From NCBI GenBank assembly GCA_963931185.1, contig OZ006981.1:295910-359909 (forward strand): a stretch of 64,000 nt of DNA. Reading direction: 5' to 3'. Made by a program: the position numbers and the translations under genes. Positions 1-64,000 of the stretch are shown here, one piece after another. A model generated the notes under the pieces. It was not told the origin of the DNA, searched no databases, and worked only from the letters and a program-made list of their open reading frames with translations. Source of the DNA: an uncultured Bacilli bacterium (GTDB lineage: Bacteria > Bacillota_I > Bacilli_A > RF39 > UBA660). How positions within the stretch are numbered: position 1 is the stretch's first letter; every line of letters begins with the position of its first letter.

Positions 1-692
1 GTTTTTCTTATTTTATCTAACAAAGAGGTCTTTCCATGATCAACATGTCCCATAACAGTAACAATTGGTGGCCTTAGTATTAGATCTTCTTTCTTATCAT
101 TAATTTCATATTTTTCAAAATTACTTATATCCTTAGACTCTTCCCTTTTTACCTCTTTATCATAATCAAGAGCAATAAGCTCAACAATTTCCAAAGAAAG
201 AGAATAATTTATATTAGCCATTATACCTAATTTCATTAATTTTTTAATTATCTCAGTACTATTTACTGATAACAAACTAGATAAATCTGATACAGTCATA
301 TCTTCTTTATAAAGAATAATATTTTCTTCATTAGTATCATCATTTTGCATTAATTTTTCTCTGTGTTTGTATAATTCTTTTCTTTCTTTTTGAAACTTTA
401 CTTTATTATTTTCAATACGTTCAGATTTAGGTTTCAATTTTTGCTTATTAGTAGTATTATCAATATCAATTTTTGCATCATTTATCATTTTTTCTACTTT
501 TTCATCTAAAACTTCATCATCTAAAACATCATTATCCAGACTTGTCTCAATTTCTCCATCCAATAAAACAATATCATCTTCTGTCAACATGGTATTTTCA
601 TTTTCATATTTAATGCCCAATCTTTCACAAAGAATTTTAACCTCTTCTACTGTTTTATTAACGTCATTTGCATATTCTAATATACTCATCAT
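1..692 (-). CDS. infB: Translation initiation factor IF-2, N-terminal part (gene continues beyond window start)
   Basis: Minus-strand frame reads MMSILEYANDV... and reaches the G1 motif VTVMGHVDHGKTSLLD at the window edge. RBS GAAAGAGGTGA lies upstream of the ATG at 692. Confidence 0.8.
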   Translation of the reverse strand, partial: MMSILEYANDVNKTVEEVKILCERLGIKYENENTMLTEDDIVLLDGEIETSLDNDVLDDEVLDEKVEKMINDAKIDIDNTTNKQKLKPKSERIENNKVKFQKERKELYKHREKLMQNDDTNEENIILYKEDMTVSDLSSLLSVNSTEIIKKLMKLGIMANINYSLSLEIVELIALDYDKEVKREESKDISNFEKYEINDKKEDLILRPPIVTVMGHVDHGKTSLLDKIRK

Positions 693-707
693 GATAATCA
701 CCTCTTT

Positions 708-1181
708 CTATTTTTCCTTTATATATTTAACAACTTCAATATTACTTTCCTCTAACATTTCCTTTGATAATGGATCGCTATAATCACTATCGTATACAAT
801 TTTTTTTATTTCAGCATTTATAAGCATTCTAGCACAAATAGAACAAGGATAAGTATTAACATATATTGTTGCATTTTTTATACTTACACCTTTTATTGCT
901 GCACTTATAATAGCGTTCTGCTCAGCATGAACTGCCCTACATACTTCTTGTCTTGTACCAGAGGCAATATTATTATTTTTACGTAAACATCCACCACTAT
1001 CAATACAATGTTTTAATCCTTTAGGTGCACCATTATATCCAGTAGTAACAACTTGATTATCTAAAGTAATAACTGCGCCAACTTTTCTACTTACACAGTT
1101 AGATCTAGTCGCTACAAGATGTGACATATTTATAAAATATTCATCCCAAGTAGGTATTTGTTCATTCTTCATTTTTCTCAC
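708..1181 (-). CDS. comEB: dCMP deaminase (ComEB / cytidine-deoxycytidylate deaminase family)
   Basis: Zinc-binding motifs HAEQNAI and PCSICA; 157 aa. Confidence 0.8.
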   Translation of the reverse strand: MRKMKNEQIPTWDEYFINMSHLVATRSNCVSRKVGAVITLDNQVVTTGYNGAPKGLKHCIDSGGCLRKNNNIASGTRQEVCRAVHAEQNAIISAAIKGVSIKNATIYVNTYPCSICARMLINAEIKKIVYDSDYSDPLSKEMLEESNIEVVKYIKEK

Positions 1182-1443
1182 CTTCCTGAATCATTGCTAT
1201 AATTTCATCATAAATAGAATCTGGAATAACTACTTCCAAATGGCGCTCTAAAGTTTTACTCTTCTTTGCTTTCAATACAACTTCTATATCTTTTTTAATA
1301 TATGCACCATGGCCATTCATTTTTCCATTTAAATCTATTTCTACTTCTCCAAGTGGTGTTCTAACTATTCTTAATAGCTCTTTTTTAGGCAATTTTTCTT
1401 TTGTGATAACACATGTTCTAAGTGGTATTTTTTTCATTTTCAT
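1162..1443 (-). CDS. ylxR: YlxR-like (DUF448) RNA-binding protein of the nusA-infB operon
   Basis: 93 aa, N-terminal KIPLRTCVITKEKLPKKELLRIV typical of YlxR; lies directly downstream of nusA. Confidence 0.7.
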   Translation of the reverse strand: MKMKKIPLRTCVITKEKLPKKELLRIVRTPLGEVEIDLNGKMNGHGAYIKKDIEVVLKAKKSKTLERHLEVVIPDSIYDEIIAMIQEGEKNEE

Positions 1444-1456
1444 AATAATACCTCCC

Positions 1457-2566
1457 CTAATTTTTAAAGTTTATTCCCATTTCTCTTGCTTGTTCAGTAT
1501 TTTTAATATCTATTTTATAATGTGTTAATTTTGAAGCAAGTTTAGCATTTTGTCCTTTTTTCCCAATAGCCAAAGAAAAATTATCATCATCTACTACTAC
1601 AATGGCCTCTTGTTTTTTAGGATCAGTTATTATTACATGTAAATTTTTAGCTGGTGCTAAAGCATTAGCAATAAATACTGCAGGATCTTTATCGTATTTT
1701 ACAAGATCAATTTTTTCTCCAGATAATTCATCAATAATTCTTGTTATTCTACTTCTTTTTTCACCAATACATGCACCAATTGGATCAACATTAGAATATT
1801 CACTGTAAACAGCAACTTTACTTCTTGATCCAGCATCACGTGCTACACTATAAACTAAAACACTTCCATCATTTATTTCTGGTATCTCCAATTCAAAAAG
1901 TCTCTTTAAAAATCCGTAATGACATCTTGATAATAAAATAAATAAACCTTTTCCAGTATTTTCAACTTTACTTACATAAACTTTTATTTGCTTTCCCATT
2001 TCTATTTTTTCTGAAGGTATACATTCCTTTTTAGGCAATATACCATTACTTCTGCCAAGATCTATAAAATAATTATCGACATCTTCTAAAGCAACAGTAC
2101 CAACTAATAATTCGTCTTGTTTATCTCCATATTCTTCCATAATAGAATTTCTTTCAGCTTCTCTTATTTTTTGAACAATTACTTGTTTAGCAGTAGAAGC
2201 TGCAACTCTTCCAAAATCTTTAGGTGTTACTTCAGTATCAATAGTATCTCCAACATTTAAAGCTTTATTAATCTTTCTTGCCTCAGTCAATGTAATATGA
2301 TAATTTGGATTAAATTCTTCTTTTTCTTCATCATCACTATCATCATCTTCCATTTCATCAGGCACAACTGTTTTGTAAGAATATACTTTTATGTCACCAG
2401 TGTTCCTGTCAATTAATATTTTAGAATTAGTCAAAGAATTAAAGTTCTTCTTGTAAGCAGTAGCAAGTGCCAATTCCATAGCTTCAAAAACAATATCTTT
2501 CTCTATTCCTTTTTCTTTAACAATCAAGTCAACTGCTTTTATAAATTCCTTACCATTCATTTTAAT
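1457..2566 (-). CDS. nusA: Transcription termination/antitermination factor NusA
   Basis: NusA-like N-terminus (MNGKEFIKAVDLIVKEKGI...), S1/KH-type body, acidic insertion. The likely start MIKMNG at 2566 overlaps the rimP stop; the ORF track extends to 2593. Confidence 0.85.
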   Translation of the reverse strand: MKMNGKEFIKAVDLIVKEKGIEKDIVFEAMELALATAYKKNFNSLTNSKILIDRNTGDIKVYSYKTVVPDEMEDDDSDDEEKEEFNPNYHITLTEARKINKALNVGDTIDTEVTPKDFGRVAASTAKQVIVQKIREAERNSIMEEYGDKQDELLVGTVALEDVDNYFIDLGRSNGILPKKECIPSEKIEMGKQIKVYVSKVENTGKGLFILLSRCHYGFLKRLFELEIPEINDGSVLVYSVARDAGSRSKVAVYSEYSNVDPIGACIGEKRSRITRIIDELSGEKIDLVKYDKDPAVFIANALAPAKNLHVIITDPKKQEAIVVVDDDNFSLAIGKKGQNAKLASKLTHYKIDIKNTEQAREMGINFKN

Positions 2567-2810
2567 CATCTCCCTTTGATTTAGCATAAACATCTAAAAT
2601 ATATTTTTCATCTATAACATTCTCTTTTTCTAATAAAGGATCTATTATTTTAGTAGCCTCCACTACTTTATCAATGTCTATTATTTCTTCACTATCTAAA
2701 ACTACTCTTAAATAGTTATTCTTTCCTTCTTTTTCATATACAACATCATATATATATACATTTAAATCATCTAATTTATTACCAATTAAACTAATTACTC
2801 TTTCTTTCAA
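2562..2810 (-). CDS. rimP: Ribosome maturation factor RimP (short form, N-terminal domain)
   Basis: 82-aa ORF immediately upstream of nusA with a RimP-like N-terminus; shorter than typical RimP. Confidence 0.5.
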   Translation of the reverse strand: MKERVISLIGNKLDDLNVYIYDVVYEKEGKNNYLRVVLDSEEIIDIDKVVEATKIIDPLLEKENVIDEKYILDVYAKSKGDD

Positions 2811-2913
2811 AATATCACCTCATCAATATAAAAGGTGGAAGTCTTCTTCCACCAGTTGCTATGTCAATTATATTATAATTACAAATAATTATCAAGTATT
2901 TAATTAGAAAATA

Positions 2914-3234
2914 CTATTTTTTCTTATGAATAAATGTCTTAGTAACATAACATAAAAAGCATATATAAATAAATACAAACACCCACATTAATATAGTATA
3001 AAAAATACCATTTGAATATTTTCCAATAACAGAAGGAATACTACTAGGAAAATATCTACCTATTAATGCCTTAAGTTCAGGTATAGGAACATTTTCTTTA
3101 ATAAATGCTAATATTCTTAAAAAAATATCAATTATTGCAACAGCATAAACAAAACTTGAAAATCTTCTAAAGAAAAATAAAACTAGTAGCAATAAAATTA
3201 TTAATATAGTTAAATCAATATACATAATAAACAC
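2914..3234 (-). CDS. Small hydrophobic membrane protein, unknown function
   Basis: 106 aa with 3 predicted TM helices. Confidence 0.4.
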   Translation of the reverse strand: MFIMYIDLTILIILLLLVLFFFRRFSSFVYAVAIIDIFLRILAFIKENVPIPELKALIGRYFPSSIPSVIGKYSNGIFYTILMWVFVFIYICFLCYVTKTFIHKKK

Positions 3235-3262
3235 CTCTTACTATAAATATAATATCATAAAT

Positions 3263-3787
3263 TTAACTATTAAAATAGATATTTTTTTCTTTTTCCCTCG
3301 CTAAAGTTGTCGCTTGTCCATGTTCTGGATATATTTTAATATTATCATCATACTTTCTAATTTTAGCTATAGACTTTTTCATTTCAGAAAAACTTCCACC
3401 TTCTAAATCGCATCTTCCTATATTGTTAAAAAAAAGAAAGTCTCCTGTAAACATTACTTTATTTTTATAAAAATAATAAGTAACAGAATCCTCAGAATGT
3501 CCACCGGTAAAAATAACATTAAAAGAAAAGTTCCCCAATTTATAATTTTCTTCATCTAAATTCATTTTTTCATATACTGGTACTTTATATTCATTTAATA
3601 ATTGTTCTAGTGCTCCTATATGATCATAATGTCTATGCGTAAGTAACACCCCAAGGACTTTACTTTTAATATTACTTTTAATTTTGTCAAAATCACTACC
3701 TGGATCGATTATTAAACATTCGTTGTTTTTTTCTAAAATATAACAATTTTCTTCCAAAAAACCTGTTTTTATACATTTTATATTCAT
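3263..3787 (-). CDS. MBL-fold metallo-hydrolase (glyoxalase II-like)
   Basis: THRHYDH motif (LLTHRHYDHIGA). Start chosen at MNIKCIKTG, which abuts the queH stop; the N-terminal extension in the ORF track is likely spurious. Confidence 0.7.
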   Translation of the reverse strand: MNIKCIKTGFLEENCYILEKNNECLIIDPGSDFDKIKSNIKSKVLGVLLTHRHYDHIGALEQLLNEYKVPVYEKMNLDEENYKLGNFSFNVIFTGGHSEDSVTYYFYKNKVMFTGDFLFFNNIGRCDLEGGSFSEMKKSIAKIRKYDDNIKIYPEHGQATTLAREKEKNIYFNS

Positions 3788-3788
3788 A

Positions 3789-4409
3789 TTAATCCTCTTT
3801 ATTTTCCTTTTTAGAATATTTACAACCGCAATAATTTTGTCTATATAAATTATAAATATGAGATAATTCAATACTACGTTTATAACCATTTTTTTTCTTA
3901 AAGTCAGAATAAAGATATTTAATATTATAAATTTCACTTAATTTTTTCCCAATTTCATTCAACACTTTAGAACTTTTATAAGGACTTATAGATAATGTAG
4001 TAGTAAAATAGTCAAAATGATTATCAAAAGCAAATTTAGCAGTTTCTTCAAGTCTAAGATAATAACACTTATGACAACGTAATCCACCTTCTTGTTCTTT
4101 TTCTAAGCCTAAAATCACATTTTCAAATTTTTCATTGTCATATGGTGCATCAACAAATTTTACTGGATTAACAAAATTACACTCTTCGATAAATCTTTTT
4201 TGCTCACTCATTCTTTTTAAATACTCTTCCTTAGAAGATATATTAGGATTATAATAAAAAACTGTTATAAAAAAATACTTAGATAAGTACTCAAGCACAT
4301 ATGATGAACATGGTGCACAACAACTATGAAGTAATAAGGTAGGCTTTTCATTATTTCTTATAATATTATCTATTGTTTTATCTAAAATTATTTGATAGTT
4401 ATCGTTCAT
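3789..4409 (-). CDS. queH: Epoxyqueuosine reductase QueH (DUF208)
   Basis: LLLHSCCAPCSSY motif and conserved Cys pattern of QueH. Confidence 0.75.
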   Translation of the reverse strand: MNDNYQIILDKTIDNIIRNNEKPTLLLHSCCAPCSSYVLEYLSKYFFITVFYYNPNISSKEEYLKRMSEQKRFIEECNFVNPVKFVDAPYDNEKFENVILGLEKEQEGGLRCHKCYYLRLEETAKFAFDNHFDYFTTTLSISPYKSSKVLNEIGKKLSEIYNIKYLYSDFKKKNGYKRSIELSHIYNLYRQNYCGCKYSKKENKED

Positions 4410-4465
4410 TTAAATCACCACATTCATTTTAAAGCTTTATATACAAAATGTCAAAAAAAAGCAAT

Positions 4466-5368
4466 TTATGCAAAATATTTACTAAAATTTGTTAAATGCT
4501 TTTTTAAAGTATTTGTTTTAATTTTTGGTAGAGAAACACCCATTTTCTTAGCATAAGGTTTAACTATCTCTAAAAACCTTTTTTCAAACGGTTCAATTAA
4601 TTCTTTATCAGTAATTTTTGCTGCTTCTATATTTCTTAATGTATCAATTAATCCTTCTTTATTATCAAATTCCCCAGTTGTTGCTATAGAAAAATCTATA
4701 TCAGCCATTCGACAAAGAGCAACATTAGTAGCTAATGGATAATGTCTAAATCCTCTATTATCATCTTCTAAATCATTAACATAACTACAGATATCATAAG
4801 CAAGAGAATTTTCTAAACCTCTTTTTTCTAAACGTTCTTTTTGAATCTGCCACAAACCTAAATAAGCACCGAAATAAAAATCTTCAGTCATATCCAAACT
4901 TTCAATATAACCACATTCTCTTTCTCTACCAGCGATTCCTAATTCAACTAGCTCATACATATTTTTAAATTTTTTATCACTATTTATAGCTTCTGACACT
5001 CTTTTTGAATATGAACTACTTAAACGTTCATTTTCTAAAATTCTAGTCATTCTTTTAGCATTTAAATGTGTACTAATATTAACGTTAATATTATTATTAT
5101 GATAAGGTACACCTTTAGGTAATTCGACATTAGAAGTTATTCCAGCAGCAACTAAGGCTATTCTTAAATTATTAGAAATTACACCATCTTCAACACCTAT
5201 TTTTACACAGTTCGTTTTACAAGAAATAATTTCGTATAAAACAATATCCTCCAAATAAGCTTTAAATATTGCCAATTGCTCTTTGGTTGGTTTGAATATT
5301 TGATTTATCTGATAAACTGATGAAAGAACTGCTTTTTCAATTTCATTCAAACTTTTATAATCATACAT
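4466..5368 (-). CDS. Hypothetical protein
   Basis: 300-aa ORF with coding-like composition; no motif recognised. Confidence 0.5.
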   Translation of the reverse strand: MYDYKSLNEIEKAVLSSVYQINQIFKPTKEQLAIFKAYLEDIVLYEIISCKTNCVKIGVEDGVISNNLRIALVAAGITSNVELPKGVPYHNNNINVNISTHLNAKRMTRILENERLSSSYSKRVSEAINSDKKFKNMYELVELGIAGRERECGYIESLDMTEDFYFGAYLGLWQIQKERLEKRGLENSLAYDICSYVNDLEDDNRGFRHYPLATNVALCRMADIDFSIATTGEFDNKEGLIDTLRNIEAAKITDKELIEPFEKRFLEIVKPYAKKMGVSLPKIKTNTLKKHLTNFSKYFA

Positions 5369-5419
5369 GTATATCCCTCCAATTTGTAGCTGCTATTATA
5401 ACAAACAAAAGTATAATTG

Positions 5420-6655
5420 TCAATTTACTATATTACTTATTGCCATAATAATTGCCAACTTTCCATATTCATAAGTAAGAGATCCTTGTTGATAAGCAAT
5501 GTAAGGCTCTCTTATCGGTCCATCACAAGATAATTCAATAGATGACCCTTGTGTAAAAGTTCCTGCAGCCATTATAACTTGATTTGAGTATCCTGGCATA
5601 TCCCAAGGAATTGGCAAAACATTAGAATCAATTGGAGAAGCACTTTGAATTCCTTGACAATATTTAATAAGTTTTTCTTTATTATGAAAAATAATATTTT
5701 GCACAATATCACATCTATGTTCATTATACTTTGGTTCAACATCATAACCTAATTTTTCTAAAACTTTACTAGTAAGAACTGCAACTTTTAAACTATTAGC
5801 AACAACACTTGGAGATAAAAATAGCCCTTGTAATAATTTCTTATTAATACCTAAAGTAGGCCCTACTTCACGACCTTCGCCAGGCAAAGTTAATCTCTCA
5901 GCAGCAAGTATTACTAAATCTTTTCTACCAGCAATATATGCACCATTAGGAGCAATTCCACCGCCAAGATTTTTAATCAAAGAACCAACAATTATATCAG
6001 CACCCACCGTTAAAGGAGTCTTTTCTTCAGTTAATTCACAATAACAGTTATCAATCATTATTATTACTTCTTTATCTATTTTCCTTATAAAATTTATAAC
6101 TTTTTCTAATTTATAAATATCAATACTTTTTCTTGTAGAATAACCTTTAGATCTTTGGATTTCAATAACTTTTACTTTATTATTCTCTAAAAAATTTTCT
6201 ATTTTATCATAATCAAATTCATTATCAATTAAATCAATTTGTTCATATTTGACACCAAAAGATTTTAAAGAACTAGCGTTTTCTTTTATCCCAATAACTT
6301 CATCTAAAGTATCATAAGGCTTACCTGTAATACTTAAAAATATATCATTGGGTCTTAAAAATGCAAAAAAAGCTACTGTCAAAGCATGAGACCCAGAAAT
6401 AAATTGACTTCTGACAATAGCATCTTCTGCATCCAAAACCTCAGCAAAAACTTTTTCTATTACATCTCTACCAATATCATTGTATCCATAACCAGTAGAA
6501 GAATTAAAATGAATTTCTGAAACATTATTATTTCTAAAAGCATTAAGAATCTTTAAACTATTCTTTTCACATAAAATATCTATCTTATCAAATTGATCTT
6601 TAACATCTTTCTCACATTCATTAACTAAATCATATATTTTATTATCTATCATCAA
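5420..6655 (-). CDS. PLP-dependent C-S lyase of the methionine gamma-lyase-like / aluminium-resistance (YnbB) family
   Basis: GADIIVGSLIKNLGGGIAPNGAYIAGRKDLV block typical of this family. Confidence 0.55.
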   Translation of the reverse strand: MMIDNKIYDLVNECEKDVKDQFDKIDILCEKNSLKILNAFRNNNVSEIHFNSSTGYGYNDIGRDVIEKVFAEVLDAEDAIVRSQFISGSHALTVAFFAFLRPNDIFLSITGKPYDTLDEVIGIKENASSLKSFGVKYEQIDLIDNEFDYDKIENFLENNKVKVIEIQRSKGYSTRKSIDIYKLEKVINFIRKIDKEVIIMIDNCYCELTEEKTPLTVGADIIVGSLIKNLGGGIAPNGAYIAGRKDLVILAAERLTLPGEGREVGPTLGINKKLLQGLFLSPSVVANSLKVAVLTSKVLEKLGYDVEPKYNEHRCDIVQNIIFHNKEKLIKYCQGIQSASPIDSNVLPIPWDMPGYSNQVIMAAGTFTQGSSIELSCDGPIREPYIAYQQGSLTYEYGKLAIIMAISNIVN

Positions 6656-7398
6656 TAACTTCCTCCATCTATTCTTATTACTTCACTATTGATATAAGAA
6701 CTTTTATCGCTAGCTAAAAATAAAACTAAATTTACTATATCATCAATAGTACCAAATCGATTTAACAAAATATTTCTACTTTCAGAAGAAATAAAATTAT
6801 TATCTAATGAATCATCTAAATTTAAGATTTTATCTGTCATAATCCATCCTGGTGCAATAGCATTAACATTAATATATGGTGCATATTGCTTAGCAAAATT
6901 ATGTGTCATAGAAATAAGAGCAGCTTTTGACGCATCATATTCTAAAGTAATAGGATCATACTTATCAAATGCATTATTAGACGATATATTAATTATTTTA
7001 CCATATTTATTCTTATACATTTCTTCAGCTATTTTTCTACTAATTAAAAATGTTCCTACTAAATTAATCTCTAAAGTATGCATAAACATTTCCTTAGTTT
7101 TATCGCAAAATTCAAGATTATATTCTACTGCCGCATTATTAACTAAAACATCTATTTTTTTGAAATATTCTATTGCTTCATCTACGCTTTCACAAATCAT
7201 TTCTTCACTAGCTAAATCACACTTTAAAATTAAAACATCTACTTTATATTTATCATTTATAATATTTTTTAATTTTTCAGCGCCATTTTTACTATTATTA
7301 TAAGTTATCACTAAATCGTATCCATCTTTAGCAAAACCTAAAGACAAATATTCTCCTAATCCGCTTGCTCCTCCAGTAATAAAAGCTACTTTTCTCAT
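6652..7398 (-). CDS. SDR family oxidoreductase (3-oxoacyl-ACP reductase-like)
   Basis: TGGASGLG cofactor motif and YxxxK (YDASKAAL). Start MRKVAF at 7398 with a GGTGA RBS. Confidence 0.75.
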   Translation of the reverse strand: MRKVAFITGGASGLGEYLSLGFAKDGYDLVITYNNSKNGAEKLKNIINDKYKVDVLILKCDLASEEMICESVDEAIEYFKKIDVLVNNAAVEYNLEFCDKTKEMFMHTLEINLVGTFLISRKIAEEMYKNKYGKIINISSNNAFDKYDPITLEYDASKAALISMTHNFAKQYAPYINVNAIAPGWIMTDKILNLDDSLDNNFISSESRNILLNRFGTIDDIVNLVLFLASDKSSYINSEVIRIDGGSY

Positions 7399-7473
7399 CC
7401 TAATCACCAAACTTATTATAACAAAAATTGAAATAAAATTTAATTATTTTTACTATAAAAAAAAGCATATATA

Positions 7474-8031
7474 CTATGCTCTTGATACATATTTGCCATC
7501 AGCAGTAGAAACTAATATTTTTTCGCCCTCATCGATAAACATAGGAACTTTTACTACCATTCCATTTTCTAGTTCAGCATCTTTCATTGCAGTTGAAGTA
7601 GTATTACCTTTAACACCAGGTTCTGATTTAGTAATCATATATTCTATTTTATCAGGTAAAATCATTCCTAATACTTCACCTTCATAAAAAGATATTATAA
7701 CTTCTAAATTTTCCTTTAAGAATTTATAATCATCACCTAACTGTGATTTTTTTAGTTCAACTTGATCATAAGTTACCATGTTCATAAAGTAATAAGTATC
7801 ACCTTGTGCATATAAAAATTGCATATTTTGCTTTTCAATACGAGCGGTTTCTAATTTAACATTCGTATTATAAGTTGTTTCAACTGTCGTTCCAGTTCTT
7901 AAATTTTTTAATTTAGTTCGAACAAAAGCAGAACCTTTTCCAGGTTTTACATGTTGAAACTCTACTACTTGATATAAATTATTGTCTATTTTAATTGTTA
8001 AGCCATTTTTAATATCATTTACATTTATCAT
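7474..8031 (-). CDS. efp: Elongation factor P
   Basis: KPGKGSAFVRTKLKNLRTG motif; 185 aa. Confidence 0.9.
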   Translation of the reverse strand: MINVNDIKNGLTIKIDNNLYQVVEFQHVKPGKGSAFVRTKLKNLRTGTTVETTYNTNVKLETARIEKQNMQFLYAQGDTYYFMNMVTYDQVELKKSQLGDDYKFLKENLEVIISFYEGEVLGMILPDKIEYMITKSEPGVKGNTTSTAMKDAELENGMVVKVPMFIDEGEKILVSTADGKYVSRA

Positions 8032-8051
8032 ATGTTTTCACCTACAATCTA

Positions 8052-8217
8052 ATTACTTCTTTTCTTTATGAACAGTATGTTGTTTACATCTATTACAATA
8101 TTTATTTAATTCTAGACGATCAGTTGTATTTTTTACATTCTTAGAAGTAACGTAATTTTCTTCTTTACAATTTTGACATACAAGAATTTTATCTTGTCTA
8201 TTACCTACTTTAGCCAT
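8052..8217 (-). pseudogene. rpmG: 50S ribosomal protein L33 (zinc-ribbon type), apparently frameshifted in an A/T homopolymer
   Basis: Reads [39 protein letters not shown], then hits a stop at codon 42. The conserved L33 C-terminus [15 protein letters not shown] continues in another frame after a T4 run at 8098-8101. Confidence 0.45.
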
Positions 8218-8325
8218 TTTATCCCTCCTTGGTTTCTATTGGTATTATATCAAAAAAATAATATTTTGCAAATTTTTTTTGTTAAAGATATATAAAAAGT
8301 TGCAACATGGGATATTATAACACAA

Positions 8326-10353
8326 TTATCCATATAATTCAAAGAATTTATTAGCTATTAATCTAGTTACTCTAATATTACCATAACTTCTATTATCACT
8401 ATCTGAACTGACTATATTGGGAAATGTTACTGCCATAGACATTTTAGGATTTTCAAATGGATAATAACCTACAAAAGAATTTGTAATGGTAGGTGTATCT
8501 ATTATTCCATCATCATTTGTATCAATGAATGATTCTGAAGTCCCAGTTTTCCCCGCAGGAGATGGTACTCCTTTCATATAATTTTTTCCAAGTCCTGTAG
8601 TCATAACCTCTCTAAAACCTAACTGAACTCTTTCAATATATTCTTTTTTAGTAGTAACTTTATTAAGAACTATACTATCTTGTCTATATAAAAGTGTTCC
8701 TAAATTACTACCATTGTCACTTTCATAAACTTCTTTTAACAAATGAGGTTTATATCGTATACCACCAGTTGCTATTGTAGAAATATATTCAGATAATTGC
8801 ATAGTAGTATAAGTATCATATTGTCCAATTACATAATTTAAAAGTAAATCTGGCTCACTACTTTTTCCAACATTACCAATTCCATCAATAGGTAGATCTA
8901 TTTCTGTCTTAACACCCAAACCGAACTCATTAAATGTCTTACGATATTTTTCAAAAGCATTTTCAGTATTTATAAATTTTCCATTATAAGTATATTCATA
9001 TCCCGCCACTTTCATTGCTGTTTTAAACTGATAAACATTAGAAGATTGACTCAACGCTGTTATATCGTTTATTCTTCCTAATGTTGTCCACGAACATTTT
9101 TCTGGTTTGGAATATAATTTAATACATTCATCAACTTGATATTCACCTATCTCTATAGCATTTTCATTATATCCAACTAATATTGAAGCTCCTTTAACTA
9201 CACTACCTGGCGTTACTGGATTAGTAATTACTCCTGGCGTTACATCATAAATATAATATTCGCCATTTTTTTTAATAACTTGTTTACCAACCATTGCTAG
9301 AATTTCACCAGTATTAGGTTCTTTAATAACAACATATATATGATTAAACAAATCTGTCCCTGGATCTTTCTTTATTTTGATAATTTCTTCTTCTAATATT
9401 TTTTCAATTTCTTGTTGTAGATTTATATCAATAGTTAAAACAATATCATTTCCTCTTTTCCCAGAATCAATCATAACAATTTCATTATTGTCAATCGTAT
9501 AAGTTCCTTTTTTTCCTTTTAATATATCCTCATATTGTTTTTCGATATAACTAACACCAACTATATCATTCAATGAATAGCCTTTAGATAAATAATAATC
9601 TTTTTCTTCCTTAGATATTTTTGATATATTCCCTAAAATTGATCTAAAAGTATCACCATATGGATATACTCTTTCCCAATCATATTTTATATAAAAGCCA
9701 GGAATTTTAGTTAAATTATCGGAAATTTTTGCAAGTTCTGAATCTGTTAGATTTTCTTTTTTTATTATTTTTTCCTCATATGAATAACCATTATTCATTA
9801 AATAATAGATATAAGCAGCCTTTTTCTCTATATCATCATATTTGCTTAAAGTTTCTCCAGTTATTCTACTTAATTTTAAATAATAAATATCTTCATCATC
9901 TAGTTTTCTGTTTTCATATTTTTGCCATTCCTCTTTGCTTATTAATGTTTTAGAAAAAGTAGCATTTTCAACTAACCAATAATCTTTTAACATTCGTTCA
10001 GTGAGTTTTGAATAATCAAGTTCAATAATTTCACTAATTAAATTAGCATATTTAATCTCACTTATAGAATCTACTTTATTTGGCTTTAAATAATAAAGAA
10101 CTGGTATGCTTATATTATCTACAATAATATTATAATTCCTATCATATATTCTCCCACGTGGGACAGTAGAAAATGAATAAATATTGTTCGTTTTTTCAAT
10201 CAATAATTTACTATAATAAGAATTTTTTATTATTGTAATATTAAATATTTGAAATAATATTATTATAAAAGAAATATATATTATATATTTTAAAATATTT
10301 AATCTTTTATTAATATTTTTTTTTAAATTATTTTTTATTTTTATTTTTTTCAT
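8326..10353 (-). CDS. Class B penicillin-binding protein (PBP2/FtsI-like transpeptidase)
   Basis: N-terminal TM segment; transpeptidase motifs SVVK (SxxK), SSN, KTGT. Confidence 0.85.
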   Translation of the reverse strand: MKKIKIKNNLKKNINKRLNILKYIIYISFIIILFQIFNITIIKNSYYSKLLIEKTNNIYSFSTVPRGRIYDRNYNIIVDNISIPVLYYLKPNKVDSISEIKYANLISEIIELDYSKLTERMLKDYWLVENATFSKTLISKEEWQKYENRKLDDEDIYYLKLSRITGETLSKYDDIEKKAAYIYYLMNNGYSYEEKIIKKENLTDSELAKISDNLTKIPGFYIKYDWERVYPYGDTFRSILGNISKISKEEKDYYLSKGYSLNDIVGVSYIEKQYEDILKGKKGTYTIDNNEIVMIDSGKRGNDIVLTIDINLQQEIEKILEEEIIKIKKDPGTDLFNHIYVVIKEPNTGEILAMVGKQVIKKNGEYYIYDVTPGVITNPVTPGSVVKGASILVGYNENAIEIGEYQVDECIKLYSKPEKCSWTTLGRINDITALSQSSNVYQFKTAMKVAGYEYTYNGKFINTENAFEKYRKTFNEFGLGVKTEIDLPIDGIGNVGKSSEPDLLLNYVIGQYDTYTTMQLSEYISTIATGGIRYKPHLLKEVYESDNGSNLGTLLYRQDSIVLNKVTTKKEYIERVQLGFREVMTTGLGKNYMKGVPSPAGKTGTSESFIDTNDDGIIDTPTITNSFVGYYPFENPKMSMAVTFPNIVSSDSDNRSYGNIRVTRLIANKFFELYG

Positions 10354-10418
10354 GCTATCACATTAATATTTTGTGTAATATTTAAAAAGTTATTTAATAT
10401 ATTTTAATAGGTGATAAT

Positions 10419-10664
10419 TTGGAATTTGTTATTAAAGAATTTATTAGTCGATTAACAGAAGATGATATAAATAATTTTGCTTTAAAAGAAGGAATAACAC
10501 TAGAAAATGATGAACTCAAAACTATATACATGTATATAAAAAATTATTGGCAAATTTTTTATAAAGAAGATGCAAGTTATTTGCTCAATGAATTAAAAGA
10601 AAAACTCAAACCAAATACATATACTAAAATAGTTGAACTATTAAACAAATATAAAAAGAAATAG
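10419..10664 (+). CDS. Small hypothetical protein (TTG start)
   Basis: 81-aa ORF with an AGGTGA RBS 3-12 nt upstream of the TTG. Confidence 0.35.
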   Translation: MEFVIKEFISRLTEDDINNFALKEGITLENDELKTIYMYIKNYWQIFYKEDASYLLNELKEKLKPNTYTKIVELLNKYKKK

Positions 10665-10666
10665 AA

Positions 10667-11539
10667 CTAAACTATTTCTTTTAATTTTGTATCAAAATCT
10701 TTATTTATTATCATTTTTATTTCTTCTTTATAAGGAGCTCTATCTTTTATCCAAGGTGTTTCAAGTATTTTAGGAATATTTTCTAATCGTTTATTATAAA
10801 CAATATTTATTAAAGTATTAAAGCCAATAGTTCCATATCCAAAATTTTCATGCCTATCTTTTTTAGCACCTTTAATATTTTTACTATCATTAATATGAAT
10901 ACAATGAACATATTGTAATCCAATTATTCTATCAAACTCATCCAAAATAGCATCAAAATTTTCAATATTATATCCACTATCATTTAAATGACAAGTATCT
11001 AAACAAACACCAATTTTACTTTTTTCTTCTACACCATCAATTATTCTTTTTAATTCAAGAAAATTAGAACCTATTTCAGTTCCTTTACCAGCCATCGTTT
11101 CAAGCAATATTACAACACTATCATTTTGCTTATTCACTTCATTCAAAGCCTTAATAATATTATTAATGCCTTTATCAACACCTAATCCAACATGACTACC
11201 TGGATGAAGAACTAAAAACTTAATTCCAATTACAGAACAGCGCTTAATCTCTTCAATCAAAAAATTAATTGAAAAGTTATATTTATCTTCTTCTTTATCA
11301 TTAGCAAGATTAATTATATATGGTGAATGAACAATTATATTATTCAATTCAATTTTATTTTCATTCATCAGCTTTTTTGCTTCATTAGTTTTTTCTAAAG
11401 AAATTTTAGTTCGAGAAGTATTTTGCGGAGCTCCAGTATAAAACATAAAAGTATTACTACCATAACTAAGAGCTTCTTTTACACTACCTAGTAGCTGTTC
11501 TTTTGAATTAAAACTAACATGACTACCTATTATTAACAT
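10667..11539 (-). CDS. nfo: Endonuclease IV (AP endonuclease family 2)
   Basis: LIIGSHVSF start and HxGxH / HLNDS metal-site motifs. Confidence 0.85.
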   Translation of the reverse strand: MLIIGSHVSFNSKEQLLGSVKEALSYGSNTFMFYTGAPQNTSRTKISLEKTNEAKKLMNENKIELNNIIVHSPYIINLANDKEEDKYNFSINFLIEEIKRCSVIGIKFLVLHPGSHVGLGVDKGINNIIKALNEVNKQNDSVVILLETMAGKGTEIGSNFLELKRIIDGVEEKSKIGVCLDTCHLNDSGYNIENFDAILDEFDRIIGLQYVHCIHINDSKNIKGAKKDRHENFGYGTIGFNTLINIVYNKRLENIPKILETPWIKDRAPYKEEIKMIINKDFDTKLKEIV

Positions 11540-11656
11540 AAAACCACCTATAAAAATTTTATTATAAATATTTTAAAAATGCAACAAAATAAAAAGGATG
11601 ATTAATTCATCCTTATACCTTAATTGAATTTACTTTAATATTATTATATTTCTTTA

Positions 11657-12319
11657 TTATTTACAATTATCTACTGCAACAATTTCAATTTGAGAAATAG
11701 TTTTACCTTCAGCATCAGTAATTACTTCAGCTAAACCTTTAACTGAATCAGCTGTAGTTGGTTCAGTCCAAACTTCTCCCTCACCTTCATCTGGTGCTTG
11801 CATTAAGTAAATTTTATCAGTAGTTTTTTGTGCATATTGAGTTTTTAAAACATCATAAGTTCTTAACTCATTTGAACCAGAAACTACAAGATCTCCTGTT
11901 TTATCAGCTAATTCTTCTTGGCTTACAAAGTTAATACCTTGATTTGATGAATCTTTAGCTATAAAGTAATAATTATAACTTGTACCATTGTAAGTAACTC
12001 CTACATATGCATATTCCCAAGTATCAGAATATGGAGAAGCACCACCTTTTTCAAGTGAAACACAAGAAGATTCTTCTTCATGACCAACAGGTACTAAATA
12101 TAAAGTGTTAACATCAAAAAATTGTACCTTTTGTGCTTGGTTAACCATTGTTCTAGTACCATCAATATAACTAACAGCACTATCAGCAAAAGCACTCTTT
12201 CTTGAACTTGAGATATACTCAGTAACACTTGGAATAGCAATAATCATTAAAACACCTAGTATAATGATAACTGCAAGTAATTCAATTAATGTAAAACCTT
12301 TTTTGTTTGTTTTTTTCAT
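11657..12319 (-). CDS. Prepilin-type (class III signal peptide) pilin/pseudopilin
   Basis: KGFTLIELLAVIIILGVL N-terminal methylation motif. GAGGAAGGA RBS before MKKTNKKGF. Confidence 0.7.
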   Translation of the reverse strand: MKKTNKKGFTLIELLAVIIILGVLMIIAIPSVTEYISSSRKSAFADSAVSYIDGTRTMVNQAQKVQFFDVNTLYLVPVGHEEESSCVSLEKGGASPYSDTWEYAYVGVTYNGTSYNYYFIAKDSSNQGINFVSQEELADKTGDLVVSGSNELRTYDVLKTQYAQKTTDKIYLMQAPDEGEGEVWTEPTTADSVKGLAEVITDAEGKTISQIEIVAVDNCK

Positions 12320-12408
12320 TTTAAAAATTCCTTCCTCTCTTATTTTATAAATCAATTCTATTATAATTATTTTTTTTTGTCAATAAATTAATTGCATTAT
12401 TTTTTTTC

Positions 12409-12978
12409 TTAATATACATTTACATTATCCCTGTCAAGTTTACTTTTTATACTTTCTATGTCTAAAATTAAATCTCTTTCAACTTCAGAACCTTTCACTA
12501 CCAAATCATATCGATCAGAAGTATCTAAATCAGTCAATTTACTTAAATTAATTCCTCGATTATATGCTGCAGAATCAATATCAGTATTTTCACATTTCTC
12601 ATCTGTACATGACACTAAATGTGCATAATATACATACTCATATTCAGCTGTTCCCACAATCTGCTCTTTAGTTATAGCCACAAAAGACTTTTCTTTAGAA
12701 TAATATGTATCATATGGAGAACTGCTCAACTCAAAGTTATCAAGGCTTTCCATTTTTATAACAACAACACTATACTGATCAGGATAGTTAATGGAAGTAT
12801 CACTTCTTATTTTATATTCTGCAGAACTAATCATTTGCTTTGCGTCTTCCAAAAAAGTCTCTTTTTTATTTTTATCCAAAGTTGATATAATATTTGGAAT
12901 TGCTATTGTCATAATTACTCCCAAAATCACTATAACAGCTAAAAGTTCAATTAATGTAAATCCCTTATCTTTTAACAT
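12409..12978 (-). CDS. Prepilin-type pilin/pseudopilin (second tandem copy)
   Basis: KGFTLIELLAVIVILGVI motif; start MLKDKGF with a GGTGA RBS. Confidence 0.7.
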   Translation of the reverse strand: MLKDKGFTLIELLAVIVILGVIMTIAIPNIISTLDKNKKETFLEDAKQMISSAEYKIRSDTSINYPDQYSVVVIKMESLDNFELSSSPYDTYYSKEKSFVAITKEQIVGTAEYEYVYYAHLVSCTDEKCENTDIDSAAYNRGINLSKLTDLDTSDRYDLVVKGSEVERDLILDIESIKSKLDRDNVNVY

Positions 12979-13089
12979 AACATAATCACCATACCTTAAC
13001 ATGATTATAATATTTTAAAAAAAACTTTTCAAGAAAAATATTTTTTCAAATATATGGTTTTAAACAAAAAAAAACTCATCAAAATGAGT

Positions 13090-13515
13090 TTATTTTTGCA
13101 ACATATTCAATAAATTTACTTTAAACATATCTTTTTCAGGATGAGTTTTTGAAATCATAACACCTTTATAAGTTGATAATTCAGCACGATGACCTTCTTC
13201 AAGAATCCCCTCAGGTGTTATATTAGTAAGTAATACTATTTTTTTATCTTCGTATACAGTATAATGTAATCTTATTTCACCATGTACTTTTGCAAATAAT
13301 TTAGCCGTAGGCAACTTCAATTCATAACTACTAGTTTTTTCCTTTTTAGACACAGACACTAACTCACCTAAAAAATTACCACTTCTAATTTCAGGATAAT
13401 ACTCAAATGTTAATTTTTTATAGGCAAACATATTATATTTCCTTACAGTTCTTTCTTTTTTTCTAAAATCATTTTCATTTTGATATTCAAATATATAATT
13501 TTGTTTCATAAACAT
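13090..13515 (-). CDS. Hypothetical protein
   Basis: 141-aa ORF, no recognised motif. Confidence 0.4.
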   Translation of the reverse strand: MFMKQNYIFEYQNENDFRKKERTVRKYNMFAYKKLTFEYYPEIRSGNFLGELVSVSKKEKTSSYELKLPTAKLFAKVHGEIRLHYTVYEDKKIVLLTNITPEGILEEGHRAELSTYKGVMISKTHPEKDMFKVNLLNMLQK

Positions 13516-13628
13516 TCAACCCCCTAAAAACATACATACACATCCAACCCCTATTATCAAGATGTGTATGTATTATACCATAGCTTTACAAAAATGTCAA
13601 CTTTAATGTTATTTTTGATGACATTTTT

Positions 13629-13919
13629 TTAACTTTTATATATACTATCTATCTTTATTAACTTTAAATCATAATCAAATGACATTGCTATATGATATGC
13701 TCCACTTGATGAAGTATATTGCCATTGTATGAAATAATAATTTATCATTTCTGATACAGAGTTAGGACTACCTAACAATAACTTAACTTCATCTAATGTC
13801 ATACCAATTTTAATTTTATCTAAATTATTATCAAAATCATTTAATTTTTTACTTTCAAGCATAGGTGTTACTATCATACATACTATAAATAAAAAGAATA
13901 AAATACCCATAAATAACAC
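13629..13919 (-). CDS. Small secreted/membrane protein, unknown function
   Basis: 96 aa with an N-terminal hydrophobic helix. Confidence 0.4.
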   Translation of the reverse strand: MLFMGILFFLFIVCMIVTPMLESKKLNDFDNNLDKIKIGMTLDEVKLLLGSPNSVSEMINYYFIQWQYTSSSGAYHIAMSFDYDLKLIKIDSIYKS

Positions 13920-14047
13920 TACTTCTTTCTTTTATTAGTTTTTTAAATCTTTGTCTAATGGATAAGTTAAATATCTTGTTTCTATTTTAGAGTTATCACT
14001 TAATGTTGTCAATACATAATATGACATTTTAATGTTATTTTTAAAAA

Positions 14048-14575
14048 TTATAACAAATTATCGCATATCACATTTGCATTTTCATGAATATAATTAATTT
14101 TTATTGTTTTAATAATCCCATTCTTCTCAATTGAAATATCATATATAGCTGTATTAGTAGAGTTATCATAATAAAACACAAAATCACCGCAACTATAACG
14201 AGGAAAACTAGATAAATAACTAGAAAAATATTCCCTTAAGTATTCAGACTTTCGTAAAGTCTTTAACACTATTTCATTATCCTCATCTTTAATAAAAAAG
14301 CTCAATAATGGAATATTTACATCTATATAATCTGTTTTATAATTTTCCCTAAAAAAAGTTCTATTACATAATAAAATTAACATAAATATTACAATTATAA
14401 TAATAGTAACAGCCTCAAATATATATCTTTTCTTTCTGATTTCAATAATTTTTTCTTTTTCTAATGTTAATTTTTTAAATGCCTTATTAATCTTTTTTTT
14501 TCTTTTTTTTTCTTCTTTTCTTATTGCTTTTTTCTTTTCTTTATCAATATTAACTCCTTTAGTATTTTCTTCCAT
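14048..14575 (-). CDS. Membrane protein with Lys-rich cytoplasmic N-terminus, unknown function
   Basis: Start MEENTKG at 14575 with a strong AGGAGG RBS; one TM helix. Confidence 0.45.
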   Translation of the reverse strand: MEENTKGVNIDKEKKKAIRKEEKKRKKKINKAFKKLTLEKEKIIEIRKKRYIFEAVTIIIIVIFMLILLCNRTFFRENYKTDYIDVNIPLLSFFIKDEDNEIVLKTLRKSEYLREYFSSYLSSFPRYSCGDFVFYYDNSTNTAIYDISIEKNGIIKTIKINYIHENANVICDNLL

Positions 14576-14728
14576 AGTAAAAGACCTCCTATTATATCTC
14601 ATATTATATAATAACATATACTATATTTCAAGAAAGAAATGAATACCATTTAATCATTTAAATTAACACAAATTAATGTTAAAATAATTTTATATTCACT
14701 TTAACCAACTTACATATGGAGGATAATT

Positions 14729-15568
14729 ATGAAAATCAAGAATCTAATATTGCCAGAAACATCTCCTATATATTTTAACAAAAAAAATTTACAAAATCCC
14801 AAAAGAATAGCAAAAATATTAAATATAAATTATCAAATTGTAAAAACATGGAACAATTGGTTTTATATAAATAACAAATGGTATTATTATAAAAATTTTC
14901 TTCAATACCAAAATTCAGATGAGCATTTCCTAAATGAACTAATTGGAGAATTTTTAGCAACCTTTTTAGGATTAAATACCATAAATTATCAAATTGGATG
15001 TACACTTAATTGTGAAAAAGAAATGGAATATGGATTATTATCAGAAAACTTTAGACAAAAAAGAAAAAAATATATTGTTCCTACTGATTTATATTTAGAA
15101 GTTAATTGTACTCAGCTCAATAACTTAATAAATCTTAAACATTACTGTAAATCAAATGAAATGTATAAAAAATTATTATTGCAGTTATTGAAAATGATTG
15201 CATTAGACATTTATATGAATCAACAAGATAGAACAAAAAACAATTTTCTCTTTGAAAAAGAAAAAAATGGTATTATATTAGCGCCACTTTATGATTATGA
15301 AAAATCTCTCACAATAACATCATCAACAACAGACAGTCCACAATATAGTTCATGTATTTTTGGAATTGACATGTCAAATTACAACGAATTAGTTAAATAT
15401 CCGGAATTACAAAATTTATTACAAATAATAACTACATTAGATATAAATGATATACTTGATATAATTAGTAATAAATATAAAATTAAAATTCCTATTCTAC
15501 AAAGGAAAAAATATACAGAGATAACAGAAAAACGTAAAAAATTAATACGGAAATATTTAAAAAATTAA
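14729..15568 (+). CDS. HipA_C-like (CtkA/HipA fold) putative Ser/Thr kinase
   Basis: QQDRTKNNFLF...NGIILAPLYDYEKS resembles the HipA catalytic block GNGDAHLKNFSLL...LSPAYDL. GGAGG RBS. Confidence 0.5.
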   Translation: MKIKNLILPETSPIYFNKKNLQNPKRIAKILNINYQIVKTWNNWFYINNKWYYYKNFLQYQNSDEHFLNELIGEFLATFLGLNTINYQIGCTLNCEKEMEYGLLSENFRQKRKKYIVPTDLYLEVNCTQLNNLINLKHYCKSNEMYKKLLLQLLKMIALDIYMNQQDRTKNNFLFEKEKNGIILAPLYDYEKSLTITSSTTDSPQYSSCIFGIDMSNYNELVKYPELQNLLQIITTLDINDILDIISNKYKIKIPILQRKKYTEITEKRKKLIRKYLKN

Positions 15569-15698
15569 TATCTAAAACAAATAATAAAATAAAAGATTTT
15601 GTTTTCATGAAAATTTATAATTAATTTTAAAAAAATAAAAGATCGTACCTTATATTTTATAAGTAACAATCTTCTACTAAAATTATTTAAAAGTATCT

Positions 15699-15731
15699 TT
15701 TTGAATATCAGGTACAAAAAGATACATTTAA
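15699..15731. terminator. Bidirectional hairpin terminator between the HipA-like gene and tRNA-Ser
   Basis: GTATCTTTTTG...CAAAAAGATAC inverted repeat flanked by T/A runs. Confidence 0.45.
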
Positions 15732-15765
15732 TAAATATATTTTTCTAAAAATAATATCAAAATAA

Positions 15766-15856
15766 TGGCGGAGACAGAGGGATTTGAACCCTCGCACCAG
15801 TTTCCCAGTCTACACCCTTAGCAGGGGCGCCTCTTCGGCCTCTTGAGTATGTCTCC
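15766..15856 (-). tRNA. tRNA-Ser(GCU)
   Basis: 91-nt cloverleaf with long variable arm, anticodon loop CTGCTAA, encoded CCA. Acceptor stem GGAGACA/TGTCTCC. Confidence 0.85.
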
Positions 15857-16145
15857 AGCTGACTAATTAATTATACCTTAAATTAGTAATCATAGTCAAC
15901 TATTAAATTCTTTTTTAATATTATTTTGTTATCAAAATAATATTAAAATAAAAATAACACTAACTTAAATAAATAAAAGATATAATCATATTATTAATAA
16001 ACTAATCAAAAAATCATTTCAACTACTAAATAGATAACTATAATTAAAAAATAATATAAATTCAATTTAATTCATTATATATTTACAAAAAATTATAATA
16101 AAATATTTTCACAAATATAATTAAATTATCTTTTCAAAAAAAGAA

Positions 16146-16192
16146 AACTACTTTTACTTTTATTTCAATGTAGTTTTTATTTAATACAAAAA
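16146..16192 (-). terminator. Rho-independent terminator downstream of the split tRNA-Lys 3' half
   Basis: AAACTAC...GTAGTTT hairpin followed by a T-run on the minus strand. Confidence 0.4.
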
Positions 16193-16211
16193 ATTATTCT
16201 ATAACAATAAA

Positions 16212-16260
16212 TGGTGGGGCGTTAGGGATTCGAACCCTAGACCCACTGATTAAGAGTCAG
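16212..16260 (-). other. 3' half of the disrupted host tRNA-Lys(CUU) gene, including the 13-bp att core (16248-16260)
   Basis: Minus strand reads CTGACTCTTAATCAGTGGGTCTAGGGTTCGAATCCCTAACGCCCCACCA. This is a T-arm, acceptor 3' strand and CCA that pair perfectly with the 5' half at 26172-26198. Confidence 0.8.
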
Positions 16261-16404
16261 AGGGCTTACTTCCCTTTTTCTAAGGCTCCACCATATTGTC
16301 AAAAAACTTAAGCAACTTATTTTTCCCTTATTTTACGGGGCTTTGCTTGGTTTGTTGTATTTACTATAGCATTTTTTAGTTGGCTCTACAATAGCCTTTT
16401 TTTT

Positions 16405-16432
16405 GTTGTGGGTGCCGAAAAGGTGCCGAAAT
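16405..16432. promoter_or_regulatory. Candidate integrase arm-type sites, left end (GGTGCCGAA x2)
   Basis: GTGGGTGCCGAAAAGGTGCCGAAATG direct repeats between the att core and the int stop. The same 9-mer family recurs at the right end. Confidence 0.45.
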
Positions 16433-16446
16433 GTTAAAATCGTGTC

Positions 16447-17562
16447 TTAATTGATACTCAATGCACCATTTAACATGTTAGCAACCTCGGTTCTATTTGC
16501 TTGGAAAATGTGAGAGTAAATGCCTGTTGTTACTGCCATAGAAGAATGACCCATTCTTTCTTGTATCAATTTTGTGTGAACACCTAGTGCAATTTGTAAA
16601 CTTGCTGAACTATGTCTCAATGAGTGAAAGTTCATTTTTGGTAGTCCATATTTAACTGCTACTTTTTGAAATATTTTGCCACAAGTGGTTGGATACATAG
16701 GTTTCCCGTCTTTTGCTAGGAACAATTTATTGTTTGCTTTCCAATTATTTGATAAAGATAACTCCTCTTTGTAGGCTTTTAATATCTCAATAGTTGTATC
16801 GGTTAATACCATTTTTCTTGTTGATGTATCGTTCTTTGTTGCCTTTTCTACAATTTCGCCTTTAATAACATCTAGCGATTTATTGATAGTTAATACTTTG
16901 GTATCAAAATCAATATCGTTCCAAGTTAATGCCAAAATCTCACTTCTTCTTGCTCCCGAGTCTAGTGCTAGAACAATAAGTGCTTGATATTTTAGACACT
17001 CATTTTTTAACCCATTTAATAATGTATGTATTTGCTCTAGGTCGTAACACTCGGCAAGATGTTTTTCTTTTTTGGGTCTAGGTATATCAATATTAGGGTT
17101 AGTTTCAAGTAGTTTCCATTTAACGGCTTGTGTAAACATTAAATTGATTAAGTTGTAATAATGTAATAAAGTGTTATTTGTTACAACTTTTTTTCTTGTG
17201 CCATTTTTTAATTTTTTATATAGTTCCATTAAAGTAAAAGTTTCAATATCTTTTAGTTGCCAATTACCAATATAGCCATTGATTTTTTCTAACATTGACT
17301 TGTATCCGTCCAAAGTTTTTACACCGACATTTTCTTCACAATAGTTACGAATAAAGAAGTTCCCAAAATCTTCAAAGGTCATATTTTTGCTATCAACAAC
17401 AAAGCCACCTTTTGCATATTGTTGCTTGATTTCAAACTCTCTTGTTTCGGCTTGTTTTTTCGTTCCCTCAAAAATCTCCGTTTTTCTCTTTCTTTTTCCG
17501 TCTATATTGTAGCCAATTTCTGCTATTATTTTATATTTATTTTTTGATAGTTGTTTTATCAT
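16447..17562 (-). CDS. int: Site-specific tyrosine recombinase (phage/ICE-type integrase)
   Basis: N-terminal arm-binding-like domain (KNKYKIIAEIGYNIDGKRKRK). C-terminal catalytic HSLRHSSAS...HSSMAVTTGIYSHI (R, HxxR, Y). GGAGG RBS before MIKQLSK. Confidence 0.85.
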   Translation of the reverse strand: MIKQLSKNKYKIIAEIGYNIDGKRKRKTEIFEGTKKQAETREFEIKQQYAKGGFVVDSKNMTFEDFGNFFIRNYCEENVGVKTLDGYKSMLEKINGYIGNWQLKDIETFTLMELYKKLKNGTRKKVVTNNTLLHYYNLINLMFTQAVKWKLLETNPNIDIPRPKKEKHLAECYDLEQIHTLLNGLKNECLKYQALIVLALDSGARRSEILALTWNDIDFDTKVLTINKSLDVIKGEIVEKATKNDTSTRKMVLTDTTIEILKAYKEELSLSNNWKANNKLFLAKDGKPMYPTTCGKIFQKVAVKYGLPKMNFHSLRHSSASLQIALGVHTKLIQERMGHSSMAVTTGIYSHIFQANRTEVANMLNGALSIN

Positions 17563-17635
17563 TTTTCGTTCCTCCAATCATTTGATAAAACAATCTCTAT
17601 CTACTTATAATTATACCATATTTTCCTTGTTTTTC

Positions 17636-17833
17636 CTAGTAAAATAGAGATGTTTTGCTTTCTTTTTCTTGTAATTTTTCTACCCATGTATTGATACTTT
17701 TTAAATCAAACATAATACGATTTCCTATTCTAAAGTGTGGTATTTTTTTCTCTCTTACCAACTTTCTAATTTCCGATATAGATATTTTTAAATAGTTTGA
17801 TAAATCTTTTAAATTACATATTTCTTTTGTCAT
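17636..17833 (-). CDS. xis: Excisionase/Xis-family small HTH DNA-binding protein
   Basis: 65 aa; ISISEIRKLVREKKIPHFRIGNRIMF matches the excisionase-family HTH; GGAGG RBS; directly upstream of int. Confidence 0.7.
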   Translation of the reverse strand: MTKEICNLKDLSNYLKISISEIRKLVREKKIPHFRIGNRIMFDLKSINTWVEKLQEKESKTSLFY

Positions 17834-17939
17834 TTGTTAAACCTCCAATTTTTTGATTTTCCGTTCGAACAATTAGAGTTTACCTTTAACAAAAGCCTCA
17901 AATCTCGTACAAGTTTTTTGATTAAGTGTTCCATTTTGA

Positions 17940-18230
17940 AAACTAAAAAAAGCCCGTAATATAAGGGCTAGAGAGATTTACTTGTCCGATTTTTCGAGTA
18001 ATAAGTTTTAATTTTGTTATGATATTTTTTGATAAGTTGTGATACTTTGTGATAGTTTATGATACTTTTTTCGCCCAACACCCTATATATATAAATAAGG
18101 AAAAAATACGGGGCTAGCAAAATCAAAAAAAATGAAAATATTTTATACTTATTTTTGACCTTTTAACTCGAAAAATCGGTATTAAAAAACAAGAAAAAGC
18201 CCGTAAGTAAAGGGTTTTCATACTTTCAAA
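17940..18230. promoter_or_regulatory. Highly structured ORF-free control region (hairpins, inverted repeats, iterons)
   Basis: AAGCCCGTAA(T/G)ATAAGGG hairpins at 17947-17972 and 18198-18222. Inverted repeat GTCCGATTTTTCGAGT (17984-17999) / ACTCGAAAAATCGG (18164-18177). GTGATACTTT-type iterons at 18019-18066. Confidence 0.5.
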
Positions 18231-18375
18231 AAAGAACACTTTTACTTGTTTTATGATACTTTCTTTTAGGTATTTTCTTGGTAAGATGTAATCACAAACG
18301 AAGCAAGTCGACTTAAAAGTTTGTAAAAAAAATGTTAGAATAGTGGTAACCCCACAAATGAAAGGAATGATTAAA

Positions 18376-18861
18376 ATGACTAACAAAGAACCAAGAACTG
18401 TTTTTATAGGAAGTGTTGAAGAACTTAAGGAGGTTATAAAAGAAGCCCGTGAATTAGAAAAAAATAAAAATGCAATGAAAGAGAAAGTAAAAGTATCTAA
18501 TAAAGACTTAAAAAGATTTGAAGAAGAATATAAGATTTGGATAGAGAAAATCAATAATGCTATGAAAAAACATAACTCTGATAAGTTTGATAGCGAAAAT
18601 AGTGATTTAGAAGATATATTACTAATCGACTATGAGTTATATCTAGGCAAAAAAATGGAAGATATTTTCAATGAGTATGAATATTTATATGATAGCATAG
18701 ACGATATGATTTATATTATGAAAAATACAGGTTTTATAATTGCACCATTTATAATAAGTGATAGAACTATGTTATTAGATACTATTGAAAGTTTTGAAAA
18801 TGGCGATTATGATGTTGAAGATGGTATTAAAAGAGAATATTTTAATTTAAATAACTATTAA
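18376..18861 (+). CDS. Island cargo protein A, unknown function (acidic C-terminus)
   Basis: 161 aa from MTNKEP with an AAAGGA RBS; followed by a hairpin terminator at 18868-18898. Confidence 0.55.
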   Translation: MTNKEPRTVFIGSVEELKEVIKEARELEKNKNAMKEKVKVSNKDLKRFEEEYKIWIEKINNAMKKHNSDKFDSENSDLEDILLIDYELYLGKKMEDIFNEYEYLYDSIDDMIYIMKNTGFIIAPFIISDRTMLLDTIESFENGDYDVEDGIKREYFNLNNY

Positions 18862-18867
18862 AATAAA

Positions 18868-18898
18868 GGTTATCTTATATGAGATAGCCTTTTTTCGT
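18868..18898 (+). terminator. Hairpin terminator after cargo gene A
   Basis: GGTTATCT-tatatg-AGATAGCC stem followed by TTTTTT. Confidence 0.5.
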
Positions 18899-18906
18899 GG
18901 TATAAT
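18897..18906 (+). promoter_or_regulatory. Extended -10 promoter element (TGnTATAAT) for cargo genes B-C
   Basis: GTGGTATAAT, the same 10-mer as at 21248-21257; lies 10-20 nt upstream of the B gene RBS. Confidence 0.5.
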
Positions 18907-18927
18907 TAAGGCATGGAGGCTTTAATT

Positions 18928-20076
18928 ATGGGAAAAAGACACAATACCTTATCGGACGATATTTTTCGCAATAGCAAGTATATAAACACTTTAGAACAAG
19001 CACTTGAAATTGACGACTTTAGAAAAGAATACAAAGAACAATATGACATTATGCTTGAAGTATATAAAATGCTTATCACAATAAACAATATAATATTCGC
19101 TGATAGTAATAAATCTATCAATGATAAAATATACGAAATGGAACTTGAGTTTGAAAAAATTGTTGGGGAACAAGTTGACGAAGAAAGCGACGAAAAAAGA
19201 AAACATAAATATAGTGTAAGAACTTTAAAAGGCTTGATAGATAGTAATACGAGATACTTATTCAATAAGTTTGTTGAGTGGTATGATTATTTAATGAACT
19301 TTAACAAATTAGATATGGTTAAGCAAGAGGTCGAAGAAGAAATGAAAAGACTTGAAAGCATTGACTTTGACAAAGTTGTTAAAGGTGGTCTACTTTATGA
19401 GAAAAATAAAAATAGCAACTATAAAATCTATACAAGCAAACTAGATTATCTATTCCTTAACAATAAAGATGTATGGAAAGAATACAAGCAAGACTTTTAC
19501 GACACATACGGAATCCAACTAACGGATCGAGAGAAAAACGATATTTACTTTGTATTTAAGTTAATTGCTTATGCAAATAATGGTATTGTAAAATTACTAT
19601 TTCAAGACGAAATAAAAGACTTTGAATTAACCGAAAAAGACAATGCCGAAGATTATTTCAAAGCCTATCTAACATCTTTAAATATAGATATAAAAGATAA
19701 TAGAAAGTTTATGAGTAAAGCCGACATCTTTTTAAATGAGTTGCTGATAACTAACAATGTTATTATAGAACAATTAGAAAATGACACTAAAAACGAGCAT
19801 ATCATTGATATATCACATATTGAGGTTGAGCCTTTTGTTGCAAATTATGACTTATACTTTTTCTATGTAAATATGGAAAAGATAACTACGGGCTTATATG
19901 AGTTTACTATCAAAACTGATGTTATAGTTAAGATTATCAATGACTTAAAAGAAATCTATAATCTTATGTATGACAATGTGCCTACTATCACGGACGAAAA
20001 ACAAGTGCAAGAGGCTTTTTCTAAAATACAAAATATAATTGATAGAAATAAGAAAATGTTTGAGAGGTTGAGTTAA
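18928..20076 (+). CDS. Island cargo protein B, unknown function
   Basis: 382 aa from MGKRHNT with a GGAGG RBS; no nucleotide-binding or nuclease motif recognised; stop overlaps the gene C start (TAATG). Confidence 0.6.
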   Translation: MGKRHNTLSDDIFRNSKYINTLEQALEIDDFRKEYKEQYDIMLEVYKMLITINNIIFADSNKSINDKIYEMELEFEKIVGEQVDEESDEKRKHKYSVRTLKGLIDSNTRYLFNKFVEWYDYLMNFNKLDMVKQEVEEEMKRLESIDFDKVVKGGLLYEKNKNSNYKIYTSKLDYLFLNNKDVWKEYKQDFYDTYGIQLTDREKNDIYFVFKLIAYANNGIVKLLFQDEIKDFELTEKDNAEDYFKAYLTSLNIDIKDNRKFMSKADIFLNELLITNNVIIEQLENDTKNEHIIDISHIEVEPFVANYDLYFFYVNMEKITTGLYEFTIKTDVIVKIINDLKEIYNLMYDNVPTITDEKQVQEAFSKIQNIIDRNKKMFERLS

Positions 20077-20795
20077 TGAAATCAATAAATGTTGTTAAGA
20101 TGTTAGAGGAAGAAGAAAAAACAAAGGCAAAAGAACGAAAAAGCACGGATGCTGAAACACTATTAAAAGATATAATATGGAATTGTATTGATAACTTTAT
20201 AATGCCCTATGTGAAATCAAAAATTGAAATAACGGAACACGAGCAAGTCGTATATGAAGATAACCTTTTTAATTTATTAGTTAAGCATAATGACTTTACG
20301 GAAGAAGATAGTATCGCCTTTGACGAGGAAGAAAGAAACTTTTTAAATACAAGCAATAGGAAAGTTAAAGTTGATATGGGCAAACGATATGCTGAAACAA
20401 TTATAAGAACACATACACTTGACGAAAAAGTGGAAGAATATTATATCAAGTATACAAAGCCTATGCTTAAGGAATTACAAAAACAAAATGTTATTATCTA
20501 TGATACTGAAGCATTAGATAATAAAACAAAAAGTGCTACCACTAAAATAGATAAATTAGTAAAAAAGATTATTACTGATAAAGCCAAAGAAAGCAAGATG
20601 TATTCGCTTTTTAAAAAAATATTCGGTAATGAGTTTATAGAAAAAAATGATGTTATCTTTAGTGATAACAAAGAACAAAAGGAAAAGTTTTGTAATTGTA
20701 TCAAGACTTATATAGAAAATAACTACGATAATATTGACTATAAAGCCATTGATAACATTGACTTTGCTGATATGAACGAGTTTAAACTCGATTAA
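20076..20795 (+). CDS. Island cargo protein C, unknown function
   Basis: 239 aa; translationally coupled to B; followed by a strong terminator. Confidence 0.6.
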   Translation: MKSINVVKMLEEEEKTKAKERKSTDAETLLKDIIWNCIDNFIMPYVKSKIEITEHEQVVYEDNLFNLLVKHNDFTEEDSIAFDEEERNFLNTSNRKVKVDMGKRYAETIIRTHTLDEKVEEYYIKYTKPMLKELQKQNVIIYDTEALDNKTKSATTKIDKLVKKIITDKAKESKMYSLFKKIFGNEFIEKNDVIFSDNKEQKEKFCNCIKTYIENNYDNIDYKAIDNIDFADMNEFKLD

Positions 20796-20797
20796 AG

Positions 20798-20822
20798 AGG
20801 TTTTAAGCCTCTTTTTTGATGT
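20798..20822 (+). terminator. Rho-independent terminator after cargo gene C
   Basis: AGAGG-ttttaag-CCTCT hairpin followed by TTTTTT. Confidence 0.6.
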
Positions 20823-20924
20823 TTTAAACTTTGGTATATATAAATAACACTCCTAACATAAATCATTTAAATAGTAGGCAAAAAATGGCTATTTTCGAGC
20901 ATTTAAAACATGTGATACACACCT

Positions 20925-21176
20925 TTACTTGTTTTCGTCTATGGGAGCAAATAACTCTCTTATATCTATACCTAAAATCTTTGCTAAATGGTAAAGACTA
21001 CCTACTGAAATAGTTTGAAATACTTTGTCGCTTTCGAGGTTGCCAATAAAACTTAAAGCATAGTTGCTTGCCTCGGCTAATCGTTCTTGGGTAAAGCCTT
21101 TGTCTTTTCGTAATTTTTTCAAGTTTTGACCTATCACATAGTAGATATAATTTTCATCGTTTTTGTTGTCATTCAT
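20925..21176 (-). CDS. XRE-family (Cro/CI-type) HTH transcriptional regulator
   Basis: LKKLRKDKGFTQERLAEASNYALSFIGNLESDK HTH; divergent from the 21279 operon. Confidence 0.75.
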   Translation of the reverse strand: MNDNKNDENYIYYVIGQNLKKLRKDKGFTQERLAEASNYALSFIGNLESDKVFQTISVGSLYHLAKILGIDIRELFAPIDENK

Positions 21177-21247
21177 AGCCTCACCACCTATATATAAATT
21201 ATCTCAAAAATAAAGTTTTAACTTTATCTATGGTTCGTGGATAAAAT

Positions 21248-21257
21248 GTGGTATAAT
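21248..21257 (+). promoter_or_regulatory. Extended -10 promoter (TGnTATAAT) of the XRE-divergent operon
   Basis: TGTGGTATAAT sits 22 nt upstream of the gene D ATG. Confidence 0.55.
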
Positions 21258-21278
21258 GTTAGTGAAAGGAGTTTGTTT

Positions 21279-21737
21279 ATGCTAACTAAAGATATTTTTG
21301 TAAAAGGTTTAACTACTGTTACCAAAGAGGATTTGAAAACTTATTTAGTCTTTGTTCAACAGTATTTTGATGTAATAGATGAATATTGTCTAAAAGTCCA
21401 AGAGACTCAAAGTGCTATCTTAAATCAAAAGCCAGATACGAATGACCGAGAGGCTGTAGAAGTTTTAATTATGGATAAGTTTAAAAGTGATGAAATGAGC
21501 AGATTATTAAAGGACTATGATAGAACAGAAAGATTAACAAAAGAGTTAGAATTATTGAAAAGAAATTTTAGAACATCAGAAAGAGATATTTTATGGAATT
21601 TAGAATCTTTTGACCGAAAAAGTAATTATAGACTTTATGGTTGTCTAAAACAAGTTGAACGTGATTATGAAGAACTTGAGACATTATTAACAGAAGTCGA
21701 TAAATTCACTACTGAGAGTCACAACTATCACTTTTAA
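21279..21737 (+). CDS. Island protein D, unknown function
   Basis: 152 aa from MLTKDIF with leader GAAAGGAGTTTGTTTATG. Confidence 0.5.
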   Translation: MLTKDIFVKGLTTVTKEDLKTYLVFVQQYFDVIDEYCLKVQETQSAILNQKPDTNDREAVEVLIMDKFKSDEMSRLLKDYDRTERLTKELELLKRNFRTSERDILWNLESFDRKSNYRLYGCLKQVERDYEELETLLTEVDKFTTESHNYHF

Positions 21738-21753
21738 CTAAGGGAGTTTGTTT

Positions 21754-22257
21754 ATGAAAAGAAGAAGTTATTTTAAATTGACTGGTAAAGAAAAACAAAT
21801 GGTAAATAATATTATGTTAAAACAAGAGGGTTATTTTAGTATGTTTAATATATCTATTATGACAATATCAGTATTGTGTATATTTATATCTATTTCGCAA
21901 AATAATATAATATTCGTATTGATAATATCTCTTATTATGTTTTTGGTGTTAAGATTTAAAATGTTTTATTATTATTTAAAGCATACTGAAATAAATTTTG
22001 ACATCAATAGTAAAGAAAACAATGAGATGTCAAAATATACTGATAATCAAACAAAGTTTATTTTAGGAATATTTGGGGTAGTAATGGTAATCGGTGCTAT
22101 GGGGTTGCTTGGTGTTTTTGATAACAATGACACTGGTGGAAGTTCCGACAATGGGTATAAAACTAATTGCTATCCAAGAAGTGATGGAAAAATATGTTGC
22201 ACATCTTGTAAAAAGACGAGTTATGGCGATATAGGTTGTGGAACAACCTGTAATTAA
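21754..22257 (+). CDS. Two-TM membrane protein with Cys-rich C-terminal tail
   Basis: Leader AGGGAGTTTGTTTATG nearly identical to that of gene D; two hydrophobic helices; C-terminus CYPRSDGKICCTSCKKTSYGDIGCGTTCN carries 7 Cys. Confidence 0.5.
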   Translation: MKRRSYFKLTGKEKQMVNNIMLKQEGYFSMFNISIMTISVLCIFISISQNNIIFVLIISLIMFLVLRFKMFYYYLKHTEINFDINSKENNEMSKYTDNQTKFILGIFGVVMVIGAMGLLGVFDNNDTGGSSDNGYKTNCYPRSDGKICCTSCKKTSYGDIGCGTTCN

Positions 22258-22275
22258 AAAGGAGGGAATTAAAAA

Positions 22276-22572
22276 ATGGCTTTAATTAAGTGTAGTGAGT
22301 GTGGCAAAGAGATAAGCGACAAATCTAAAAAATGTATTTATTGTGGCAACCCTATTACAATAATTGCAATAAATAGACATTGTGAATTGTGTGGTGGAGA
22401 AATAGACTTAAATAATTGTGAATGTTTAAGATGTGGTTTTACTGATATATCTCTTTTGAATAAGAAAACAAGGGACGAAAGTCTTAAAAGGTTTAGGGAA
22501 AAAATGGAAGAAATAGCAACAGGAAGTTCTAAAAGTTTTAGAAAGAGAGAAAAAGAAAATGAAAAAAATTAG
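22276..22572 (+). CDS. Double zinc-ribbon protein
   Basis: CSECGK...CIYCG and CELCGG...CLRCG (two CxxC pairs in tandem); AAGGAGGG RBS. Confidence 0.55.
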   Translation: MALIKCSECGKEISDKSKKCIYCGNPITIIAINRHCELCGGEIDLNNCECLRCGFTDISLLNKKTRDESLKRFREKMEEIATGSSKSFRKREKENEKN

Positions 22573-22930
22573 TTTAGTATTATTATGTGGGGTTATTTTA
22601 TTAGGTGTATGTGGTTGTGGTAGTAAAGAAGAAAAATTAAATGAAATGGAAAATATCATTTATAATTCAATGATTAAAACAAGTAAAACAGCCGATAGCC
22701 CATCTGATTTAAGGTTAATTGAGGTATTTAAAAAAGATGGTAATTTTTATATAAATCTTAATAAAGGAGATGGAACATATTGCTATTATGTGAACACATC
22801 AAGAGAAGAATTATCTTATGAATATGGCACTTGTCATATAGCAGAATTGCAAAACGAAACTTATGATGATGTTTCTATTTCAAAAGTAAATAATAAATAT
22901 AAAAAATATGTTGAGGATATGGGATTATGA
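22559..22930 (+). CDS. Lipoprotein, unknown function
   Basis: Signal peptide with lipobox LLGVCGC. Confidence 0.55.
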   Translation: MKKISLVLLCGVILLGVCGCGSKEEKLNEMENIIYNSMIKTSKTADSPSDLRLIEVFKKDGNFYINLNKGDGTYCYYVNTSREELSYEYGTCHIAELQNETYDDVSISKVNNKYKKYVEDMGL

Positions 22931-23751
22931 AAAAAAAGAAAATAATTGTTGGGATAGCATTGTTAGTAATAATTTGTGTAATATTATGTATAGTGTTTAT
23001 GTTCAATAAAAATAATGGTTTATTAGAGTTTGACAAAGTTATATCAAGTGGGACAAAAACGGTAGTTATTTTTGAAAATAATCAAGCCCAAGAAGAAAAG
23101 TTGAAAAATATTTTAGAAGAAAATAATGTCAATTTTATTTCTATTGATGTATCCAAATTAAAAGATAATGATAAAAATAAATTGAAAACGACATTAGACT
23201 TGGAAAACTTAACTACTTATTATGGAGCAATTATTGAAAATAATGATGTTTTACGAAAAATATACTTAAAAGATATTGAAACAAATGATAATGAAAAAAT
23301 TATGCAAATGCTTGCTTATTATGGGGTATTAGAAAACTCAAAAGAATATTTAAACGATTACAACTATAAAATGGGTGTTGAGGCACTTAATAATGGTCTA
23401 ATTTATAGTGCTAATAGTTACTTGAAAAGTGTCGATAAAGACTATAAAGATGTCAATGAATTATTAAAAGATAAAAGATTTTTTCTATTAAATAAATATC
23501 ATTATGATTACCCAGATAATATTAGAAAAATGACTTTTCAATATTTACCAAATGATAAAATATATCACGATAGCTTTGTTGGAGAAGAATACAATCAAAA
23601 AGCATATGTTAAAAATGATATTATTTATATATGCACTCGTAGTTGTGATAGTGAATATGCTAACACAAGAGAATTTTTACATATAGATTATGTTAATGAA
23701 ACAGAGTTAAAATTTAAGGAGTGGGATTTTGTTTTAAAAAAAGTTGACTAA
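22927..23751 (+). CDS. N-terminally membrane-anchored protein, unknown function
   Basis: MKKKKIIVGIALLVIICVILCIVF anchor plus a ~240-aa extracytoplasmic domain; ATGA overlap with the lipoprotein gene. Confidence 0.55.
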   Translation: MKKKKIIVGIALLVIICVILCIVFMFNKNNGLLEFDKVISSGTKTVVIFENNQAQEEKLKNILEENNVNFISIDVSKLKDNDKNKLKTTLDLENLTTYYGAIIENNDVLRKIYLKDIETNDNEKIMQMLAYYGVLENSKEYLNDYNYKMGVEALNNGLIYSANSYLKSVDKDYKDVNELLKDKRFFLLNKYHYDYPDNIRKMTFQYLPNDKIYHDSFVGEEYNQKAYVKNDIIYICTRSCDSEYANTREFLHIDYVNETELKFKEWDFVLKKVD

Positions 23752-23837
23752 CTTTATATAGGACGAGGCGACCGATTTTTGAAAAGTCAAGCCATAAATT
23801 ACTAAAGCCCACCCCGTGTATGTGTCTATATAAAAAT

Positions 23838-23868
23838 CAAAGTTGTGCGATGCACAACTTTTTTATAT
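23838..23868 (+). terminator. Rho-independent terminator ending the 21279-23751 operon
   Basis: GTTGTGC-gat-GCACAAC hairpin followed by TTTTTTAT. Confidence 0.6.
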
Positions 23869-24018
23869 TGTCAATAGGTTTGGTGCTGGAATATATGGGC
23901 TTGGTGCAACTTTAAGCACTACCATAGCAATTATACTATGCTTGCACTAACTCTTGTTAAATGCCTTATATTGCCTTAATATGAGGTGTTTTTTTATGCC
24001 TCGATCCGAGTGCTTGCT

Positions 24019-24110
24019 ACCCTATAAATTGATATAAGTATCTTTTGTATATTTTTGGTTGTTCTTGTTTCCTCTTAAGTAAGGGTAAGTGTTAGTGGCT
24101 ACCCTATAAG
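24019..24110. repeat. 12-bp direct repeat GCTACCCTATAA (x2, 80 bp apart) in an ORF-free, GC-richer region
   Basis: Copies at 24019-24030 and 24099-24110, upstream of the second Xis-like gene. Confidence 0.5.
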
Positions 24111-24129
24111 ACACGGGAGGTATGTATCA

Positions 24130-24294
24130 ATGAATTATTACACTACAAAGGAAATAAGCGAGATTTTAGGACTATCAATTAAGACTATTCAAAAGTTAAT
24201 TAGAACAAGACAACTAAAAGCATTTAAAATTGGTAATCGTTTCATAGTCGAAGAAAGCACACTAAAAGACTACATCAATGCAAGACAAGTATAG
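24130..24294 (+). CDS. Second excisionase/MerR-like small HTH protein
   Basis: 54 aa, MNYYTTKEISEILGLSIKTIQKLIRTRQLKAFKIGNRFIVEE; GGGAGG RBS; below the ORF-track size cutoff. Confidence 0.55.
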   Translation: MNYYTTKEISEILGLSIKTIQKLIRTRQLKAFKIGNRFIVEESTLKDYINARQV

Positions 24295-24372
24295 ACTTAA
24301 CAAGCACTAGATAACATTTTTATAATTGTATCAATGAAAGGAAAAAACTATTTTAATGGGGGGGCAAGATAA

Positions 24373-24771
24373 ATGGCAAAAGTTGATATGGAGCAAGCCT
24401 CGTGGCAAGATGTATTGCAAGCAATAAAAGAAAGCAATATCAATTATGGCAAAGACTATGACATTTATACTTATTATCACTATGACAATGGCAATATAGT
24501 TGGGGTTGTTTATGGTTGGTTTTATGATAGGTGCTTATACATTGACATTGTTTTTGTTAGTGCCGAGTATCGAGGCAAAGGAATTGCTACATCAATGCTT
24601 AAGAGAGTAATACAAGAAATAAAAAGCAAAGACATTGACAATATTATTGTTGAGTTGGTGCAATATAAAGGAAAATATCTACTTGCAAATATTCTTGTCC
24701 GTCTTGGTTTTTGTTTGCATAGTCTATATTACATCTTAAGGCAAAGAGTTATCTATTATATGTCGTTGTAA
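24373..24771 (+). CDS. GNAT family N-acetyltransferase
   Basis: VSAEYRGKGIATSMLKRVIQE acetyl-CoA-binding motif (R/Q-x-x-G-x-G/A). Confidence 0.65.
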   Translation: MAKVDMEQASWQDVLQAIKESNINYGKDYDIYTYYHYDNGNIVGVVYGWFYDRCLYIDIVFVSAEYRGKGIATSMLKRVIQEIKSKDIDNIIVELVQYKGKYLLANILVRLGFCLHSLYYILRQRVIYYMSL

Positions 24772-24931
24772 TTAGATAATAGATAGATAAACACATAATC
24801 TTTGTTAGTTTGCCGTCTAATTAAAAGAAAAAACGGCTTTTCAATATAAGCCATTTTTGTTCAATTTTACGAATAATTATATGCCACCATTGACTTATGC
24901 CCTTTTTGGCACATATTTAGGAGGTTTGAAA

Positions 24932-25450
24932 ATGAAAAAACAAGCAATAGGTTTTATCGTTGACGAACACGGAGTTGTTAATAAAGAGATATACATAGGC
25001 GACCGAGTTCGTATTATACGAGAAAGCCAAAGACAACATTTACAAGATTTTAAAAAGACAAATAAAAGCAAAACATATTGTAAGGTATTTTGTAAGGCAA
25101 GCGATATATTGGCAAGTCTTAATTTAACAGCAAGTGAATATAAACTAATTTTTGCTATGCTCGGTCATATCGGTTTTGCCGAGTTTAGTGGCTACCTTAT
25201 AAAAGTTCAATGCAATATGTTTTGTGGTTACTTAAACGGCGAGGAATTAAAAAGTATTGCTAATATGCAAGATAGGACATTTTGGCGAGCCATTGATAGT
25301 TTAGTAAAAAAAGAGATTATCGCCATTGAGAAAGTTGGACGAGAAAATCATTTTTTGGTTAATCCGTTTATATTTATGAAAAATGACGAAATAACTCGTA
25401 CCTTATTCAATTTGTTTTGTGATACAAAGTTCAATTATTTAAACGAATAA
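24932..25450 (+). CDS. Putative winged-helix replication/regulatory protein (RepL-like?)
   Basis: AGGAGG RBS 7 nt before MKKQAIGF; 172 aa. Family assignment is uncertain. Confidence 0.4.
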   Translation: MKKQAIGFIVDEHGVVNKEIYIGDRVRIIRESQRQHLQDFKKTNKSKTYCKVFCKASDILASLNLTASEYKLIFAMLGHIGFAEFSGYLIKVQCNMFCGYLNGEELKSIANMQDRTFWRAIDSLVKKEIIAIEKVGRENHFLVNPFIFMKNDEITRTLFNLFCDTKFNYLNE

Positions 25451-25494
25451 TTGCTCTCACTTAATTAGTAGGCCATTACAAAAAGAGATAAACT

Positions 25495-25752
25495 TTACTT
25501 GTCTATCTCTTTTTTGCTACTTAAGTAACTACGAATTATTGCTACTTGCACGGGGTTTTGTTCTTGTATTTCTTTTGCGAACATATACTTTAATTTTTCA
25601 AAATGTTTTTCTAAAAGTTTTCTATCTTTTTTTGATAGTTCGCACTCGTCTAGTATTTGACGAGTTGTTGCCATTTCAAGAACAATGTTTTTAAACTCCT
25701 TTGTAATAGTAAATTGTAAGTCTTTTAAGTTTTCAATATCTTTTTCGTCCAT
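25495..25752 (-). CDS. Small hypothetical protein
   Basis: 85-aa charged helical protein. Confidence 0.4.
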   Translation of the reverse strand: MDEKDIENLKDLQFTITKEFKNIVLEMATTRQILDECELSKKDRKLLEKHFEKLKYMFAKEIQEQNPVQVAIIRSYLSSKKEIDK

Positions 25753-25837
25753 TTCTTCTTAACTCCTATCTTATATTTTTTATTTGCTCCTTATCAATGT
25801 TTTATCAAAAAAATTGGTTAATAGATAGAGATTTTAG

Positions 25838-25872
25838 AAAAGGTGCCGAACGGGTGCCGTAAAAGGTGCCGT
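25838..25872. promoter_or_regulatory. Candidate integrase arm-type sites, right end (GGTGCCGAA/GGTGCCGTA/GGTGCCGTC)
   Basis: AAAAGGTGCCGAACGGGTGCCGTAAAAGGTGCCGTC: three copies of the 9-mer family seen at 16408-16432, about 290 bp from the right att core. Confidence 0.45.
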
Positions 25873-25877
25873 CTTAT

Positions 25878-25913
25878 GATAATTTGTGATACTTTATGAT
25901 ACTTTTGTAATTT
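25878..25913. repeat. TGATA(A/C)TTT iterons (x3)
   Basis: TTATGATAATTTGTGATACTTTATGATACTTTTG; the same iteron family as 18019-18066 and 18248-18258. Confidence 0.5.
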
Positions 25914-25995
25914 TCTAAAAAAGTCATTTTTCACTTAAAAATACATTTTTTTATATCAAAATTTGATACTATTTTTTCAAAATAATTTTAAAATC

Positions 25996-26044
25996 AAAAA
26001 ATAAAAAAGTCTAGCAAACCCTTATAATTGCTAGGCTTTTTAAT
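25996..26044 (-). terminator. Terminator downstream of the element-borne tRNA-Lys
   Basis: TAGCAA...TTGCTA hairpin followed by a T-run on the minus strand. Confidence 0.45.
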
Positions 26045-26052
26045 ATTCAACA

Positions 26053-26128
26053 TGGTGGATTGTTAGGGATTCGAACCCTAGACCCATCGATTAAGAGTCG
26101 ATTGCTCTACCAACTGAGCTAACAATCC
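26053..26128 (-). tRNA. tRNA-Lys(CUU), element-borne intact copy
   Basis: GGATTGTTAGCTCAGTTGGTAGAGCAATCGACTCTTAATCGATGGGTCTAGGGTTCGAATCCCTAACAATCCACCA. Perfect acceptor stem GGATTGT/ACAATCC, anticodon loop CTCTTAA, CCA encoded. Confidence 0.85.
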
Positions 26129-26158
26129 ATTTTTAAGGCTCCTTAACTTGGAACAACC

Positions 26159-26198
26159 GATTAAGAGTCAGTTGCTCTACCAACTGAGCTAACGCCCC
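26159..26198 (-). other. 5' half of the disrupted host tRNA-Lys(CUU) gene, including the att core copy (26159-26171)
   Basis: Minus strand reads GGGGCGTTAGCTCAGTTGGTAGAGCAACTGACTCTTAATC, then diverges into non-tRNA sequence (GGTTGTTCC...). Confidence 0.8.
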
Positions 26199-26272
26199 AA
26201 AATAAGCTACTAATAAATTATAACATATTTTAAAAAAAAGAAAAGACTTTATTTAAAAAATAATATAAAATC

Positions 26273-26572
26273 TTACAAATTACTATTTATCAATGTTTCT
26301 ATGTCCTTATCTGTATTGATATAATTATTACAAACAGTTTCTAAATATGATATATATTTCTCATTACTAGCAATAATTTCTTCAAATTTATTATACAAAT
26401 TTTTCAAATCATTAATTACTACATCACTTGTTTGAGATAACCAAAAATTTGGTATTTGATTAGCTTTAGTCTTAACATTATCAAACAATGTAGCAATATT
26501 TAAATTTTCTTTTTTTAATTCTGCTATTTTCTCCTTTAATCCATTGAAATCTATTTTTATATTACTTGTCAT
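26273..26572 (-). CDS. Small helical protein, WXG100/Lap-like (uncertain)
   Basis: 99 aa, predicted all-helical; sits next to a WXG100-like gene. Confidence 0.4.
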   Translation of the reverse strand: MTSNIKIDFNGLKEKIAELKKENLNIATLFDNVKTKANQIPNFWLSQTSDVVINDLKNLYNKFEEIIASNEKYISYLETVCNNYINTDKDIETLINSNL

Positions 26573-26873
26573 TATTACTTCTCCATTCTAAATTACTAGA
26601 CAAATCTTTATCAATATTTCCATGTTTAATCGCCATTTCTTTTAATAATTCTCCTTTCTCTATCATAAAAAGTTCTACTTCATTTATGCTCACTAAAAAT
26701 TCATTGTAATTTTCATAAAACATTTCAGAATCAATTCCATTCCATAAAGCTTTAATATCTTCGTTTGTTTTTTTCATATTATCAACAATATTTTTTAAGT
26801 TATTACCTTGCAAATTAAAAAAAGCTCCAATTTTGTATAATTCTTTACAATTTATTTTAAAAATATTTGCCAC
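26562..26873 (-). CDS. WXG100-family (ESAT-6-like) protein
   Basis: 103 aa with a central W-N-G (ALWNGIDSE) at about residue 43 between two predicted helices. Confidence 0.5.
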   Translation of the reverse strand: MANIFKINCKELYKIGAFFNLQGNNLKNIVDNMKKTNEDIKALWNGIDSEMFYENYNEFLVSINEVELFMIEKGELLKEMAIKHGNIDKDLSSNLEWRSNNDK

Positions 26874-28030
26874 TATTCTATTTCCTCCCTATAAAAAATA
26901 TTAGATAAAATTTTTTGATTATTCTCCATATCTAAATTACAGAACATATTAAAAAATTCTTTTGAATTTATAATTGGTAATAAATAGTTTCTTGAATCTC
27001 CATTAAGTATCTGTTCAGAACTAGTATTGTTGTTTTCTGCTACTACATCAATCATAGTTTTCAAAGCAGAAACACTATTAGAATCCAAATTATAAATATT
27101 TTTGCCTTCATATATATTTAATATTTTTTCTCTAAACCTAAATACATTATCACTTGAAATTGAATCTATATAATTTAAAGCATTATTAAAATAATTAAAG
27201 TTATTATAAAGAAGTTGTTGATTTTCTGCATTACTTATCAAAGAATTATAATCAGTATTATTAATATTTGCTATTTTTGTAAAATAAGAATTCAAAAACT
27301 CTATATTTTCTGAATTTATTAAATTTATATTACCAGAAGAATATAGTTTAACCAATATTTGTTTCAAAGCAGAAATATCCATATTAAGTAAACTTTTTTT
27401 CAATTCATCAGTTATATTAATAGAATTTAGTAATTCTTTTTTTACATTCTCTATTTTGATATCATCATTAACTATATCAAAAAAAGTTGAATTTGAAGCA
27501 GATAGAAACTTTGATAAGACAACCGATATTCCTATATAGTCTATCAAATTAAAATCATTAACGCCCATTTGATTAGAATTTATACTAGCATTATAAAAAT
27601 TATTATTAACTGTAGTATTGGCTTTTCTATACGAATTGTTAACTGAATTAGTCGTATAATCATTATTTATAACTTTATTATTAGAATATGACTCATCTAC
27701 CATAATCTGACTATTCTTACTATTATTAATACTATCGTTAATATTATTAATAGTCAAAATTATTGAATTAATAGCTGTAGACAAAGATACACAATAATTT
27801 TCTAGAATACCATATGAAGAAAAATATCTTAAAGCTGAACTGGTAATTCGTTCTGAAGTGAGATTGAGATTATTAACTCTTGACTTCCAATTAGAACATA
27901 AATCTGTTATAGAAGCAGAATTTAAAAATATTTCCTTTTCAGGTAATGAATTTAAATTCATTAAGTCTTCGCCGCTGTATTCAATATTCTCAGTATAATT
28001 CTGAATAGAATTTTCGTTCATAAAAACCAC
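26873..28030 (-). CDS. Asn/Ser-rich low-complexity protein, possible secreted substrate
   Basis: 385 aa with no enzymatic motif; first gene of the three-gene minus-strand unit that includes the WXG100-like genes. Confidence 0.4.
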   Translation of the reverse strand: MVFMNENSIQNYTENIEYSGEDLMNLNSLPEKEIFLNSASITDLCSNWKSRVNNLNLTSERITSSALRYFSSYGILENYCVSLSTAINSIILTINNINDSINNSKNSQIMVDESYSNNKVINNDYTTNSVNNSYRKANTTVNNNFYNASINSNQMGVNDFNLIDYIGISVVLSKFLSASNSTFFDIVNDDIKIENVKKELLNSINITDELKKSLLNMDISALKQILVKLYSSGNINLINSENIEFLNSYFTKIANINNTDYNSLISNAENQQLLYNNFNYFNNALNYIDSISSDNVFRFREKILNIYEGKNIYNLDSNSVSALKTMIDVVAENNNTSSEQILNGDSRNYLLPIINSKEFFNMFCNLDMENNQKILSNIFYREEIE

Positions 28031-28095
28031 CTAACCTATTATGTGTATAATATAATACATTAAAAAAATTATGTCAATAAAACTCAATTATTAAA

Positions 28096-28902
28096 TTATA
28101 CTAATAAATAAATTATAACAAATATACCAAAGATTAATCGATATAGCATAAACATCTTAAAATCATAGTGTTTTAGAAATTGTAATAAAGTCTTTATACA
28201 TATTATTCCAGTTACAAATGAAATAAGCATTCCAAGAAAAAATATACCAGCATTATTTACAATTATTGTTAAATCACACTTTAAAAGTTGCAAAACAACT
28301 GCTCCAATTACAACTGGAGCCGATAAGTAAAAAGAAAATTTAGCAGCATTCTCTCTATCTAGTTTTAAAATTCTACCTGCTATAATCGTGGTACCACTTC
28401 TTGAAAATCCAGGAATTAGTGCAAATACTTGGCTGCATCCAATTATGAAAGCTTCTTTAATAGTTAAATCGTTCATTACTTTATTATTTGGCATTTTTTT
28501 ATCAACTAAATATAATATTATACCAACAAAAATTAATGCTAAAGCAATTAAAAAATACTTTGTACGTAAAATATCTTCAATAATATCTTCAAACAAAACA
28601 CCAACTATAGCAGCTGGTATTGTTGCAATAATTATATACCACAACATTTTTCCTTCACTATCTTTCATTCCTTTAGTTATTCCTCTAGTTACCATATTCC
28701 AAAAATCACGAAAAAAGAAAATTAATATAGCCAATGCTGTTCCAAAATGTAACGCAATATCAAAAGAAAGAGCCAATTCAGTATCAATAACGTCTTTCCC
28801 CAAAGAAAAAAGATCTCTAAAAATTATTAAATGTGCCGATGAAGATATTGGTAAAAACTCAGAAATTCCTTGTATTATACCTAGAATTATAATTGCTATC
28901 AT
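28096..28902 (-). CDS. uppP: Undecaprenyl-diphosphate phosphatase
   Basis: GISEFLPISSSAHL motif; 8 TM helices. Confidence 0.85.
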   Translation of the reverse strand: MIAIIILGIIQGISEFLPISSSAHLIIFRDLFSLGKDVIDTELALSFDIALHFGTALAILIFFFRDFWNMVTRGITKGMKDSEGKMLWYIIIATIPAAIVGVLFEDIIEDILRTKYFLIALALIFVGIILYLVDKKMPNNKVMNDLTIKEAFIIGCSQVFALIPGFSRSGTTIIAGRILKLDRENAAKFSFYLSAPVVIGAVVLQLLKCDLTIIVNNAGIFFLGMLISFVTGIICIKTLLQFLKHYDFKMFMLYRLIFGIFVIIYLLV

Positions 28903-29023
28903 AATATAAACACCTCTTTATTAATAATATGTTAATTATAACATCAAATTTAAAAAAATTAAAATAAAAAAAATATAACTACGAATAATTCCTTGCATAA
29001 GAAACAAGTATATTTATCCATAA

Positions 29024-31360
29024 TTATATCTTTTTATTACGAATTTTTTTATTATTTTGCTGCAAAATAAGATTATTATAAATATCTTTATAATTGTCTA
29101 CTAATATAAATTCAATTTTTTCTTTAATATCATCAGTAACTTCTTTTAAATCTTTTTCGTTTTCTCTAGGTATAAAAATCTTTGTTATTCTAGCTCTATA
29201 TGCACCAATAACCTTTTCTTTTAGACCACCAATAGGTAATACTTTTCCAGTTAGTGTAATTTCACCAGTCATACTTATTTTAGATGAAATTGGTTTTTTA
29301 GAAAGCAAACTAATTAAGGCTGTAGTTAGTGCTACTCCAGCAGATGGACCTTCTTTTTGAATTGCACCTTCTGGAACATGAATATGGATAGACTTATCTA
29401 CTAAATTATTTAAATCAATATCAAACTGTTCAGCATTAGATTTAATATAATCCAATGCAATTTTAGCAGATTCTTGCATAACCTCGCCTAAAGAACCGGT
29501 CAAAATAAGTTCTTCTTTTCCATTAAATAAAGTAGTTTCAATAGGTAAAATATCTCCACCATAAATAGTGTAAGCCAATCCATTAACAATACCAATTTGC
29601 ATATTATCATTATTGTCATTATATAAATATTTTTTAATGCCCAAGTATTCTTCAAGACTATCAGATGTAATTATATACTTTTCTTTACTTTTATCAACTA
29701 CAATTTTCTTTACTATCTTTCTCATTATTGTAGCTATCAATCTATCTAATTCTCTTACACCAGATTCTTTGGTATAATTACGAATTAGAGTTAATATTGA
29801 ATCATCATCAAATATTACTTGTCCATTTTTCAATCCATGTTCTTTAGATTGATTAACAATTAAATGCTTTTTTGCAATATCTAATTTTTCAAATTCTGTA
29901 TAAGAAGATAATTCTATTATTTCTAATCTATCACGAAGTTCATCAGGAATTTGAGATAAATAATTTGCAGTAGCAATAAACATTACACTACTAAGATCAA
30001 ATTCTTCCTCTATATAATGATCAACAAAATATTTATTTTGTTCTTTATCTAAAACTTCAAGAAGACTAGATGCTGGATCACCTTTAATATCTTTAGTCAT
30101 TTTATCAATTTCATCTATTATAAATACTGGATTTTTTGTTCCTGCTTTTCTCATGCCTTGAATTATAAGTCCAGGAGCAGCACCTATATAAGCTCTACGA
30201 TGACCAATAATTTCAGCTTCATCATTGATACCACCAACAGAAATTTTTGTAAACTTTCGATTTAAGCTTTTTGCAATATTTTTTGCAAATGTAGTTTTTC
30301 CAACACCTGGTGGTCCTACTAAACAAATTATTGGACTTCGGAGATTATTAGTATTTTGTTTAACAGCTAAATATTCTATTACCCTATCTTTAACATTATC
30401 AAGTCCATAATGAGTGCTATCTAATATTTCACGTACTTTATTTAAATCTTTTCGATCATCAGTATATTTATTCCACGGTAAATTAATAAGCCAATCTATA
30501 TAATTCCTAATCATTCCAGTCTCAGGAGAAGAAAAGTTTGCCATCGAATATTTATTAAGTTCTACTAGCAACTTCTCCTTTACTTTTTTTGGACATTCTA
30601 ATTTATTAATTTTATCTTTCAAAATTTCTACTTCATTTTGTTCTTCTTCGCCCAATTCTTCTCTTATTGCCTTAATCTTTTCACGCAACACGAATTCCTT
30701 TTGTGTTTGCTCAAGTCCTGCCGCAACAGAGGATTCTATTTTTTGTTCCAGACGAATTATTTCTATATCACGATTTATATCGTCTAAAATCATTTTTACT
30801 CTAGATGTTGATGAAAATTCTTTTAAATATTCTTGCTTTCTTTCAAAATTAATTGGTAAATAAAGAACTACAATATCTGTTAATCTTTCAATACTATTAA
30901 TACCAGCAGTTTGAGATAAAATAGTATTAGACATATAAGGAACTTCTCTTACATAAACATCAATATGTTTATTTAAAGCTCGTACATAAGCAATCTCCTC
31001 TTTTACACTCATTTCTTCAATCGAAGCATTACTATATAAAGCTTCATAAATTCCATCATCTTTAGAATAAGCATAAATCTTTGCACGATTTTCGCCCAAC
31101 AAAATTATACGAGTTTTTCCATTAGGCATATCGAGTTTCATCTTTATTTTTCCCACAACTCCATAATTAGGTAATTCATCTATCTCAGGATCAGTTTCTA
31201 AACTATCATTAGGATTAACAATTAAAATACTATTTTCGTAACAAGATTCTGATAAAGAAAGAAGCTTTTTATCATTATCATTCTCAAATTCTAACCTTAT
31301 CTCATTATAAGGAAATAACACCATATTCTTAAGTAAAAGTACAGGTAAATTACTTTTCAT
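29024..31360 (-). CDS. lon: ATP-dependent Lon protease
   Basis: N-terminal LON domain, Walker A GPPGVGKTT, protease Ser motif KEGPSAGVA. Confidence 0.9.
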   Translation of the reverse strand: MKSNLPVLLLKNMVLFPYNEIRLEFENDNDKKLLSLSESCYENSILIVNPNDSLETDPEIDELPNYGVVGKIKMKLDMPNGKTRIILLGENRAKIYAYSKDDGIYEALYSNASIEEMSVKEEIAYVRALNKHIDVYVREVPYMSNTILSQTAGINSIERLTDIVVLYLPINFERKQEYLKEFSSTSRVKMILDDINRDIEIIRLEQKIESSVAAGLEQTQKEFVLREKIKAIREELGEEEQNEVEILKDKINKLECPKKVKEKLLVELNKYSMANFSSPETGMIRNYIDWLINLPWNKYTDDRKDLNKVREILDSTHYGLDNVKDRVIEYLAVKQNTNNLRSPIICLVGPPGVGKTTFAKNIAKSLNRKFTKISVGGINDEAEIIGHRRAYIGAAPGLIIQGMRKAGTKNPVFIIDEIDKMTKDIKGDPASSLLEVLDKEQNKYFVDHYIEEEFDLSSVMFIATANYLSQIPDELRDRLEIIELSSYTEFEKLDIAKKHLIVNQSKEHGLKNGQVIFDDDSILTLIRNYTKESGVRELDRLIATIMRKIVKKIVVDKSKEKYIITSDSLEEYLGIKKYLYNDNNDNMQIGIVNGLAYTIYGGDILPIETTLFNGKEELILTGSLGEVMQESAKIALDYIKSNAEQFDIDLNNLVDKSIHIHVPEGAIQKEGPSAGVALTTALISLLSKKPISSKISMTGEITLTGKVLPIGGLKEKVIGAYRARITKIFIPRENEKDLKEVTDDIKEKIEFILVDNYKDIYNNLILQQNNKKIRNKKI

Positions 31361-31851
31361 TATGGTTACACCTCCTTAAAGTCATGCTTTTTATTATAAC
31401 TTTTATATAATAAAAATGCAATAAAAAAGATTAAAAAGATTGTATCAAAACTAAAATATAATCTTAAAATAGCAATATAAAATTAAATGTTGTTACATCT
31501 AACAAATAATAACTACAGACAATAAAATAATCTTTTATTAATGAATGAAAATTCAAAAAGTTAATTGAATATTCTGTATCCATTAAATTATTCAAAAGAT
31601 TACTTAATATTCTATGCTAATTTAAGATATAAACACACCATACATTGAATAAATAAACTACAAAATTCCAAAATATTCAATGATTCTTTAATAATAAAAG
31701 CATTATGATATTCCAAATACACTATATAAATATATTCTTCTTTTTATATAACATACAACATTCACCGCTATATTTATTGATATGCAATAATCAAAAAGAA
31801 GTATAAAATAAACTACTAAATAAAAAACATACAAATTTATTATTGTATGTT

Positions 31852-33222
31852 CTACAAATTATCTTCAATTAATAAAATAAATTCCTTTTTTAAACTTTCT
31901 AAATCATTTAAAGTCTTAGCTTCAAATCTTGCTGTTATATTAGGCCCTGTATTACTAGCACGTACAAGTGCCCATCCATAGTCAAAGTTAACTCGCACTC
32001 CATCAATTGTCAATAAATCATACCCTTTACTTTCAGCATATTCTCTAATTTTATCAACTATTAAGAACTTTTTATCATCCTGTGATTTAAATTTTAATTC
32101 CGCTGTCGAATAATATTGATTTATTCCATTTAAAAGTTCACTAACCTTTTTATCAGTTTTAGATAATATTTCAATTAATCTTAATCCGGCATAAAGGCCA
32201 GAATCAAAACATGGCCATCTATCATTAAAATAAACATGACCAGAAAGTTCTCCACCAAACGGAATATTATCGTCCTTAACTTTTGCTTTAGTATAGGAAT
32301 TACCAGTTCTATAGCAAATTCCTTCTGCCCCTAATTTTTTTATTTCATCAGATAATGCCTTAGAGCATTTTACATCATATAAAAATTTTTTTTCTCTGAC
32401 CTTATCAAAAATATCTCTTATAATAATAATCATATATTTGTCAGTTGCAATATAATTACCATGTTCATCAACAATACCTAATCTATCACCATCACCATCA
32501 AATCCTATTCCTAAATCGGCATTTGTTTCCAAAACTCTTTTCTTCAAAGATTCCAAGTTACTTTCAACACAAGGATCAGGATGGTGATTTGGAAATTCTG
32601 GATTACTATCACCAAAAATTACATCAACATCAATCGGAAACATTTCATATAAATCCTTTGCAATAATCGAAGTAGTACCATTACCAGGATCAAGTACAAC
32701 TTTTATTCTTTTTGAACCAAATTCTAAAGACTTTTTAAAAAGAGAAATATATTCATCACGAACATCATAAGTTGTAAGAATACCTTGACCATTTTCAAAA
32801 TCTTGATTGAAAGTAAAATCTCTAAATTCTTCAATCATTTGTCCACGAGCATTTCCTCTTTCATCAAAAGCAAATTTAAAACCATTATCATCTTTAGGAT
32901 TATGACTAGCGGTTACCATAACACCAGTTGGATTATTTAATTTTATACAAGCATAATAATACATAGGTGTAGTAACTAATCCTAAATCAATAACATCTAT
33001 TCCTGTATCTAATATACCACTTACTAATGCATTTTTTAATTCTAACGAAGAATATCTATTATCCATACCTACTATCGCTTTATTTTTGCCTAATCTTTTA
33101 ACATAACTTCCAAAACTTTTACCAATAGTGTATGCAACATCACAATTCAAATCAACCGGATAAATACCTCTTATATCATATCCTCTAAATATATATTTAT
33201 TAATATTTTTAGTTAAATTCAT
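31852..33222 (-). CDS. Phosphoglucomutase/phosphomannomutase family protein
   Basis: Active-site TASHNPKDDNG. Start MNLTKN at 33222 abuts the upstream gene stop; the ORF track extends to 33276. Confidence 0.8.
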   Translation of the reverse strand: MNLTKNINKYIFRGYDIRGIYPVDLNCDVAYTIGKSFGSYVKRLGKNKAIVGMDNRYSSLELKNALVSGILDTGIDVIDLGLVTTPMYYYACIKLNNPTGVMVTASHNPKDDNGFKFAFDERGNARGQMIEEFRDFTFNQDFENGQGILTTYDVRDEYISLFKKSLEFGSKRIKVVLDPGNGTTSIIAKDLYEMFPIDVDVIFGDSNPEFPNHHPDPCVESNLESLKKRVLETNADLGIGFDGDGDRLGIVDEHGNYIATDKYMIIIIRDIFDKVREKKFLYDVKCSKALSDEIKKLGAEGICYRTGNSYTKAKVKDDNIPFGGELSGHVYFNDRWPCFDSGLYAGLRLIEILSKTDKKVSELLNGINQYYSTAELKFKSQDDKKFLIVDKIREYAESKGYDLLTIDGVRVNFDYGWALVRASNTGPNITARFEAKTLNDLESLKKEFILLIEDNL

Positions 33223-33223
33223 A

Positions 33224-33754
33224 TTACTTCCTTTCCTCTTTTTTAACAGTTGATGTACTTTCACAAGTATACCCATTACTTTTATAATAATTCATTTGTG
33301 CTGGAGCCGGCTTATAATAATCAGAAAGTTCAACTAAATCAAACAAATCCGAATTATTTGTATAATCAAATGTAAATTTATAACCGTCACTTATTTTTTC
33401 ACTTAAAATTCTATCTGAATCTATAGCTAAGAACTGATTAACCTCTGCAATTCCTTCACCATCACTACTTTCATATGTATATTCAGCAACAGACTTCTGC
33501 AAAATACTATCCTTGTATGAATTATTAATTATCATTGATACCTTTTTTCCATCACGATAAACAGCTTTACGACATGATAATTCTAAATAAACTACTTCAA
33601 TTTCATTTTTATTACTTTCTTCATCATAAAATACTACTCTAAAAATAGGTGGAATAAAAATCATAATAAAAAGTATTGCCATACCTATATAGCAAACAAT
33701 ATCTAACTTTGTATTTTTCTTTAACCCTTCTTCAATTATCTTTTGTTCTTCCAT
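33224..33754 (-). CDS. Membrane-anchored hypothetical protein
   Basis: 176 aa with one N-terminal TM helix. Confidence 0.45.
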   Translation of the reverse strand: MEEQKIIEEGLKKNTKLDIVCYIGMAILFIMIFIPPIFRVVFYDEESNKNEIEVVYLELSCRKAVYRDGKKVSMIINNSYKDSILQKSVAEYTYESSDGEGIAEVNQFLAIDSDRILSEKISDGYKFTFDYTNNSDLFDLVELSDYYKPAPAQMNYYKSNGYTCESTSTVKKEERK

Positions 33755-33826
33755 AAAAGCACCTCTATCTTAATAAATATATAATAACATAAAAAAAAAC
33801 AAAAAAAAAGTTCTTTAATGAACTTT

Positions 33827-35101
33827 TTACTTATTATATTCTTTTAATAATTCAATTACTTTTCTAATTTCTAAATCGTATTGAACCATTTCTATTCCAC
33901 CAAACATTTTGACAAAATCATCTTTCTTCATTTGATACTTTTTAGCTAGTTCTTCTGCTTCTTTTTGAGCTTCATCATCTGAAATTTCAATTTTTTCAAT
34001 ATTTGCTATTTCTTCTAACATTAATCGATATAATACATGATTATATGCTTCTTTTTCCATATTAGCTCGCAATTGTTTTTCAGTAGTCTTTGTAAACTGA
34101 TAATACATTTCTAAAGTTATACCTTGCATTTTTAATTGTTCTTCGTAACGATGAATTAATCTATCTATTTCCTCTTCAACCATTTCTTCTGGAATATCAA
34201 CTTCCACATTTTTTGCAACAGCTTCTAATAAAGAATCAACATATTTATTTTCATTTTCCATTTCTTTTTGTTCTCTTATTGTATTTTCAATATGTTTCTC
34301 TAATTTTTCTTTTGAATCTACACCTTCAATAGATAAATCTTCAAACAATTCTTTATCAAACTCTCTTTGAATTTTCTCTTTAATTTCATTAACTTTTACA
34401 TTAAATGTTACCTTTTTTCCTTTTAAATCTTCATGAGGATAATCTTTTGGAAAAACTACTTCTATTTCTTTTTCTTCATTTAATTTCATATCAATTAATT
34501 GTTCTTCAAATCCAGGTATAAAAGTATTACTTCCTATTTCTAATTCATAATTTTCAGCTTTTCCACCCTCAAATGGTACTTTATCTTTAAATCCTTCAAA
34601 ATCAATTACAGCAATGTTTCCTTTTTCAACCTTTCCATTTTCCTTAGATACAGTTTCACTATATTTTTCTAACAAATGCCCAATTTCATGTTCAATTTCT
34701 TCTTTAGTAACATTTACTTTTTCTGGCTTAATATTTAATCCCTTATATTTCTTAATATTTATTTCAGGTTTAGTTATTATTTTAAATACAAATTCAATAC
34801 CACTATCATCAACACTCTTTACTTCTAATTTAGGTTGTACAACTGGAACTAACTTTGATTCTTCTAAAGCTTTTTTATATGCTTTTTCTACAACATAATC
34901 ACTTGCTGGTAAATACAAACTTTCTTTTCCAAACTTTTTCTCATATATATCACGAGGTACTTTACCTTTTCTAAAACCTGCAACTGTTGTATTTTTTACT
35001 TTTTCAGAAAAAGCTCTATCTAAAGCTTTATTCCAATCTTCGCCTTCTATTTTTACTATTACTTCTTTAAATTTCTTATCTTTTGTCATTTTTACCTCCA
35101 C
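33827..35101 (-). CDS. tig: Trigger factor
   Basis: GFRKGKVP ribosome-binding signature; 424 aa. Confidence 0.9.
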   Translation of the reverse strand: MEVKMTKDKKFKEVIVKIEGEDWNKALDRAFSEKVKNTTVAGFRKGKVPRDIYEKKFGKESLYLPASDYVVEKAYKKALEESKLVPVVQPKLEVKSVDDSGIEFVFKIITKPEINIKKYKGLNIKPEKVNVTKEEIEHEIGHLLEKYSETVSKENGKVEKGNIAVIDFEGFKDKVPFEGGKAENYELEIGSNTFIPGFEEQLIDMKLNEEKEIEVVFPKDYPHEDLKGKKVTFNVKVNEIKEKIQREFDKELFEDLSIEGVDSKEKLEKHIENTIREQKEMENENKYVDSLLEAVAKNVEVDIPEEMVEEEIDRLIHRYEEQLKMQGITLEMYYQFTKTTEKQLRANMEKEAYNHVLYRLMLEEIANIEKIEISDDEAQKEAEELAKKYQMKKDDFVKMFGGIEMVQYDLEIRKVIELLKEYNK

Positions 35102-35181
35102 ATTTCCATTATATTATATAATATTTGAATATTTAAAACAAGAAAAAATAATTATACAAAAAACATTAGATAATCTAATGT

Positions 35182-35649
35182 TTATTTTATACCAGTAATC
35201 TCTATTTTATATACTCCATTTGGACTTTCTACTTCAACAATATCTCCTACTTTTCTATTTAAAAGGGCTTTTGCTATTGGAGATTCATTAGATATTTTAC
35301 TCATAAATGGATCTGCTTCTTGACTTCCTACAATTTTATACTCATCTGTTTCATCATCATCAACGTATTTTATTTCAACTGTAGAACCAAGCTCAACTTT
35401 ATCTGATGACTTATTTTCAATTATCTCATAATTTTCCAACATTTTTTCAATCTTTTTTATTCTTCCTTCTAATTCAGCTTGATCGTTCTTTGCAGCATCA
35501 TAATCAGCATTTTCTGACAAATCACCCAAAGCTCTAGCTTCTTTAATAGCCTTTAAGTTTGCTGGTCTTTTAACATTTATTAATTCATCTAATTCTTTTT
35601 TTAAATCATTTAATCCTTCTTCAGTCAACAATGTTTTTTTCTCTTTCAC
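35182..35649 (-). CDS. greA: Transcription elongation factor GreA
   Basis: N-terminal coiled coil plus FKBP-like C-terminus; typical GreA sequence. Confidence 0.85.
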   Translation of the reverse strand: MKEKKTLLTEEGLNDLKKELDELINVKRPANLKAIKEARALGDLSENADYDAAKNDQAELEGRIKKIEKMLENYEIIENKSSDKVELGSTVEIKYVDDDETDEYKIVGSQEADPFMSKISNESPIAKALLNRKVGDIVEVESPNGVYKIEITGIK

Positions 35650-35704
35650 GACGAATCACCTCTTTTTTCATTAAGCATAATGATATCATAAATAGCACTT
35701 TCTG

Positions 35705-36826
35705 TCAATCGTTTTTAGTTAACAGTTTTAACATACTAATAAAATAATCATCAGTCATACCTGCTATAAAATCTATCACTATTCTTTTATTGTCGTTCTT
35801 ATTAATATATTCAAAAGGCATATTATTTATGAATACTTTATATATAATACTATCATCTTTATTTTTATTTAAATCATCTAATAAAAAATAATATAGTTTA
35901 TTCATTCGATCTTCGTAATATTTTATTTGTTCTTTAGTATTTGCTTTTTCATATATTTCCTTATAATTAAACCTTTTTAATTCACTAATAGCCTTAAATA
36001 CTCTCTTACTTAAAACTATTTTATCTTTTCCATAACTATTTTCAATTATATCCAATATAATATTGTTAATAATTTCACGATTATTATTACCTAATACATT
36101 TTTTATATTTTCAGGAATCATTTCTCTTTTCAATTTACCAATTCTAATTGCATCTTCAATATCGCGACCAATATATGCAATAATATCTGATATTCTAACA
36201 ACACACCCCTCTAAAGTCATAGGTCTTAATTTCTTTGCATAATCAAAACTCACACAGGCTAAAGCATAATCATTTAAAAAATCTTCTTTACTTTTCTTTT
36301 TAGGCTCATAAATATTATCTAATATCTCTCCATTGTGACACATTATTCCATCTAAAACTTGAATAGTTAAATTATCATTTTTTAAAGTTACAAAAGTTCT
36401 AACACTTTGTAAATTATGCATAAAAGGAGTTTTAATTTCCCTAATAGAAATATCATTTAATATTTTTTCTCCAACATGTCCTAAAGGTGTATGACCAATA
36501 TCATGGCCTAAAGCGATCGCTTCAATCAAATCTTCATTCAAATTAAGTGCTCTTCCTATAGTCCTAGCAACTTTACTGACCAATTGTACATGTATCATTC
36601 TTTTAGATATATTATCATTATCATTAAAAGAAAAAACCTGTGTTTTGTCTATATAACGGCTATAAGAAGTACTATGGATTATTGTATCTATATCATGAAA
36701 AAAAGCTGGTCTAATATCTTCTTTTTTTTCTACAATTCTTATTGCATCTTTACTTTTAGTCGCATAAATAGACAAATTCTTCTCTCTTTCTAATAAATTT
36801 TCTTTTACAAATAATAAAACATCCAT
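35705..36826 (-). CDS. HD-domain dGTPase-like triphosphohydrolase
   Basis: HDIGHTPLGH motif. Confidence 0.7.
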   Translation of the reverse strand: MDVLLFVKENLLEREKNLSIYATKSKDAIRIVEKKEDIRPAFFHDIDTIIHSTSYSRYIDKTQVFSFNDNDNISKRMIHVQLVSKVARTIGRALNLNEDLIEAIALGHDIGHTPLGHVGEKILNDISIREIKTPFMHNLQSVRTFVTLKNDNLTIQVLDGIMCHNGEILDNIYEPKKKSKEDFLNDYALACVSFDYAKKLRPMTLEGCVVRISDIIAYIGRDIEDAIRIGKLKREMIPENIKNVLGNNNREIINNIILDIIENSYGKDKIVLSKRVFKAISELKRFNYKEIYEKANTKEQIKYYEDRMNKLYYFLLDDLNKNKDDSIIYKVFINNMPFEYINKNDNKRIVIDFIAGMTDDYFISMLKLLTKND

Positions 36827-38007
36827 TATTTCACCTTGATCCTCATCATTGAATTTTTTTCAATTGGAAAATCCACTATTAACTTAATTATTTGTTCTGG
36901 GTGCCTAGCTACTTCAATAGAATTCATATTTTCATCATAAACTTTATCTATTTTAAATGAATAAATGCTACCACTAGGAGTAAAAATTTCTACTTCATCA
37001 TTTTCTTTAAAGTAGTTTCTTTGGGTAAGAGTTACTATTTTAGTATTCTTATCATAATCTAAAATTAAGCCTAAATAGTCTTGATTAGAATTTTCTTGTC
37101 TGCCAGTATAATACTGATCAGTGTAGTCTGCTTTTTTCATATAATAATGGGAACTTGTTTCTCGATTAGCAACACGCGATAATATTTTTTCTTCCTTCTT
37201 TATTATATCTTTATTCAGTGTCCCATCATAATAGCTATCAATAAGTTTTCGATAAGAAGAAATAACAGTAGCCAAATAATAAGGTGAACGCATTCTCCCT
37301 TCAATTTTCAACGACTTAACTCCACTTGCAATTAACATATCTAAATATTCTGCCATATTTAAATCTTTAGTTGCCATAGTAAACTTTTCTTCATAATTAG
37401 CTATATCAAAGGCAAAGCGACATATTTGAGCACAGCCCCCACGATTAGAGTCTCTATTAGTAAAATAATTTGATAAACAACAGCGACCACTATAGAAAGT
37501 ACACATTGCACCATGAATAAATACTTCTAAATCAATATCAATTTTATCTAAAATTTCTTTAATCTCTTTAATAGATACCTCTCTTGCCAAAACAACTCTA
37601 TCAATTTTTTCTTTTTTCCAAAATTTAATTGCTTCTAAATTTGTTGTCGAACCTTGTGTACTTAAATGAACTTCAACATCAAAATTATCTTTTATATATT
37701 TTACTAAAAAAGGATCGCTAACAATAAAAGCATCAATTTTGGCATCTACAACTTTTTTTATAAAGTCATATACACCATATAAATCTTCGTTATGAAAAAC
37801 AATATTTAAAGTTAAATATACTTTCTTTCCCAAATTGTGAGCAAAAGTAGTAGCTTGTTTTATTTCATCTAAACTAAAATTATTAGCATTAGCCCTCAAA
37901 CTGTATTCTTGTCCACCAATATATACAGCATCGGCACCATACAATAAAGCTATTTTTAAGCGTTCCAAATCACCGGCTGGTGATAACAATTCCACCTTTT
38001 TAATCAT
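36826..38007 (-). CDS. Peptidase U32 family protein (TrhP/YrrO-like)
   Basis: VELLSPAGDLERLKIALLYGADAVYIGG N-terminus; sits in the mltG-yrrM-yrrN-yrrO gene order. Confidence 0.75.
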   Translation of the reverse strand: MIKKVELLSPAGDLERLKIALLYGADAVYIGGQEYSLRANANNFSLDEIKQATTFAHNLGKKVYLTLNIVFHNEDLYGVYDFIKKVVDAKIDAFIVSDPFLVKYIKDNFDVEVHLSTQGSTTNLEAIKFWKKEKIDRVVLAREVSIKEIKEILDKIDIDLEVFIHGAMCTFYSGRCCLSNYFTNRDSNRGGCAQICRFAFDIANYEEKFTMATKDLNMAEYLDMLIASGVKSLKIEGRMRSPYYLATVISSYRKLIDSYYDGTLNKDIIKKEEKILSRVANRETSSHYYMKKADYTDQYYTGRQENSNQDYLGLILDYDKNTKIVTLTQRNYFKENDEVEIFTPSGSIYSFKIDKVYDENMNSIEVARHPEQIIKLIVDFPIEKNSMMRIKVK

Positions 38008-38869
38008 TTTTCTTCACCTTATAAATTGTTTTTTGAAAAAAGAATCCTTGATAATTTCCAATTAGTTTTTTTATTTCATCAACTGCTTTTACATTTTTAT
38101 TATTTATAATTTCTTTACACAAAGTAATTATTTTTTCAAAAGTATTTCCTTCAATTTCGAATTCATTTAAAATAGCATAATCAACAGTTATATTATTTAA
38201 AATAGAACTTCCATTCAAAATTTTCCCGTAATAAATACCATCACCAGAATCTTCCTCTTTTATAAAATAGTCTTCATTATTATTAGTCAGACGATATATT
38301 AAAGATTCCTGTTTCTTTTTATTAGCAAAAAAATAATTACTTAATAGACTTCTTCTTGAAAAAGACATTAATGGATAACCAATAACCATAGCAAATAATA
38401 ACATATTAGTATTCTTTTTAATATCATTTATTTCTTCTAAAGTTATTTCTGTAGAAACAACACCATATTTTACACCTTTTTCATAGTAATAATTACATGT
38501 TTTATAATTTGTTACCATATGTGTTTGATTCCATACTAAATCTACTGATAATCTATTTTTTAATTTAAGATTTAATATTGCTAAATCATAAAATAAAATC
38601 CCTGAGATTTTTAATTTATCTAAATATAAAAGGTTTTCTTCTAATTGATTTAATTCATCATTAAAAATATTTTTATTAATAGAAATAAAAATTTCTATAT
38701 CTCTATTTTCATCAACGATTTCTTTAATTTCTTCTTTATTTAAAGTAAGATTATAACCAGAAGAAAATCCTTTTAACCCAAAAATAAAGGCATCTGCCCC
38801 TATTTTTTTATATTTTTTAATATTTTCTTTTTTATTTGGCACTACTACTAGTTTCATGATATCACCCAA
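38000..38869 (-). CDS. Peptidase U32 family protein (YrrN-like)
   Basis: KKIGADAFIFGLKGFSS; paired with the preceding U32 gene. Confidence 0.65.
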   Translation of the reverse strand: MGDIMKLVVVPNKKENIKKYKKIGADAFIFGLKGFSSGYNLTLNKEEIKEIVDENRDIEIFISINKNIFNDELNQLEENLLYLDKLKISGILFYDLAILNLKLKNRLSVDLVWNQTHMVTNYKTCNYYYEKGVKYGVVSTEITLEEINDIKKNTNMLLFAMVIGYPLMSFSRRSLLSNYFFANKKKQESLIYRLTNNNEDYFIKEEDSGDGIYYGKILNGSSILNNITVDYAILNEFEIEGNTFEKIITLCKEIINNKNVKAVDEIKKLIGNYQGFFFQKTIYKVKKND

Positions 38870-39467
38870 CTTCTTTTTTATTAGTTACAGCTATGCCATC
38901 ACCAATTTCATAAAATTTTGTTGAATAAACATTTGAATTTTTTAAATATTCAATATATTTTTTTATTTTTTTTACTAAACCTCTTAAATTTCTACTTTTA
39001 ATTTCTCTTTCATCTTTCTTAACATAACCATGAAAATTAATATTATCTGTTATAAAAAATCCTTCTTTTTCTAAATTACCTTCAAAATGTTCTAAAAAAT
39101 CAATATTTTTGCCCTTAGCACCATCTAAAAATATTAAATCAAATTTATCATCTAAATTAACATTCAAAGCATCCCCAAATATCAAAGTTATTCTATTTTC
39201 TAAATCAAATTTTTTAACATTTTTTAGAGCCTCTAAGTATCTTGCCTCATCACGTTCAATCGTTACAATTTTTAAATTAGGACTAGATAAAGCCATTATT
39301 ATTGAAGAATAACCTATTGCTGTTCCAATCTCTAAAACCTTAGTTATTTGATGCTTTAATATAAAAGTTGTTAAAAACTCTATACCATCATCTAACATAA
39401 TTGGAACATTTTCTTTTAAAGCATAATCCTTAATTTCCTTAACCATTGTATGAAATTTACCAATCAT
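38862..39467 (-). CDS. Class I SAM-dependent O-methyltransferase (YrrM/TrmR-like)
   Basis: VLEIGTAIGYSSI SAM-binding motif. Confidence 0.75.
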   Translation of the reverse strand: MIGKFHTMVKEIKDYALKENVPIMLDDGIEFLTTFILKHQITKVLEIGTAIGYSSIIMALSSPNLKIVTIERDEARYLEALKNVKKFDLENRITLIFGDALNVNLDDKFDLIFLDGAKGKNIDFLEHFEGNLEKEGFFITDNINFHGYVKKDEREIKSRNLRGLVKKIKKYIEYLKNSNVYSTKFYEIGDGIAVTNKKEVG

Positions 39468-39482
39468 TTCATTCTCCTTTAA

Positions 39483-40550
39483 TTATCTTTGCCATTTTCC
39501 AGATTGAATAAGTTCATTTTTCTTTGCAATCTGTTCTTGTAGAGTCTTAAAAAAATATGTTACTCCTTCATTATCAGATAAAAAGTATAAATTATCAGAC
39601 TCTTCAGGAGTTATTGCTGCTACTATAGCACTCATCCCAGGAAGAGAAATAGGACCAATTGGTAAAGATTTTAAAATATAAGTATTATAATCATTAACAT
39701 TAGACATCATTTCACTAGTAGCAATACCTACTTCATCAAAATCCATTCCCATTCCATAATATGCAGTGGCGCAACTACCTAAAGACATATTTAATTTTAA
39801 TCTATTATAAAAAACAGATGAAATTTTGCCAAAATCTTTAGTTTTTCCTTCTTTTTCTATTATTGAAGCTAATGTTAAAATCTCATGAACATTTAAATCA
39901 CTATTTTTAATTTTATCTTTATATTCTTCTAAAACACTTCCCATTTTATCCAACATTTTTTCAAGTATTTCTTTTACTGTCACATTTTTACTTGAAAAAT
40001 AATAAGTATCAGGGAATAAATAACCTTCTAAAGAATAATATAACTTATCGTTTTTTATATTATCTGTTATAAACCAATATTTTTCTATTAATTCATCCAA
40101 ATATTTATCATCATTTAAAGTACTAATTACATCATCATAAGAATTATTAGTATTATCTTGTATAAGTGTCGCTAATTTTCTTATATTAATACCTTCTTTA
40201 AAAGTAATTGCTATTTGATTTGGATTATAAGAATTACCATTTTCTAAAACAGATATTATTTCTTTTAAATCCATATTTTTAGATAAATAATAAGTTGATG
40301 CCTTAAAATCTTTAGTATCAAATAACTTTATGTAAATACTAAAAAAATTACTACTTCTTATTAAACCATTTTCTTCTAAAATATTACCTACTTCTTTTTT
40401 ACTAGTTCCTTGTGGAATTATCACTTCTATTTTACTATCATCATTTTTATCTACTGCTTTAATATTTATATTATAAATTGTACAAAGAGATAATATAGTT
40501 ATCCCTAATAATACTAATATAATTGCTGCTATATTTCTAAATATTTTCAC
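39483..40550 (-). CDS. mltG: Endolytic murein transglycosylase MltG (YceG-like)
   Basis: N-terminal TM helix and YceG-like domain; operon context. Confidence 0.8.
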   Translation of the reverse strand: MKIFRNIAAIILVLLGITILSLCTIYNINIKAVDKNDDSKIEVIIPQGTSKKEVGNILEENGLIRSSNFFSIYIKLFDTKDFKASTYYLSKNMDLKEIISVLENGNSYNPNQIAITFKEGINIRKLATLIQDNTNNSYDDVISTLNDDKYLDELIEKYWFITDNIKNDKLYYSLEGYLFPDTYYFSSKNVTVKEILEKMLDKMGSVLEEYKDKIKNSDLNVHEILTLASIIEKEGKTKDFGKISSVFYNRLKLNMSLGSCATAYYGMGMDFDEVGIATSEMMSNVNDYNTYILKSLPIGPISLPGMSAIVAAITPEESDNLYFLSDNEGVTYFFKTLQEQIAKKNELIQSGKWQR

Positions 40551-40570
40551 AACTATAATATAACGAGCAA

Positions 40571-40900
40571 CTATTGCTCGTTATTTCCTTCTTCATTATT
40601 AGCAGTATCAATTTTCTTTTTAATTTCTTCTTGTAATGTATTCAAAATAGTTTCTATAACTTTCCACTCTTGTTCAGTAGTTATTGGTTCTAATTTTTGA
40701 TCTTCTTGATTTGGATCATATATTGAAGCATAAACTTGAATATTACCACTTTCATCTTTTGAGTTGTCTGTATATACTATATAACTTTTTTTTGTTTCCT
40801 CAGAATCAAAAGTAAAAAGTATATCACACATAATTTCTTCACCACGATCATTTATAACTTTAAATGTATTCTCTTCTTGTTTTAATTCATTATCTTCCAT
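40571..40900 (-). CDS. DUF1292 (YrzB-like) protein
   Basis: 109-aa acidic protein in the conserved position next to ruvX. Confidence 0.6.
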   Translation of the reverse strand: MEDNELKQEENTFKVINDRGEEIMCDILFTFDSEETKKSYIVYTDNSKDESGNIQVYASIYDPNQEDQKLEPITTEQEWKVIETILNTLQEEIKKKIDTANNEEGNNEQ

Positions 40901-40916
40901 ATTCTAATCTCCTTTT

Positions 40917-41333
40917 TTATTTTCTAATCATATTTAAATATGATTGTAATATAATGGTTGCAGCTAAACTATCAATTACTTTTTTTCTTTTTTTTCTAGA
41001 TGTATCATTCTTTATCAATAAATTAGTTGCTTCTTTAGTTGTTAATCTCTCATCTACTAATATTACTTCTCTATCAATTTTTGATTCCAATAATTGTTTA
41101 AAATTGTAAGACAGTTCTCCTTTAAAGCCAATTGTATTATTCATATTTTTAGGTAGTCCCAATACAATTTTTTCTATTTTCTCTTTTTCTACAACATTCT
41201 TCACTTCTTCAACTAATCTTTCATATTCTTCATCATGTCTTATTATTTTATAACTAGAAGCAATTATTCCATTAGGATCAGATAAAGCCATTCCTAAAGT
41301 TTTACTTCCTAAATCCAGTCCTAAATACCTCAT
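40917..41333 (-). CDS. ruvX: Putative pre-16S rRNA nuclease / Holliday junction resolvase-like RuvX (YqgF)
   Basis: MRYLGLDLGSKTLGMALSD. Confidence 0.85.
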   Translation of the reverse strand: MRYLGLDLGSKTLGMALSDPNGIIASSYKIIRHDEEYERLVEEVKNVVEKEKIEKIVLGLPKNMNNTIGFKGELSYNFKQLLESKIDREVILVDERLTTKEATNLLIKNDTSRKKRKKVIDSLAATIILQSYLNMIRK

Positions 41334-41638
41334 AATTTACTTACATAGTTTTTAAGTAAAACTTCAATTATTGTACTTCTTTCAATACTAGTTATTTTAT
41401 TTCTAGCATCATTATGTGAAGATATATATCCAGGATCACCACTCATAATATATCCAACCAATTGATTTATTTCATTATAACCTTTTTCTTTTAATGCAAT
41501 ACAAACTTCTTTTAAAGTTGTAGCTACTAAAGAGCTTTCAAATTCATCAATCGAATATAAAGTTGTCTGTTCTATTTCTTTATTTTCAGAAGAATTATCC
41601 ATATTACCACCTCTATCACTATAGAATAATTCTATCAT
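41330..41638 (-). CDS. UPF0297/IreB-like small regulatory protein
   Basis: 102 aa in the conserved position upstream of ruvX. Confidence 0.55.
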   Translation of the reverse strand: MIELFYSDRGGNMDNSSENKEIEQTTLYSIDEFESSLVATTLKEVCIALKEKGYNEINQLVGYIMSGDPGYISSHNDARNKITSIERSTIIEVLLKNYVSKL

Positions 41639-41653
41639 TTAATTATTAATTAA

Positions 41654-42829
41654 TCAACTAAAATTAACATAATTAAAAGCTATGAACAATAACAACATAA
41701 TAAATAATATAGATACTATTAAACCATTTATTTTTTCAAAATTATTGCTTTTGTATTTAACCCCTACACCAATAGTTATTAATAATCCTCCGATAAGTCC
41801 ACCAATATGAGCATAATTATCTATATTACTACCGGGTAAAAATCCAAATAATAGATTAATGACAATTATTGGAATAATTTGACTTTTTATCACTCCACCC
41901 AAATATACTCTATAATGATATCCAAAATATAAAAGAGAGCCTAACAAACCAAATATAGCACCTGATGCACCAATTGATGCATATCTATTCAATATTATTG
42001 ACAAAAGACTTGCAGATAAAATACTAAAAAAATAAATTATTATATATTTAACTTTTCCCATAAAGTTTTCAATTTGTGTTCCTATTAAATAAAGTGCATA
42101 CATATTAAACAAAAAATGAAATATATCAGCATGAAGAAAAGCACCAGTAATCAATCGATAATATTCATGATGAACAACAATATCATAACCATAAACAGAA
42201 TAGTTATAAACAAAATAGTCATATTTATCAAACATAAACATTAATATAAACATTATTGTATTTATTGCAATTAATATATATGTAATATATGTTTTTTTCT
42301 GTTTAAAAACCTCATCTACTTTTATAGCATCTTCTTTATTCTTTTTATTTATATCGGCAGTTATTTTCATAAATAATTGAAACCCTTCTTCAGAAAATGT
42401 CATTTTTTTACTTATATCCGGAAAAGCACTATATATAAATTTATACTTTTTTAAATCATTTATATCATACAATGAAATACAATCAATATTTTTAACATTT
42501 TCTAACACTATATCATCAGCAAGATCAGTAAAAATACTTAAAACATTCATTTTAAATGAAAATGTTTTCTTTTTAATTTTCTTTACTACATGTCTTGTTT
42601 TATATAAATCGAAATCCAATTGTTCCTCATTATGAATATGATTAGATACTATTCTTACAATCTTATAATCACCATTCAAATTTTCAAGCCATATCTCATC
42701 TTCTGCACCTTGAAGAATTATTGGATTATAATTCTTTTCAGTTATAAAATAATGAAGAAGCTTCATTGCTATTAAGTTTTTCCTATCTAATGCCTCTTGC
42801 AATTTTATCACTCCTTTAATTAATAACAT
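41654..42829 (-). CDS. Rhomboid-family intramembrane serine protease with N-terminal domain
   Basis: GASGAIFGLLG (GxSG) and the HIGGLIGG catalytic His segment. Confidence 0.75.
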   Translation of the reverse strand: MLLIKGVIKLQEALDRKNLIAMKLLHYFITEKNYNPIILQGAEDEIWLENLNGDYKIVRIVSNHIHNEEQLDFDLYKTRHVVKKIKKKTFSFKMNVLSIFTDLADDIVLENVKNIDCISLYDINDLKKYKFIYSAFPDISKKMTFSEEGFQLFMKITADINKKNKEDAIKVDEVFKQKKTYITYILIAINTIMFILMFMFDKYDYFVYNYSVYGYDIVVHHEYYRLITGAFLHADIFHFLFNMYALYLIGTQIENFMGKVKYIIIYFFSILSASLLSIILNRYASIGASGAIFGLLGSLLYFGYHYRVYLGGVIKSQIIPIIVINLLFGFLPGSNIDNYAHIGGLIGGLLITIGVGVKYKSNNFEKINGLIVSILFIMLLLFIAFNYVNFS

Positions 42830-42870
42830 TATACATTATAACATAAAATTAATAAAGAGGTGTAAAATAA

Positions 42871-43326
42871 GTGAAATATGTAATTTTTCCCATTTTTGCA
42901 TTATTTATCCTTTTCATTAATCTTTTAATAATTAAAAATTTTTATTTGTTTAAAATTCCGTTTTTTGCACTTCCAGCTACTATTTACAAATATTGTAGTA
43001 TCATTATATATTTAATATCAATTATACCAATACTTATTATATCAAAAAATTTTAATGGTTCATTTTTAGAATTTAATAGAAGATTAAAAAATATTATCAT
43101 AATAAATATTTTTTTATATATTTTATATAACATTTTTACTTTTAGATTAATAAGCCCCTTCTTATCTTTCTCAACAAAAATTTTTCAATTTGTTTCCTCT
43201 TTATATTTAAATGAAGAAATAATTTCACAAAGTAAAACAAGTGCCAAGTTTTTAAACATATATATATTATGGTGTTTTTACTTAACTCTTGTTTCTATTT
43301 CTATATTCTTTTTAAACAATTCTTAA
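42871..43326 (+). CDS. Hypothetical membrane protein
   Basis: 151-aa very hydrophobic ORF in a ~500-bp gap; uncertain. Confidence 0.3.
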   Translation: MKYVIFPIFALFILFINLLIIKNFYLFKIPFFALPATIYKYCSIIIYLISIIPILIISKNFNGSFLEFNRRLKNIIIINIFLYILYNIFTFRLISPFLSFSTKIFQFVSSLYLNEEIISQSKTSAKFLNIYILWCFYLTLVSISIFFLNNS

Positions 43327-44198
43327 CTAAGTTTATCAAAATATTCTTTAAATTCATACGGTATATCACTTTCAAAATATAACTCTTCTTTAGTAATTGG
43401 ATGAGAAAATTTTATACTTTTAGAATGTAAAAATTGTCCAAAAGAAGTAGTATTTTTATTTTTCCCATACAGTGGATCATTTACAATTGGATAACCAATA
43501 TATGCTAAATGGACTCTAATTTGATGTGTCCTTCCTGTATCTAATTTGCATTCTATTAATGTATTATTAGCATATCTTTTCAAAACTCTAAAATGCGTAA
43601 CTGCCTCTTTACTATTAATATCCGTAACAGACATTTTTTGACGATTAACAATATCTCTTCCAATTGGCGCATCTATTGTTCCAGTATCATGTTTTATAAC
43701 CCCAGATACTAATGCTAAATATTTTCTTTCCACTTTTTTTTCTTTTATCATTTTACTTAATAATTCATGAGTTTTATCATCTTTTGCGACAAGCATTAAT
43801 CCAGAAGTATCTTTATCTATTCGATGAACAATACCTGGTCTAAATTTGTTTTCACCTTTACTCAAACTAAATTTATACAAAAGGGCATTAACTAAAGTTT
43901 GATTATAATTCCCTGGTGCTGGATGAACTACCATACCACTTTTTTTATTTACAACAAGTAAATATTGATCTTCGTAAACAATATCTAACGGTATATTTTC
44001 TGGTTCAACTTTAATTTCATAACTCAAATCACCATTAACATCTATTTTATCATTATCATCAACTAAATAATTAGATTCCTTAACAACCCCATTAACAAAA
44101 ACGCAACCATCTTTTATCAATTTTTGTGCTCTACTTCTAGAAACATTTAATAAATTAGCTAAATATAAATCCAATCTTTCCTTATTTTCTTTTTTCAA
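43323..44198 (-). CDS. rluD: RluA-family pseudouridine synthase (RluD-like)
   Basis: HRIDKDTSGLMLVAKD catalytic motif; N-terminal S4 domain. Confidence 0.85.
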   Translation of the reverse strand: MKKENKERLDLYLANLLNVSRSRAQKLIKDGCVFVNGVVKESNYLVDDNDKIDVNGDLSYEIKVEPENIPLDIVYEDQYLLVVNKKSGMVVHPAPGNYNQTLVNALLYKFSLSKGENKFRPGIVHRIDKDTSGLMLVAKDDKTHELLSKMIKEKKVERKYLALVSGVIKHDTGTIDAPIGRDIVNRQKMSVTDINSKEAVTHFRVLKRYANNTLIECKLDTGRTHQIRVHLAYIGYPIVNDPLYGKNKNTTSFGQFLHSKSIKFSHPITKEELYFESDIPYEFKEYFDKLS

Positions 44199-44649
44199 TT
44201 AAATCATCCCTTACAAAATTTATTATTAAAATTATAACTCCTATTACAATCAATGTATCTGCAATATTAAAAATTGGATAATTGTAATCTAATATAATAA
44301 ATCTAAAAAAATCAATAACATATCCCCTAAACAATCTATCTATAAGATTACCTACAATGCCACCAACTATTAAACCAAATGCTACTTCATAAAAAAAACT
44401 TACTTTAGACAATTCTTCAATATATTTTATAAAAAAAATTAAAAATAAAATACTTATTATAGATAATAATAATGTATTATTTGAAAACATTCCCCATGCT
44501 GCACCAGTATTTCTAACATAAGTTATTGAAAAAAAGCCATTTATAACATTAACAACTTCATTTAATTTTAATAAACTTGTTATCAATAATTTTGTAGTCT
44601 GGTCTAAAATTATACCAATAATCGCTAATAAATAGATTTTCTTTTTCAT
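44182..44649 (-). CDS. lspA: Lipoprotein signal peptidase
   Basis: 4 TM helices; FNIADT motif. Confidence 0.8.
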   Translation of the reverse strand: MKKKIYLLAIIGIILDQTTKLLITSLLKLNEVVNVINGFFSITYVRNTGAAWGMFSNNTLLLSIISILFLIFFIKYIEELSKVSFFYEVAFGLIVGGIVGNLIDRLFRGYVIDFFRFIILDYNYPIFNIADTLIVIGVIILIINFVRDDLIEKRK

Positions 44650-44686
44650 TTTATCACCAAAATTATTTTATCAAATAACTTTATTA

Positions 44687-44920
44687 TTATAAAGAAATAT
44701 TTACTAAAATAACATCTTCACCTATTTTTTCAATATTTTTCCATTTAATTTCAGTATCAACTTTTCCTTTATTAAAAGAAAAAAAATTTTTATTTGGCTC
44801 TATAACTAAAGAAACAATATTTCCTGTTTCTTCATCTATTTTAACATCTATTATATTACCTATATTTTTTCCATCTTGTACATTAACTATATATTTAGTT
44901 TGTAAATCTGATAATCGCAT
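44687..44920 (-). CDS. YlmC/YmxH-family PRC-barrel protein
   Basis: MRLSDLQTKYIVNVQDGKNIGNIIDVKIDEETGNI. Confidence 0.7.
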   Translation of the reverse strand: MRLSDLQTKYIVNVQDGKNIGNIIDVKIDEETGNIVSLVIEPNKNFFSFNKGKVDTEIKWKNIEKIGEDVILVNISL

Positions 44921-44991
44921 ATTTCCTCCTAATAAATTATACTAAAATAGAAAGAAACAATTACAAAAAATACTGACCCTAAAGGTCAATA

Positions 44992-45636
44992 TTAATTTTT
45001 ATTAGAATTTTTTCTTAATATTTCTATTCTTTCATCATAATTATCACTATCTATTACATAACTACCACTAACTATTATATCAACGAAATCTAATCTTTTA
45101 GCAACTTCATCATTTATACCACCATCAATGCTTATTTTAGTTTTTAATTTTTTGCTAACAAGAATTTTCTTTATTTTCAATATTTTTTTTATACTATCAT
45201 CAATAAATTCTTGTCCTCCCATCCCAGGATTAACACTCATAATTAAAATTAAATCAATTTTAGACAAATATGGTAACAATATTGAAATATCTGTTTCAGG
45301 ATTTATTGCTAATCCGCATTTTATTCCATATTCCTTTATCAAATCAAGATACTTGTCAACTTTTTCTAATTCAGCATGTACTGTTATATATTCAGTATTA
45401 AGTGAGGCATAATAATTTATATTTTTCAAAGGATTTTTATCCATCAAATGAACATCAAGCCTTTTTGTCATGACAGTGGATAATTTAGATAATATTTTAA
45501 ATGGATTATTTTTATTTTTTACAAACCTACCATCCATCACATCAACATGAATGTAGTCAGTATTACTAATATCCAAATTCAATATATCTTTCTCTTTATT
45601 ATTACTGCTTAAAAATGAAACAGATATTTTCTTCAT
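44992..45636 (-). CDS. rpe: Ribulose-phosphate 3-epimerase
   Basis: HVDVMDGRFVKN motif. Confidence 0.8.
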   Translation of the reverse strand: MKKISVSFLSSNNKEKDILNLDISNTDYIHVDVMDGRFVKNKNNPFKILSKLSTVMTKRLDVHLMDKNPLKNINYYASLNTEYITVHAELEKVDKYLDLIKEYGIKCGLAINPETDISILLPYLSKIDLILIMSVNPGMGGQEFIDDSIKKILKIKKILVSKKLKTKISIDGGINDEVAKRLDFVDIIVSGSYVIDSDNYDERIEILRKNSNKN

Positions 45637-45645
45637 AAATCCTCC

Positions 45646-46488
45646 TTAAGAATGCTTATCTTTATTTAAAAACTTTAAATAATTTTCATATCTACTTTTC
45701 AAAATTTTTCCAGATTCTACAGCTTTCTTTATGCTACATTCTTCTATTGATTCATTAGTATGAGTACAATTGCTGTATTTACAAATATAATTTTTAAATT
45801 CTATAAAGTTATCTCTAATTTGTTCATTTAAAAAAATAGATAAATCAATACTTGAAAAACCCGGAGTATCAACTAACTTGCCATCAAAAATTTCAATCAA
45901 CTCTACACATCTAGTAGTATGTTTACCTCTACCTAATGCAATAGAAACTTCGCCTACATCCAAATTTAATCTACTATCAAGTTTATTAAAAAGGCTAGAT
46001 TTTCCAGCACCGGTCTGCCCAGTGAACACTGTGGTTTTATTCTTAAATATCCTTTTTAATTTATCTAATTGTGTATTATAATAAACATCATAACCTATTT
46101 TTTTATAATAATTTAAAATATTCCTGTATTTATTCTTTTCTTTCTCATTAACTAAATCTTCTTTTGTTATGCAAATTATTGGTTTTATTTTATTTATTTC
46201 CATAACTAATAATAACTTATCTAAAAGATTTTCAGAAAAGTCTGGTGTTTTAAGACTAGTTACAATTAAACCTTGATCAATATTAGCTACTAAAGGTCTT
46301 ATTAAAAAATTTTTTCTTGGCAATATTTCTAAAATATAATTATCATCTTTATCTATGATACAAAAATCTCCAACTACAGGCAAAATATTTTTATTTCGAA
46401 AATTGCCTCTACTATGACATTTGTAAATTTCACTATTGCAATTTACAAAATATAAATTACTAATTATTTTTATAATTTGACCTTTCAT
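45646..46488 (-). CDS. rsgA: Ribosome small-subunit-dependent GTPase A
   Basis: GQTGAGKSSLFN, DTPGF, and a C-terminal Cys/His zinc cluster. Confidence 0.85.
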   Translation of the reverse strand: MKGQIIKIISNLYFVNCNSEIYKCHSRGNFRNKNILPVVGDFCIIDKDDNYILEILPRKNFLIRPLVANIDQGLIVTSLKTPDFSENLLDKLLLVMEINKIKPIICITKEDLVNEKEKNKYRNILNYYKKIGYDVYYNTQLDKLKRIFKNKTTVFTGQTGAGKSSLFNKLDSRLNLDVGEVSIALGRGKHTTRCVELIEIFDGKLVDTPGFSSIDLSIFLNEQIRDNFIEFKNYICKYSNCTHTNESIEECSIKKAVESGKILKSRYENYLKFLNKDKHS

Positions 46489-46496
46489 AAAACTCC

Positions 46497-48236
46497 TTAT
46501 TCATTTTTTTCTAAATCATCATCTAAAATTTCCTCATCATCACTTGGAACAATCTCATCTTTAACATGAGTAACTGTTATAGTAAGTGAGGCTCCTTCTA
46601 CTATCTTTCCAGTTCGTGATTGATTTATTATGGTTCCATCAGCATATTCTGTAGATTCAATATATTTAATATCCAAAATTAAATTATATTTTTTAGCAAA
46701 TTCTTCTACTTCACCAACTGTCCATCCTTCTTTTACAAAATCAGGATATTGATCATAAACATTTGGAATATAAAGAGTTATTTTAGCAGGTTCTTCTTCC
46801 GATATAGTAATAGTAGTTCCTGGTTCTAAACTTTGATCAATAATAAGCTGCAAATCCATATCTTCTGTAATTTCAATATCTTTTTTTTCAATTGTTACAT
46901 TCATTTTATAAATTTTCTCTAAAGTAGTTTGAATTTCAATATAATTTTTTCCAGTGTAATCTTCTATAACATAAGTATCATTTTTCCCAAGAGACTCAAT
47001 AAGAGTTATAACTGTTCCTTTAGGCCTACTTCTTCCAATTGCTGGATCTGTCCCTATTACTTTTCCCTCAGAAATAGTATCACTATATTCTTCGATTGTA
47101 TCGTTTGATACTTTAAAGCCAATATTTGTAAGTGCTTTTTCAGCTTGTTCAACACTGAGATTTGTAACATCAGGTATTTTTACATTATCAGAACCTTTAA
47201 AAGTCGGATATATTATTATTCCTAAACTAATAACACCAACTAAAAATACTATTGCCAATATCCAAATAATAGCATTTGATTTTCCTTCTTTTTCATCAGT
47301 TATTTGTTTAGCAACTGGTTCCTCATCTTCCTTTACTTCTTGCAAAATAGGTTCTTTTTCATCAACATCGTGTTCTGGATACTTGTATACATATTTAGGT
47401 TCATTAGTCCTATTTTCATCTAGAGCTGTCTTTAAATCATTATACATTTCTCTTACATCATTATACCTATTCTTAGGATTTTTTGCTGTTGCTTTTAAAA
47501 TAATATTCTCGACACTTTGTGGTAAATCTGGATTAATTTTTCTAACACTAGGTATTGGATCTTTCATATGTTTTAAAGCAATCTCAACAGCATTATCCCC
47601 CTTAAAAGGAAGTTTTCCAGTAAGCAATTCAAAGAAAAGTATTCCCATTGAATATATATCAGATTTTGTAGTTGAACCTTTACCACTAGCTTGTTCTGGT
47701 GGTAAATAATGAACAGATCCCATAACAGAATTAGTCTGAGTTAATTGAGTAGAATTTAAAGCCATGGCTATACCAAAATCCGTTATTTTTATTGCGCCAT
47801 TATCTGCTATCATTATATTTTGTGGTTTTAAATCTCTATGAATTATATAACTATCGTGTGCATGTGCAATACCATCTGTAAGCTGAAGCATTATGTCAAT
47901 TACTTCTGTCGGTGTAAGTGTTCCTCTTTTTTTAAGCAGTTGCTTTAACGTTTTGCCTTCAACATATTCCATTACTATATAATAATTGCCATTATCTTCA
48001 CCAACGTCATACATCTCAACAATGTTAGGATGAGACAAAGAAGATGCCGCTATTGCTTCTCTTTGAAATCTTCTTATAAATTTTTCATCATTTGCTAAAT
48101 CACCACGTAATACTTTTATTGCTACTTTTCTATTTAAAATAATATCTTCAGCTAAATAAACATTAGCCATTCCACCCTCGCCAATACTTTTAATGATTTC
48201 GTATCGATCATTTATTTTTTGCCCCTTTGTTATCAA
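46497..48236 (-). CDS. prkC: Ser/Thr protein kinase with PASTA repeats (PrkC/Stk1-like)
   Basis: HRDLKPQN catalytic loop, DFG, a TM helix and extracellular PASTA repeats. Confidence 0.85.
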   Translation of the reverse strand: MITKGQKINDRYEIIKSIGEGGMANVYLAEDIILNRKVAIKVLRGDLANDEKFIRRFQREAIAASSLSHPNIVEMYDVGEDNGNYYIVMEYVEGKTLKQLLKKRGTLTPTEVIDIMLQLTDGIAHAHDSYIIHRDLKPQNIMIADNGAIKITDFGIAMALNSTQLTQTNSVMGSVHYLPPEQASGKGSTTKSDIYSMGILFFELLTGKLPFKGDNAVEIALKHMKDPIPSVRKINPDLPQSVENIILKATAKNPKNRYNDVREMYNDLKTALDENRTNEPKYVYKYPEHDVDEKEPILQEVKEDEEPVAKQITDEKEGKSNAIIWILAIVFLVGVISLGIIIYPTFKGSDNVKIPDVTNLSVEQAEKALTNIGFKVSNDTIEEYSDTISEGKVIGTDPAIGRSRPKGTVITLIESLGKNDTYVIEDYTGKNYIEIQTTLEKIYKMNVTIEKKDIEITEDMDLQLIIDQSLEPGTTITISEEEPAKITLYIPNVYDQYPDFVKEGWTVGEVEEFAKKYNLILDIKYIESTEYADGTIINQSRTGKIVEGASLTITVTHVKDEIVPSDDEEILDDDLEKNE

Positions 48237-48238
48237 TA

Positions 48239-48979
48239 TTAATCACCGCTTTCCACAAATTCCATATATGCTATTGATATGTTATCAGTTCCACCTCGGT
48301 TGTTACTCTTTCTTATTAATTTAATAACTTTATCTTCTATTTCCAATTCACTTAATAATACTTTTTCAATTTGCTCAACATCTAACATTGAAGTTAATCC
48401 ATCACTACATAATAATATTGAAGAAATATCAACATCGCAATCAAAAATATCTATATCGATTGGATTATTAGCTCCAAGTGCTTTCATCAAAACATTTTTC
48501 TTAGGATGATCTTTTGCTTCTTCTTCTGTTAATTCTCCTGCTTTTAATAGCAAATTAACTAAAGTATGATCATAAGTAACTTTATGCAATTTATCATTTT
48601 TAACCACAAATCCAGAAGAGTCCCCTATATTGCCTATTAGCACATAATCTTTTGTAACTAAAGCAATTACTAAAGTAGTTCCCATTCCTTTACTTTCAGG
48701 ATGCTCATCAACATAACTAAAAATCAACTCATTTACTTCTGAAGCCATTTCACGTAACCATTCAACAGCTTTAGATTTTTCCATATTACAAAAAGATTCA
48801 TTAAAGCATTTACTTATATGACTAATTGTTATAGAAGATGCAACTTCCCCAGCAGAATGTCCCCCCATTCCATCAGCAACAGCCATTAAATAATCTCCAC
48901 TTTGATTTTTAGTTATTATAACACTATCTTCATTATGTGAACGCACTTTCCCAGCATCTGTCAAATAAAATGTTTTCAT
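48239..48979 (-). CDS. stp: PP2C-family Ser/Thr phosphatase (Stp/PrpC)
   Basis: VADGMGGH motif; paired with prkC. Confidence 0.85.
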   Translation of the reverse strand: MKTFYLTDAGKVRSHNEDSVIITKNQSGDYLMAVADGMGGHSAGEVASSITISHISKCFNESFCNMEKSKAVEWLREMASEVNELIFSYVDEHPESKGMGTTLVIALVTKDYVLIGNIGDSSGFVVKNDKLHKVTYDHTLVNLLLKAGELTEEEAKDHPKKNVLMKALGANNPIDIDIFDCDVDISSILLCSDGLTSMLDVEQIEKVLLSELEIEDKVIKLIRKSNNRGGTDNISIAYMEFVESGD

Positions 48980-49998
48980 ATATCCTCCCTCTTGCTTCTA
49001 AGTTGACCACAAGCAGCACTAATATTTGTTCCAAACTCTCTTCTTATTGTAACATTTATATTATTCTTTTTTATTATATCATAAAATTCTAATATTTTGC
49101 TTTTTTTACTTCTCTTATAGTCTATATTATTTGTTTCATTATAAGGAATTAAATTTACATAACAATTCAATCCCTTAAGTAAACTAACCAATTGCTTAGC
49201 ATTTTCAACACTATCATTTATTTCATCAAGCATTATATATTCAAAAGTAATTCTTCTTTTAGTACAATTATAATATATTTTTAAAGCATCCAATAACATT
49301 TCAATTGGATACACTTTATTAATTGGCATTATTTTATTTCTTATTTCATTATTTGGAGCATGTAAACTTATAGCCAAATTAATTTGATAAGGGAATTTAG
49401 CAAATTCAAGTATTTTAGGAACTATGCCAGCCGTTGAAACAGTAATATGTCTACTTCCAATACTTAAACCCTTCGGATTATTTATAATTTTAATAAATTT
49501 CGTTACGTTTTCATAATTATCAAATGGTTCACCTATTCCCATTATAACTATATGAGTAATCTTCTCATTAATATCTTCTTCTACTTCCATTATCTGATTA
49601 ACAATTTCACCAGAAGATAGATTCCTTACTTTCTTTAATCTGCCACTTTCACAAAATTTACAGCCCATATTACATCCAACTTGACTAGATACACATATAC
49701 TATTTCCATAATCATGACGCATTAAAACACTTTCAACTAATGTATTATCATATAAACTAAAAAGGTATTTATTTACTTCTATATCCCTTTCTACTTTTAT
49801 CTTCTTTAGATTTCCTATTACAAAATCTTCCTTTAATTTTTCAATTACATTTTTCTTAATATCTGTTATCTCTTCAAATTTTTTTATTTTTTTATCATAT
49901 AACCAAGTATATAGTTGAATTGCTTTAAATTTTTTTTCATTAATAGAAATAAAATATTGTTCTAGTTCTTCAATTGTCAAATCATAAATATTCTTCAT
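48976..49998 (-). CDS. rlmN: 23S rRNA/tRNA m2A methyltransferase RlmN (radical SAM)
   Basis: CNMGCKFC radical SAM motif. Confidence 0.85.
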   Translation of the reverse strand: MKNIYDLTIEELEQYFISINEKKFKAIQLYTWLYDKKIKKFEEITDIKKNVIEKLKEDFVIGNLKKIKVERDIEVNKYLFSLYDNTLVESVLMRHDYGNSICVSSQVGCNMGCKFCESGRLKKVRNLSSGEIVNQIMEVEEDINEKITHIVIMGIGEPFDNYENVTKFIKIINNPKGLSIGSRHITVSTAGIVPKILEFAKFPYQINLAISLHAPNNEIRNKIMPINKVYPIEMLLDALKIYYNCTKRRITFEYIMLDEINDSVENAKQLVSLLKGLNCYVNLIPYNETNNIDYKRSKKSKILEFYDIIKKNNINVTIRREFGTNISAACGQLRSKREDI

Positions 49999-50273
49999 AA
50001 TCCACTTCCACCAATAACATTATTATATCATGTTATATTTTTACAGTAAAAAAAAAGAAACTAATTTACATTTGTTTACGCTTCTTTTTACAACCAAACT
50101 TATTAAAAAAACACAATGTATTTAAAATAGGAATAAGAGTAGCACCAATATCAGTAAATACTGCCAATCACATAATAACTATCCCAAAAACACTTAAAAG
50201 CAAAATAGGAAACTTCATTTCAATTGCAAAAAAACAAATTTTGTTTAATTACTAAACAAATTAAATTACATAA

Positions 50274-52121
50274 TTATTCATAAAAAATAGAATCAAGCTT
50301 TTCTTTAATTTGTTCTTTAGTAAAAGGCTTTGATATATAATCGGTAAAACCTTCATCTTTATATTTTTGATCTGCTCCACTAATAGCATCAGCGGTAAGG
50401 GCAATTACCGGAACTGAAAAATTATCAATTTTTCTTAATTCTTTTAAACATTCTTCTCCACCCATTTCAGGCATCATTATATCCATTAAAATAATATTAT
50501 AAATATTGCCATTAATTATTTTTTCTAAACATTCTTTTCCATTATAACATTCATCAAACGTCGCTATTCCTAAAGCTTCTAAGCTTCTTTTAGCTACTTT
50601 AATATTTAACTTGTTATCATCAACAATTAAGATTTTTTTCTTTGAATAATCAACCTGTTTATCTAAAGGTTTATATGTAACAGATTCTTCTTTATATTCC
50701 AAATCTATCTTTTGTGGCAATGTAACCATAAATATTGATCCTTTACCAAAATTGCTTTCAACATTTATTTTTCCACCCATCAACTCAACTAATCTTTTCG
50801 TTATGGCTAAACCTAGACCTGTACCTTCAGCAGTAGTATTTTTTTCAATATCAAGTCTTTCAAACTTGTCAAATAATTTTGAAATATTCTCTGCCTTAAT
50901 TCCACGTCCTGAATCTTTAACAATAATAAACAAAGTACAAATATCTTTTTTGTTAATACATTTAATATCTAATTCAACAAATCCTTGTTCTGTATATTTA
51001 ATTGCATTAGTTAATAAGTTATTTATAATTGATTTAACATGAATTTTATCACCAATTAATTGATATGGAATATCACTAGAAATATTAATTATATAATTGA
51101 TTGGTTTATTTCCTATTCTAGTACCTACAACTTTTGCCAAACTAGTTATTTCTTCACTAAAATTATATTTTACATCGATTATTTCTAATTTATCACTTTC
51201 AATTTTATTAATATCCATTATATTTCCAACAATCTCTAATAAAGTTTTTGATGCTGAAACCACATCACTCAAGTCTTCTTTTATATCACTAGAAACATCT
51301 TTTCGATTATATATATCCGAAGAAAGACCAACAATTGCATTTAAAGGTGTCCTTATTTCATGTGACATACTAGATAAAAAATCACTTTTCGCCATATTAG
51401 CTTTCTCAGCTCGTTCTTTTGCTAAATTAAGTTCTGTAATCATTTTTATATCTGGATTTTCTATTGTAAAATACATTAATGCAACCGCAAGAGAAAATGG
51501 CAACGAATTCAATAAAATTCCTGGATTAATTTGCCTAATAATTAAAGCACCACCGGTAAAAATAACAAACAAGAATAAAGGAGAATATTTTTTATAACCA
51601 GTTTTACTTGTTTTAAAAATAAGACTAAAAAGCCAAAAAGAAAAATAAAGTGCGTAAACAATTATTAAATAATCAGCCGCTTGACCATAAGAATAAGAAT
51701 ATGTACCATTATTGAATTGATGTAATTCTAGGGTAAATAGAAAAAAAATACTTATTATAAAAAATAATAATGATAAATAAAAGAAAATACCTTTATTTTT
51801 TCTAGAAAATTTTTTTGATATTTCATCATTAGGATTAAAAGATATTTTTAAAATATAAAGTGAAAATACCGTTATCCAGCTAAACATAGCTACTAAAAAT
51901 AAACGGTTCAATAACATATTATAAAAATTTTCAGAATCTATACCTAAAAGCACATTAGTACATAAACTAAGTTCCAAAATCATATTAATCATTGCTAAAA
52001 CTATTAATAGATTATAAATCTTAGTTTCAAAATTATTCACTTTTTTCTTAAAAAAATATAATACTGATATTAAAAACGTATAAAGAAAGCTGCAACCAAT
52101 AGCAGTCATACTAATAATCAT
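50274..52121 (-). CDS. Hybrid sensor histidine kinase / response regulator
   Basis: Multi-TM sensor; H-box [11 protein letters not shown]; HATPase; C-terminal REC domain (DIMMPEMGG). Confidence 0.8.
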
Positions 52122-52229
52122 ACTATCACCTATTAATAATTATAACAAATTAATAATTATGTGTAAATCAATTAAAAATTAGTAAATAAAAAAGTGATAT
52201 ATTTATACAAATATCACTTAATCTAGTAT

Positions 52230-54137
52230 TTATTTAACTAATATTTTTCTTGGTGCTGGTGGATTCAATGGCTTAATGTCTTCAGTGTTAGTAACCGGTT
52301 CATAAATAATATCACCATTTTCCGGAATCGTTACTTTAAGAATCTCACCATCTTTGCTTAAGCAATAATAATCTGTTCTTTCGTCATGCAATGAGACAGT
52401 TTCTCTTTTATCAGTTGCTAAACTACGTGCAAAGTTTGTCCTAAAAATAAGACCTTCTGGAACAAATTTATCTTCTTCAGAATAAGAATCATAAACTTCT
52501 TTAATGATATCAACTGGATTTAAATTTCTAGCTATTACTAAATTAACAACAGGTACTCCAGATTTATCTTCTTTATTATTTGAAATCAATAAAGCTTCTG
52601 CCTCAATAACACCTGGAACATTCAATAATTTATCGCGCATATCAAATAAAAATTTTCCTTTTGATAAATCTACTGGATCTATTTTATTGCCTGAAAAAGT
52701 AATACCTGGAGTATATCTTTTTGTTCCATCCACTGGTAAAACAAAATCATTTACCCTACCACAAATTGAATAAATTGGTTTATCATTATATTCACCTGTT
52801 ACAGCTGCAATATCATTATTTGTTCCCCAAATATTTCCTTCGTCATCAATGTAATTATAAAATGATTGAGTCGCTTTTTGATCATTTAAATATTCTTTCA
52901 TTTGCCAAGGACATTTTGCATATAAAATTCCTCTTTCACCTGGTTGAACATCTTTTCTTGTCAATGGATTAATAATTTTTGCTTCTGCGTTAGGAATCAA
53001 TACACCTGTTTCATTTTCTCTACCAATAATTCCATAAGTAGTCATTATTGCTGAACCAAATTCAGTACTTCCGCCACCTATAACAATTGGTTCTGATCCA
53101 GCTTTCATAAGTAAATCATTTACTACTTTAGTAGGTCCTAAAGGAGTTGGCTCACCACCACAACTAGGCTTCAAATATTTTAAATCACCTTCCTTTAATG
53201 GAGAATGAGCAACTGCTACATAAAGTCCAAAAGGAGCAATAACATCACTTATTTCATCTTCTACTAACGCTTTAGTAATCTTATCTGGTTCAAATGCTCC
53301 TGGATTATAAATAATATCAGCTCCACTAGCACGTCTTAATAACAATGCATAAAATTGACTAGTAATATGTGAAATTGGTATTAATAATAAAGATTTATCC
53401 CCTTCTTTAACAGGAAATTCTGGAAAAATATCATTTTCGTGTGCTTTTAGTAGTTCAATAATTCCCCTATGAGTATGTACTGCACATTTAGGAATACCAG
53501 TAGTTGTACCACCTGTATTTGAATAAGTTGCATTATGGTCTAATAAGTTAATCGAACTATCATTTTTAATTATACTAAAATTATTACTATACTTACTTTT
53601 TATTTCTCCAGGATAAACTATTTCTATATCTTTTGGTAAATCTAAAGAATTTATCAACTGCTTAAAATCATATTGGTTATTGTATTTTTGTTCATTTTCT
53701 TCACTGCGAAAATCACCTGCTGAAGTAAAAATAATTCTTTTAATTTTATTTTTTCCAGAATTAATATCCTGCAATATTTTTTTTAATTCAGGTGTAATAT
53801 ATTCAGCACTTAATACTATTGTATCTGCCCCCTTATCAATAGTATGTCTTTTTATATCACTCATAAAAAACGATAAACTAACAGTACTAACAATTGCACC
53901 TAGTTCTAATAAAGCCATATACATAAATTCATATTCTGGAACATTTCGATTGCATATTGTGACAGGTTTACCACATCCATAAAAAAAGCCTTGTGACAAA
54001 AAATAATTTTTATAATGTTCAACTAATTTCCAATATTCGTCTCTAGTTATTTTTCTTCCATCAAATTCAATGACAATTCCATCCTTATCTCTTTTTTCAT
54101 CTCTTTTTCTTATATAATCAACTACTGATAAAGCCAT
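52230..54137 (-). CDS. Adenylate-forming (AMP-binding) enzyme, acyl-CoA synthetase-like
   Basis: YSNTGGTTTGIPK AMP-binding signature. Confidence 0.65.
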   Translation of the reverse strand: MALSVVDYIRKRDEKRDKDGIVIEFDGRKITRDEYWKLVEHYKNYFLSQGFFYGCGKPVTICNRNVPEYEFMYMALLELGAIVSTVSLSFFMSDIKRHTIDKGADTIVLSAEYITPELKKILQDINSGKNKIKRIIFTSAGDFRSEENEQKYNNQYDFKQLINSLDLPKDIEIVYPGEIKSKYSNNFSIIKNDSSINLLDHNATYSNTGGTTTGIPKCAVHTHRGIIELLKAHENDIFPEFPVKEGDKSLLLIPISHITSQFYALLLRRASGADIIYNPGAFEPDKITKALVEDEISDVIAPFGLYVAVAHSPLKEGDLKYLKPSCGGEPTPLGPTKVVNDLLMKAGSEPIVIGGGSTEFGSAIMTTYGIIGRENETGVLIPNAEAKIINPLTRKDVQPGERGILYAKCPWQMKEYLNDQKATQSFYNYIDDEGNIWGTNNDIAAVTGEYNDKPIYSICGRVNDFVLPVDGTKRYTPGITFSGNKIDPVDLSKGKFLFDMRDKLLNVPGVIEAEALLISNNKEDKSGVPVVNLVIARNLNPVDIIKEVYDSYSEEDKFVPEGLIFRTNFARSLATDKRETVSLHDERTDYYCLSKDGEILKVTIPENGDIIYEPVTNTEDIKPLNPPAPRKILVK

Positions 54138-54259
54138 AAATATCCCCCTTAAGCATTAACTTTGCATGTATTATATCATAATTGTCAAAAAAATGTCAAC
54201 CAATTATAATAATATAAACACATAATAAAACTTGAATAATAATTATTCAAGTTTTATAT

Positions 54260-54520
54260 TTACACTATTTCAACAAGTAATTTTATAGCTGTTCTTTCTT
54301 CTTCTCCAATCATGATATCAGCAAAAGCAGGAACACAAATTATGTTTTTACCAGAAGGAGCTAAAAATCCTCTGCAAATTATTATTGCTTTAATAGCTTG
54401 ATTCAATGCTCCGGCTCCTATAGATTGTATCTCTACCTTACTTTTTTCTTTAAATATATTAGCTAAAGCACCAGCTACAGAATTCGGATTTGATTTATTC
54501 GATACTTTAAGTGTTTCCAT
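54260..54520 (-). CDS. spoVS: SpoVS-family protein
   Basis: METLKVSNKSNPNSVAGALA...EIQSIGAGALNQAIKAI is highly conserved SpoVS sequence. Confidence 0.8.
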   Translation of the reverse strand: METLKVSNKSNPNSVAGALANIFKEKSKVEIQSIGAGALNQAIKAIIICRGFLAPSGKNIICVPAFADIMIGEEERTAIKLLVEIV

Positions 54521-54597
54521 TATTATATATCTTCCTTTCTACAATAATAATATGTAAAAATTCTTTTTTTATGAAAAAAAATACCAAATAATGGTAT

Positions 54598-55650
54598 TTA
54601 AAATTCTAATTTTTCAATTTCTTCTTTTTTATCTTCAACTATATTTTCTTGTCCAGATGATGATGTTGCTGGTTGAGAAGCTATAGACGTTGGTGTTGGA
54701 ACTGTTGGTTGAGAAACTGATGATGTTGGGGTTGGCATTGTTGGTTGAGAAATTGAAGGCGTTGGTGTTGGCGTTGGTGTTGGCATTGTTGGTTGAGAAA
54801 TTGATGGTGTTGGTGTACTTAAATTAACTGCAGAATCAACTGGTTCATTTAATGTTTGCTCAATTTTAGGCTCAACTACTGATGAAATAACTGGCTCTGT
54901 TTTAGTTTCCACAGTTGTTCCACTTGAAGGAGTAGCAATTCCACCTGAATATGCTTCACGCACTGTATTAGTAGGAATTGGTGCAGTATTTTCTAATGGA
55001 TTTGCTCCACCGTATATCTCTCTTGGCTTTTCTTCTAAAATTTCTTTTTTTATTACTGTCTCTGGATTAGTACCACCATAAACTGTAATTGGAGTAGTTT
55101 CTTCTTTTACCATAGATTCATTATTTAGACTATTACTATCAGTAATATTTATTTTTTCCAAAGCAGTTGGTGTATTACTTAATTCTTCAGTTTTATTATC
55201 TATTCCAAGTGTTTCAATTTTGATATCTTGTTTTTCTGCTTCTTCTGTAAAATTAATTGGCTCAACCACAGGAGTCGTTGCACCTTCTTGTAAACCACCT
55301 GATGTTGAAGGAACAATTATAGGTTTAGCTTCACCAGCGTTATTTACCATACTAGGAGCATTTTGAACTAATTGAGGCTCGTTTACTATTGGGGTTTCAA
55401 CTTTTGGCATTTCTGGCGTAACACTTGGTGTATTATTAACAATAGGAGCAGTTGCTATATTCTCTTCTTTTACTATTGAACTATTTGTTTCAGTAGTTGC
55501 AGAAGCATCATCTTTCTTCTTTTCTTTTCCCATACAAAGTAAAACTATTCCAATTATCAAGAATAAAATTCCAACAATAATTAAAATCCCCTCAATGGAC
55601 GTAACAAACTCAACAATATCAAAACTTAATAATTCAAAAATATTCATCAT
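54598..55650 (-). CDS. Membrane-anchored Pro/Thr-rich repeat protein
   Basis: N-terminal TM helix; C-terminal tandem SISQPTMPTPTPTPTP repeats encoded by DNA tandem repeats around 54690-54800. Confidence 0.55.
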   Translation of the reverse strand: MMNIFELLSFDIVEFVTSIEGILIIVGILFLIIGIVLLCMGKEKKKDDASATTETNSSIVKEENIATAPIVNNTPSVTPEMPKVETPIVNEPQLVQNAPSMVNNAGEAKPIIVPSTSGGLQEGATTPVVEPINFTEEAEKQDIKIETLGIDNKTEELSNTPTALEKINITDSNSLNNESMVKEETTPITVYGGTNPETVIKKEILEEKPREIYGGANPLENTAPIPTNTVREAYSGGIATPSSGTTVETKTEPVISSVVEPKIEQTLNEPVDSAVNLSTPTPSISQPTMPTPTPTPTPSISQPTMPTPTSSVSQPTVPTPTSIASQPATSSSGQENIVEDKKEEIEKLEF

Positions 55651-55713
55651 ATATCCTTCTTCCCTAATCTATTCTAATAAAATAATAACAAAATTCAAAT
55701 ATAAATGCAAGAT

Positions 55714-56415
55714 TTATTTTACAAAATATTCGTTAAAATATCCCCACCCCGAATCTTTTAAGCTAGGATATTTTTCAAAAGTCATTTCTTTCTTTAATAC
55801 AGGATGTATTATTGACAATTTATAAGCCCATAAAGCGATTTGTTTATTTTTACTACAACCATATCTTTGATCACCATATAAAGCATGATTTCTCGATGCA
55901 AACTGAACTCTAATTTGATGATGTCTCCCAGTTATTAGTTCTACCTCTATCAATGACAAATTTAGTTCTAACTTTTCATCTAATAATTTATACTTAAGTT
56001 TACAATATTTACCATTTTTTGACACAATTGTATTACCATTTTCTTTTTTTAAAAGATAATCTTCTAATTCACCACTTTTTACTTCTAATTTTCCAGTTAT
56101 TATTGCTAAATATTTCTTCGTAAACTGATGCTTCTTTATCATCTCTGACATTCTTGACGCTGCTTTAGAAGTTTTAGCAAACACCATTAGTCCCCCCACC
56201 GGTCTATCTAATCTTTGAACCATTCCAACATAAACATTTCCTGGTTTATTATATTTATCTTTTATATATTTTTTTACTATAGTTAGCATATCAATATCAT
56301 TAGTATTATCTTGCTGAGTTAATATATTAGGTGGTTTAACAACTACAATAATATGATTATCTTCATAAATAACTTCTAAACTATTCATATGATTCAAACC
56401 TTGAACATATTCCAC
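55714..56415 (-). CDS. RluA-family pseudouridine synthase
   Basis: RLDRPVGGLMVFAKT. Confidence 0.8.
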   Translation of the reverse strand: MEYVQGLNHMNSLEVIYEDNHIIVVVKPPNILTQQDNTNDIDMLTIVKKYIKDKYNKPGNVYVGMVQRLDRPVGGLMVFAKTSKAASRMSEMIKKHQFTKKYLAIITGKLEVKSGELEDYLLKKENGNTIVSKNGKYCKLKYKLLDEKLELNLSLIEVELITGRHHQIRVQFASRNHALYGDQRYGCSKNKQIALWAYKLSIIHPVLKKEMTFEKYPSLKDSGWGYFNEYFVK

Positions 56416-57250
56416 ATGGAAGTACTATATCTTTATTTTTTATAGGTAATCCAATTTCTTCAGAATAAATTTTGCCATTATATTTCGATCCCACTGTCAT
56501 TTTAATAATATTAGTAAATACTTCTTTCGACAACCCTGTAGTATAAGAATTTATTATAAAGAACAATGGCTTATCACTCAACAAATTTGTACACATTTCT
56601 ACTAAATTAAATAAATCTTTTTCGATATCCCAAACTTCTTTATTTGAACCTCGACCATAACTAGGAGGATCCATTACAATAGCATCATATTTATGTCCTC
56701 TTCTTATTTCTCTTTGAACAAATTTTACAACATCATCAACAATATATCTTACATTCTCATTTTCCAAATTATTTAACTTTACATTTTCCTTGGCCCAATC
56801 AACCATTCCACGTGATGAATCAACATGAACTACACTAGCTTTTTTCTTTAAACAAGCAACGGTTGCACCACCTGTATATGCAAACAAATTCAACACCTTA
56901 ATTTTTCTATTAGAACTTTCTATTTTACTCATCATAAAATCCCAATTTATAGCTTGTTCGGGAAATAACCCTGTATGTTTAAACCCCATTTGCTTAATAT
57001 TAAATATTAAATCTTTATATTTAACCTGCCAACTACAAGGTGTCGATTTTAAATTTTCCCAATAGCCACCACCTTTGTTATTTCTATGATAACAAGAATT
57101 TATACAATTATATTCTTTAAAATTAACTCCTGTATTCCAAATTATCTGTGGATCTGGTCTCAATAAATATATATCTTTCCAACGTTCTAATTTTTGACCA
57201 TCAGATGCTTCAATTAATTCATAATCTTTCCAATTTTTAGCTAAAATCAT
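56381..57250 (-). CDS. Class I SAM-dependent rRNA methyltransferase (RlmI/RlmK-like)
   Basis: LNLFAYTGGATVA SAM-binding motif. Confidence 0.65.
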   Translation of the reverse strand: MILAKNWKDYELIEASDGQKLERWKDIYLLRPDPQIIWNTGVNFKEYNCINSCYHRNNKGGGYWENLKSTPCSWQVKYKDLIFNIKQMGFKHTGLFPEQAINWDFMMSKIESSNRKIKVLNLFAYTGGATVACLKKKASVVHVDSSRGMVDWAKENVKLNNLENENVRYIVDDVVKFVQREIRRGHKYDAIVMDPPSYGRGSNKEVWDIEKDLFNLVEMCTNLLSDKPLFFIINSYTTGLSKEVFTNIIKMTVGSKYNGKIYSEEIGLPIKNKDIVLPCGICSRFESYE

Positions 57251-57310
57251 AATATCACCAAATCAATTATAACATTTGTCTTATATTATAGAAAGAAAAA
57301 AACTATAAGA

Positions 57311-58018
57311 TTAATTCATTTTAATGAATTCATCATATAGTTTTCTACATTCTTCCTTATTCATCTCTGGTATATTTTTACATGGATAATCTATATTTAA
57401 TTTTTGATATTTTTCTTCTCCTAATTTATGATATGGAAGAAAATCTATTCTTTCAATATTTTTTATTTTCGTCAAATATTTTTTTAAACCCTCTAAATAA
57501 TCAATATTATCCATAATGCCAGGAACAATTACTTGTCGTATCCATACTTTTTTATTTTGTTTATTAACTTCATCAATAAATTTTTCAGACTCTTCTATAT
57601 TATAACCGGTTAATTCGTGATAACCATCTTGTGTAATATGTTTAATATCTAATATTACTAAGTCTGTATATTTTAAAATTTCTTCATAATGACCAATACC
57701 AGCACCAGCAGTATCCAATGCAATATGAACATTATTTTCTTTTAAAAGTTTCATAGTTTCGATTAAAAATTCAGGTTGTAATAAAGGTTCACCACCAGAA
57801 AAAGTAACCCCACCATTATTACTATAATAACTTTTATATCTAACTATTTTATCAACTAATTCTCGAGGTGTATAATTTTTATCCTGCATTTGCCACATCT
57901 CAGGATTATGACAATATTTGCAACGTAATTTACAACCATTCATAAATATGACTGTTCTTATTCCTGGACCATCAACTAAACCAAAAGTTTCTATTGAATT
58001 TATACTACCTTTTACCAT
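57311..58018 (-). CDS. pflA: Pyruvate formate-lyase activating enzyme
   Basis: CKLRCKYCHNPE radical SAM motif; adjacent to pflB. Confidence 0.85.
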   Translation of the reverse strand: MVKGSINSIETFGLVDGPGIRTVIFMNGCKLRCKYCHNPEMWQMQDKNYTPRELVDKIVRYKSYYSNNGGVTFSGGEPLLQPEFLIETMKLLKENNVHIALDTAGAGIGHYEEILKYTDLVILDIKHITQDGYHELTGYNIEESEKFIDEVNKQNKKVWIRQVIVPGIMDNIDYLEGLKKYLTKIKNIERIDFLPYHKLGEEKYQKLNIDYPCKNIPEMNKEECRKLYDEFIKMN

Positions 58019-58019
58019 A

Positions 58020-60251
58020 TTACATTTTCTCGTGAAAAGTTCTTGCTATAACTTCTTCTTGTTGTTTTCTTGTAAGTCTATTAAAACGAACTGCATATCC
58101 TGAAACACGAATAGTTAAAAGTGGATATTTTTCTGGATGTTCCATTGCATCTATCAATGTTTCTCTATTCAATACATTAACATTTAAATGATGTGCTTTT
58201 TGAATAAAATATCCATCTAATAATGAAACAAGATTATTAATTCTTTCTTCTTCACTAGTACCTAAGGCTGAAGGAACTATTGAAAATGTATTAGATATTC
58301 CATCTCTACAGCAATTGCAATAATCTAACTTTGCAACAGAATTTAAACTTGCTAATGCTCCACTTTTATCTCTTTCATGCATTGGATTAGCACCTGGCGC
58401 AAAAGCAATTCCTTTTTTTCTTCCGTCTGGAGTTGATCCTGTTTTAGAACCATAAACAACATTTGAAGTAATTGTTAATACTGATAATGTTACTTCAGCA
58501 TTTCTATGTGTTTTATGACTTGCTAACTCTTTATACATTTTTTCCAATACTTCTTTTGCAATATTATCTACTCTATCATCATCATTTCCGTATTTTGGAA
58601 AATCTCCTTCTATTTCAAAATCTACAGCTATTCCATTTTCATCACGTATTGGTTTTACCTTTGCATATTTAATAGCAGATAAACTATCAGCTACTACTGA
58701 AAGTCCTGCTACACCATAAGCCATAAGTCTATGAACATCAGTATCATGCAAAGCCATTTGTCCTGCTTCGTAAGCATATTTATCATGCATATAATGAATT
58801 ATATTCATAGCATTTGAATATATTTCAGCTATTTTTTCTAACATTTTAAAATAACTTTTCTTTACTTTAGCATAATCAAGAACCTCGTCTTGCATAATTT
58901 CAAAACCATCTATTACTTTATCACCTTTAATTTCATCAATTCCACCATTAATAGAATAAAGTAATGCTTTAGCTAAATTACAACGTGCCCCAAAATATTG
59001 CATATCTTTACCAACACGCATAGCAGAAACACAACATGCAATTGCATAATCTTCACCATATATTGGACGCATAATATCATCATTTTCATATTGAATAGAA
59101 TCAGTAACAATACTCATTTTTGCACAATATTTTTTAAACGCATCTGGTAAATCCTTACTCCATAGAACAGTTAAATTTGGCTCTGGTGCTGAATCTAAAT
59201 TAGTTAGTGTATGTAAAATACGATAACTTGTCTTAGTAACCATAGATTTACCTTTTTTATTTAGACCACCAATTGAACAAGTTACCCATGTTGGATCACC
59301 AGAGAATAGTTCATCATATTCTGGTGTTCTTAAATGCCTTGCAATTCTTAATTTAATAACAAACTGATCTATTAATTCTTGAGCATCTTTTTCTGTTAAT
59401 GTTCCATCATTAATATCTCTATTTATATATATATCGAAGAAAGCGTCTACTCTACCTAAACTCATTGCAGCGCCATTATTTTCTTTAATAGCAGCAAGAT
59501 AACCAAAATAAGTCCATTGAATAGCTTCTTTTGCATTTTTTGCTGGTTTTGAAATATCAAAGCCATATTTACTTGCCATACTTTTTATTGCAGCAAGAGC
59601 GCGATATTGCATTGATACATCTTCTCGTAGTTGTATAAGCTCATCAGACATTGGTCCTACAAGTTTATTATCCCATTCATTTTTTTTCTGTTCCATTAAA
59701 TAATCAATACCATACAAAGCAATACGACGATAATCACCAATTATTCTTCCACGACCATAGGCATCTGGAAGACCTGTTAATAAACCAACATGTCTTGCCT
59801 TACGAATATCATTTGTATAAGCATCAAATACTCCTTGATTATGAGTTTTTCTAAACTCATTAAAATACTTATCGACATCTTTATTAAGTTCATAACCATA
59901 TGCTTCAAGTTCTTGATAAACCATTCTTATTCCACCATATGGATTAACAATTCTCTTTAAAGGTTCATCCGTTTGAAGTCCAACAATTACTTCATTGTCT
60001 TTATCAATATAACCAGCTTCAAAATTATCTATTCCTGACATATGATCAACATCAATATCAAGAACATGTTTCTTTAACTCTTCTTTTAATAATTCTTGAC
60101 ATTTATCCCATACATTTTTAGTTTTAGACGTTACAGCTGATAAAAACTTTTCATCGCCATCATAACTTTCATAGTTTTCTTGAATAAAACTATCTACATC
60201 TATTTCTTTAACCCAATTCCCCTCTTTAAAATTTTTCCATTCTTCTTTCAT
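58020..60251 (-). CDS. pflB: Formate C-acetyltransferase (pyruvate formate-lyase)
   Basis: Glycine-radical motif RVSGYAV and active-site CC (IACCVSAM). Confidence 0.9.
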
Positions 60252-60362
60252 TCTGTTACCTCCATTAATTATGCATGATTTATGATTATATCATTTTATT
60301 TAAAAAATTTCTATATTTTTTTATCATATTATATATTTTATTATTTAATTTTATTTTAATAC

Positions 60363-61460
60363 TTAATTTGAATTATCTTCTAAACATTTTTTTATTTTTA
60401 AAGCAATTTCTTCTTTTCCATTAAACAAATGAGCAATAGAAATATTATTGTTAAGTGTATTTATAATATTAGCTACTTGACTAGAGCAATCAACTGAAAA
60501 AAACCATTTTTCTTTTTTTACACTATCTGGAACATAAGATAAATTAGTTGAATAAATTTTATTAAATAATCTATTCTTATAAGCTTCTTTAAAATTATCA
60601 ATTCCCTCTGTAAATAATGCAAATGTCGTAACCAAAAAAATTTTTCTAGCACCTTTTTTCTTCAACTCTTCGCAAACTTCAATCATAGATCCACCACTTG
60701 CAATCATATCATCTACAACAATAATATTTTTTCCAAAAACGTCGTCCCCCATATATGCATGACATATTATTGGATTTTTTCCATCTACAATTTTACTATA
60801 ATCTCTTCTTTTATAAAAAAGGCCAACATTACATCCTAACATATCAGCATAATATCTAGCTCTTTCCATAGCACCAGTATCTGGGCTAATAACTAAAAGA
60901 TTATCTATACTATCAATTTCATTTTCAACTATTTTATCTAAAATAGTATGTGTTGGATAAAAATTTTCAAAAGGAAGTGTTGGTATTGCATTACAAATAT
61001 TAGGATCATGTGCGTCAAATGTGACAATATCATTTATCCCTAACCTTTCTAATTCTTGAAGTGCTATAGCACAATCTAAAGATTCTCTTCCTTTCCTTCT
61101 ATGTTGTCTTGACTGATACAATAAAGGCATGATTAATGTTATTTTATTAGCATGACCAGATATTGCACTTATAACTCTTTTAATATCTTGAAAATGTTCA
61201 TCAGGAGCCATAAAATGTTCTTTACCATGAAGCATATAACTAATATTATAGTTACCTATATCTGTTAAAATAAAAATATTTTTTCCTCTTACAGTTTCAT
61301 TAATTTTTACCTTACCTTCACCATTTTGAAATCTACTAGCTGAAATGCTTATCAAATGATTTTCGTTACTACCATTTATTTTATTTAAATTTTTGTCTAA
61401 TAAATCTCCAAATTCCTTCATTGAATCCATAACTATTATTTTTAAATCACTACTACTCAT
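60363..61460 (-). CDS. prs: Ribose-phosphate pyrophosphokinase family protein (long form)
   Basis: VISPDTGAMERARYYADMLG and PRPP-binding IVVDDMIASGGSM. Confidence 0.7.
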   Translation of the reverse strand: MSSSDLKIIVMDSMKEFGDLLDKNLNKINGSNENHLISISASRFQNGEGKVKINETVRGKNIFILTDIGNYNISYMLHGKEHFMAPDEHFQDIKRVISAISGHANKITLIMPLLYQSRQHRRKGRESLDCAIALQELERLGINDIVTFDAHDPNICNAIPTLPFENFYPTHTILDKIVENEIDSIDNLLVISPDTGAMERARYYADMLGCNVGLFYKRRDYSKIVDGKNPIICHAYMGDDVFGKNIIVVDDMIASGGSMIEVCEELKKKGARKIFLVTTFALFTEGIDNFKEAYKNRLFNKIYSTNLSYVPDSVKKEKWFFSVDCSSQVANIINTLNNNISIAHLFNGKEEIALKIKKCLEDNSN

Positions 61461-61499
61461 AAAACCTCCACTACTTTTACTACAAAAAAAAGGAATCCA

Positions 61500-62072
61500 C
61501 TATTTTGATTTTAGTTGATCCCTATTAACATAAGTTATAATTACTAAATACATAAACGGCAATATAATATATGCATTAGCACTAAATAGGGTAATATATT
61601 TTAATCCAGATACAAACGCTGAATCATATAATACAAAATAATGTAAAATAGACGCAACTATTGCAACGAAGAAGAAAATAAACAAATTAGTAGCTACCCT
61701 TACTTTATTATTATATTCCATAATATTTTTCACAGTATAATATGCATAAGCTACCATAAGAATTAACTGAGTAAGTAAAACCATATAGATTGATAAATCA
61801 GGTCTTATTACACGTGGTAAAGTATCATAAAATAAACAATTCATATTTGACAAAACACTACACTCTGTTACTTCACCTACTGACTTTAATGAATAAAATC
61901 CAACACATATATAACTTAATAATAAAAACATAAGTGAAAATGCAATAAATATCAATAAATTTTCTTTGCCTTTTCTTTTTACTTTAACATCTCTTAAAAA
62001 TAATGTTGTAGGTATATATACTACAAAACAAAATGATGCTATTAAAATTGCAATAAAAATTATTAATTCCAT
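61500..62072 (-). CDS. Hypothetical polytopic membrane protein
   Basis: 190 aa with about 5 TM helices. Confidence 0.4.
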   Translation of the reverse strand: MELIIFIAILIASFCFVVYIPTTLFLRDVKVKRKGKENLLIFIAFSLMFLLLSYICVGFYSLKSVGEVTECSVLSNMNCLFYDTLPRVIRPDLSIYMVLLTQLILMVAYAYYTVKNIMEYNNKVRVATNLFIFFFVAIVASILHYFVLYDSAFVSGLKYITLFSANAYIILPFMYLVIITYVNRDQLKSK

Positions 62073-62163
62073 AAATCCTCCTATTACTTATCTTATATTA
62101 TTGTTATATCATATATTAAAAAAATAAACAAATAAAATTATATTTTTTTTATTACTTTTACAT

Positions 62164-63024
62164 TTATTTTTCGAAAACTTTTTTTAAATTTAAACTAGCC
62201 AAATATATTTGATTTTTTTTTAATGATTTATTATTCTGTAATATTTTTATTGCATCCTTTAAAGAACAATTATTTTTTACAATTATATCCACTAGTAATG
62301 CCTCAATACTAAAACAAGTATCTTCTTTTTTTTCATTAAATTCTTTTTTTTCTTTTTGTAATACAACTACATATTCACCTTTCTCAATATTAGGATCTTC
62401 CTTTAAGATTTGTAATACCTCACTTATCTTTCCGAAAAAACCTCTTTCGTGAATCTTAGTTAAATCAGAAGCTATAAAAACTAAAGCGTCACTAAAAGTT
62501 TTATTTAATATTTCTATTAGTTTTAATAAACGCCTTGGAGATTCATAAATTACAAATGTATTTATATCGCTATTTTTTATTTCATCTAATTTCTTTTTCA
62601 ATTTTGTATTATCTGTTGGAAGAAAGCCACAAAAAGAAAAAGTCGAAGTATCTAATCCAGAAATTGATAATGCAGTTATTATGGCAGATGGACCAGGTAT
62701 TCCTATAATTGTTATTTTATTTTCTCTAGCTAATTTCACTAATTCATATCCAGGATCTGATATACAAGGAGTTCCTGCATCAGATACTAATACTACATTT
62801 TTACCTTCTAATATTTTTTCAATTATAACATTACTTTTACTTTTTTCATTAAACTTATGATATGATGTCATGCTTTTTTTAATACCATAATAATTCAATA
62901 ACTTTACAGTATTGCGTGTATCTTCAGCTGCAATAAAATCACAATTATTTAAAACATCTAAAACTCTTTTTGATATATCATTTAAATTTCCAATAGGAGT
63001 AGCTACAACAAATAAAGTTCCCAT
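62164..63024 (-). CDS. rsmI: 16S rRNA (cytidine1402-2'-O)-methyltransferase RsmI
   Basis: MGTLFVVATPIGNLNDIS tetrapyrrole-methylase-fold N-terminus. Confidence 0.85.
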   Translation of the reverse strand: MGTLFVVATPIGNLNDISKRVLDVLNNCDFIAAEDTRNTVKLLNYYGIKKSMTSYHKFNEKSKSNVIIEKILEGKNVVLVSDAGTPCISDPGYELVKLARENKITIIGIPGPSAIITALSISGLDTSTFSFCGFLPTDNTKLKKKLDEIKNSDINTFVIYESPRRLLKLIEILNKTFSDALVFIASDLTKIHERGFFGKISEVLQILKEDPNIEKGEYVVVLQKEKKEFNEKKEDTCFSIEALLVDIIVKNNCSLKDAIKILQNNKSLKKNQIYLASLNLKKVFEK

Positions 63025-63473
63025 ATTTTCATCACCAAAACAATTATAGCATGTATATAATTATAATTAAACTTAAAGAAAATAAAAATATCACTTATGG
63101 ATATTTACAATGGACATTTTTAATTTTTTTAATCATCATAAATGACAGCCAACATAATTTTGTAATATTAGTCTAAAGTTCTTTATATAAAATAGATAAA
63201 TGTATAACAATTATAATATAGAAAACGATAAGTTACTTTTACCCTAATATTGTATATGCACGTCTTTTTATGTTGTTAAGACTTATCTAATTATTACTTC
63301 TAATAGTTATGCTAAACTATTTTTTCTCTTTATAATATTCTTTAGTTTGTCAACTAATTACAATATTTTACAAAAAATTTAAAAATTTAATTTACATATT
63401 TAAAATATTAATTATTATAAAAATAATGCTAACAATCATTATAATAATTGCTAAAGTTTTATACCAATCAAGT

Positions 63474-63980
63474 TTAATCTTCATTTTTCCTCCTTTTAAT
63501 ACCTAAATATTTTGGATATTGTGTAGGATGTAATAACACTGTCGACGACACCATTTTATCTGCAACAGTAACAATCCATGATTCAATATATTTAGGAGGT
63601 ATTGGATTGAGTGGAAACATATGCTTCACTATAATATCTTTTATTTTTGGAGTAATTAAGTCATTAAAATATTTTTTTGAATTTTTGTAAGCATCTCTAG
63701 CATGTGTAAAGCCATGCATTTTAAATAAAGAAGTTTTTTCATTGTTATTTTCCTGCCATGGTTTACTATAAAAATCATGAAGTAAGCCACCTATAGTAGC
63801 ACTTTTATAATCCACGCCCATCTTTTTTGCAATTTTATATGACAACAATGATACTTTTAATGAATGATTATACACACTCTCATTTTCATGATGCATAAAT
63901 TTTTTTCTTTTTCTAAATTCCTCGTTTTCTAATATTGGTTTTATTATGTTATAATATTCAATAAAATGATGAATTCGCAT
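63474..63980 (-). CDS. HD-domain phosphohydrolase
   Basis: H...HD motif (NHSLKV...GGLLHDF). Confidence 0.55.
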   Translation of the reverse strand: MRIHHFIEYYNIIKPILENEEFRKRKKFMHHENESVYNHSLKVSLLSYKIAKKMGVDYKSATIGGLLHDFYSKPWQENNNEKTSLFKMHGFTHARDAYKNSKKYFNDLITPKIKDIIVKHMFPLNPIPPKYIESWIVTVADKMVSSTVLLHPTQYPKYLGIKRRKNED

Positions 63981-64000
63981 TTATTTATCACTTTCTTTTT

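Follow-up and report, generated by a model that had tools for sequence, protein, structure and literature searches.

A small integrative element that splits a tRNA-Lys(CUU) gene and probably supplies its own complete tRNA-Lys(CUU) from attP

What becomes of a tRNA gene when an element integrates into its anticodon loop, and neither junction rebuilds it? The question is raised by a 64,000-nucleotide stretch of DNA from an uncultured Bacilli bacterium (the window), in which a tRNA-Lys(CUU) gene is interrupted by an insert of 9,911 bp. This is bounded by a 13-bp direct repeat, GATTAAGAGTCAG, located by repeat search at the integrase-proximal (16248-16260) and tRNA-proximal (26159-26171) junctions, with no strand assigned to either copy. 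With one mismatch permitted, these are the only two copies in the window, where 0.08 matches are expected by chance. On the tRNA strand the core reads CTGACTCTTAATC, and comprises the 7-nt anticodon loop flanked by 4 and 2 stem bases; the overlap of 7 bp presumably corresponds to the loop. The remainder of the host gene consists of a 27-nt 5′ fragment (26172-26198) and a displaced 36-nt 3′ fragment running up to the CCA end (16212-16247), both on the minus strand. Minus-strand 26198-26172, one core and 16247-16212 join into a 76-nt tRNA-Lys(CTT), which ARAGORN folds into a fully paired cloverleaf. All coordinates given in an earlier note on this DNA, including those of the repeat, are exact to the base, and the perfect cloverleaf that it described for the joined halves was recovered. 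That note also called a crossover in the anticodon loop less common, which disagrees with the 2083 anticodon-centred sites that Islander holds among 3919 islands (PMC4383910). The unusual point is that the 13-bp identity ends at the anticodon loop, and the gene is not regenerated. GC skew changes sign over approximately 18-26 kb.

Inside the element, 30 bp from the junction, lies an intact tRNA-Lys(CUU) gene in the orientation of the split one (26053-26128, minus strand; ARAGORN; Rfam tRNA, 73.6 bits). It has the acceptor stem GGATTGT/ACAATCC, the anticodon stem ATCGA/TCGAT and an encoded CCA, and departs from the host tRNA at 10 positions, which amount to five compensated pair swaps (acceptor stem, three; anticodon stem, two). 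The tRNA-Lys gene is thus truly interrupted, as had been claimed, but a description as simply split fails, because a complete replacement is present. The hybrids formed at the two junctions score 32.2 and 25.6 bits with Rfam (gathering score 29). The first is a weak tRNA call (16212-16289), also made by ARAGORN, and is composed of the host 3′ half joined to element sequence; both its acceptor and its anticodon stem contain non-standard pairs, and its D arm is mostly unmatched. We count this marginal score of the integrase-side hybrid in this host against our preferred explanation. AAG makes up 17.7% of Lys codons, and the host may possess further tRNA-Lys(CUU) genes or read AAG with tRNA-Lys(UUU); the replacement tRNA may therefore be helpful here, not essential.

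The surroundings of the element tRNA suggest how it could be expressed. An extended −10 element, TGTTATAAT, read from the sequence at 26217-26225 (minus strand), lies about 20 nt upstream of the 5′ end of the host tRNA, is the same in the empty sites described below, and would act as the host tRNA promoter; it gave no call in a strict two-hexamer consensus scan. Once the element is integrated, this site is directed at the element tRNA. No promoter-like site was found by the consensus scan in the 30-bp spacer between core and element tRNA (26129-26158, minus strand). Downstream of the tRNA, an intrinsic terminator is predicted at 25991-26036 (minus strand; CUAGCAA/UUGCUAG stem followed by a U run; fold of −12.6 kcal/mol, z-score −2.2), which a strict terminator scan missed because its loop is 10 nt. 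A hairpin with a T run follows the carried tRNA in most related loci with enough sequence (e.g., L009, L016, L020 and L023-L026).

The earlier note had proposed a comparison with uninterrupted genomes and predicted a circular attP junction, and both were found in metagenome contigs. Three contigs of the same species (L002-L004), with flanks 99.5-99.9% identical, lack the element and carry an uninterrupted tRNA, in which the 16212-16247 piece is continuous with the 5′ half. The join is exact at the tRNA, and a single tRNA is present, of the GGGGCGT type; the GGATTGT type is absent. Among contigs with the flanking WXG gene, occupied and empty alleles were each seen several times. The attP junction is present on contig L078, with the same 13-bp core and the GGATTGT-type tRNA beside it. 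It equals the junction predicted from contig L076, and differs from the one predicted from the window at 6 of 557 positions; a tandem dimer, instead of a free circle, could be the source of this contig. Empty-site and attP contigs thus independently support the event that had been put forward, a crossover by a tyrosine-integrase element within the tRNA-Lys(CUU) anticodon loop.

The element is not confined to one host. The segment from xis through int to the P arm is 99.1-99.4% identical where the host flanks beside it are unrelated and the host tRNA-Lys variant differs: the acceptor stem is GTCTCCT/AGGGGAC in L076 (L074 holds the matching 3′ half), and L075 and L080 have a host tRNA-Lys with a different T arm. 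Near-identical copies sit in no fewer than three distinct host tRNA-Lys variants. Several independent assemblies show the occupied structure: a 1.0-Mb contig (L001/L073), L076, which holds the complete element, L077 and L082. The identical integrase protein is recorded in 38 blocks of the collection.

The integrase and Xis named in the earlier note are borne out by their domains. The tyrosine integrase (16447-17562, minus strand, 371 aa, or 376 aa if translation begins at a TTG at 17577) contains Phage_integrase and SAM-like domains (PF00589, PF14659, PF13102; phrog_1), and R205, K243, H313, R316, H339 and Y349 are invariant over 44 homologues. It is adjoined throughout the family by an excisionase-type HTH protein (Xis/recombination directionality factor, 17636-17833, minus strand, 65 aa), which matches PF12728 (HTH_17) and the excisionase model TIGR01764 'excise' (30.6 bits, cutoff 28.8). 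The P arm of attP, from the int stop codon to the core (16261-16446, minus strand), contains two putative CGGCACC arm-type repeats (16411-16417 and 16422-16428). The putative P′ arm sites (25842-25916, minus strand) comprise three further CGGCACC (25842-25871) and then three TATCAYAA (25874-25902). The 64-kb window has six CGGCACC sites, five of which sit at the two element ends (0.2 expected), where they bracket the core, the tRNA and the terminator, and GGCAC(C) repeats occur at the equivalent place in all related attP sites. Upstream of xis-int are five overlapping TTRTGATA repeats with a 10-bp period (18017-18069, plus strand); the motif appears again at 25874-25916, and these repeats might be an operator or Xis sites. 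By eye, a promoter-like TTGTAG-17-TGcTATAGT directed at the core can be read in the P arm (16391-16363), which is conserved in L009 and gave no call in the consensus scan.

The other genes of this approximately 10-kb element include no recognisable phage genes. Three backbone ORFs without assigned function (172/161, 387 and 239 aa; 18343-20795, plus strand) have no match in Pfam, PHROG, NCBIfam or PADLOC. One of them, the 387-aa protein, is also found in related elements and has 395 homologues in metagenomes; its AlphaFold model is unusable (pLDDT 43). An XRE/Cro-C1-type HTH regulator (20925-21176, minus strand; PF12844, PF13443, PF01381), kept in related elements, is divergent from the variable cargo downstream (21237-23751, plus strand; ORFs of 166, 169, 98, 123 and 274 aa), which includes a 169-aa membrane protein whose tail is Cys-rich, a zinc-ribbon protein (98 aa) and a lipoprotein-like ORF (123 aa). 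At this position L076 and L078, with an identical integrase, have a different zinc-ribbon protein set. A block at 24130-25752, with no strand assigned as a whole, holds a second HTH_17 protein (24130-24294), a GNAT acetyltransferase (24373-24771), a winged-helix protein (24932-25450) and an 85-aa ORF (25495-25752, minus strand). For the winged-helix protein, structure and profile searches gave generic MarR-like similarity only, with Rep3_N WH1 (E 0.018) and DnaD_N (E 0.06) both below threshold. No recognisable replication, transfer or packaging genes were found in the cargo with Pfam, PHROG, NCBIfam and PADLOC.

The same layout is shared with 12 related genome loci of uncultured gut Bacilli. 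In these, the core spans 9-17 bp, the host 5′ fragment is followed downstream, at 27-76 bp, by an intact tRNA, and the host 3′ fragment comes 163-233 bp past int. The targets are tRNA-Lys(CUU) in L009 and L011, tRNA-Arg(CCU) in L016, L017, L023, L024, L025, L031, L035 and L056, and tRNA-Ser(GCU) in L020 and L026. In all 13 cases, counting the window, the carried tRNA has the anticodon of the split one, always shares its orientation and always sits 27-76 bp away from the core. Two relatives, L012 and L044, are restoring, as opposed to the non-restoring rest.

Taken together, we consider it likely that this is an active site-specific integrative element, which splits tRNA-Lys(CUU) and supplies its own complete tRNA-Lys(CUU) from attP. 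The integrase would recombine the 13-bp core with the anticodon stem-loop of the chromosomal gene. The identity between attP and attB stops 2 bp past the anticodon loop, and therefore neither junction rebuilds the gene; the host tRNA is left as the two fragments, 9.9 kb apart. This loss would be offset by the element's own gene, which sits in attP between the core and the putative P′ arm-type sites. In the integrated state the host tRNA promoter and the orphan 5′ fragment would immediately precede the replacement, whose transcription most likely starts at that promoter, with release by RNase P. In the excised circle, the promoter-like site of the P arm would be aimed at the element tRNA. With Xis, the integrase would run the reverse reaction, and the host gene would be precisely restored. 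Since a whole tRNA is supplied, no 3′ half pairing with each host's 5′ half would be needed, and therefore tRNA-Lys(CUU) genes with different acceptor stems could be used.

The strongest competing explanation, which we regard as unlikely, is that the element tRNA serves mainly for codon supply or anti-defence, e.g., by resisting anticodon nucleases aimed at tRNA-Lys, a possibility raised by Guerrero-Bustamante and Hatfull themselves (PMC10865867). It would fit with AAG being the minority Lys codon (17.7% of Lys codons), with a related Bacilli MAG locus (L028) that has tRNA-Lys(UUU), and with the altered anticodon stem of the element tRNA in the window and in L009, whereas this stem change is missing in 6 of the 12 related loci. 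In 13 of 13 loci, over three tRNA species, the carried tRNA has the anticodon that was disrupted; this agreement and the invariable position and orientation of the tRNA beside the core also argue against it. One of these species is Ser(GCU), which alone reads AGY codons under standard bacterial decoding. Far less probable is a plain disruption, with nothing replacing the tRNA, in which the gene would be off while the element is resident and on after excision, as a form of regulated gene integrity. The gene is truly split and precise excision would restore it, but an intact same-anticodon tRNA with its terminator stands 30 bp from the junction, and belongs to the element, as the attP contig and the empty sites indicate. 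Still less credible is a classical restoration, in which 26053-26128 would be the regenerated host gene and the 5′ fragment a relic of an older event or of a tandem tRNA pair. With an intact tDNA marking one end and a 3′ fragment the opposite one, the locus superficially resembles the Islander type; however, the halves of the empty-site tRNA are exactly the two orphan fragments, the GGATTGT tRNA travels whole with the element in attP, and in the L076 host it stands beside a different orphan 5′ fragment. We reject this explanation, as it is refuted by the empty-site and attP contigs. Least plausible of all is an assembly artefact joining two tRNA-Lys loci: tRNA genes are repeats able to break or mis-join assemblies, and L006 terminates exactly within the core, but the occupied structure recurs in the independent assemblies listed above, and its junctions share just the 13-bp core, shorter than usual assembly k-mers, which the contig names k87 and k141 indicate to be much longer.

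The preferred reading, an element that supplies its own tRNA, has precedents. In classical islands of Islander class A (Williams 2002; PMC4383910) the crossover is likewise centred on the anticodon loop, with int at one end and a displaced 3′ fragment at the other boundary. Their attP has the tRNA 3′ part in register and so regenerates the gene, whereas here identity ends after 13 bp, there is also an orphan 5′ fragment, and the intact tRNA is wholly element-derived. For prophage Lj965 of Lactobacillus johnsonii, secondary accounts (Ventura et al. 2003 and 2004, as cited in PMC10865867 and PMC3714127) report that the tRNA is not rebuilt at the junction and that a cognate tRNA is carried, also in a Firmicute host; unlike the present element, it is described as a full prophage with four tRNA genes. 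In SAR11, uv-Fonsiphage-EPL is reported in a preprint (bioRxiv 10.1101/672428, citing Zhao et al. [quoted passage not shown] Fonsiphage-EPL resembles our element in both respects; these phages differ in being podoviruses of Alphaproteobacteria; in the part of the preprint that treats them, family-wide switching of tRNA targets is not described.

The closest match is tRNA-dependent lysogeny, demonstrated experimentally in mycobacteriophages and described for Fionnbharth (K4), Cluster L, Cain (K6), Gaia (X) and Gordonia CQ2/DL phages (Guerrero-Bustamante and Hatfull 2024, PMC10865867). As here, a tyrosine integrase uses an attB within a tRNA gene, a common core of just 8-17 bp at the anticodon region leaves the tRNA not rebuilt, arm-type sites (putative in our case) lie on either side of the core, and close integrase kin are both restoring and non-restoring (PMC10865867). 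Those are full temperate phages of Actinobacteria, and the Fionnbharth tRNA lies elsewhere in its genome, overlapping an opposite-strand protein gene, with its own demonstrated promoter (PMC10865867), whereas the element here is about 10 kb long, in an uncultured low-GC gut Bacilli bacterium, and the tRNA that it would require lies beside the core and shares the orientation of the split gene. The strategy is thus already published in phages (PMC10865867); here it would occur in a small element without recognisable phage genes, with the tRNA located within attP.

Every position reported in the earlier note is present in the sequence, and the 13-bp direct repeat it described is the 13-mer GATTAAGAGTCAG, found at 16248-16260 and 26159-26171, with no further copy in the 64-kb window even when one mismatch is tolerated (chance expectation 0.08). 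When the two flanks were joined computationally around a single core copy, ARAGORN called a 76-nt tRNA-Lys(CTT) with all stems paired, in agreement with the claim that the two halves form a tRNA. The core spans the 7 nt of the anticodon loop (CTCTTAA) and some stem bases on either side, which places the crossover in the anticodon loop, the class A sublocation of Islander. The earlier note regarded such a position as less common, but Islander lists 2083 of 3919 islands as anticodon-centred. Its interpretation, a ~9.9-kb element splitting a tRNA-Lys(CUU) gene, stands for both the element and the split gene, but is incomplete, as it overlooked a replacement tRNA carried inside the element.

This element tRNA-Lys(CTT), at 26053-26128 on the same (minus) strand as the split gene, lies 30 bp from the right-hand core copy. 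It scores 73.6 bits with Rfam, and is followed by a hairpin and U run with a folding energy of -12.6 kcal/mol. Its acceptor stem is GGATTGT/ACAATCC, versus GGGGCGT/ACGCCCC in the host tRNA, and its anticodon stem is ATCGA/TCGAT, versus ACTGA/TCAGT. The 10 differences between the two tRNAs make up exactly five compensated base-pair swaps, the remainder being identical, which is the signature expected of a functional tRNA.

In the native window ARAGORN reports three tRNAs, namely a tRNA-Ser(GCT) at 15766-15856, a 78-nt "tRNA-Lys" at 16212-16289, and the 76-nt element tRNA-Lys(CTT). The second call, on the minus strand, joins the host 3' half to element sequence, and could in principle be a working tRNA regenerated on the integrase side. 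Its Rfam score is 32.2 bits, where the gathering score is 29; the hybrid at the other junction scores 25.6 bits, and the element tRNA 73.6. The Rfam alignment of the integrase-side hybrid has non-standard pairs in the acceptor and anticodon stems, and we rejected it as a working tRNA, given two mismatched acceptor pairs and a D arm that is mostly unmatched. Further evidence against it is that ARAGORN calls no such tRNA in 12 related loci of the same layout, and that three acceptor mismatches, read from the sequences, are expected in other hosts of the same element. Past the core, attP is unrelated to the tRNA 3' half, so that the tRNA fragment contiguous with the core, typical of classical restoring elements, is absent. 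Because the junction hybrids score low and an intact tRNA lies inside the element, the host tRNA-Lys gene is split and regenerated at neither junction, with a same-anticodon replacement supplied by the element.

The neighbouring tRNA-Ser(GCU) gene (15766-15856, minus strand) has its own strong promoter, TTGACT-18-TATAAT at 15899-15870, and is without an insert here; tRNA-Ser(GCU) is the target type of the sister elements L020, L026 and L044. The region adjoining the split tRNA, 26273-28030 on the minus strand, encodes a 385-aa protein rich in Asn and two small, weakly WXG100-like proteins of 99 and 103 aa. These proteins are possible substrates of type VII secretion.

Looking up exact copies of the 99-aa WXG100-like protein encoded in the flank led to same-species contigs, three of which (L002, L003 and L004) are without the element and carry a single intact tRNA-Lys of exactly the predicted sequence. 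The gene order in these empty sites is the 99-aa WXG100-like gene, tRNA-Lys, tRNA-Ser and a 279-aa gene, and their flanks, 99.5-99.9% identical to the window, abut the tRNA at exactly the predicted bases. Occupied and empty alleles are each recurrent among the 23 contigs read. The end of one further contig, L006 (about 10402-10410), falls inside the 13-bp core, which would be expected if both alleles coexist in the sample and break the assembly graph. Another contig, L005 (10315-10463), diverges from the window straight after the WXG100-like gene, has no tRNA-Lys next to it, and represents another structural variant.

The attP junction came to light only through an exact lookup of the 371-aa integrase in ENA assemblies. 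The contig recovered, L078, contains int, P arm (the attP side between int and core), core, 30-bp spacer and element tRNA in the predicted arrangement. Its attP is identical to the prediction derived from L076, a contig with a complete element, and matches the one derived from the window at all but 6 of 557 positions. The two junctions have only 13 bp in common, and the join therefore cannot have been made by the assembler; the L078 junction reflects a circle or a tandem copy. An exact-match search for the attP junction returned nothing in IMG/VR and nothing in JGI metagenome contigs.

The attP region contains further repeats. The motif CGGCACC occurs six times in the window, and five of these copies, against 0.2 expected by chance, lie at the element ends, all on the minus strand and with a spacing of 11-12 bp: two at 16411-16428, in the P arm just after int, and three at 25842-25871, in the P' arm beyond the element tRNA and its terminator. 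GGCAC(C) repeats are found at the same positions in every related attP. We read the CGGCACC repeats as putative arm-type integrase sites, and because of this reading the tRNA and terminator would belong to attP, with the core on one side of them and the P' arm sites on the other. Features of a heterobivalent, lambda-like system are represented by the catalytic residues, putative arm-type repeats flanking the core, and an Xis of the recombination directionality factor (RDF) type.

No promoter-like site was found in the 30-bp spacer by a consensus scan. The extended -10 element of the host tRNA, TGTTATAAT (26225-26217), lies immediately upstream of the orphan 5' fragment and is present in the empty sites too, and the P arm holds a promoter-like TTGTAG-17-TGcTATAGT (16391-16363) that points at the core and is conserved in L009, a related Lys(CUU) locus. 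The consensus promoter and terminator scan left the host tRNA promoter, the P-arm promoter and the terminator uncalled; both promoters rest on direct reading and the terminator on folding. In the simplest reading, the host promoter would drive the element tRNA after integration and RNase P would trim the leader, while in the circle the P-arm promoter could drive it.

Several smaller motifs accompany these sites. The 9-mer TAAGGCTCC (GGAGCCTTA on the tRNA strand) occurs at 16281-16289 and 26134-26142, about 29 bp from the core in both attP arms, and the copy in the P arm looks like the 10-base start of a tRNA-Lys (GGAGCCTTAG versus GGGGCGTTAG); it is not kept in more distant relatives. The idea of attP as a degenerate tRNA is not supported, as the GGAGCCTTA motifs of the two arms repeat in the same direction and are not complementary. 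TTRTGATA repeats with a 10-bp period are found at 18017-18069, upstream of xis-int, and again at 25874-25916, beside the P' arm sites, with a similar GTGTTATAAAGTATCACAAAG in the P' arm of the related locus L017 and a shorter stretch of it in L016 and L023-L025; these may be binding sites for Xis or a regulator. A short hairpin precedes the element tRNA in the 27-76 bp spacer of most relatives (for example GCCTTATAATATAAGGC, TTCCTTGCAAAGCAAGGAA and GGACATATAAAAATGTCC; the set comprises L009, L011, L016, L017, L020, L023-L025, L031 and L056), and might bind a protein or act as a signal for RNA processing.

The ORF at 16447-17562 is a tyrosine integrase by its domains, as the earlier note had proposed, and its catalytic residues R205, K243, H313, R316, H339 and Y349 (R-K-H-R-H-Y) are invariant in an alignment of 44 homologues. 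The ORF at 17636-17833, proposed as Xis, is likewise an excisionase-type HTH protein (HTH_17, TIGR01764). The GC skew is negative over the window except between about 18 and 26 kb, where it is positive, the pattern that an insert of foreign origin with oppositely directed genes would give.

Searches of the cargo against Pfam, PHROGs, NCBIfam and PADLOC found only HTH, zinc-ribbon and GNAT domains, and in PHROGs the integrase is the sole match of the element. In a megablast against a phage database the whole element matched over only 34 bp, within the host tRNA 5' fragment, and its integrase is 29-34% identical to the closest one in IMG/VR. With 9.9 kb, no structural genes and no phage families beyond int, the element does not have the features of a temperate phage. 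A PICI-like phage satellite would combine an integrase and a repressor with modules for replication and packaging hijack, and would be mobilised by a helper phage; Int, Xis and an XRE regulator are present here, and no replication or packaging gene was recognised. A 172-aa winged-helix protein has below-threshold similarity to Rep3_N and DnaD_N, a faint hint of a replication initiator; its AlphaFold model is weak (pLDDT 53), with only generic MarR-like structural matches, and the model of a 387-aa backbone protein is unusable (pLDDT 43). In L076 (2354-5266) and L078 (4365-6860), where the integrase is 100% identical, the cargo differs from that at 21237-23751 of the window: a run of five zinc-ribbon or membrane proteins occupies the place of the window's 166, 169, 98, 123 and 274-aa genes. 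Within a conserved backbone, this segment is a slot for variable cargo. The 169-aa cargo protein (21748-22257, plus strand) has hydrophobic segments and a Cys-rich C-terminal tail, CYPRSDGKICCTSCKKTSYGDIGCGTTCN, and no family match.

We fetched 65 genome loci from the integrase-homologue alignment, nearly all from MAGs of uncultured gut Bacilli and Clostridia. A script joined short repeats shared by the post-int and upstream regions, and ARAGORN tested for a tRNA across the join. The layout of the window was found in 12 loci, with Lys(CUU) (L009, L011), Arg(CCU) (L016, L017, L023, L024, L025, L031, L035, L056) or Ser(GCU) (L020, L026) as target. The core in these loci has 9-17 bp and is centred on the 7-nt anticodon loop, CTCTTAA (Lys), CTCCTAA (Arg) or CTGCTAA (Ser), loops which are one or two bases apart. 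The host 3' fragment lies 163-233 bp after int, and an intact same-anticodon tRNA is located 27-76 bp past the orphan 5' fragment. The anticodon of the carried tRNA is that of the split tRNA in 13 of 13 loci, window included; carried and host tRNA are identical at 46/77 to 71/77 positions for Arg targets, and at 70/76 to 84/92 for Lys and Ser targets. Anticodon-stem changes were also considered as a shield of the element tRNA from its own integrase, an idea we discarded since 6 of the 12 related loci have no change in the bases equivalent to the core.

The related elements have 5-11 kb and share int, xis, the 387-aa protein, the XRE regulator, a zinc-ribbon protein, a second HTH_17 protein, the winged-helix protein and an 85-aa ORF. 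In a neighbour-joining tree the integrases group by target tRNA. Three loci are classical restorers, with 19-33 bp of identity into the tRNA 3' part: L012 (Thr CGU) and L044 (Ser GCU), whose integrases fall in the same branches and whose identity extends over 21-33 bp, and L059 (Arg UCU), a more distant partial match. In a more distant Clostridia clade, int faces an intact tRNA-Met or tRNA-Lys in convergent orientation. The tRNA that the L011 element carries (4485-4560) is the same, at 76 of 76 positions, as the tRNA-Lys(CUU) on the chromosome of the host species in the window (16212-16260 plus 26172-26198), which suggests exchange of tRNA cassettes between elements and the chromosomes of neighbouring species in the same community.

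AAG makes up 17.7% of Lys codons and a tRNA-Lys(UUU) is present in a related MAG; the replacement may be merely beneficial in this host. By standard bacterial decoding rules tRNA-Ser(GCU) is the sole decoder of AGY codons, and for this reason the replacement should be essential in the Ser(GCU) relatives.

The same integrase is found beside unrelated host genes in two further contigs, L074 and L075, with 99.1-99.4% nucleotide identity over xis-int-P arm; the GC content of their host flanks is 24.7% and 30.3%, versus 25.9% in the window. The host tRNA-Lys(CUU) has the acceptor stem GTCTCCT/AGGGGAC in L076, and L074 has the 3' half that matches it; the T arm differs in L075 and L080 and the anticodon stem in L081, which makes four host tRNA-Lys variants seen with the element. 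Because one integrase adjoins unrelated host genes and different tRNA-Lys(CUU) genes, the element is active and has recently entered several hosts.

This spread offers a possible reason for carrying a whole tRNA. To restore the gene, attP would have to bring a 3' half able to pair, through its acceptor strand, with the 5' half of the host. Read from the sequences, the element's ACAATCC makes two mispairs and one wobble with the host's GGGGCGT, and four mispairs with GTCTCCT; with such mispairing, a single restoring attP could not serve the element's actual hosts. A complete tRNA gene would lift this pairing constraint, which fits the observed spread across hosts.

An arrangement of this kind was named tRNA-dependent lysogeny in actinobacteriophages by Guerrero-Bustamante and Hatfull (mBio 2024, PMC10865867), who described a tyrosine integrase and an 8-17 bp core in a tRNA gene that is not rebuilt, a same-isotype phage tRNA being required to recover lysogens, with restoring and non-restoring members interleaved among related integrases. 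The element shares with these systems the tyrosine integrase and tRNA attB, with junctions, empty site and attP all found, the short (13-bp) non-restoring core and the carried tRNA of the same anticodon. It differs in that those are temperate phages, whereas it has no phage gene families beyond int, and in that Fionnbharth has its tRNA elsewhere in the genome with its own promoter, whereas here the tRNA is part of attP. In a classical island of the Islander type attP regenerates the tRNA gene, which the element does not, while the anticodon-loop crossover is common to both. In regulated gene integrity (PMC7192596), integration inactivates the target and excision reactivates it, with an effect on phenotype; here the gene is split and would be restored on excision, but no loss of function is expected from the split because the element tRNA supplies the function. 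We file the element as working like tRNA-dependent lysogeny, new in element type, host clade and layout, and not as a new mechanism; it is an integrative element of the disrupt-and-replace kind, which was first characterised by experiment in 2024.

The 2024 study closes by asking how common the strategy is outside actinobacteriophages. The Lactobacillus johnsonii prophage Lj965 is cited as a possible case outside Actinobacteria in PMC10865867, and also appears in PMC3714127, a SAR11 phage study (10.1101/672428) reports an 11-bp core in tRNA-Leu with a phage tRNA-Leu replacing the host function, and a Sinorhizobium prophage study (PMC12429752) mentions the same for Mesorhizobium-phage-like prophages.

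Taken together, these observations allow a tentative reading, in our view slightly more doubtful than probable, in which the attP-embedded tRNA is a portable module that frees the element from host compatibility, so that one element colonises divergent species; the integrase lineage moved between Lys(CUU), Arg(CCU) and Ser(GCU) loops by changing overlap and carried tRNA together; the cassette takes over the host promoter; and such elements would be wrongly mapped, as restoring islands of the classical type, by tools keyed to an intact tDNA and a 3' fragment. If this mis-mapping is true, the strategy may for that reason be much commoner than recognised. The search principle of Islander is an intact tDNA plus a tDNA fragment, and this locus could pass as an ordinary restored island with boundaries off by about 70-110 bp; automatic annotation would give two tRNA-Lys genes flanking an island, masking the split. 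Compact int-attP-tRNA cassettes could also be put to use in Firmicutes as integration vectors that complement themselves, a use proposed earlier in mycobacteria. The window and its 12 relatives present disrupt-and-replace integration in uncultured low-GC gut Bacilli, on small elements without recognisable phage genes and at three tRNA targets. They are evidence, unsurprising in principle, that the strategy occurs widely in gut Firmicutes and on non-phage elements.

Follow-up and report, generated by a model that had tools for sequence, protein, structure and literature searches.

Phage lambda integrase acts on arm-type sites named P1, P2 and P'1-P'3, and the sites of its directionality factor Xis (X1, X1.5 and X2) are located on the P arm. 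The integrases of Tn916 and Tn1549 have the DR2 arm repeats, which are found near both transposon ends, and structures of the Tn1549 integrase exist as entries 6EMY and 6EN0. Among the integrases of mobile genetic elements, the IntTn916 group, a defined subgroup, has as its defining trait an arm-binding domain that recognises accessory arm sites (PMC8138268). In mycobacteriophages with tRNA-dependent lysogeny, putative arm-site pairs flank a short tRNA core (PMC10865867). The stretch of DNA analysed in this work, hereafter the window, is 64 kb long with a G+C content of about 25%, and contains an island with a tyrosine integrase gene and five copies of the word GGTGCCG(A/T). We consider it likely, judging from comparative sequence analysis, that the five copies are arm-type (accessory) binding sites of the heterobivalent tyrosine integrase (Int) of the island.

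The island is 9,901 bp in length and is inserted in the anticodon loop of a tRNA-Lys(CTT) gene; the length follows from a junction analysis that placed the 13-bp cores and the host tRNA halves. The int-proximal att core (16248-16260, - strand) reads CTGACTCTTAATC in the tRNA sense, extends over the anticodon loop and three flanking stem pairs to either side, and is joined to the 3' half of the host tRNA-Lys(CTT). The int-distal core (26149-26161, - strand) is joined to the 5' half (26162-26199). When this 5' half and the displaced 3' half (16212-16247) were joined in silico, a perfect cloverleaf was obtained. On the - strand, ARAGORN called two tRNA-Lys(CTT) genes (16212-16289 and 26053-26128). 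The former was rejected as a normal gene: it is a hybrid across the junction, its acceptor stem has two mismatches and its D stem is almost absent. The distal junction by itself yields no tRNA. The latter of the two calls is an intact, island-borne tRNA-Lys(CTT); being situated 20 bp inward of the distal core, it belongs to the long P-type arm.

In the excised circle, as computed from these junctions, the two repeat clusters would flank the attP core in one orientation and about 440 bp apart, with two copies on the int-proximal (P'-like) arm at +150 bp and three on the int-distal (P-like) arm at -275 bp. The attP thus defined would be about 490 bp long, in contrast to about 240 bp in lambda, as the P-type arm accommodates an entire tRNA gene with its terminator. 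The excised attP junction, GCCCWYTGACTCTTAATCRGTTG, had no match in the IMG/VR and JGI metagenome contigs. The island shows the features of tRNA-dependent lysogeny, namely a 13-bp core, a host tRNA that is not reconstructed and an island tRNA of the same isotype. In this respect it resembles the phages Fionnbharth and LeBron, which share a common core of about 10-13 bp in a tRNA-Lys gene and likewise do not rebuild the host tRNA (PMC10865867). It differs from them in that its host is an uncultured low-GC gut Bacilli lineage known from a metagenome-assembled genome instead of an actinobacterium, in that it is a 9.9-kb island without recognisable virion genes, and in that its replacement tRNA forms part of the att arm itself, at 20 bp from the core. 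Such tRNA-replacing islands extend tRNA-dependent lysogeny beyond actinobacteriophages. Besides the window, an element-borne tRNA replacing the disrupted one was noted at eight related loci (L003, L004, L006, L012, L015, L037, L047 and L083). Sister lineages use other tRNAs, with anticodon loops that by eye are Arg-CCT-like and Ser-GCT-like, and the Clostridia lineages (L031-L044) follow the classical mode, in which the element contributes the 3' half of a CAT-anticodon tRNA. The other genes of the island encode a Cro/CI-like HTH protein, a GNAT acetyltransferase, and small membrane and zinc-ribbon proteins, and several ORFs have no family match. In contrast to Tn916 and Tn1549, no conjugation genes were seen in the island.

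All five copies of the word are on the + strand, in two tight clusters. The int-proximal pair consists of GGTGCCGAA at 16411-16419 and 16422-16430, with a period of 11 bp. When relatives are included, the conserved unit extends to 10 bp (GGTGCCGAAA, or TTTCGGCACC in the int sense), and the two copies then occupy 16411-16420 and 16422-16431. A distance of 150 bp separates the start of the pair from the left core, and 16 bp separate its end from the int stop codon (16447-16449). The distal trio comprises GGTGCCGAA at 25842-25850, GGTGCCGTA at 25853-25861 and GGTGCCGTC at 25865-25873, with periods of 11 and 12 bp, and ends 275 bp from the right core; the layout of these three copies is identical in L003. 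A first, sequence-only reading of this DNA had located two copies between the left core and the int stop and described all copies as having the same orientation, both of which are borne out. It had also placed three copies about 290 bp inside the right core, a distance that needs correction to the value above, and had written the consensus as GGTGCC(G/A)(A/T)N. The repeats are real, and the alternative (G/A) is superfluous, since every one of the five copies has G at position 7.

The word is unlike the core GATTAAGAGTCAG and occurs on both att arms in direct orientation, and hence, the island being integrated, is divided over attL and attR. Lambda likewise has, on both arms, a word with no relation to the core and with adjacent sites about one helical turn apart (11-12 bp here), and there too int is adjacent to one arm. 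In contrast to lambda, all five copies have one orientation, and no IHF-type sites were identified here; neither the word nor the integrase shows a sequence relationship to its lambda counterpart. Short direct repeats near both element ends are shared with Tn916 and Tn1549 as well, with a different word sequence. In the window, GGTGCCG has six exact matches against 0.25 expected, a number reached in none of 100 dinucleotide-preserving shuffles. The sixth match (37932-37938, - strand) is solitary, lies in coding-like sequence without integrase context and is taken as a chance match. Allowing up to one mismatch, no further copies were found in the regulatory regions of the island.

The integrase gene (16447-17577, - strand) encodes a protein of 376 aa with a Phage_integrase domain and a SAM-like core-binding domain. 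In a full-length profile search the nearest structure was 3NKH (1e-34), followed by the Tn1549 integrase (E about 1e-23), and on this sequence basis the catalytic and core-binding domains are closest to those of the IntTn916 group. Unlike Tn916, which inserts with low specificity and tolerates heteroduplexes, the island is site-specific for the anticodon loop of a tRNA, with an identical core of 13 bp. The core-binding domain (PF14659) begins at about residue 67, and an extra domain is located ahead of it. Residues 6-57 (17407-17562, - strand) form the candidate arm-binding domain, for which an AlphaFold model built from the family alignment (mean pLDDT 70) has antiparallel strands at residues 7-11, 14-23 and 29-37 and a helix at 40-56. 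This modelled three-strand-plus-helix fold may be of the Arm-DNA-bind_4/AP2-like type that is also found in Tn916 and Tn1549. Residues 14-57 match essentially the whole Pfam profile Arm-DNA-bind_4 with E=0.02, below the gathering score. The same profile is matched at E<=0.1 by 18 of 40 family members (best 1.4e-4), and in more distant homologues Arm-DNA-bind_4 is present in precomputed annotation. Neither Foldseek nor a sequence-profile search against the PDB returned a match for the N-domain. Taken together, the N-domain is predicted to be a divergent Arm-DNA-bind_4 domain, with the family match of the window's own Int being sub-threshold. The earlier statement that the N-terminus of Int has an arm-binding domain therefore holds as far as an extra domain with a modelled fold of this type is concerned, and its assignment to the family stays provisional.

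By analogy with lambda Int and Tn916 Int, we infer that the N-terminal domain of about 55 residues would bind the arm words, that the same protomers would contact the anticodon stem-loop core through their core-binding and catalytic domains, and that Int would thereby bridge the DNA arms into an intasome. The predicted N-terminal domain for accessory sites is what makes this integrase comparable to the heterobivalent integrase of lambda.

To compare the repeats among relatives, 46 Int homologues were aligned and 79 loci from species-representative genomes were collected, with 11 more obtained by exact-protein look-up. A pair was defined as an exact 6-mer with at least 4 G/C, repeated at 10-14 bp and situated no more than 200 bp after int. 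Such a GC-rich tandem pair was present at 31 of 49 Int-homologue loci (38-91% identity), as against 113 of 9,081 random windows drawn from the same loci (1.2%). By period the loci form two classes, one of 16 loci at 11 bp and one of 14 at 13 bp, and in most of the remaining loci a one-mismatch pair was visible. Within 330 bp after int, nearly all loci have a pair or triplet of GC-containing direct repeats before a tRNA-borne att; the few loci without a pair (L028, L036, L038, L039 and L051) also have no adjacent tRNA. Every lineage that was added later (L080, L083, L085, L087, L088 and L090) has the pair. The exact GGTGCCG follows the int stop directly in relatives down to about 41% Int identity, and down to about 38% the repeats keep their place behind the int stop as well as at the int-distal end. 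Among six integrases of 62-100% identity, TTTCGGCACC(T/A)TTTCGGCACC forms an invariant 21-bp footprint, with most of the flanking DNA diverged. The spacing of the pair was seen to split by lineage, being 13 bp in L007-L030, L037, L045 and L047 and 11 bp in the window, L001-L006 and L031-L044. The two spacing classes imply different relative geometries of adjacent N-domains.

At the int-distal end, the lineage's own word was found on the same strand in the 17 loci that hold both ends, which are the window, L003, L004, L006, L007, L012, L015, L031, L033, L035, L037, L041, L042, L043, L047, L080 and L083. The sequence-only reading had named, as its own counter-case, a random GC island that would not be conserved in related elements; the search among relatives found the repeats conserved, and the comparison across Int homologues supports the arm-site assignment. 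Short words do recur randomly, as the solitary copy at 37932 illustrates, and chance could in principle produce a GC island in AT-rich DNA. Since six matches arose in no shuffle, and since position, period and orientation are kept over dozens of loci, we give this explanation a negligible probability; the shuffles, the locus statistics and the invariant footprint effectively refute it.

The word itself varies among lineages. CGGCACC is used by the window, L001-L003, L006, L080, L083, L085 and L088, and L087 has the variant CGGCA(T/C)A. The word is GTGCCACC in L004, GGGCACA in L005 and GGGCAC in L090. Many Bacilli lineages have (T/C)GGCAC(C/T) with a 13-bp period, L021 has TGGCAAA and L037 has GGCTAC. 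Three Clostridia lineages have TCGTAGC, TCGCCAC and TCGTCAC, respectively. There are at least eight distinct arm words (CGGCACC, TGGCACC, GTGCCACC, GGGCACA, GGCTAC, TCGTAGC, TCGTCAC and TCGCCAC). The Clostridia words correspond one-to-one with the sequence of the two long N-domain strands, which exists in three versions: KITVAIGYNGNKRINHYETF goes with TCGTAGC, KIEVVIGYNGNKKIRHTEVF with TCGCCAC, and KID(V/I)P(L/I)GYNG(N/K)KRIRH(T/I)ETF with TCGTCAC. The L004 integrase is 76% identical to those of L080 and L083 outside the N-domain and 58-62% within it, and its word is GTGCCACC instead of CGGCACC. In contrast, the L006 integrase shows 69-71% identity outside the N-domain and 85% within it, and CGGCACC is kept. 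When L006 is added to the comparison with L080 and L083, the values for the L004 integrase are 71-76% outside and 56-62% within, and its N-domain has a 2-residue deletion in the turn between strands 1 and 2. From these identities, the L004 integrase looks like a natural N-domain replacement. N-domain identity is nevertheless a coarse predictor of the word, as L088 (60%) keeps CGGCACC and L087 (73%) has the variant CGGCA(T/C)A.

The other proteins of the island behave differently. A 197-aa ORF (ORF197, 24857-25450) has a weak match to Rep3_N (WH1) with E=0.026 and is syntenic yet highly divergent in relatives; it may be the replication initiator of the excised island. The GGTGCCG copies might accordingly be regarded as iterons of an origin served by this Rep3-like ORF, which sits beside the distal cluster in several Bacilli-lineage relatives too. 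Typical Rep3 iterons are about 20 bp long, far above the 7-10 bp units seen here. In addition, the second cluster lies beside int at the opposite end, the Clostridia lineages show the layout without ORF197, and the same word CGGCACC is used by L003, L080 and L083, with an ORF197 homologue of only 30-35% identity, and by L006, in which none is detectable. Because the word does not track ORF197, the iteron explanation was rejected and is in our opinion very improbable. The comparisons support a word that changes with the N-domain of Int and not with Xis, the Rep-like ORF or the Cro-like HTH protein; since all proteins of an element co-evolve, this co-variation is partly confounded by descent.

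The island also encodes a Xis-like HTH_17 protein of 65 aa (17636-17833, - strand), a candidate recombination directionality factor, and int is found together with an HTH_17 gene in nearly all relatives. Factors of the Xis type recognise direct repeats in tandem with a phase of about one helical turn, and the GGTGCCG copies could for these reasons be sites of this protein and not of Int. To our knowledge, the directionality-factor sites of the studied systems (lambda, L5 and P2) are confined to one arm, unlike GGTGCCG. Moreover, the identity of the word is independent of that of Xis: the Xis proteins of L013 and L011 are 75-78% identical to that of the window, whereas the word and the period differ, and the Xis of L006 is 69% identical with an identical word. 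A second set of repeats fits the factor better. Between the distal copies and the core, at 25874-25916 (+ strand), there are 10-bp-phased TTRTGATA(N)TT repeats that contain TATCA in the int sense. In relatives, this block consists of three or four (A/T)AAGTATCAYAA repeats phased at 10 bp. It belongs to a constant order, which runs inward from the core through the island tRNA (where present) and a terminator to the TATCA repeats and then the arm copies. The window has the arrangement 'TATCA + 3', and L004, L006, L015, L080 and L083 have '1 + TATCA + 2', with the extra arm copy on the core side. The TATCA repeats are limited to the distal arm and recur about 185 bp upstream of xis (18017-18069 in the window; likewise in L002, L003, L080 and L083). 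They are kept across lineages that differ in arm word and are more conserved than the arm word. Phased repeats on one arm, between the arm sites and the core, have the placement expected of directionality-factor sites, which TATCA fits and GGTGCCG, being on both arms, does not; the lambda Xis sites beside P2, on the int-distal arm only, are in a comparable position. Xis and TATCA are both generally far more conserved than the N-domain of Int, which makes TATCA the natural Xis-site candidate. Recognition of GGTGCCG by Xis was thus rejected in favour of the TATCA repeats, and we hold it to be improbable.

With GGTGCCG as candidate Int sites and TATCA as candidate Xis sites, the direction of recombination would be set by the subsets of arm sites in use together with Xis on the adjacent TATCA repeats. 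Binding of Xis there would bend the distal arm and favour excision. A second role of the TATCA repeats, at the xis/int promoter, is possible by analogy; sites of 186 Apl and P2 Cox combine directionality control with such a promoter role. TATCA/TTRTGATA repeats were noted in L002, L003, L015, L037, L080 and L083 besides the window.

Promoter-like sequences were noted beside both clusters. An outward promoter-like element on the - strand (16363-16391) has a -35 of TTGTAG at 16386-16391, a 17-bp spacer and an extended -10 TGCTATAGT at 16363-16371. It is situated 20 bp downstream of the proximal pair and faces the att core, and six diverged relatives show no change at its key bases. Transcription from this element in the excised circle would cross attP and enter the island tRNA gene. 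At the other end, a promoter-like site for an ORF of 85 aa (25495-25752) is found about 45 bp downstream of the distal trio. Because both clusters are upstream of same-direction promoter-like sequences, a regulatory role, alone or in addition to recombination, is possible. In its strict form, the GGTGCCG copies would be operator or activator sites of two same-direction promoters without any role in recombination. The placement upstream of the conserved -35/extended -10-like element and of the site of the 85-aa ORF speaks for this. However, the Clostridia relatives keep the two-arm layout without the 85-aa ORF, no DNA-binding protein of the island except Int tracks the word, and the repeats are direct, palindromes being usual for HTH repressors. 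We therefore regard a purely regulatory function as unlikely. A dual role, in which binding of Int also affects the promoters, is possible and is compatible with the arm-site explanation. As the arm copies are just upstream of conserved same-direction promoters, Int could be a switch for the island tRNA and its neighbours. More speculatively, the arm words, the small, discrete changes in the two long N-domain strands and the shift between 11-bp and 13-bp spacing in this Int family of gut Bacilli and Clostridia might together represent a natural series of a recognition code, with Int occupancy acting also as a transcriptional switch, a combined proposal that we put forward only tentatively. If both parts were true, arm specificity would be predictable and could be re-engineered, and arm sites would have a second, regulatory function.

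Arm-type sites are a textbook feature, and identifying them here is routine annotation that fixes the attP of an uncharacterised island together with its likely Int and Xis sites; what is added is the comparative breadth and the clean separation of Int-type from Xis-type repeats. Dozens of related integrases, with readable arm words that change with few N-domain residues, constitute a data set that could guide the prediction or reprogramming of specificity in heterobivalent integrases. Meanwhile, the arm words could help the automated delimitation of small islands in metagenome-assembled genomes.

Two minor observations were made in the same regions. In L009, the tRNA of the int-proximal att is followed directly, at 11330-11420, by a second TATCA set with arm words (TTTGGCACTTACTTCGGCACTC), which resembles the distal arm of another related element integrated in tandem. 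In addition, a small palindrome, CCC(C/T)T(A/T)nAAGGG, is located at 16325-16340 of the window (here ccct tattttac gggg), some 65 bp away from the proximal core. It is conserved in most Bacilli-lineage loci and might serve as a bending site, as a site for a host factor or as a short hairpin.

Follow-up and report, generated by a model that had tools for sequence, protein, structure and literature searches.

Phased TGATA repeats in a tRNA-Lys integrative island of an uncultured Bacilli bacterium: probable binding sites of the island's excisionase

A 9.9-kb integrative island carrying int and xis lies within the 64,000-nucleotide stretch of Bacilli DNA analyzed here (the window), and it contains two sets of direct repeats built on a TGATA core. 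On balance these units are probably bound by Xis, the recombination directionality factor (RDF) that the island itself encodes, one set serving excision and the other forming a regulatory array. The repeats are phased by 10 bp, hold their position and orientation in related islands, and co-occur there with Xis. Xis is proposed to bind both sets since the layout parallels those of 186 Apl and P2 Cox. Excisionase sites accompanied by a second, regulatory array are an already well-known design and involve no new principle. What the analysis provides is a concrete map of recombination and control sites (core, integrase arm sites, putative Xis sites and candidate promoters) for an uncharacterized family of ∼10-kb tRNA-targeting islands, which are common in small-genome gut Bacilli known from metagenomes alone.

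In the mechanism that we suggest, each unit would be occupied by a single Xis monomer, and neighboring monomers would be arranged head to tail at intervals of one helical turn and bind cooperatively. In the tRNA-side arm (25877-25905), three Xis monomers would bend the DNA beside three integrase arm sites (25842-25871), and the bent arm would let integrase bridge arm and core (26159-26171), such that the island excises. Xis may also sit on a five-unit array (18020-18068), located upstream of a predicted rightward promoter and between the divergent xis-int genes and cargo operon, and the Xis level would then feed back on transcription of the rightward operon. Physical binding and DNA bending by Xis, as well as any effect on island transcription, positive or negative alike, are expectations from sequence at this stage.

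The island and its repeats

The island is inserted in the anticodon loop of a host tRNA-Lys(CTT) gene, the 3' half of which is at 16214-16262 and the 5' half at 26160-26200. The int and xis genes are placed at the left end. Other island genes code for an XRE-type helix-turn-helix (HTH) protein (20925-21176), a second HTH_17 protein of 54 aa that we call xis2 (24130-24294), a GNAT protein and zinc-ribbon proteins; several open reading frames returned no match in the domain and family searches. The features needed for the recombination map are as follows.

16248-16260: left copy of the 13-bp crossover identity GATTAAGAGTCAG, in the tRNA-Lys anticodon stem-loop, with the host tRNA 3' half to the left.
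16411-16428, + strand: two GGTGCCG repeats adjoining the int stop codon; proposed integrase arm-type sites of the int-proximal arm.
16447-17577, - strand: tyrosine integrase with an N-terminal arm-binding-type segment (Phage_integrase, 2.6e-26; phrog_1).
17636-17833, - strand: xis, encoding a 65-aa winged-helix protein of the excisionase family (Pfam HTH_17, 5e-11), the proposed TGATA binder.
18017-18069, + strand: five-unit TGATA array with starts at 18020, 18030, 18040, 18050 and 18060 (exact 10-bp spacing); proposed regulatory Xis-binding array.
18251-18263, + strand: single TGATAC unit (TGATACTTT at 18254-18262), ∼20 bp upstream of the extended -10 of candidate promoter P_R.
25842-25871, + strand: three GGTGCCG repeats at 11-12 bp spacing; proposed integrase arm-type sites of the distal arm.
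25874-25906, + strand: three-unit TGATA array with starts at 25877, 25887 and 25897, in the int-distal (tRNA-side) att arm; proposed architectural Xis sites for excision.
26159-26171: right copy of GATTAAGAGTCAG, with the host tRNA 5' half to the right.

On the + strand the five-unit array reads TTA-TGATA-TTTTT-TGATA-AGTTG-TGATA-CTTTG-TGATA-GTTTA-TGATA-CTTTT and the three-unit array TTA-TGATA-ATTTG-TGATA-CTTTA-TGATA-CTTTT; the last three units of the former match the latter at 91% identity over 33 nt. An extended consensus, TT-R-TGATA-(C>G/A)-TTT, is common to both sets among 39 aligned units from seven lineages, and the TGATA core is invariant in all 39. The order in the distal arm is arm repeats (25842-25871), TGATA units (25877-25905) and core (26159-26171), the GGTGCCG triple stopping 5 nt short of the TGATA triple; no TGATA array was found in the int-proximal arm of this island. 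From the five-unit array it is 1.8 kb to the nearer core copy (16248-16260) and 7.8 kb to the array in the att arm.

Neither the abundance nor the phasing of the units is matched in shuffled sequence. With 24 copies of TGATAMTTT, the window exceeds the expectation of 7.6, and its count was reached by none of 100 shuffles; exactly two same-strand clusters phased at 9-11 bp are present, with five and three units. Among 500 dinucleotide shuffles, 15 contained one three-unit cluster; a second cluster in the same shuffle, or a run of more than three units, never arose. A first-pass annotation had described repeats of an approximately 10-bp unit at three places, one set in the region between xis and the cargo genes and another next to the right-end arm sites. 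Its repeats are real, phased and in excess of chance and its placement of the two sets holds, with coordinates that need shifting by 3-6 nt: the quoted strings are right, and they span 18016-18066, 18251-18263 and 25874-25907. The unit at 18254 may possibly be an extra site, but by itself it carries no statistical weight and is only partly conserved: L001 and L003 retain it, L002 and L117 have TGACA instead, and L111 and L120 lack it.

Related islands

An integrase-based scan of GTDB genomes yielded three close relatives (L001-L003), all in metagenome-assembled genomes labeled 'uncultured Bacilli'; at the remaining 56 integrase loci of that scan, which carry unrelated integrases, there was no TGATA cluster. 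A search with Xis gave 129 homologs at 60-100% identity, and the contigs carrying these, together with a metagenome scan, brought the sample to ∼15 distinct lineages of related islands from gut Bacilli metagenomes. These are inserted in tRNA-Lys, -Arg, -Ser, -Leu and other tRNA genes. The repeats are conserved across these lineages.

Twenty-five metagenomic loci (∼370 kb, both strands) were scanned blind with a position weight matrix of the unit. Six arrays with at least two phased high-scoring units were recovered, and none of the six departs from the two expected positions or the expected strand. Phage records gave no match to the island control region. The 51 loci found in viral_contigs with three TGATA units in phase were set aside: they are mostly giant-virus tandem repeats, and none encodes a homolog of an island protein.

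The att-arm units

At the int-distal end of every lineage, integrase arm repeats are followed by two to four TGATA-like units in 10-bp phase and then by the tRNA gene and core, in constant orientation; in some lineages there are extra arm repeats on the core side of the TGATA units. Equivalent distal arrays of two to four units have the following composition.

L003: GGTGCCG three times, TGATA three times.
L111: GTGCC three times, TGATA/TGACA, GTGCC three times.
L117: TGTGGCC three times, TGATA twice.
L120 and L145: GTGCC three times, TGATA twice.
L122: GTGCCG twice, four units.
L130: GTGCCA twice, four units, GTGCCA.
L136: GTGCCA twice, TGATA three times, GTGCCA.
L157: GTGCCG twice, two units, GTGCCG.

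As a point against Xis as the ligand, several lineages with a 66-70% identical Xis (L114, L124, L126, L128 and L137) have degenerate distal units (TAATA, TAACA or TATAA). Comparison of Xis variants with TGATA and TAATA units revealed no clean pattern of residue-to-base covariation.

The int-proximal arm has a different make-up, with two arm repeats and never a TGATA array in the 11 of 11 lineages examined. The arm repeat itself tracks the integrase: it is GTGCC in most lineages and GTGGC in exactly L117 and L114, the two with the most divergent integrase N-terminal segments, and TGATA is unchanged. Since the GTGCC-type repeats are on both arms and change with the integrase N-terminus in L117 and L114, they are presumably the arm sites of the integrase, whereas the TGATA units, never present on the int-proximal arm and constant while GTGCC gives way to GTGGC, point to a different and more conserved ligand. 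This placement on one arm, beside arm sites, is the layout of the RDF sites of lambda, L5 and 186 (PMC7498355).

Xis as the candidate ligand

Xis is 63-95% identical across all lineages and is the sole DNA-binding protein kept in all of them; its helix and wing residues S18, R23-V26, P32, F34 and R35 are invariant. The other candidates are lost or diverge. The XRE protein drops to 37-54% identity or is missing across lineages, and three lineages with clear TGATA arrays are instructive with respect to the remainder. In L136 no xis2 homolog was detected, the XRE protein is 37% identical, and wh197, the winged-helix protein described below, is absent. L130 has no xis2 homolog (its other HTH_17 proteins are unrelated), an XRE protein at 52% and a wh197 only 26% identical. 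L122 encodes an xis2-like protein of 36% identity without the IGNR wing motif, and has no wh197. Among these proteins, Xis and the integrase are all that the three lineages share with the window.

By sequence, Xis scores above the cut-off of the NCBIfam 'excise' family TIGR01764 (30.6 vs 28.8 bits), and a profile search of the PDB placed the Tn916 and Pukovnik Xis proteins at the top, with weak E-values of 0.11 and 0.68. Its AF2 model has a pLDDT of 82.8, and Foldseek matched it to RdfS (8dgl), Pukovnik Xis (4j2n), Rpp (6hn7), P2 Cox (4lhf) and BldC (6ama) with TM-scores of 0.62-0.78. RdfS, Pukovnik Xis, Cox and BldC form head-to-tail oligomers on DNA (PMC7498355, PMC3936717, PMC5859096, PMC11963761); Pukovnik Xis, Cox and BldC do so on direct repeats spaced by roughly one turn (PMC7498355, PMC3936717, PMC5859096).

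The five-unit array and the control region

The five-unit array is restricted to one subfamily: L001-L003, L111-L113, L117-L119, L120/L145 and L157 have four to six units, with position and orientation unchanged. Lineages L114, L122, L124, L126, L128 and L130 lack it, as do most of the metagenomic loci. Because the close relatives are 87% conserved over the entire control region, conservation there is weak evidence when taken alone. The following features of the region complement those given above.

17924-17999: left arm of a 76-bp inverted repeat, with palindrome AGCCC-N9-GGGCT at 17951-17969 and box CCGATTTTTCGAGT at 17986-17999.
18084-18096, + strand: TATATATATAAAT, candidate -10 region of predicted rightward promoter P_C, 24 nt past the start of the last unit.
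18166-18241: right arm of the 76-bp inverted repeat, with box ACTCGAAAAATCGG at 18166-18179 and palindrome AGCCC-N9-GGGTT at 18198-18216.
18279-18287, + strand: TGGTAAGAT, candidate extended -10 of P_R, the main promoter of the rightward operon.

A TATATA/TATAAT element 23-27 nt past the start of the last unit is present in six of six array lineages; in L157 the P_C position is occupied by a perfect extended -10, TGTTATAAT. The array would thus cover about -30 to -80 of the predicted P_C. It is ∼140 bp from the candidate xis-int promoter and ∼215 bp from P_R, whose TGNTAWKAT motif and conserved leader are found in every lineage, including those without the array. A consensus promoter scan performs at background level in such AT-rich DNA (54 matches vs 57 expected).

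Lineages with the upstream array are those that have an o239 homolog, xis2 at 58% identity or more and o387 at 43% or more. As the array is found only in lineages having both an o239 homolog and xis2 at this level, either xis2 or o239 could be its ligand. The two arrays would then have different ligands, with Xis on the att-arm units and the five-unit array acting as an operator of xis2 (or being contested by both paralogs) that controls the cargo operon. We regard this as unlikely. The array is present in exactly those lineages with xis2 of at least 58% identity (the window, L003, L117, L111, L120/L145 and L157) and outside this group, where the array is absent, xis2 is either missing or has no more than 43% identity (30-43%). 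Moreover, xis2 passes TIGR01764, and its recognition helix and wing resemble those of Xis (SI..I.KL.R......F.IGNR). The common extended consensus and the 91% identity between the arrays nonetheless favor a single ligand, and the correlation extends beyond xis2, since the array also tracks o239 and the whole of 'module A'.

The array is enclosed by the two 76-bp inverted-repeat arms, one of which is also present in array-less relatives (L126 and L130). The palindrome stems become ACCC...GGGT where the XRE protein is only 52% identical, and because the stems change alongside XRE divergence the palindromes may be repressor operators, or else terminators. Two other accounts of this region were tried and rejected. 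A small RNA running from the array to the hairpin at 18198-18216 was not supported, as Rfam finds only tRNAs, RNAalifold gives -4.2 kcal/mol with essentially just the terminator-like stem, and the two 14-nt boxes show no covariation, with a one-sided change in L003 and L117. An origin of the inverted repeats as the ends of a miniature inverted-repeat transposable element (MITE) is made unlikely by the lack of a target-site duplication and by the single arm in L126 and L130.

A quite unlikely extension is that the array forms the core of a ∼320-bp palindromic module (17924-18241) constituting a new excision-coupled switch, or that Xis is the origin-recognition protein of the excised circle. Each 76-bp inverted arm has a GCCC-N9-GGGC palindrome or terminator-like hairpin and a CCGATTTTTCGAG box. 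Such a module might, for example, use an Xis filament to set or break a repressor loop, or to gate twin outward attenuators.

Host factors, replication origins and integrase

The units might instead not be meant for an island protein at all, and be sites for a host nucleoid or bending protein, a source of intrinsic curvature through phased T-tracts, or a cluster of extended -10-like elements (TGnTAnnnT). Every unit does fit TGnTAnnnT and carries a T3-4 tract in helical phase, and IHF and similar host bending proteins occupy att arms elsewhere (PMC7498355). There is no gene downstream of the att-arm triple that a promoter cluster could serve. A TGATA core invariant across hosts in 39 of 39 units exceeds what curvature needs, and none of these options accounts for that core or for the att-arm position; to our knowledge, host-factor sites in att arms are single sites, never three to five tandem units. 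We consider this family of explanations improbable.

The first-pass annotation had offered the repeats as either replication iterons or operators for DNA-binding proteins, and had named a Rep-like winged-helix protein of the island as a possible binder. Its option of Xis sites is retained on the strength of the one-arm position, the persistence of the units and their co-occurrence with Xis, while the Rep and origin part is not sustained. The protein in question is as follows.

24857-25450: wh197, a winged helix-turn-helix (wHTH) protein ('Rep-like') with sub-threshold Rep matches only.

As origin iterons, the units would support replication or transfer of the excised circle, with wh197 or o387/o239 as binder and the TA-rich segment as unwinding element. 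They are indeed phased direct repeats beside the TATATATATAAAT tract and inside inverted repeats; the array correlates with o239, and tandem direct repeats beside an AT-rich tract are what Rep_3 and lambda O iterons look like. The TA-rich tract at 18084-18096 adjoins the array, yet the entire region is ∼74% A+T. Rep_3-type iterons are ∼17-22 bp long, and those of Rep_3 and lambda O usually have 17-22 bp and lie beside or within rep, whereas the island units have 10 bp, half the usual iteron length, and are in an att arm and a promoter region. Nor is there any reason for an origin to be located between integrase arm sites and core in every lineage. No DnaA box with at most one mismatch is present in either array region, and the total in the window is at chance level.

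Matches of wh197 to Rep3_N (15.4 bits vs a cut-off of 22.4), phage_O_Nterm (14.8 vs 45.5) and DnaD_N are weak, every Rep-type match being below its curated cut-off, and the island is thus left without a recognizable Rep. PHROG gave no match to the protein, and its only four database homologs are without Pfam domains; its model (pLDDT 53) has a single wHTH and is of too low quality to be searched usefully by fold. Across lineages the units do not follow wh197: in L003 the repeats are the same although the protein has just 35% identity, and L120/L145, L122, L136 and L114 keep TGATA units but have no wh197, which is also absent from L128. An unrelated HTH_36 protein takes its place in L120/L145. 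An alternative iteron, the 18-nt repeat TTAGTGGCTACC(C/T)TATAA (24092 and 25185), was discarded, being poorly conserved and having one copy inside a conserved coding motif. An origin function is therefore distinctly improbable.

Finally, integrase itself could have the TGATA units as a second type of arm site. This is suggested by their adjoining the GGTGCCG repeats in the att arm, and is very improbable because they are missing from the int-proximal arm (11 of 11 lineages), stay constant while the integrase N-terminal domain and its GTGCC/GTGGC repeats change, and form a five-unit array with no GTGCC repeats near it.

Relation to known excisionase systems

The reading of the TGATA units as Xis sites has several precedents. 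Lambda Xis (X1-X1.5-X2) and L5/Pukovnik Xis (X1-X4) act at one att arm, where three to four sites lie in tandem between the core and the integrase arm-type sites; they bind these head to tail and bend the DNA for excision (cited in PMC7498355). We know of no separate multi-site array in a distant promoter region for these RDFs. Pukovnik Xis (4j2n) is the second-best fold match of the island Xis, and D29 Gp36, a relative of L5 Xis, regulates genes via direct repeats (PMC12266134).

Phage 186 Apl has seven operators between pR and pL and five at attP. They are arranged as direct repeats with 10-11 bp spacing, with one sequence common to att and the distant transcriptional switch, and Apl binds only where three or more are adjacent (PMC7498355). 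The island resembles this system in having a small HTH RDF and sets of sites beside the integrase arm sites and in a control region, here five plus three predicted sites at 10-bp spacing. The differences lie in gene order and promoter geometry. In 186, apl is the first gene of the lytic operon, the promoters are face to face 40-60 bp apart and the switch sites lie between them, whereas in the island xis is beside int, the promoters are divergent, and the array is upstream of a predicted promoter. The island RDF also belongs to the HTH_17 family, its host is a low-GC member of the Bacilli, and its binding sites are predicted ones.

P2 Cox is a winged-helix excisionase that forms a filament on at least six boxes with 10-11 bp spacing; besides acting at attP, it serves as a repressor of Pc and, from upstream boxes, as an activator of P4 PLL (PMC3936717). 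Although there is no detectable sequence similarity between the island Xis and Cox, the Xis model aligns to 4lhf with a TM-score of 0.69. Cox boxes vary in orientation between targets and have the consensus TTAAAG/CNCA, in contrast to the island units, which all point in one direction.

The best fold match of the island Xis is RdfS of ICEMlSymR7A (8dgl; TM-score 0.72), which binds attP and its own promoter, thereby coupling excision to transcription (PMC11963761). RdfS has an extra N-terminal helix and no recognizable consensus motif, whereas the island motif is sharp and phased. The island family would extend the use of an excisionase as a transcription regulator, as in 186, P2 and ICEMlSymR7A, to low-GC Firmicute islands, and with an unusually sharp 10-bp motif.

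BldC of Streptomyces, a small HTH_17/MerR-like protein, shares the Pfam type of the island Xis and is a fold match to it (6ama). It binds head to tail on direct repeats that vary in number and are spaced by about one turn (PMC5859096), but it is a chromosomal regulator of development and plays no part in recombination. The 10-bp motif of the islands could be a convenient model for cooperative filament binding by HTH_17 proteins.

Integration site and attachment arms

The host tRNA-Lys(CTT) is cut in its anticodon loop by the island and is not rebuilt; its pieces lie at 16214-16262 and 26160-26200, and the two junction hybrids have Rfam scores of only 25.6 and 32.2 bits. A complete tRNA-Lys(CTT) is supplied by the island itself (26053-26128, Rfam 73.6 bits), approximately 30 bp inside the right junction, and the copy of this island-borne tRNA in the related lineage L003 shows compensatory changes in the acceptor stem. 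The layout is also seen in lineages L003, L122, L124, L126, L130 and L136, and among the relatives tRNA-Arg and tRNA-Ser are treated in this way as well. This 'disrupt and replace' arrangement differs from the usual case, in which attP restores the 3' end of the tRNA.

Both attachment arms carry GGTGCCG repeats with a spacing of 11-12 bp:

16411-16428, two GGTGCCG repeats adjoining the int stop codon
25842-25871, three GGTGCCG repeats in the distal att arm

These are probably integrase arm-type sites, because the repeat is changed to a GTGGC type in those lineages in which the N-terminus of Int is divergent.

Control region between xis and the rightward genes

The five TGATA units proposed as Xis sites are enclosed by an inverted repeat, and candidate promoter and leader signals follow to the right:

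17924-17999 and 18166-18241, arms of a 76-bp inverted repeat with the five-unit array between them
within 18279-18375, conserved extended -10, TGGTAAGAT
18346-18358, small hairpin, GTGGTAACCCCAC, immediately ahead of the first rightward open reading frame's ribosome-binding site

Each 76-bp arm contains a perfect 14-nt box (CCGATTTTTCGAGT and ACTCGAAAAATCGG), which is kept even in relatives without the array, as well as a GCCC-N9-GGGC palindrome that resembles an intrinsic terminator when read on the minus strand. The palindrome stem is altered to ACCC/GGGT where the identity of the XRE protein is only 52%. Downstream of the extended -10 is an invariant leader, GTAATCACAAACGAA, and the extended -10, leader and hairpin preceding the first rightward open reading frame are common to all lineages.

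Other repeats and gene content

A second phased repeat, TAAACTA on the island sense strand, is unrelated to TGATA and consists of five to six units approximately 10-11 bp apart; it was found in two relatives, and the window does not have it. The list gives its positions, and then one position in the window of an 18-nt repeat:

L111 9152-9198 and L003 8878-8935, TAAACTA repeat between the first small open reading frame and the o387 homolog
24010-24027, further location given for the 18-nt repeat TTAGTGGCTACC(C/T)TATAA

This 18-nt repeat is also located upstream of xis2, the second HTH_17 gene (24092-24109), and inside the wHTH gene (25185-25202), and these two copies match at 17 of 18 positions. 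Chance may explain it, since its conservation among relatives is poor and one of the copies falls on a conserved coding motif.

At the core of the island family are two genes (o387 and o239 at 18913-20795 in the window), one for a protein of ~370-387 aa and the next for one of 126-255 aa; neither protein has a match in Pfam, PHROG or NCBIfam. A G+C content of 26%, together with contigs of ~1.3 Mb on which an identical Xis is present, suggests that the host is an uncultured gut bacterium of the Bacilli with a small genome. Chromosomal genes beside the island code for small WXG100-like proteins and for a prepilin-type protein (26273-28030 and 12409-13002).

Follow-up and report, generated by a model that had tools for sequence, protein, structure and literature searches.

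A coupled two-gene operon as the hallmark of a family of small integrative elements in uncultured gut Bacilli

The interval 18376–20822 of the window (the whole stretch of 64,000 nucleotides that was analysed) belongs to a 9.8-kb integrative element at a tRNA-Lys gene. The element is part of a family, not described before, of integrating elements that measure about 9–10 kb and reside in uncultured gut Bacilli. Genes B and C form the hallmark operon of this family and gene A is an exchangeable cassette. The account that we favor joins these two assignments to the proposal that B–C would act as a binding complex on an external target, and we give it slightly better than even odds (about 0.55).

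Organization of the element

The element presents, in order, int, xis, slot 1, B–C, a cI-like repressor, variable zinc-ribbon genes, an HTH_17 gene, GNAT, a Rep-like gene and an 85-aa gene (Table 1). At the left boundary, ARAGORN and Rfam indicated a weak tRNA (32 bits, 16212/16215–16289), and homology with the related loci L007 and L015 starts precisely at 16211/16212. The right end contains a complete tRNA-Lys(CTT) at 26053–26128 and a further segment similar to a tRNA-Lys 5′ half at 26134–26198. The Rfam scan of the island returned tRNAs only. In the window element there are no genes for relaxase, terminase or capsid, and no structural or lysis matches in PHROGs.

Table 1. Features of the integrative element, in window coordinates.
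Feature	Coordinates	Strand	Description or evidence
Left boundary	16212..16258	-	Copy of the tRNA-Lys(CTT) 3′ half, ending in the shared core GATTAAGAGTC
Tyrosine integrase	16447..17577	-	Phage_integrase and SAM-like N-terminal domains
Excisionase-like HTH_17 protein, 65 aa	17636..17833	-	Domain match
Non-coding region between xis and slot 1, 490 bp	17888..18375	+	Conserved, 68–87% in relatives
Gene A	18376..18861	+	161 aa, pI 4.6; no family; exchangeable single-gene cassette in slot 1
Intrinsic terminator (hairpin and T-run) 3′ of A	18866..18896	+	Folding and alignment
Extended -10 promoter TGGTATAAT for B–C	18898..18906	+	Scan and alignment; GGAGG RBS at 18915-18919
Gene B	18928..20076	+	382 aa, pI 4.9; hallmark protein of the element family
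Gene C	20076..20795	+	239 aa, pI 5.2; compact all-alpha; translationally coupled to B
Intrinsic terminator 3′ of C	20794..20822	+	Terminator scan and folding
cI/Xre-type repressor (HTH_3/HTH_19)	20925..21176	-	Convergent with B–C
Slot 2, variable genes	21237..23751	+	166, 169 (2 TM), 98 (zinc ribbon), 123 and 274 aa
Second HTH_17 gene	24130-24294	+	Domain match
GNAT acetyltransferase	24373-24771	+	Domain match
Rep-like winged-helix protein	24857/24932-25450	+	Domain match
85-aa backbone gene (fam6)	25495..25752	-	Conserved; present in relatives
Right end	25842..26198	-	GGTGCCG repeats 25842-25871; GTGATA repeats 25874-25916

The region between xis and slot 1 carries an inverted pair, CCGATTTTTCGAG (17986–17998) and CTCGAAAAATCGG (18167–18179); 10-bp GTGATA repeats at 18017–18069; a candidate extended -10 sequence, TGGTAAGAT, at 18279–18287; a leader hairpin, ACAAAC...GTTTGT, at 18294–18324, the stem of which co-varies in L012 and L018; and the RBS AAAGGAA. 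Alignment with the relatives placed the start of A at 18376 and not at the upstream GTG (18343), since their conserved leader and AAAGGAA run up to the same ATG. A palindrome, TAAAGTTTTAACTTTA (21211–21226), is present in the divergent promoter region of the cI-like gene.

The hairpin after A (18866–18891) folds with -13.8 kcal/mol (z = -4.1), a value equaled by 0 of 200 shuffles, and the terminator after C (20794–20814 plus T-run) folds with -12.0 kcal/mol (z = -3.1). The stop of B and the start of C overlap in TAATG at 20074–20078, with one base common to TAA and ATG, and their spacing remains between -1 and +2 nt in every locus. Promoter-like sites overall are no more frequent in this AT-rich DNA than chance predicts (71 observed, 74.6 expected). 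Despite this, the signals of A and B–C exceed chance, because the block formed by the hairpin, TG(G/C)TATAAT, GGAGG and ATG is kept in all 14 aligned loci and the stem shows compensatory C-G to A-T changes in L012, L018 and L019, besides G-U variants in L013 and L014. The complete layout, from the A slot through hairpin, promoter, B and C to the last terminator, is kept in about 27 related loci. Thus, the architecture of the original prediction was borne out: three open reading frames of these sizes behind int and xis, a hairpin terminator after A, a fresh extended -10 promoter before B, a coupled B/C pair and a rho-independent terminator after C.

Gene A is an exchangeable cassette

Homology between the window element and its relatives ends at the ATG of A (18378) and picks up at its stop codon (18859). 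In most relatives, slot 1 is occupied by unrelated small genes (fam9, fam11 and fam16), and the slot-1 protein of L005 is likewise unrelated to A. Only three clusters of A were found among 5.8 billion proteins. Gene A is therefore an exchangeable cassette in a fixed slot, with a conserved promoter and leader before it and a conserved terminator after it. This precise swap means that A is no fixed partner of B–C. The functional unit once proposed, a sensor with a two-component effector, is accordingly retained as the coupled B–C pair and lost for A as its dedicated partner or sensor.

B–C is a backbone operon with reassorting alleles

All of the approximately 27 related loci (L005, L007–L020, L021–L024 and L025–L032) have the B–C pair at one and the same place, with B identity down to 31%, and no other context for it was found among the loci recovered. 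It is accompanied by a tyrosine integrase with Xis or by a large serine recombinase. Across the whole family, B–C is hence the hallmark operon of the backbone, equipped with its own promoter, RBS, coupling and terminator. The designation of A–C as cargo holds for A, which is swapped, but not for B–C, which is fixed. C is truncated or lost in three to four loci (L016, L026 and L022/L023), which indicates that the pair is dispensable for persistence. Purifying selection acts on B and C (dN/dS of 0.10–0.31 in most pairs), and the values for int, xis and cI are similar.

Comparisons between modules revealed discordant histories. L015 shares 86% (int), 95% (xis) and 88% (cI) identity with the window element, yet only 50% for B and 35% for C; in L016, cI is 96% identical and B just 44%. 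L009 has C and cI at 97% and 98% with a Rep of a different family (fam14 instead of fam8), and a single B/C allele (95–98% identical) is found with a serine recombinase in L013 and a tyrosine integrase in L027. Between the window element and L015, dS is 0.68 for int and 0.98 for cI but reaches a saturated 3.2 for B, and this difference points to allele exchange. As judged from these sequence comparisons, B–C alleles evidently reassort without being tied to the int, cI or rep modules.

The conservation of B–C as a hallmark could reflect a function internal to the element, in replication, segregation/stability or regulation; in one version, C would be sigma-like and B its partner. We consider such a function very unlikely, since functions at element-specific sites should co-vary with their modules, whereas the B–C alleles vary without regard to the Rep family, repressor or recombinase. 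For the sigma version, 0 of 19 C-family members matched Sigma70_r2 or r4 even at E ≤ 10, the hhalign probability of the C profile against an Escherichia coli RpoE sequence was 0.4%, and C is acidic with a C-terminus free of HTH.

Distribution of the family

B forms 395 clusters at 90% identity, from various gut metagenomes judging by the record names. Its hosts are uncultured Bacilli, and for several of these the contigs or genomes measure about 1–1.5 Mb. No description of this B–C element family was found in the literature. The element was absent from IMG/VR (searched with a peptide and two conserved DNA motifs) and from the phage collection (searched with region 17850–25840 as DNA and with B, C and Rep), and B was absent from the plasmid collection. 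These absences leave no sign of packaging or transfer. The sole match in the phage and plasmid collections was a 34-bp segment of the right-end repeat region (window 26159–26192).

Proteins A, B and C

The three proteins are acidic (pI 4.6–5.2), helical and soluble; B has about 46 kDa and C about 28 kDa. The B model (pLDDT 84) is mainly alpha-helical, with a small three-stranded sheet at residues 150–170, and residues 61–150 are hypervariable; the C model reached pLDDT 91 and pTM 0.82, and both models are of good quality. The diverse B alignment has no conserved stretch of 7–10 columns, and no conserved His or Cys is present in the alignments of the B or C families. Searches of A, B and C against Pfam, PHROGs, PADLOC and NCBIfam gave no match, in agreement with the motif-free proteins first described (no Walker, nuclease, HTH or methyltransferase motif), and no TM segment or catalytic motif was found in any of them. 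When all sequences in the B and C alignments were scanned one by one against the families, only scattered chance matches appeared; a TINF2_N match in 9 of 19 C-family members was taken as compositional. The best E-values of the B and C profiles against PDB sequences were 0.17–0.29, which is no match. Taken together, the products of B and C are acidic, soluble and helical, show no motif of catalysis, of NTP or DNA binding or of a membrane protein, and have no known fold.

Two other identities were rejected. HEPN was discarded because neither an R-x(4-6)-H motif nor any His is conserved in either family; paralogy between B and C received an hhalign probability of 0.1%.

An acidic, helical, soluble and non-enzymatic character is also what would be expected if B–C, and perhaps A, were anti-defence or establishment proteins, that is, acidic protein or DNA mimics neutralising host restriction or other immunity on entering a new cell. 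The genes adjoin the recombination module of a mobile element, and their alleles diversify and reassort, as this explanation would have it. We nevertheless regard it as quite improbable, given that B and C are large compared with known mimics and that similarity to ArdA, Ocr, KlcA or the anti-restriction families of PHROGs and Pfam is lacking.

Possible function of B–C

No sequence or fold match places A, B or C among ordinary phage structural or replication proteins, so an anti-phage role for these genes, as first suggested, is possible. For B–C it would take the form of a constitutive superinfection-exclusion or abortive-infection system, in which host protection pays for the upkeep of the element. 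The moron-like setting between int-xis and the cI-like repressor, with a promoter and flanking terminators, is consistent with this, and so are the deep allelic diversity, the hypervariable segment of B and the independence of the B–C alleles from the element's own modules. However, the link to defence found no support in PADLOC-DB v2 (0 matches for A, B and C at E ≤ 1), and no nuclease, NADase, protease, kinase, pore/TM or NTPase effector was found in A–C by Pfam, NCBIfam or PDB. Moreover, B–C is present in all family members instead of being patchy and never lies outside the backbone, and its divergence comes from allele exchange, as seen in the saturated dS, with no elevation of dN/dS. An anti-phage system is thus an unlikely explanation of B–C. 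The neighbouring genes gave chance-level matches to PADLOC-DB v2, with E-values of 0.005–0.03.

We prefer the reading of B–C as a backbone operon acting outwards. From their genetic coupling we infer that B and C form a physical complex; they would work jointly and in stoichiometric amounts, by binding and not by catalysis. Expression of the pair would occur in the integrated state and would not depend on the operon under cI control; no copy of the cI-operator-like palindrome was found near the B promoter. Because B–C reassorts freely with respect to recombinase, repressor and Rep, its target would not be an element-specific DNA site or protein, and is more likely external, either a host factor or another mobile element. 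Independent reassortment, a feature read from sequence, suggests in this way that B–C may be an outward-facing, protein-binding complex.

A narrower proposal, which we advance tentatively and place below even odds, is that B–C takes advantage of a phage or conjugative element resident in the same cell, or blocks it, through hijack or interference of the satellite type. It derives from the window element lacking its own genes for relaxase, terminase and capsid. Known satellites usually have their hijack genes switched on by the helper, whereas B seems to have a constitutive promoter, a point against the hijack reading. The hallmark status of B–C is compatible with a host-protective role and was counted against that reading as well. 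It is more doubtful still that B–C defines a new class of small satellite-like or cis-mobilised hitch-hikers, widespread in uncultured small-genome gut Bacilli, with a non-enzymatic two-protein hijack or blocking complex of novel fold in which the exchangeable residues 61–150 of B would set partner specificity.

These results turn an unknown cargo into a defined and testable object: a compact family, common in gut metagenomes, in which three slots are exchangeable and a single two-gene module, of unknown fold, is invariant. If B–C does exploit or interfere with phages or conjugative elements, the mechanism would be new, with no homologue among the known satellite, defence and anti-defence proteins, and would help to explain gene flow in a little-studied part of the gut microbiota. 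If B–C is merely a maintenance factor, the value of the finding would be modest and descriptive.

Comparison with known systems

Phage satellites (the Gram-positive PICIs, such as SaPIs and EfCIV583, and P4-like elements) resemble the element in their small size (about 10 kb), tRNA-type site, int and xis, cI/Xre-type repressor with a divergent operon, small replication-initiator-like protein, mosaic modules and absence of virion or lysis genes. The window element thus has the satellite combination of a small integrated element, an integrase and repressor switch, and no virion genes. Sid/Psu and CpmB are, like B and C, non-enzymatic helical proteins of unknown fold. In contrast, the element has no Pri-Rep primase-helicase, terS, cos/pac module, capsid-remodelling homologue or AlpA, and Pfam and PHROGs revealed none of the hallmarks terS, cpm, ppi, sid, psu, capsid or primase-replicase. 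The gene order also differs, with B–C between xis and the repressor and convergent with the latter. Satellites are induced and packaged by a helper phage, whereas this element has no known helper and is absent from viral collections. No satellite protein is similar to B or C in sequence or fold, and neither the hijack and packaging proteins nor any other phage protein resembles their folds.

Integrative mobilizable elements (IMEs) of Firmicutes include the Tn4451/Tn4453 type, with a large serine recombinase and a Mob/Pre relaxase; those of streptococci are reviewed in PMC5704250. They share with the element family a similar size, exchangeable tyrosine and serine recombinase modules and integration at tRNA genes, and some relatives of the element adjoin a unit with a serine recombinase and Mob_Pre. 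IMEs possess a relaxase and/or an oriT of their own; the window element and the other members with tyrosine integrases have no relaxase. Mob_Pre was found only beside relatives with a serine recombinase, where it seems to be part of a separate unit next to the element (fam12-SerRec-fam22-Mob); this unit also stands alone beside the element of L012.

Defence systems are patchy cargo that moves among hotspots, while B–C is fixed and found in one context only; the patchy-cargo feature is seen in A. Morons and superinfection-exclusion genes (lambda rexAB/sieB, lactococcal Sie2009) are, like B–C, autonomous units of promoter, gene and terminator close to int and repressor, presumably expressed in the integrated state. 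However, Sie proteins are usually membrane-associated, and B and C are soluble and acidic; morons are patchy, and B–C is universal in its family. The moron pattern fits A better than B–C.

Organization of the element

Genes A, B and C lie within an island of about 9.8 kb, in a window of low GC content (about 26%) where the GC skew flips between about 18 and 25 kb. The Rep-like protein of this island showed weak signals for the Rep3_N, DnaD_N and phage-O N-terminal domains.

Features of the element, with the serine recombinase/Mob loci of related elements
Feature	Position	Strand	Remarks
tRNA-Lys-derived repeat (left end)	16212-16258
tRNA-Lys(CTT)-related segment, left hybrid	16212-16289		32.2 bits (Rfam)
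GGTGCCG(A/T)A repeats	16411-16430; 25842-25871		near each island end
Tyrosine integrase	16447-17577	-
Excisionase-like HTH_17 gene	17636-17833	-
Non-coding region			490 bp, between excisionase-like HTH_17 gene and A
Inverted pair CCGATTTTTCGAG/CTCGAAAAATCGG	17986-17998; 18167-18179		second arm is reverse complement
GTGATA repeats	18017-18069; 25874-25916		upstream of slot 1; near right end
Slot 1 leader	18279-18375		stem ACAAAC...GTTTGT at 18294-18324
Gene A	18376-18861	+	161 aa ORF
Terminator hairpin and T-run 3' of A	18866-18896	+	-13.8 kcal/mol, z -4.1
Extended -10 promoter of B-C, TGGTATAAT	18898-18906	+	directly after A hairpin
GGAGG (RBS of B)	18915-18919	+	followed by ATG of B
Gene B	18928-20076	+	382 aa ORF
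Gene C	20076-20795	+	239 aa ORF
Second terminator, 3' of C	20794-20814	+	terminator scan and folding
cI/Xre-type repressor	20925-21176	-
Small-gene run after repressor		+	includes 2-TM and zinc-ribbon proteins
Second HTH_17 gene
GNAT acetyltransferase (slot 3)	24373-24771		after second HTH_17 gene
Rep-like winged-helix protein			after GNAT gene
85-aa gene		-	near right end
Complete tRNA-Lys	26053-26128		73.6 bits (Rfam)
tRNA-Lys(CTT)-related segment, right hybrid	26134-26198		25.6 bits (Rfam)
Serine recombinase/Mob loci of relatives	L008 3909-8529; L016 3523-8533; L013 15986-19432; L012 17899-21134; L017; L029

The three tRNA-Lys(CTT)-related segments share the core GATTAAGAGTC. The acceptor strand ACGCCCC of the left 3' half pairs with GGGGCGT of the 5' half at 26192-26198 and not with the complete tRNA, whose acceptor is GGATTGT/ACAATCC. 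The target tRNA therefore appears split, and the complete tRNA-Lys seemingly sits within the right end of the element. Just outside the island (26273-28030, minus strand), two proteins of about 100 aa that match WXG100 below threshold (E 1e-4 and 8e-3) adjoin a 385-aa Asn-rich protein; this cluster may encode type VII secretion substrates.

The GGTGCCG(A/T)A repeats also occur at both ends of L005, one of about 27 related loci (L numbers) from other genomes and metagenomes. The GTGATA repeats, phased at 10 bp, are present in the relatives with a tyrosine integrase and Xis and absent in alignment from the serine-recombinase loci L008, L010 and L016, a pattern that suggests arm-type sites for Int or Xis and not iterons for Rep. 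They are flanked, together with an AT-rich tract, by the inverted CCGATTTTTCGAG/CTCGAAAAATCGG arms, about 170 bp apart; both arms are kept in nearly all relatives, whatever the recombinase type, and could form an origin or an operator pair.

The B-C operon

The original prediction of a gene A, a terminator and a fresh promoter driving B and C, with overlapping stop and start codons (TAATG), is confirmed by the ORFs, hairpin folding, TGGTATAAT, GGAGG and the second terminator. In 14 of 14 aligned loci the order hairpin, T-run, TG(G/C)TATAAT, GGAGG and ATG is kept upstream of B, and the hairpin stem carries compensatory changes from C-G to A-T in L012, L018 and L019, with G-U variants also seen. 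Within the operon, no DNA is better conserved than the junction of B and C, which retains 82-87% identity where the coding sequence on either side has diverged too far to be aligned; the stop of B and the start of C are spaced by -1 to +2 nt, and the RBS of C (GAGAGG/GAAAGG) lies within the last codons of B. The most conserved protein segments are the C-terminus of B and the N-terminus of C. In close pairs, dN/dS ranged from 0.10 to 0.31 for B and from 0.10 to 0.20 for C, the same range as for int, xis and cI. B-C is a conserved transcription unit of its own, coupled in translation and subject to purifying selection. No copy of the putative cI operator palindrome (21211-21226) was found near the B promoter, which is consistent with expression of B-C in the integrated state.

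Gene A as an exchangeable cassette

Aligned with most relatives, the window loses nucleotide homology at 18378, the start codon of A, and regains it at 18859-18861, its stop codon; the same position (slot 1) in the relatives is filled by unrelated small genes of the families fam9, fam11 and fam16. These breaks indicate that A is an exchangeable cassette, using a conserved promoter, leader and RBS and a conserved terminator; on this comparison, an obligatory partnership of A with B-C is ruled out. Thus, A stands as cargo, as first proposed, and not as part of a fixed unit with B and C. The protein search gave three clusters for A, with a homologue in only one other lineage (L018-L020), a 124-aa protein, 58% identical, in the same slot. 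Within the close lineage, identical or nearly identical copies are common: the cluster has 29 members, and 41 contigs carry the exact sequence.

The conserved leader of slot 1 begins with a candidate extended -10, TGGTAAGAT, followed by the stem, GTGGTAACCCCAC and the RBS. The stem co-varies (TAAAC/GTTTA in L012 and GCAAGC/GTTTGC in L018), and the leader, which had no match in an Rfam search, may act in riboregulation or attenuation.

A family of related elements

The search for B returned 395 clusters in a collection of 5.8 billion proteins, all unnamed or "hypothetical", and 55 representatives in a library of 1.84 billion, about 20 of them full length (31-75% identity); C returned 24 clusters (34-97% identity). 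The reference-genome loci all came from MAGs of uncultured gut "Bacilli", plus Clostridium sp. CAG:914 and a "Ca. Scybalousia" MAG, and additional loci were obtained from assemblies and a motif scan of metagenomes.

All related loci present one architecture: recombinase, conserved non-coding region, slot 1 (small genes), B, C, cI on the opposite strand, slot 2 (often zinc-ribbon or membrane proteins), HTH_17, slot 3 (a 112-120-aa family or GNAT), a Rep-like protein of one of two families, and the 85-aa gene. Some loci encode a tyrosine integrase with Xis at the recombinase position, others a large serine recombinase. Two loci, L016 and L026, have a truncated C, and L022/L023 have lost it. In L021 and L024, B is only 31-32% identical and is followed 0-1 nt away by a gene of similar size, which in L021 matches the C-family profile (E 4e-12) and in L024 falls below its threshold, resembling C by eye only. 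Neither B nor C was found in phage records, B was not found in plasmid records, and IMG/VR held neither B nor either of two conserved element motifs. The single architecture and these absences identify B-C, by comparison of loci, as a hallmark of the element family and not the variable cargo that had been proposed.

Slot 2 (21237-23751; equivalents in L008-L019), located downstream of the divergent promoter of the repressor, varies greatly and often holds two to four paralogues whose sole common part is a zinc-ribbon of about 25 aa at the N-terminus, with differing and frequently membrane-spanning bodies; a DDE transposase is inserted there in L015, and L012 has an SH3_3 protein. The slot 3 GNAT also occurs in L016, L018 and L019, and most relatives carry there the 112-120-aa family (fam7), unrelated to GNAT.

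Mosaicism and the role of B-C

Compared with the window, L015 is 86% identical in int, 95% in xis and 88% in cI, yet 50% in B and 35% in C; L016 is 96% identical in cI and only 44% in B; and L009 is 97% identical in C and 98% in cI, but has a Rep of the other family. L013, with a serine recombinase, and L027, with a tyrosine integrase, share the same B/C allele (95-98% identical). Between the window and L015, dS is saturated for B (3.2) versus 0.68 for int and 0.98 for cI, which points to the exchange of old alleles and not to faster protein evolution. In 119 close homologues, residues 61-150 of B (19108-19377) form a hypervariable block with two main allele types and saturated dS, the rest being near-identical and residues 1-60 and 371-382 almost invariant; this indicates segment exchange through recombination.

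Since B-C alleles reassort freely with respect to the type of recombinase, the allele of the repressor and the family of Rep, functions tied to element-specific DNA sites or proteins (integration, immunity, replication) seem unlikely, and an internal or regulatory function is accordingly given very little weight. The partner of B-C is probably external, and would be the host or another mobile element.

The products of B and C are soluble, acidic, helical proteins of non-enzymatic appearance, unrelated to each other. A, B and C are hydrophilic and acidic (pI 4.6, 4.9 and 5.2), and none of them has a TM segment or a cluster of Cys or His. Y18, Y95, L142, D148, N218 and F312 are invariant in B; neither these nor the invariant residues of C include a His or form a recognisable catalytic motif. 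AlphaFold2, run with the family alignments, modelled B as mostly helical, apart from a small sheet of three strands at 150-170 (pLDDT 84, pTM 0.65), and C as compact and all-alpha (pLDDT 91, pTM 0.82). Foldseek of B against BFVD returned nothing (best E-value 0.33), and profile searches against PDB sequences, Pfam, PHROGs, PADLOC and NCBIfam were all empty. The genes are real and uncharacterised, as originally predicted. The empty PHROGs searches speak against ordinary phage proteins; the lack of a PADLOC match goes against the defence system, and a host-protective exclusion system is considered unlikely, with an anti-defence function more improbable still. The original interpretation is partly borne out, but in place of an A + B/C cargo or defence system we propose an exchangeable cassette A and an invariant B-C operon that, on the sequences compared, is the hallmark of small integrative elements forming a new family.

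B and C would act together as a complex, and we favour, at a probability of about 55%, an outward-facing binding module of the element backbone. Since relaxase, terminase and capsid genes are all missing from the window element, B and C, its only large conserved proteins with no role assigned, are the best candidates to exploit or block a helper, a specific reading that we offer tentatively, at somewhat less than even odds.

Comparison with known systems

Serine-recombinase members are flanked by fam12, a small gene next to a tRNA, and by a SerRec-(fam22)-Mob_Pre relaxase unit. Mob_Pre relaxases adjoin only these relatives, and are apparently part of an adjacent fam12-SerRec-fam22-Mob unit that is also found by itself beside the tyrosine-integrase element of L012. 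This arrangement hints at two elements accreted in tandem at one site, with cis-mobilisation of the relaxase-less B-C element as a possibility.

Its size, its integration at a tRNA, its switch and its mosaicism make the element resemble phage satellites and Firmicute IMEs, but it carries neither the pri-rep, terS or capsid-remodelling genes that define the former nor the relaxase of its own that defines the latter; among known defence systems, no PADLOC model matches its A-B-C genes. What is new here is an element of known kind with a module, B-C, that has no known relatives.
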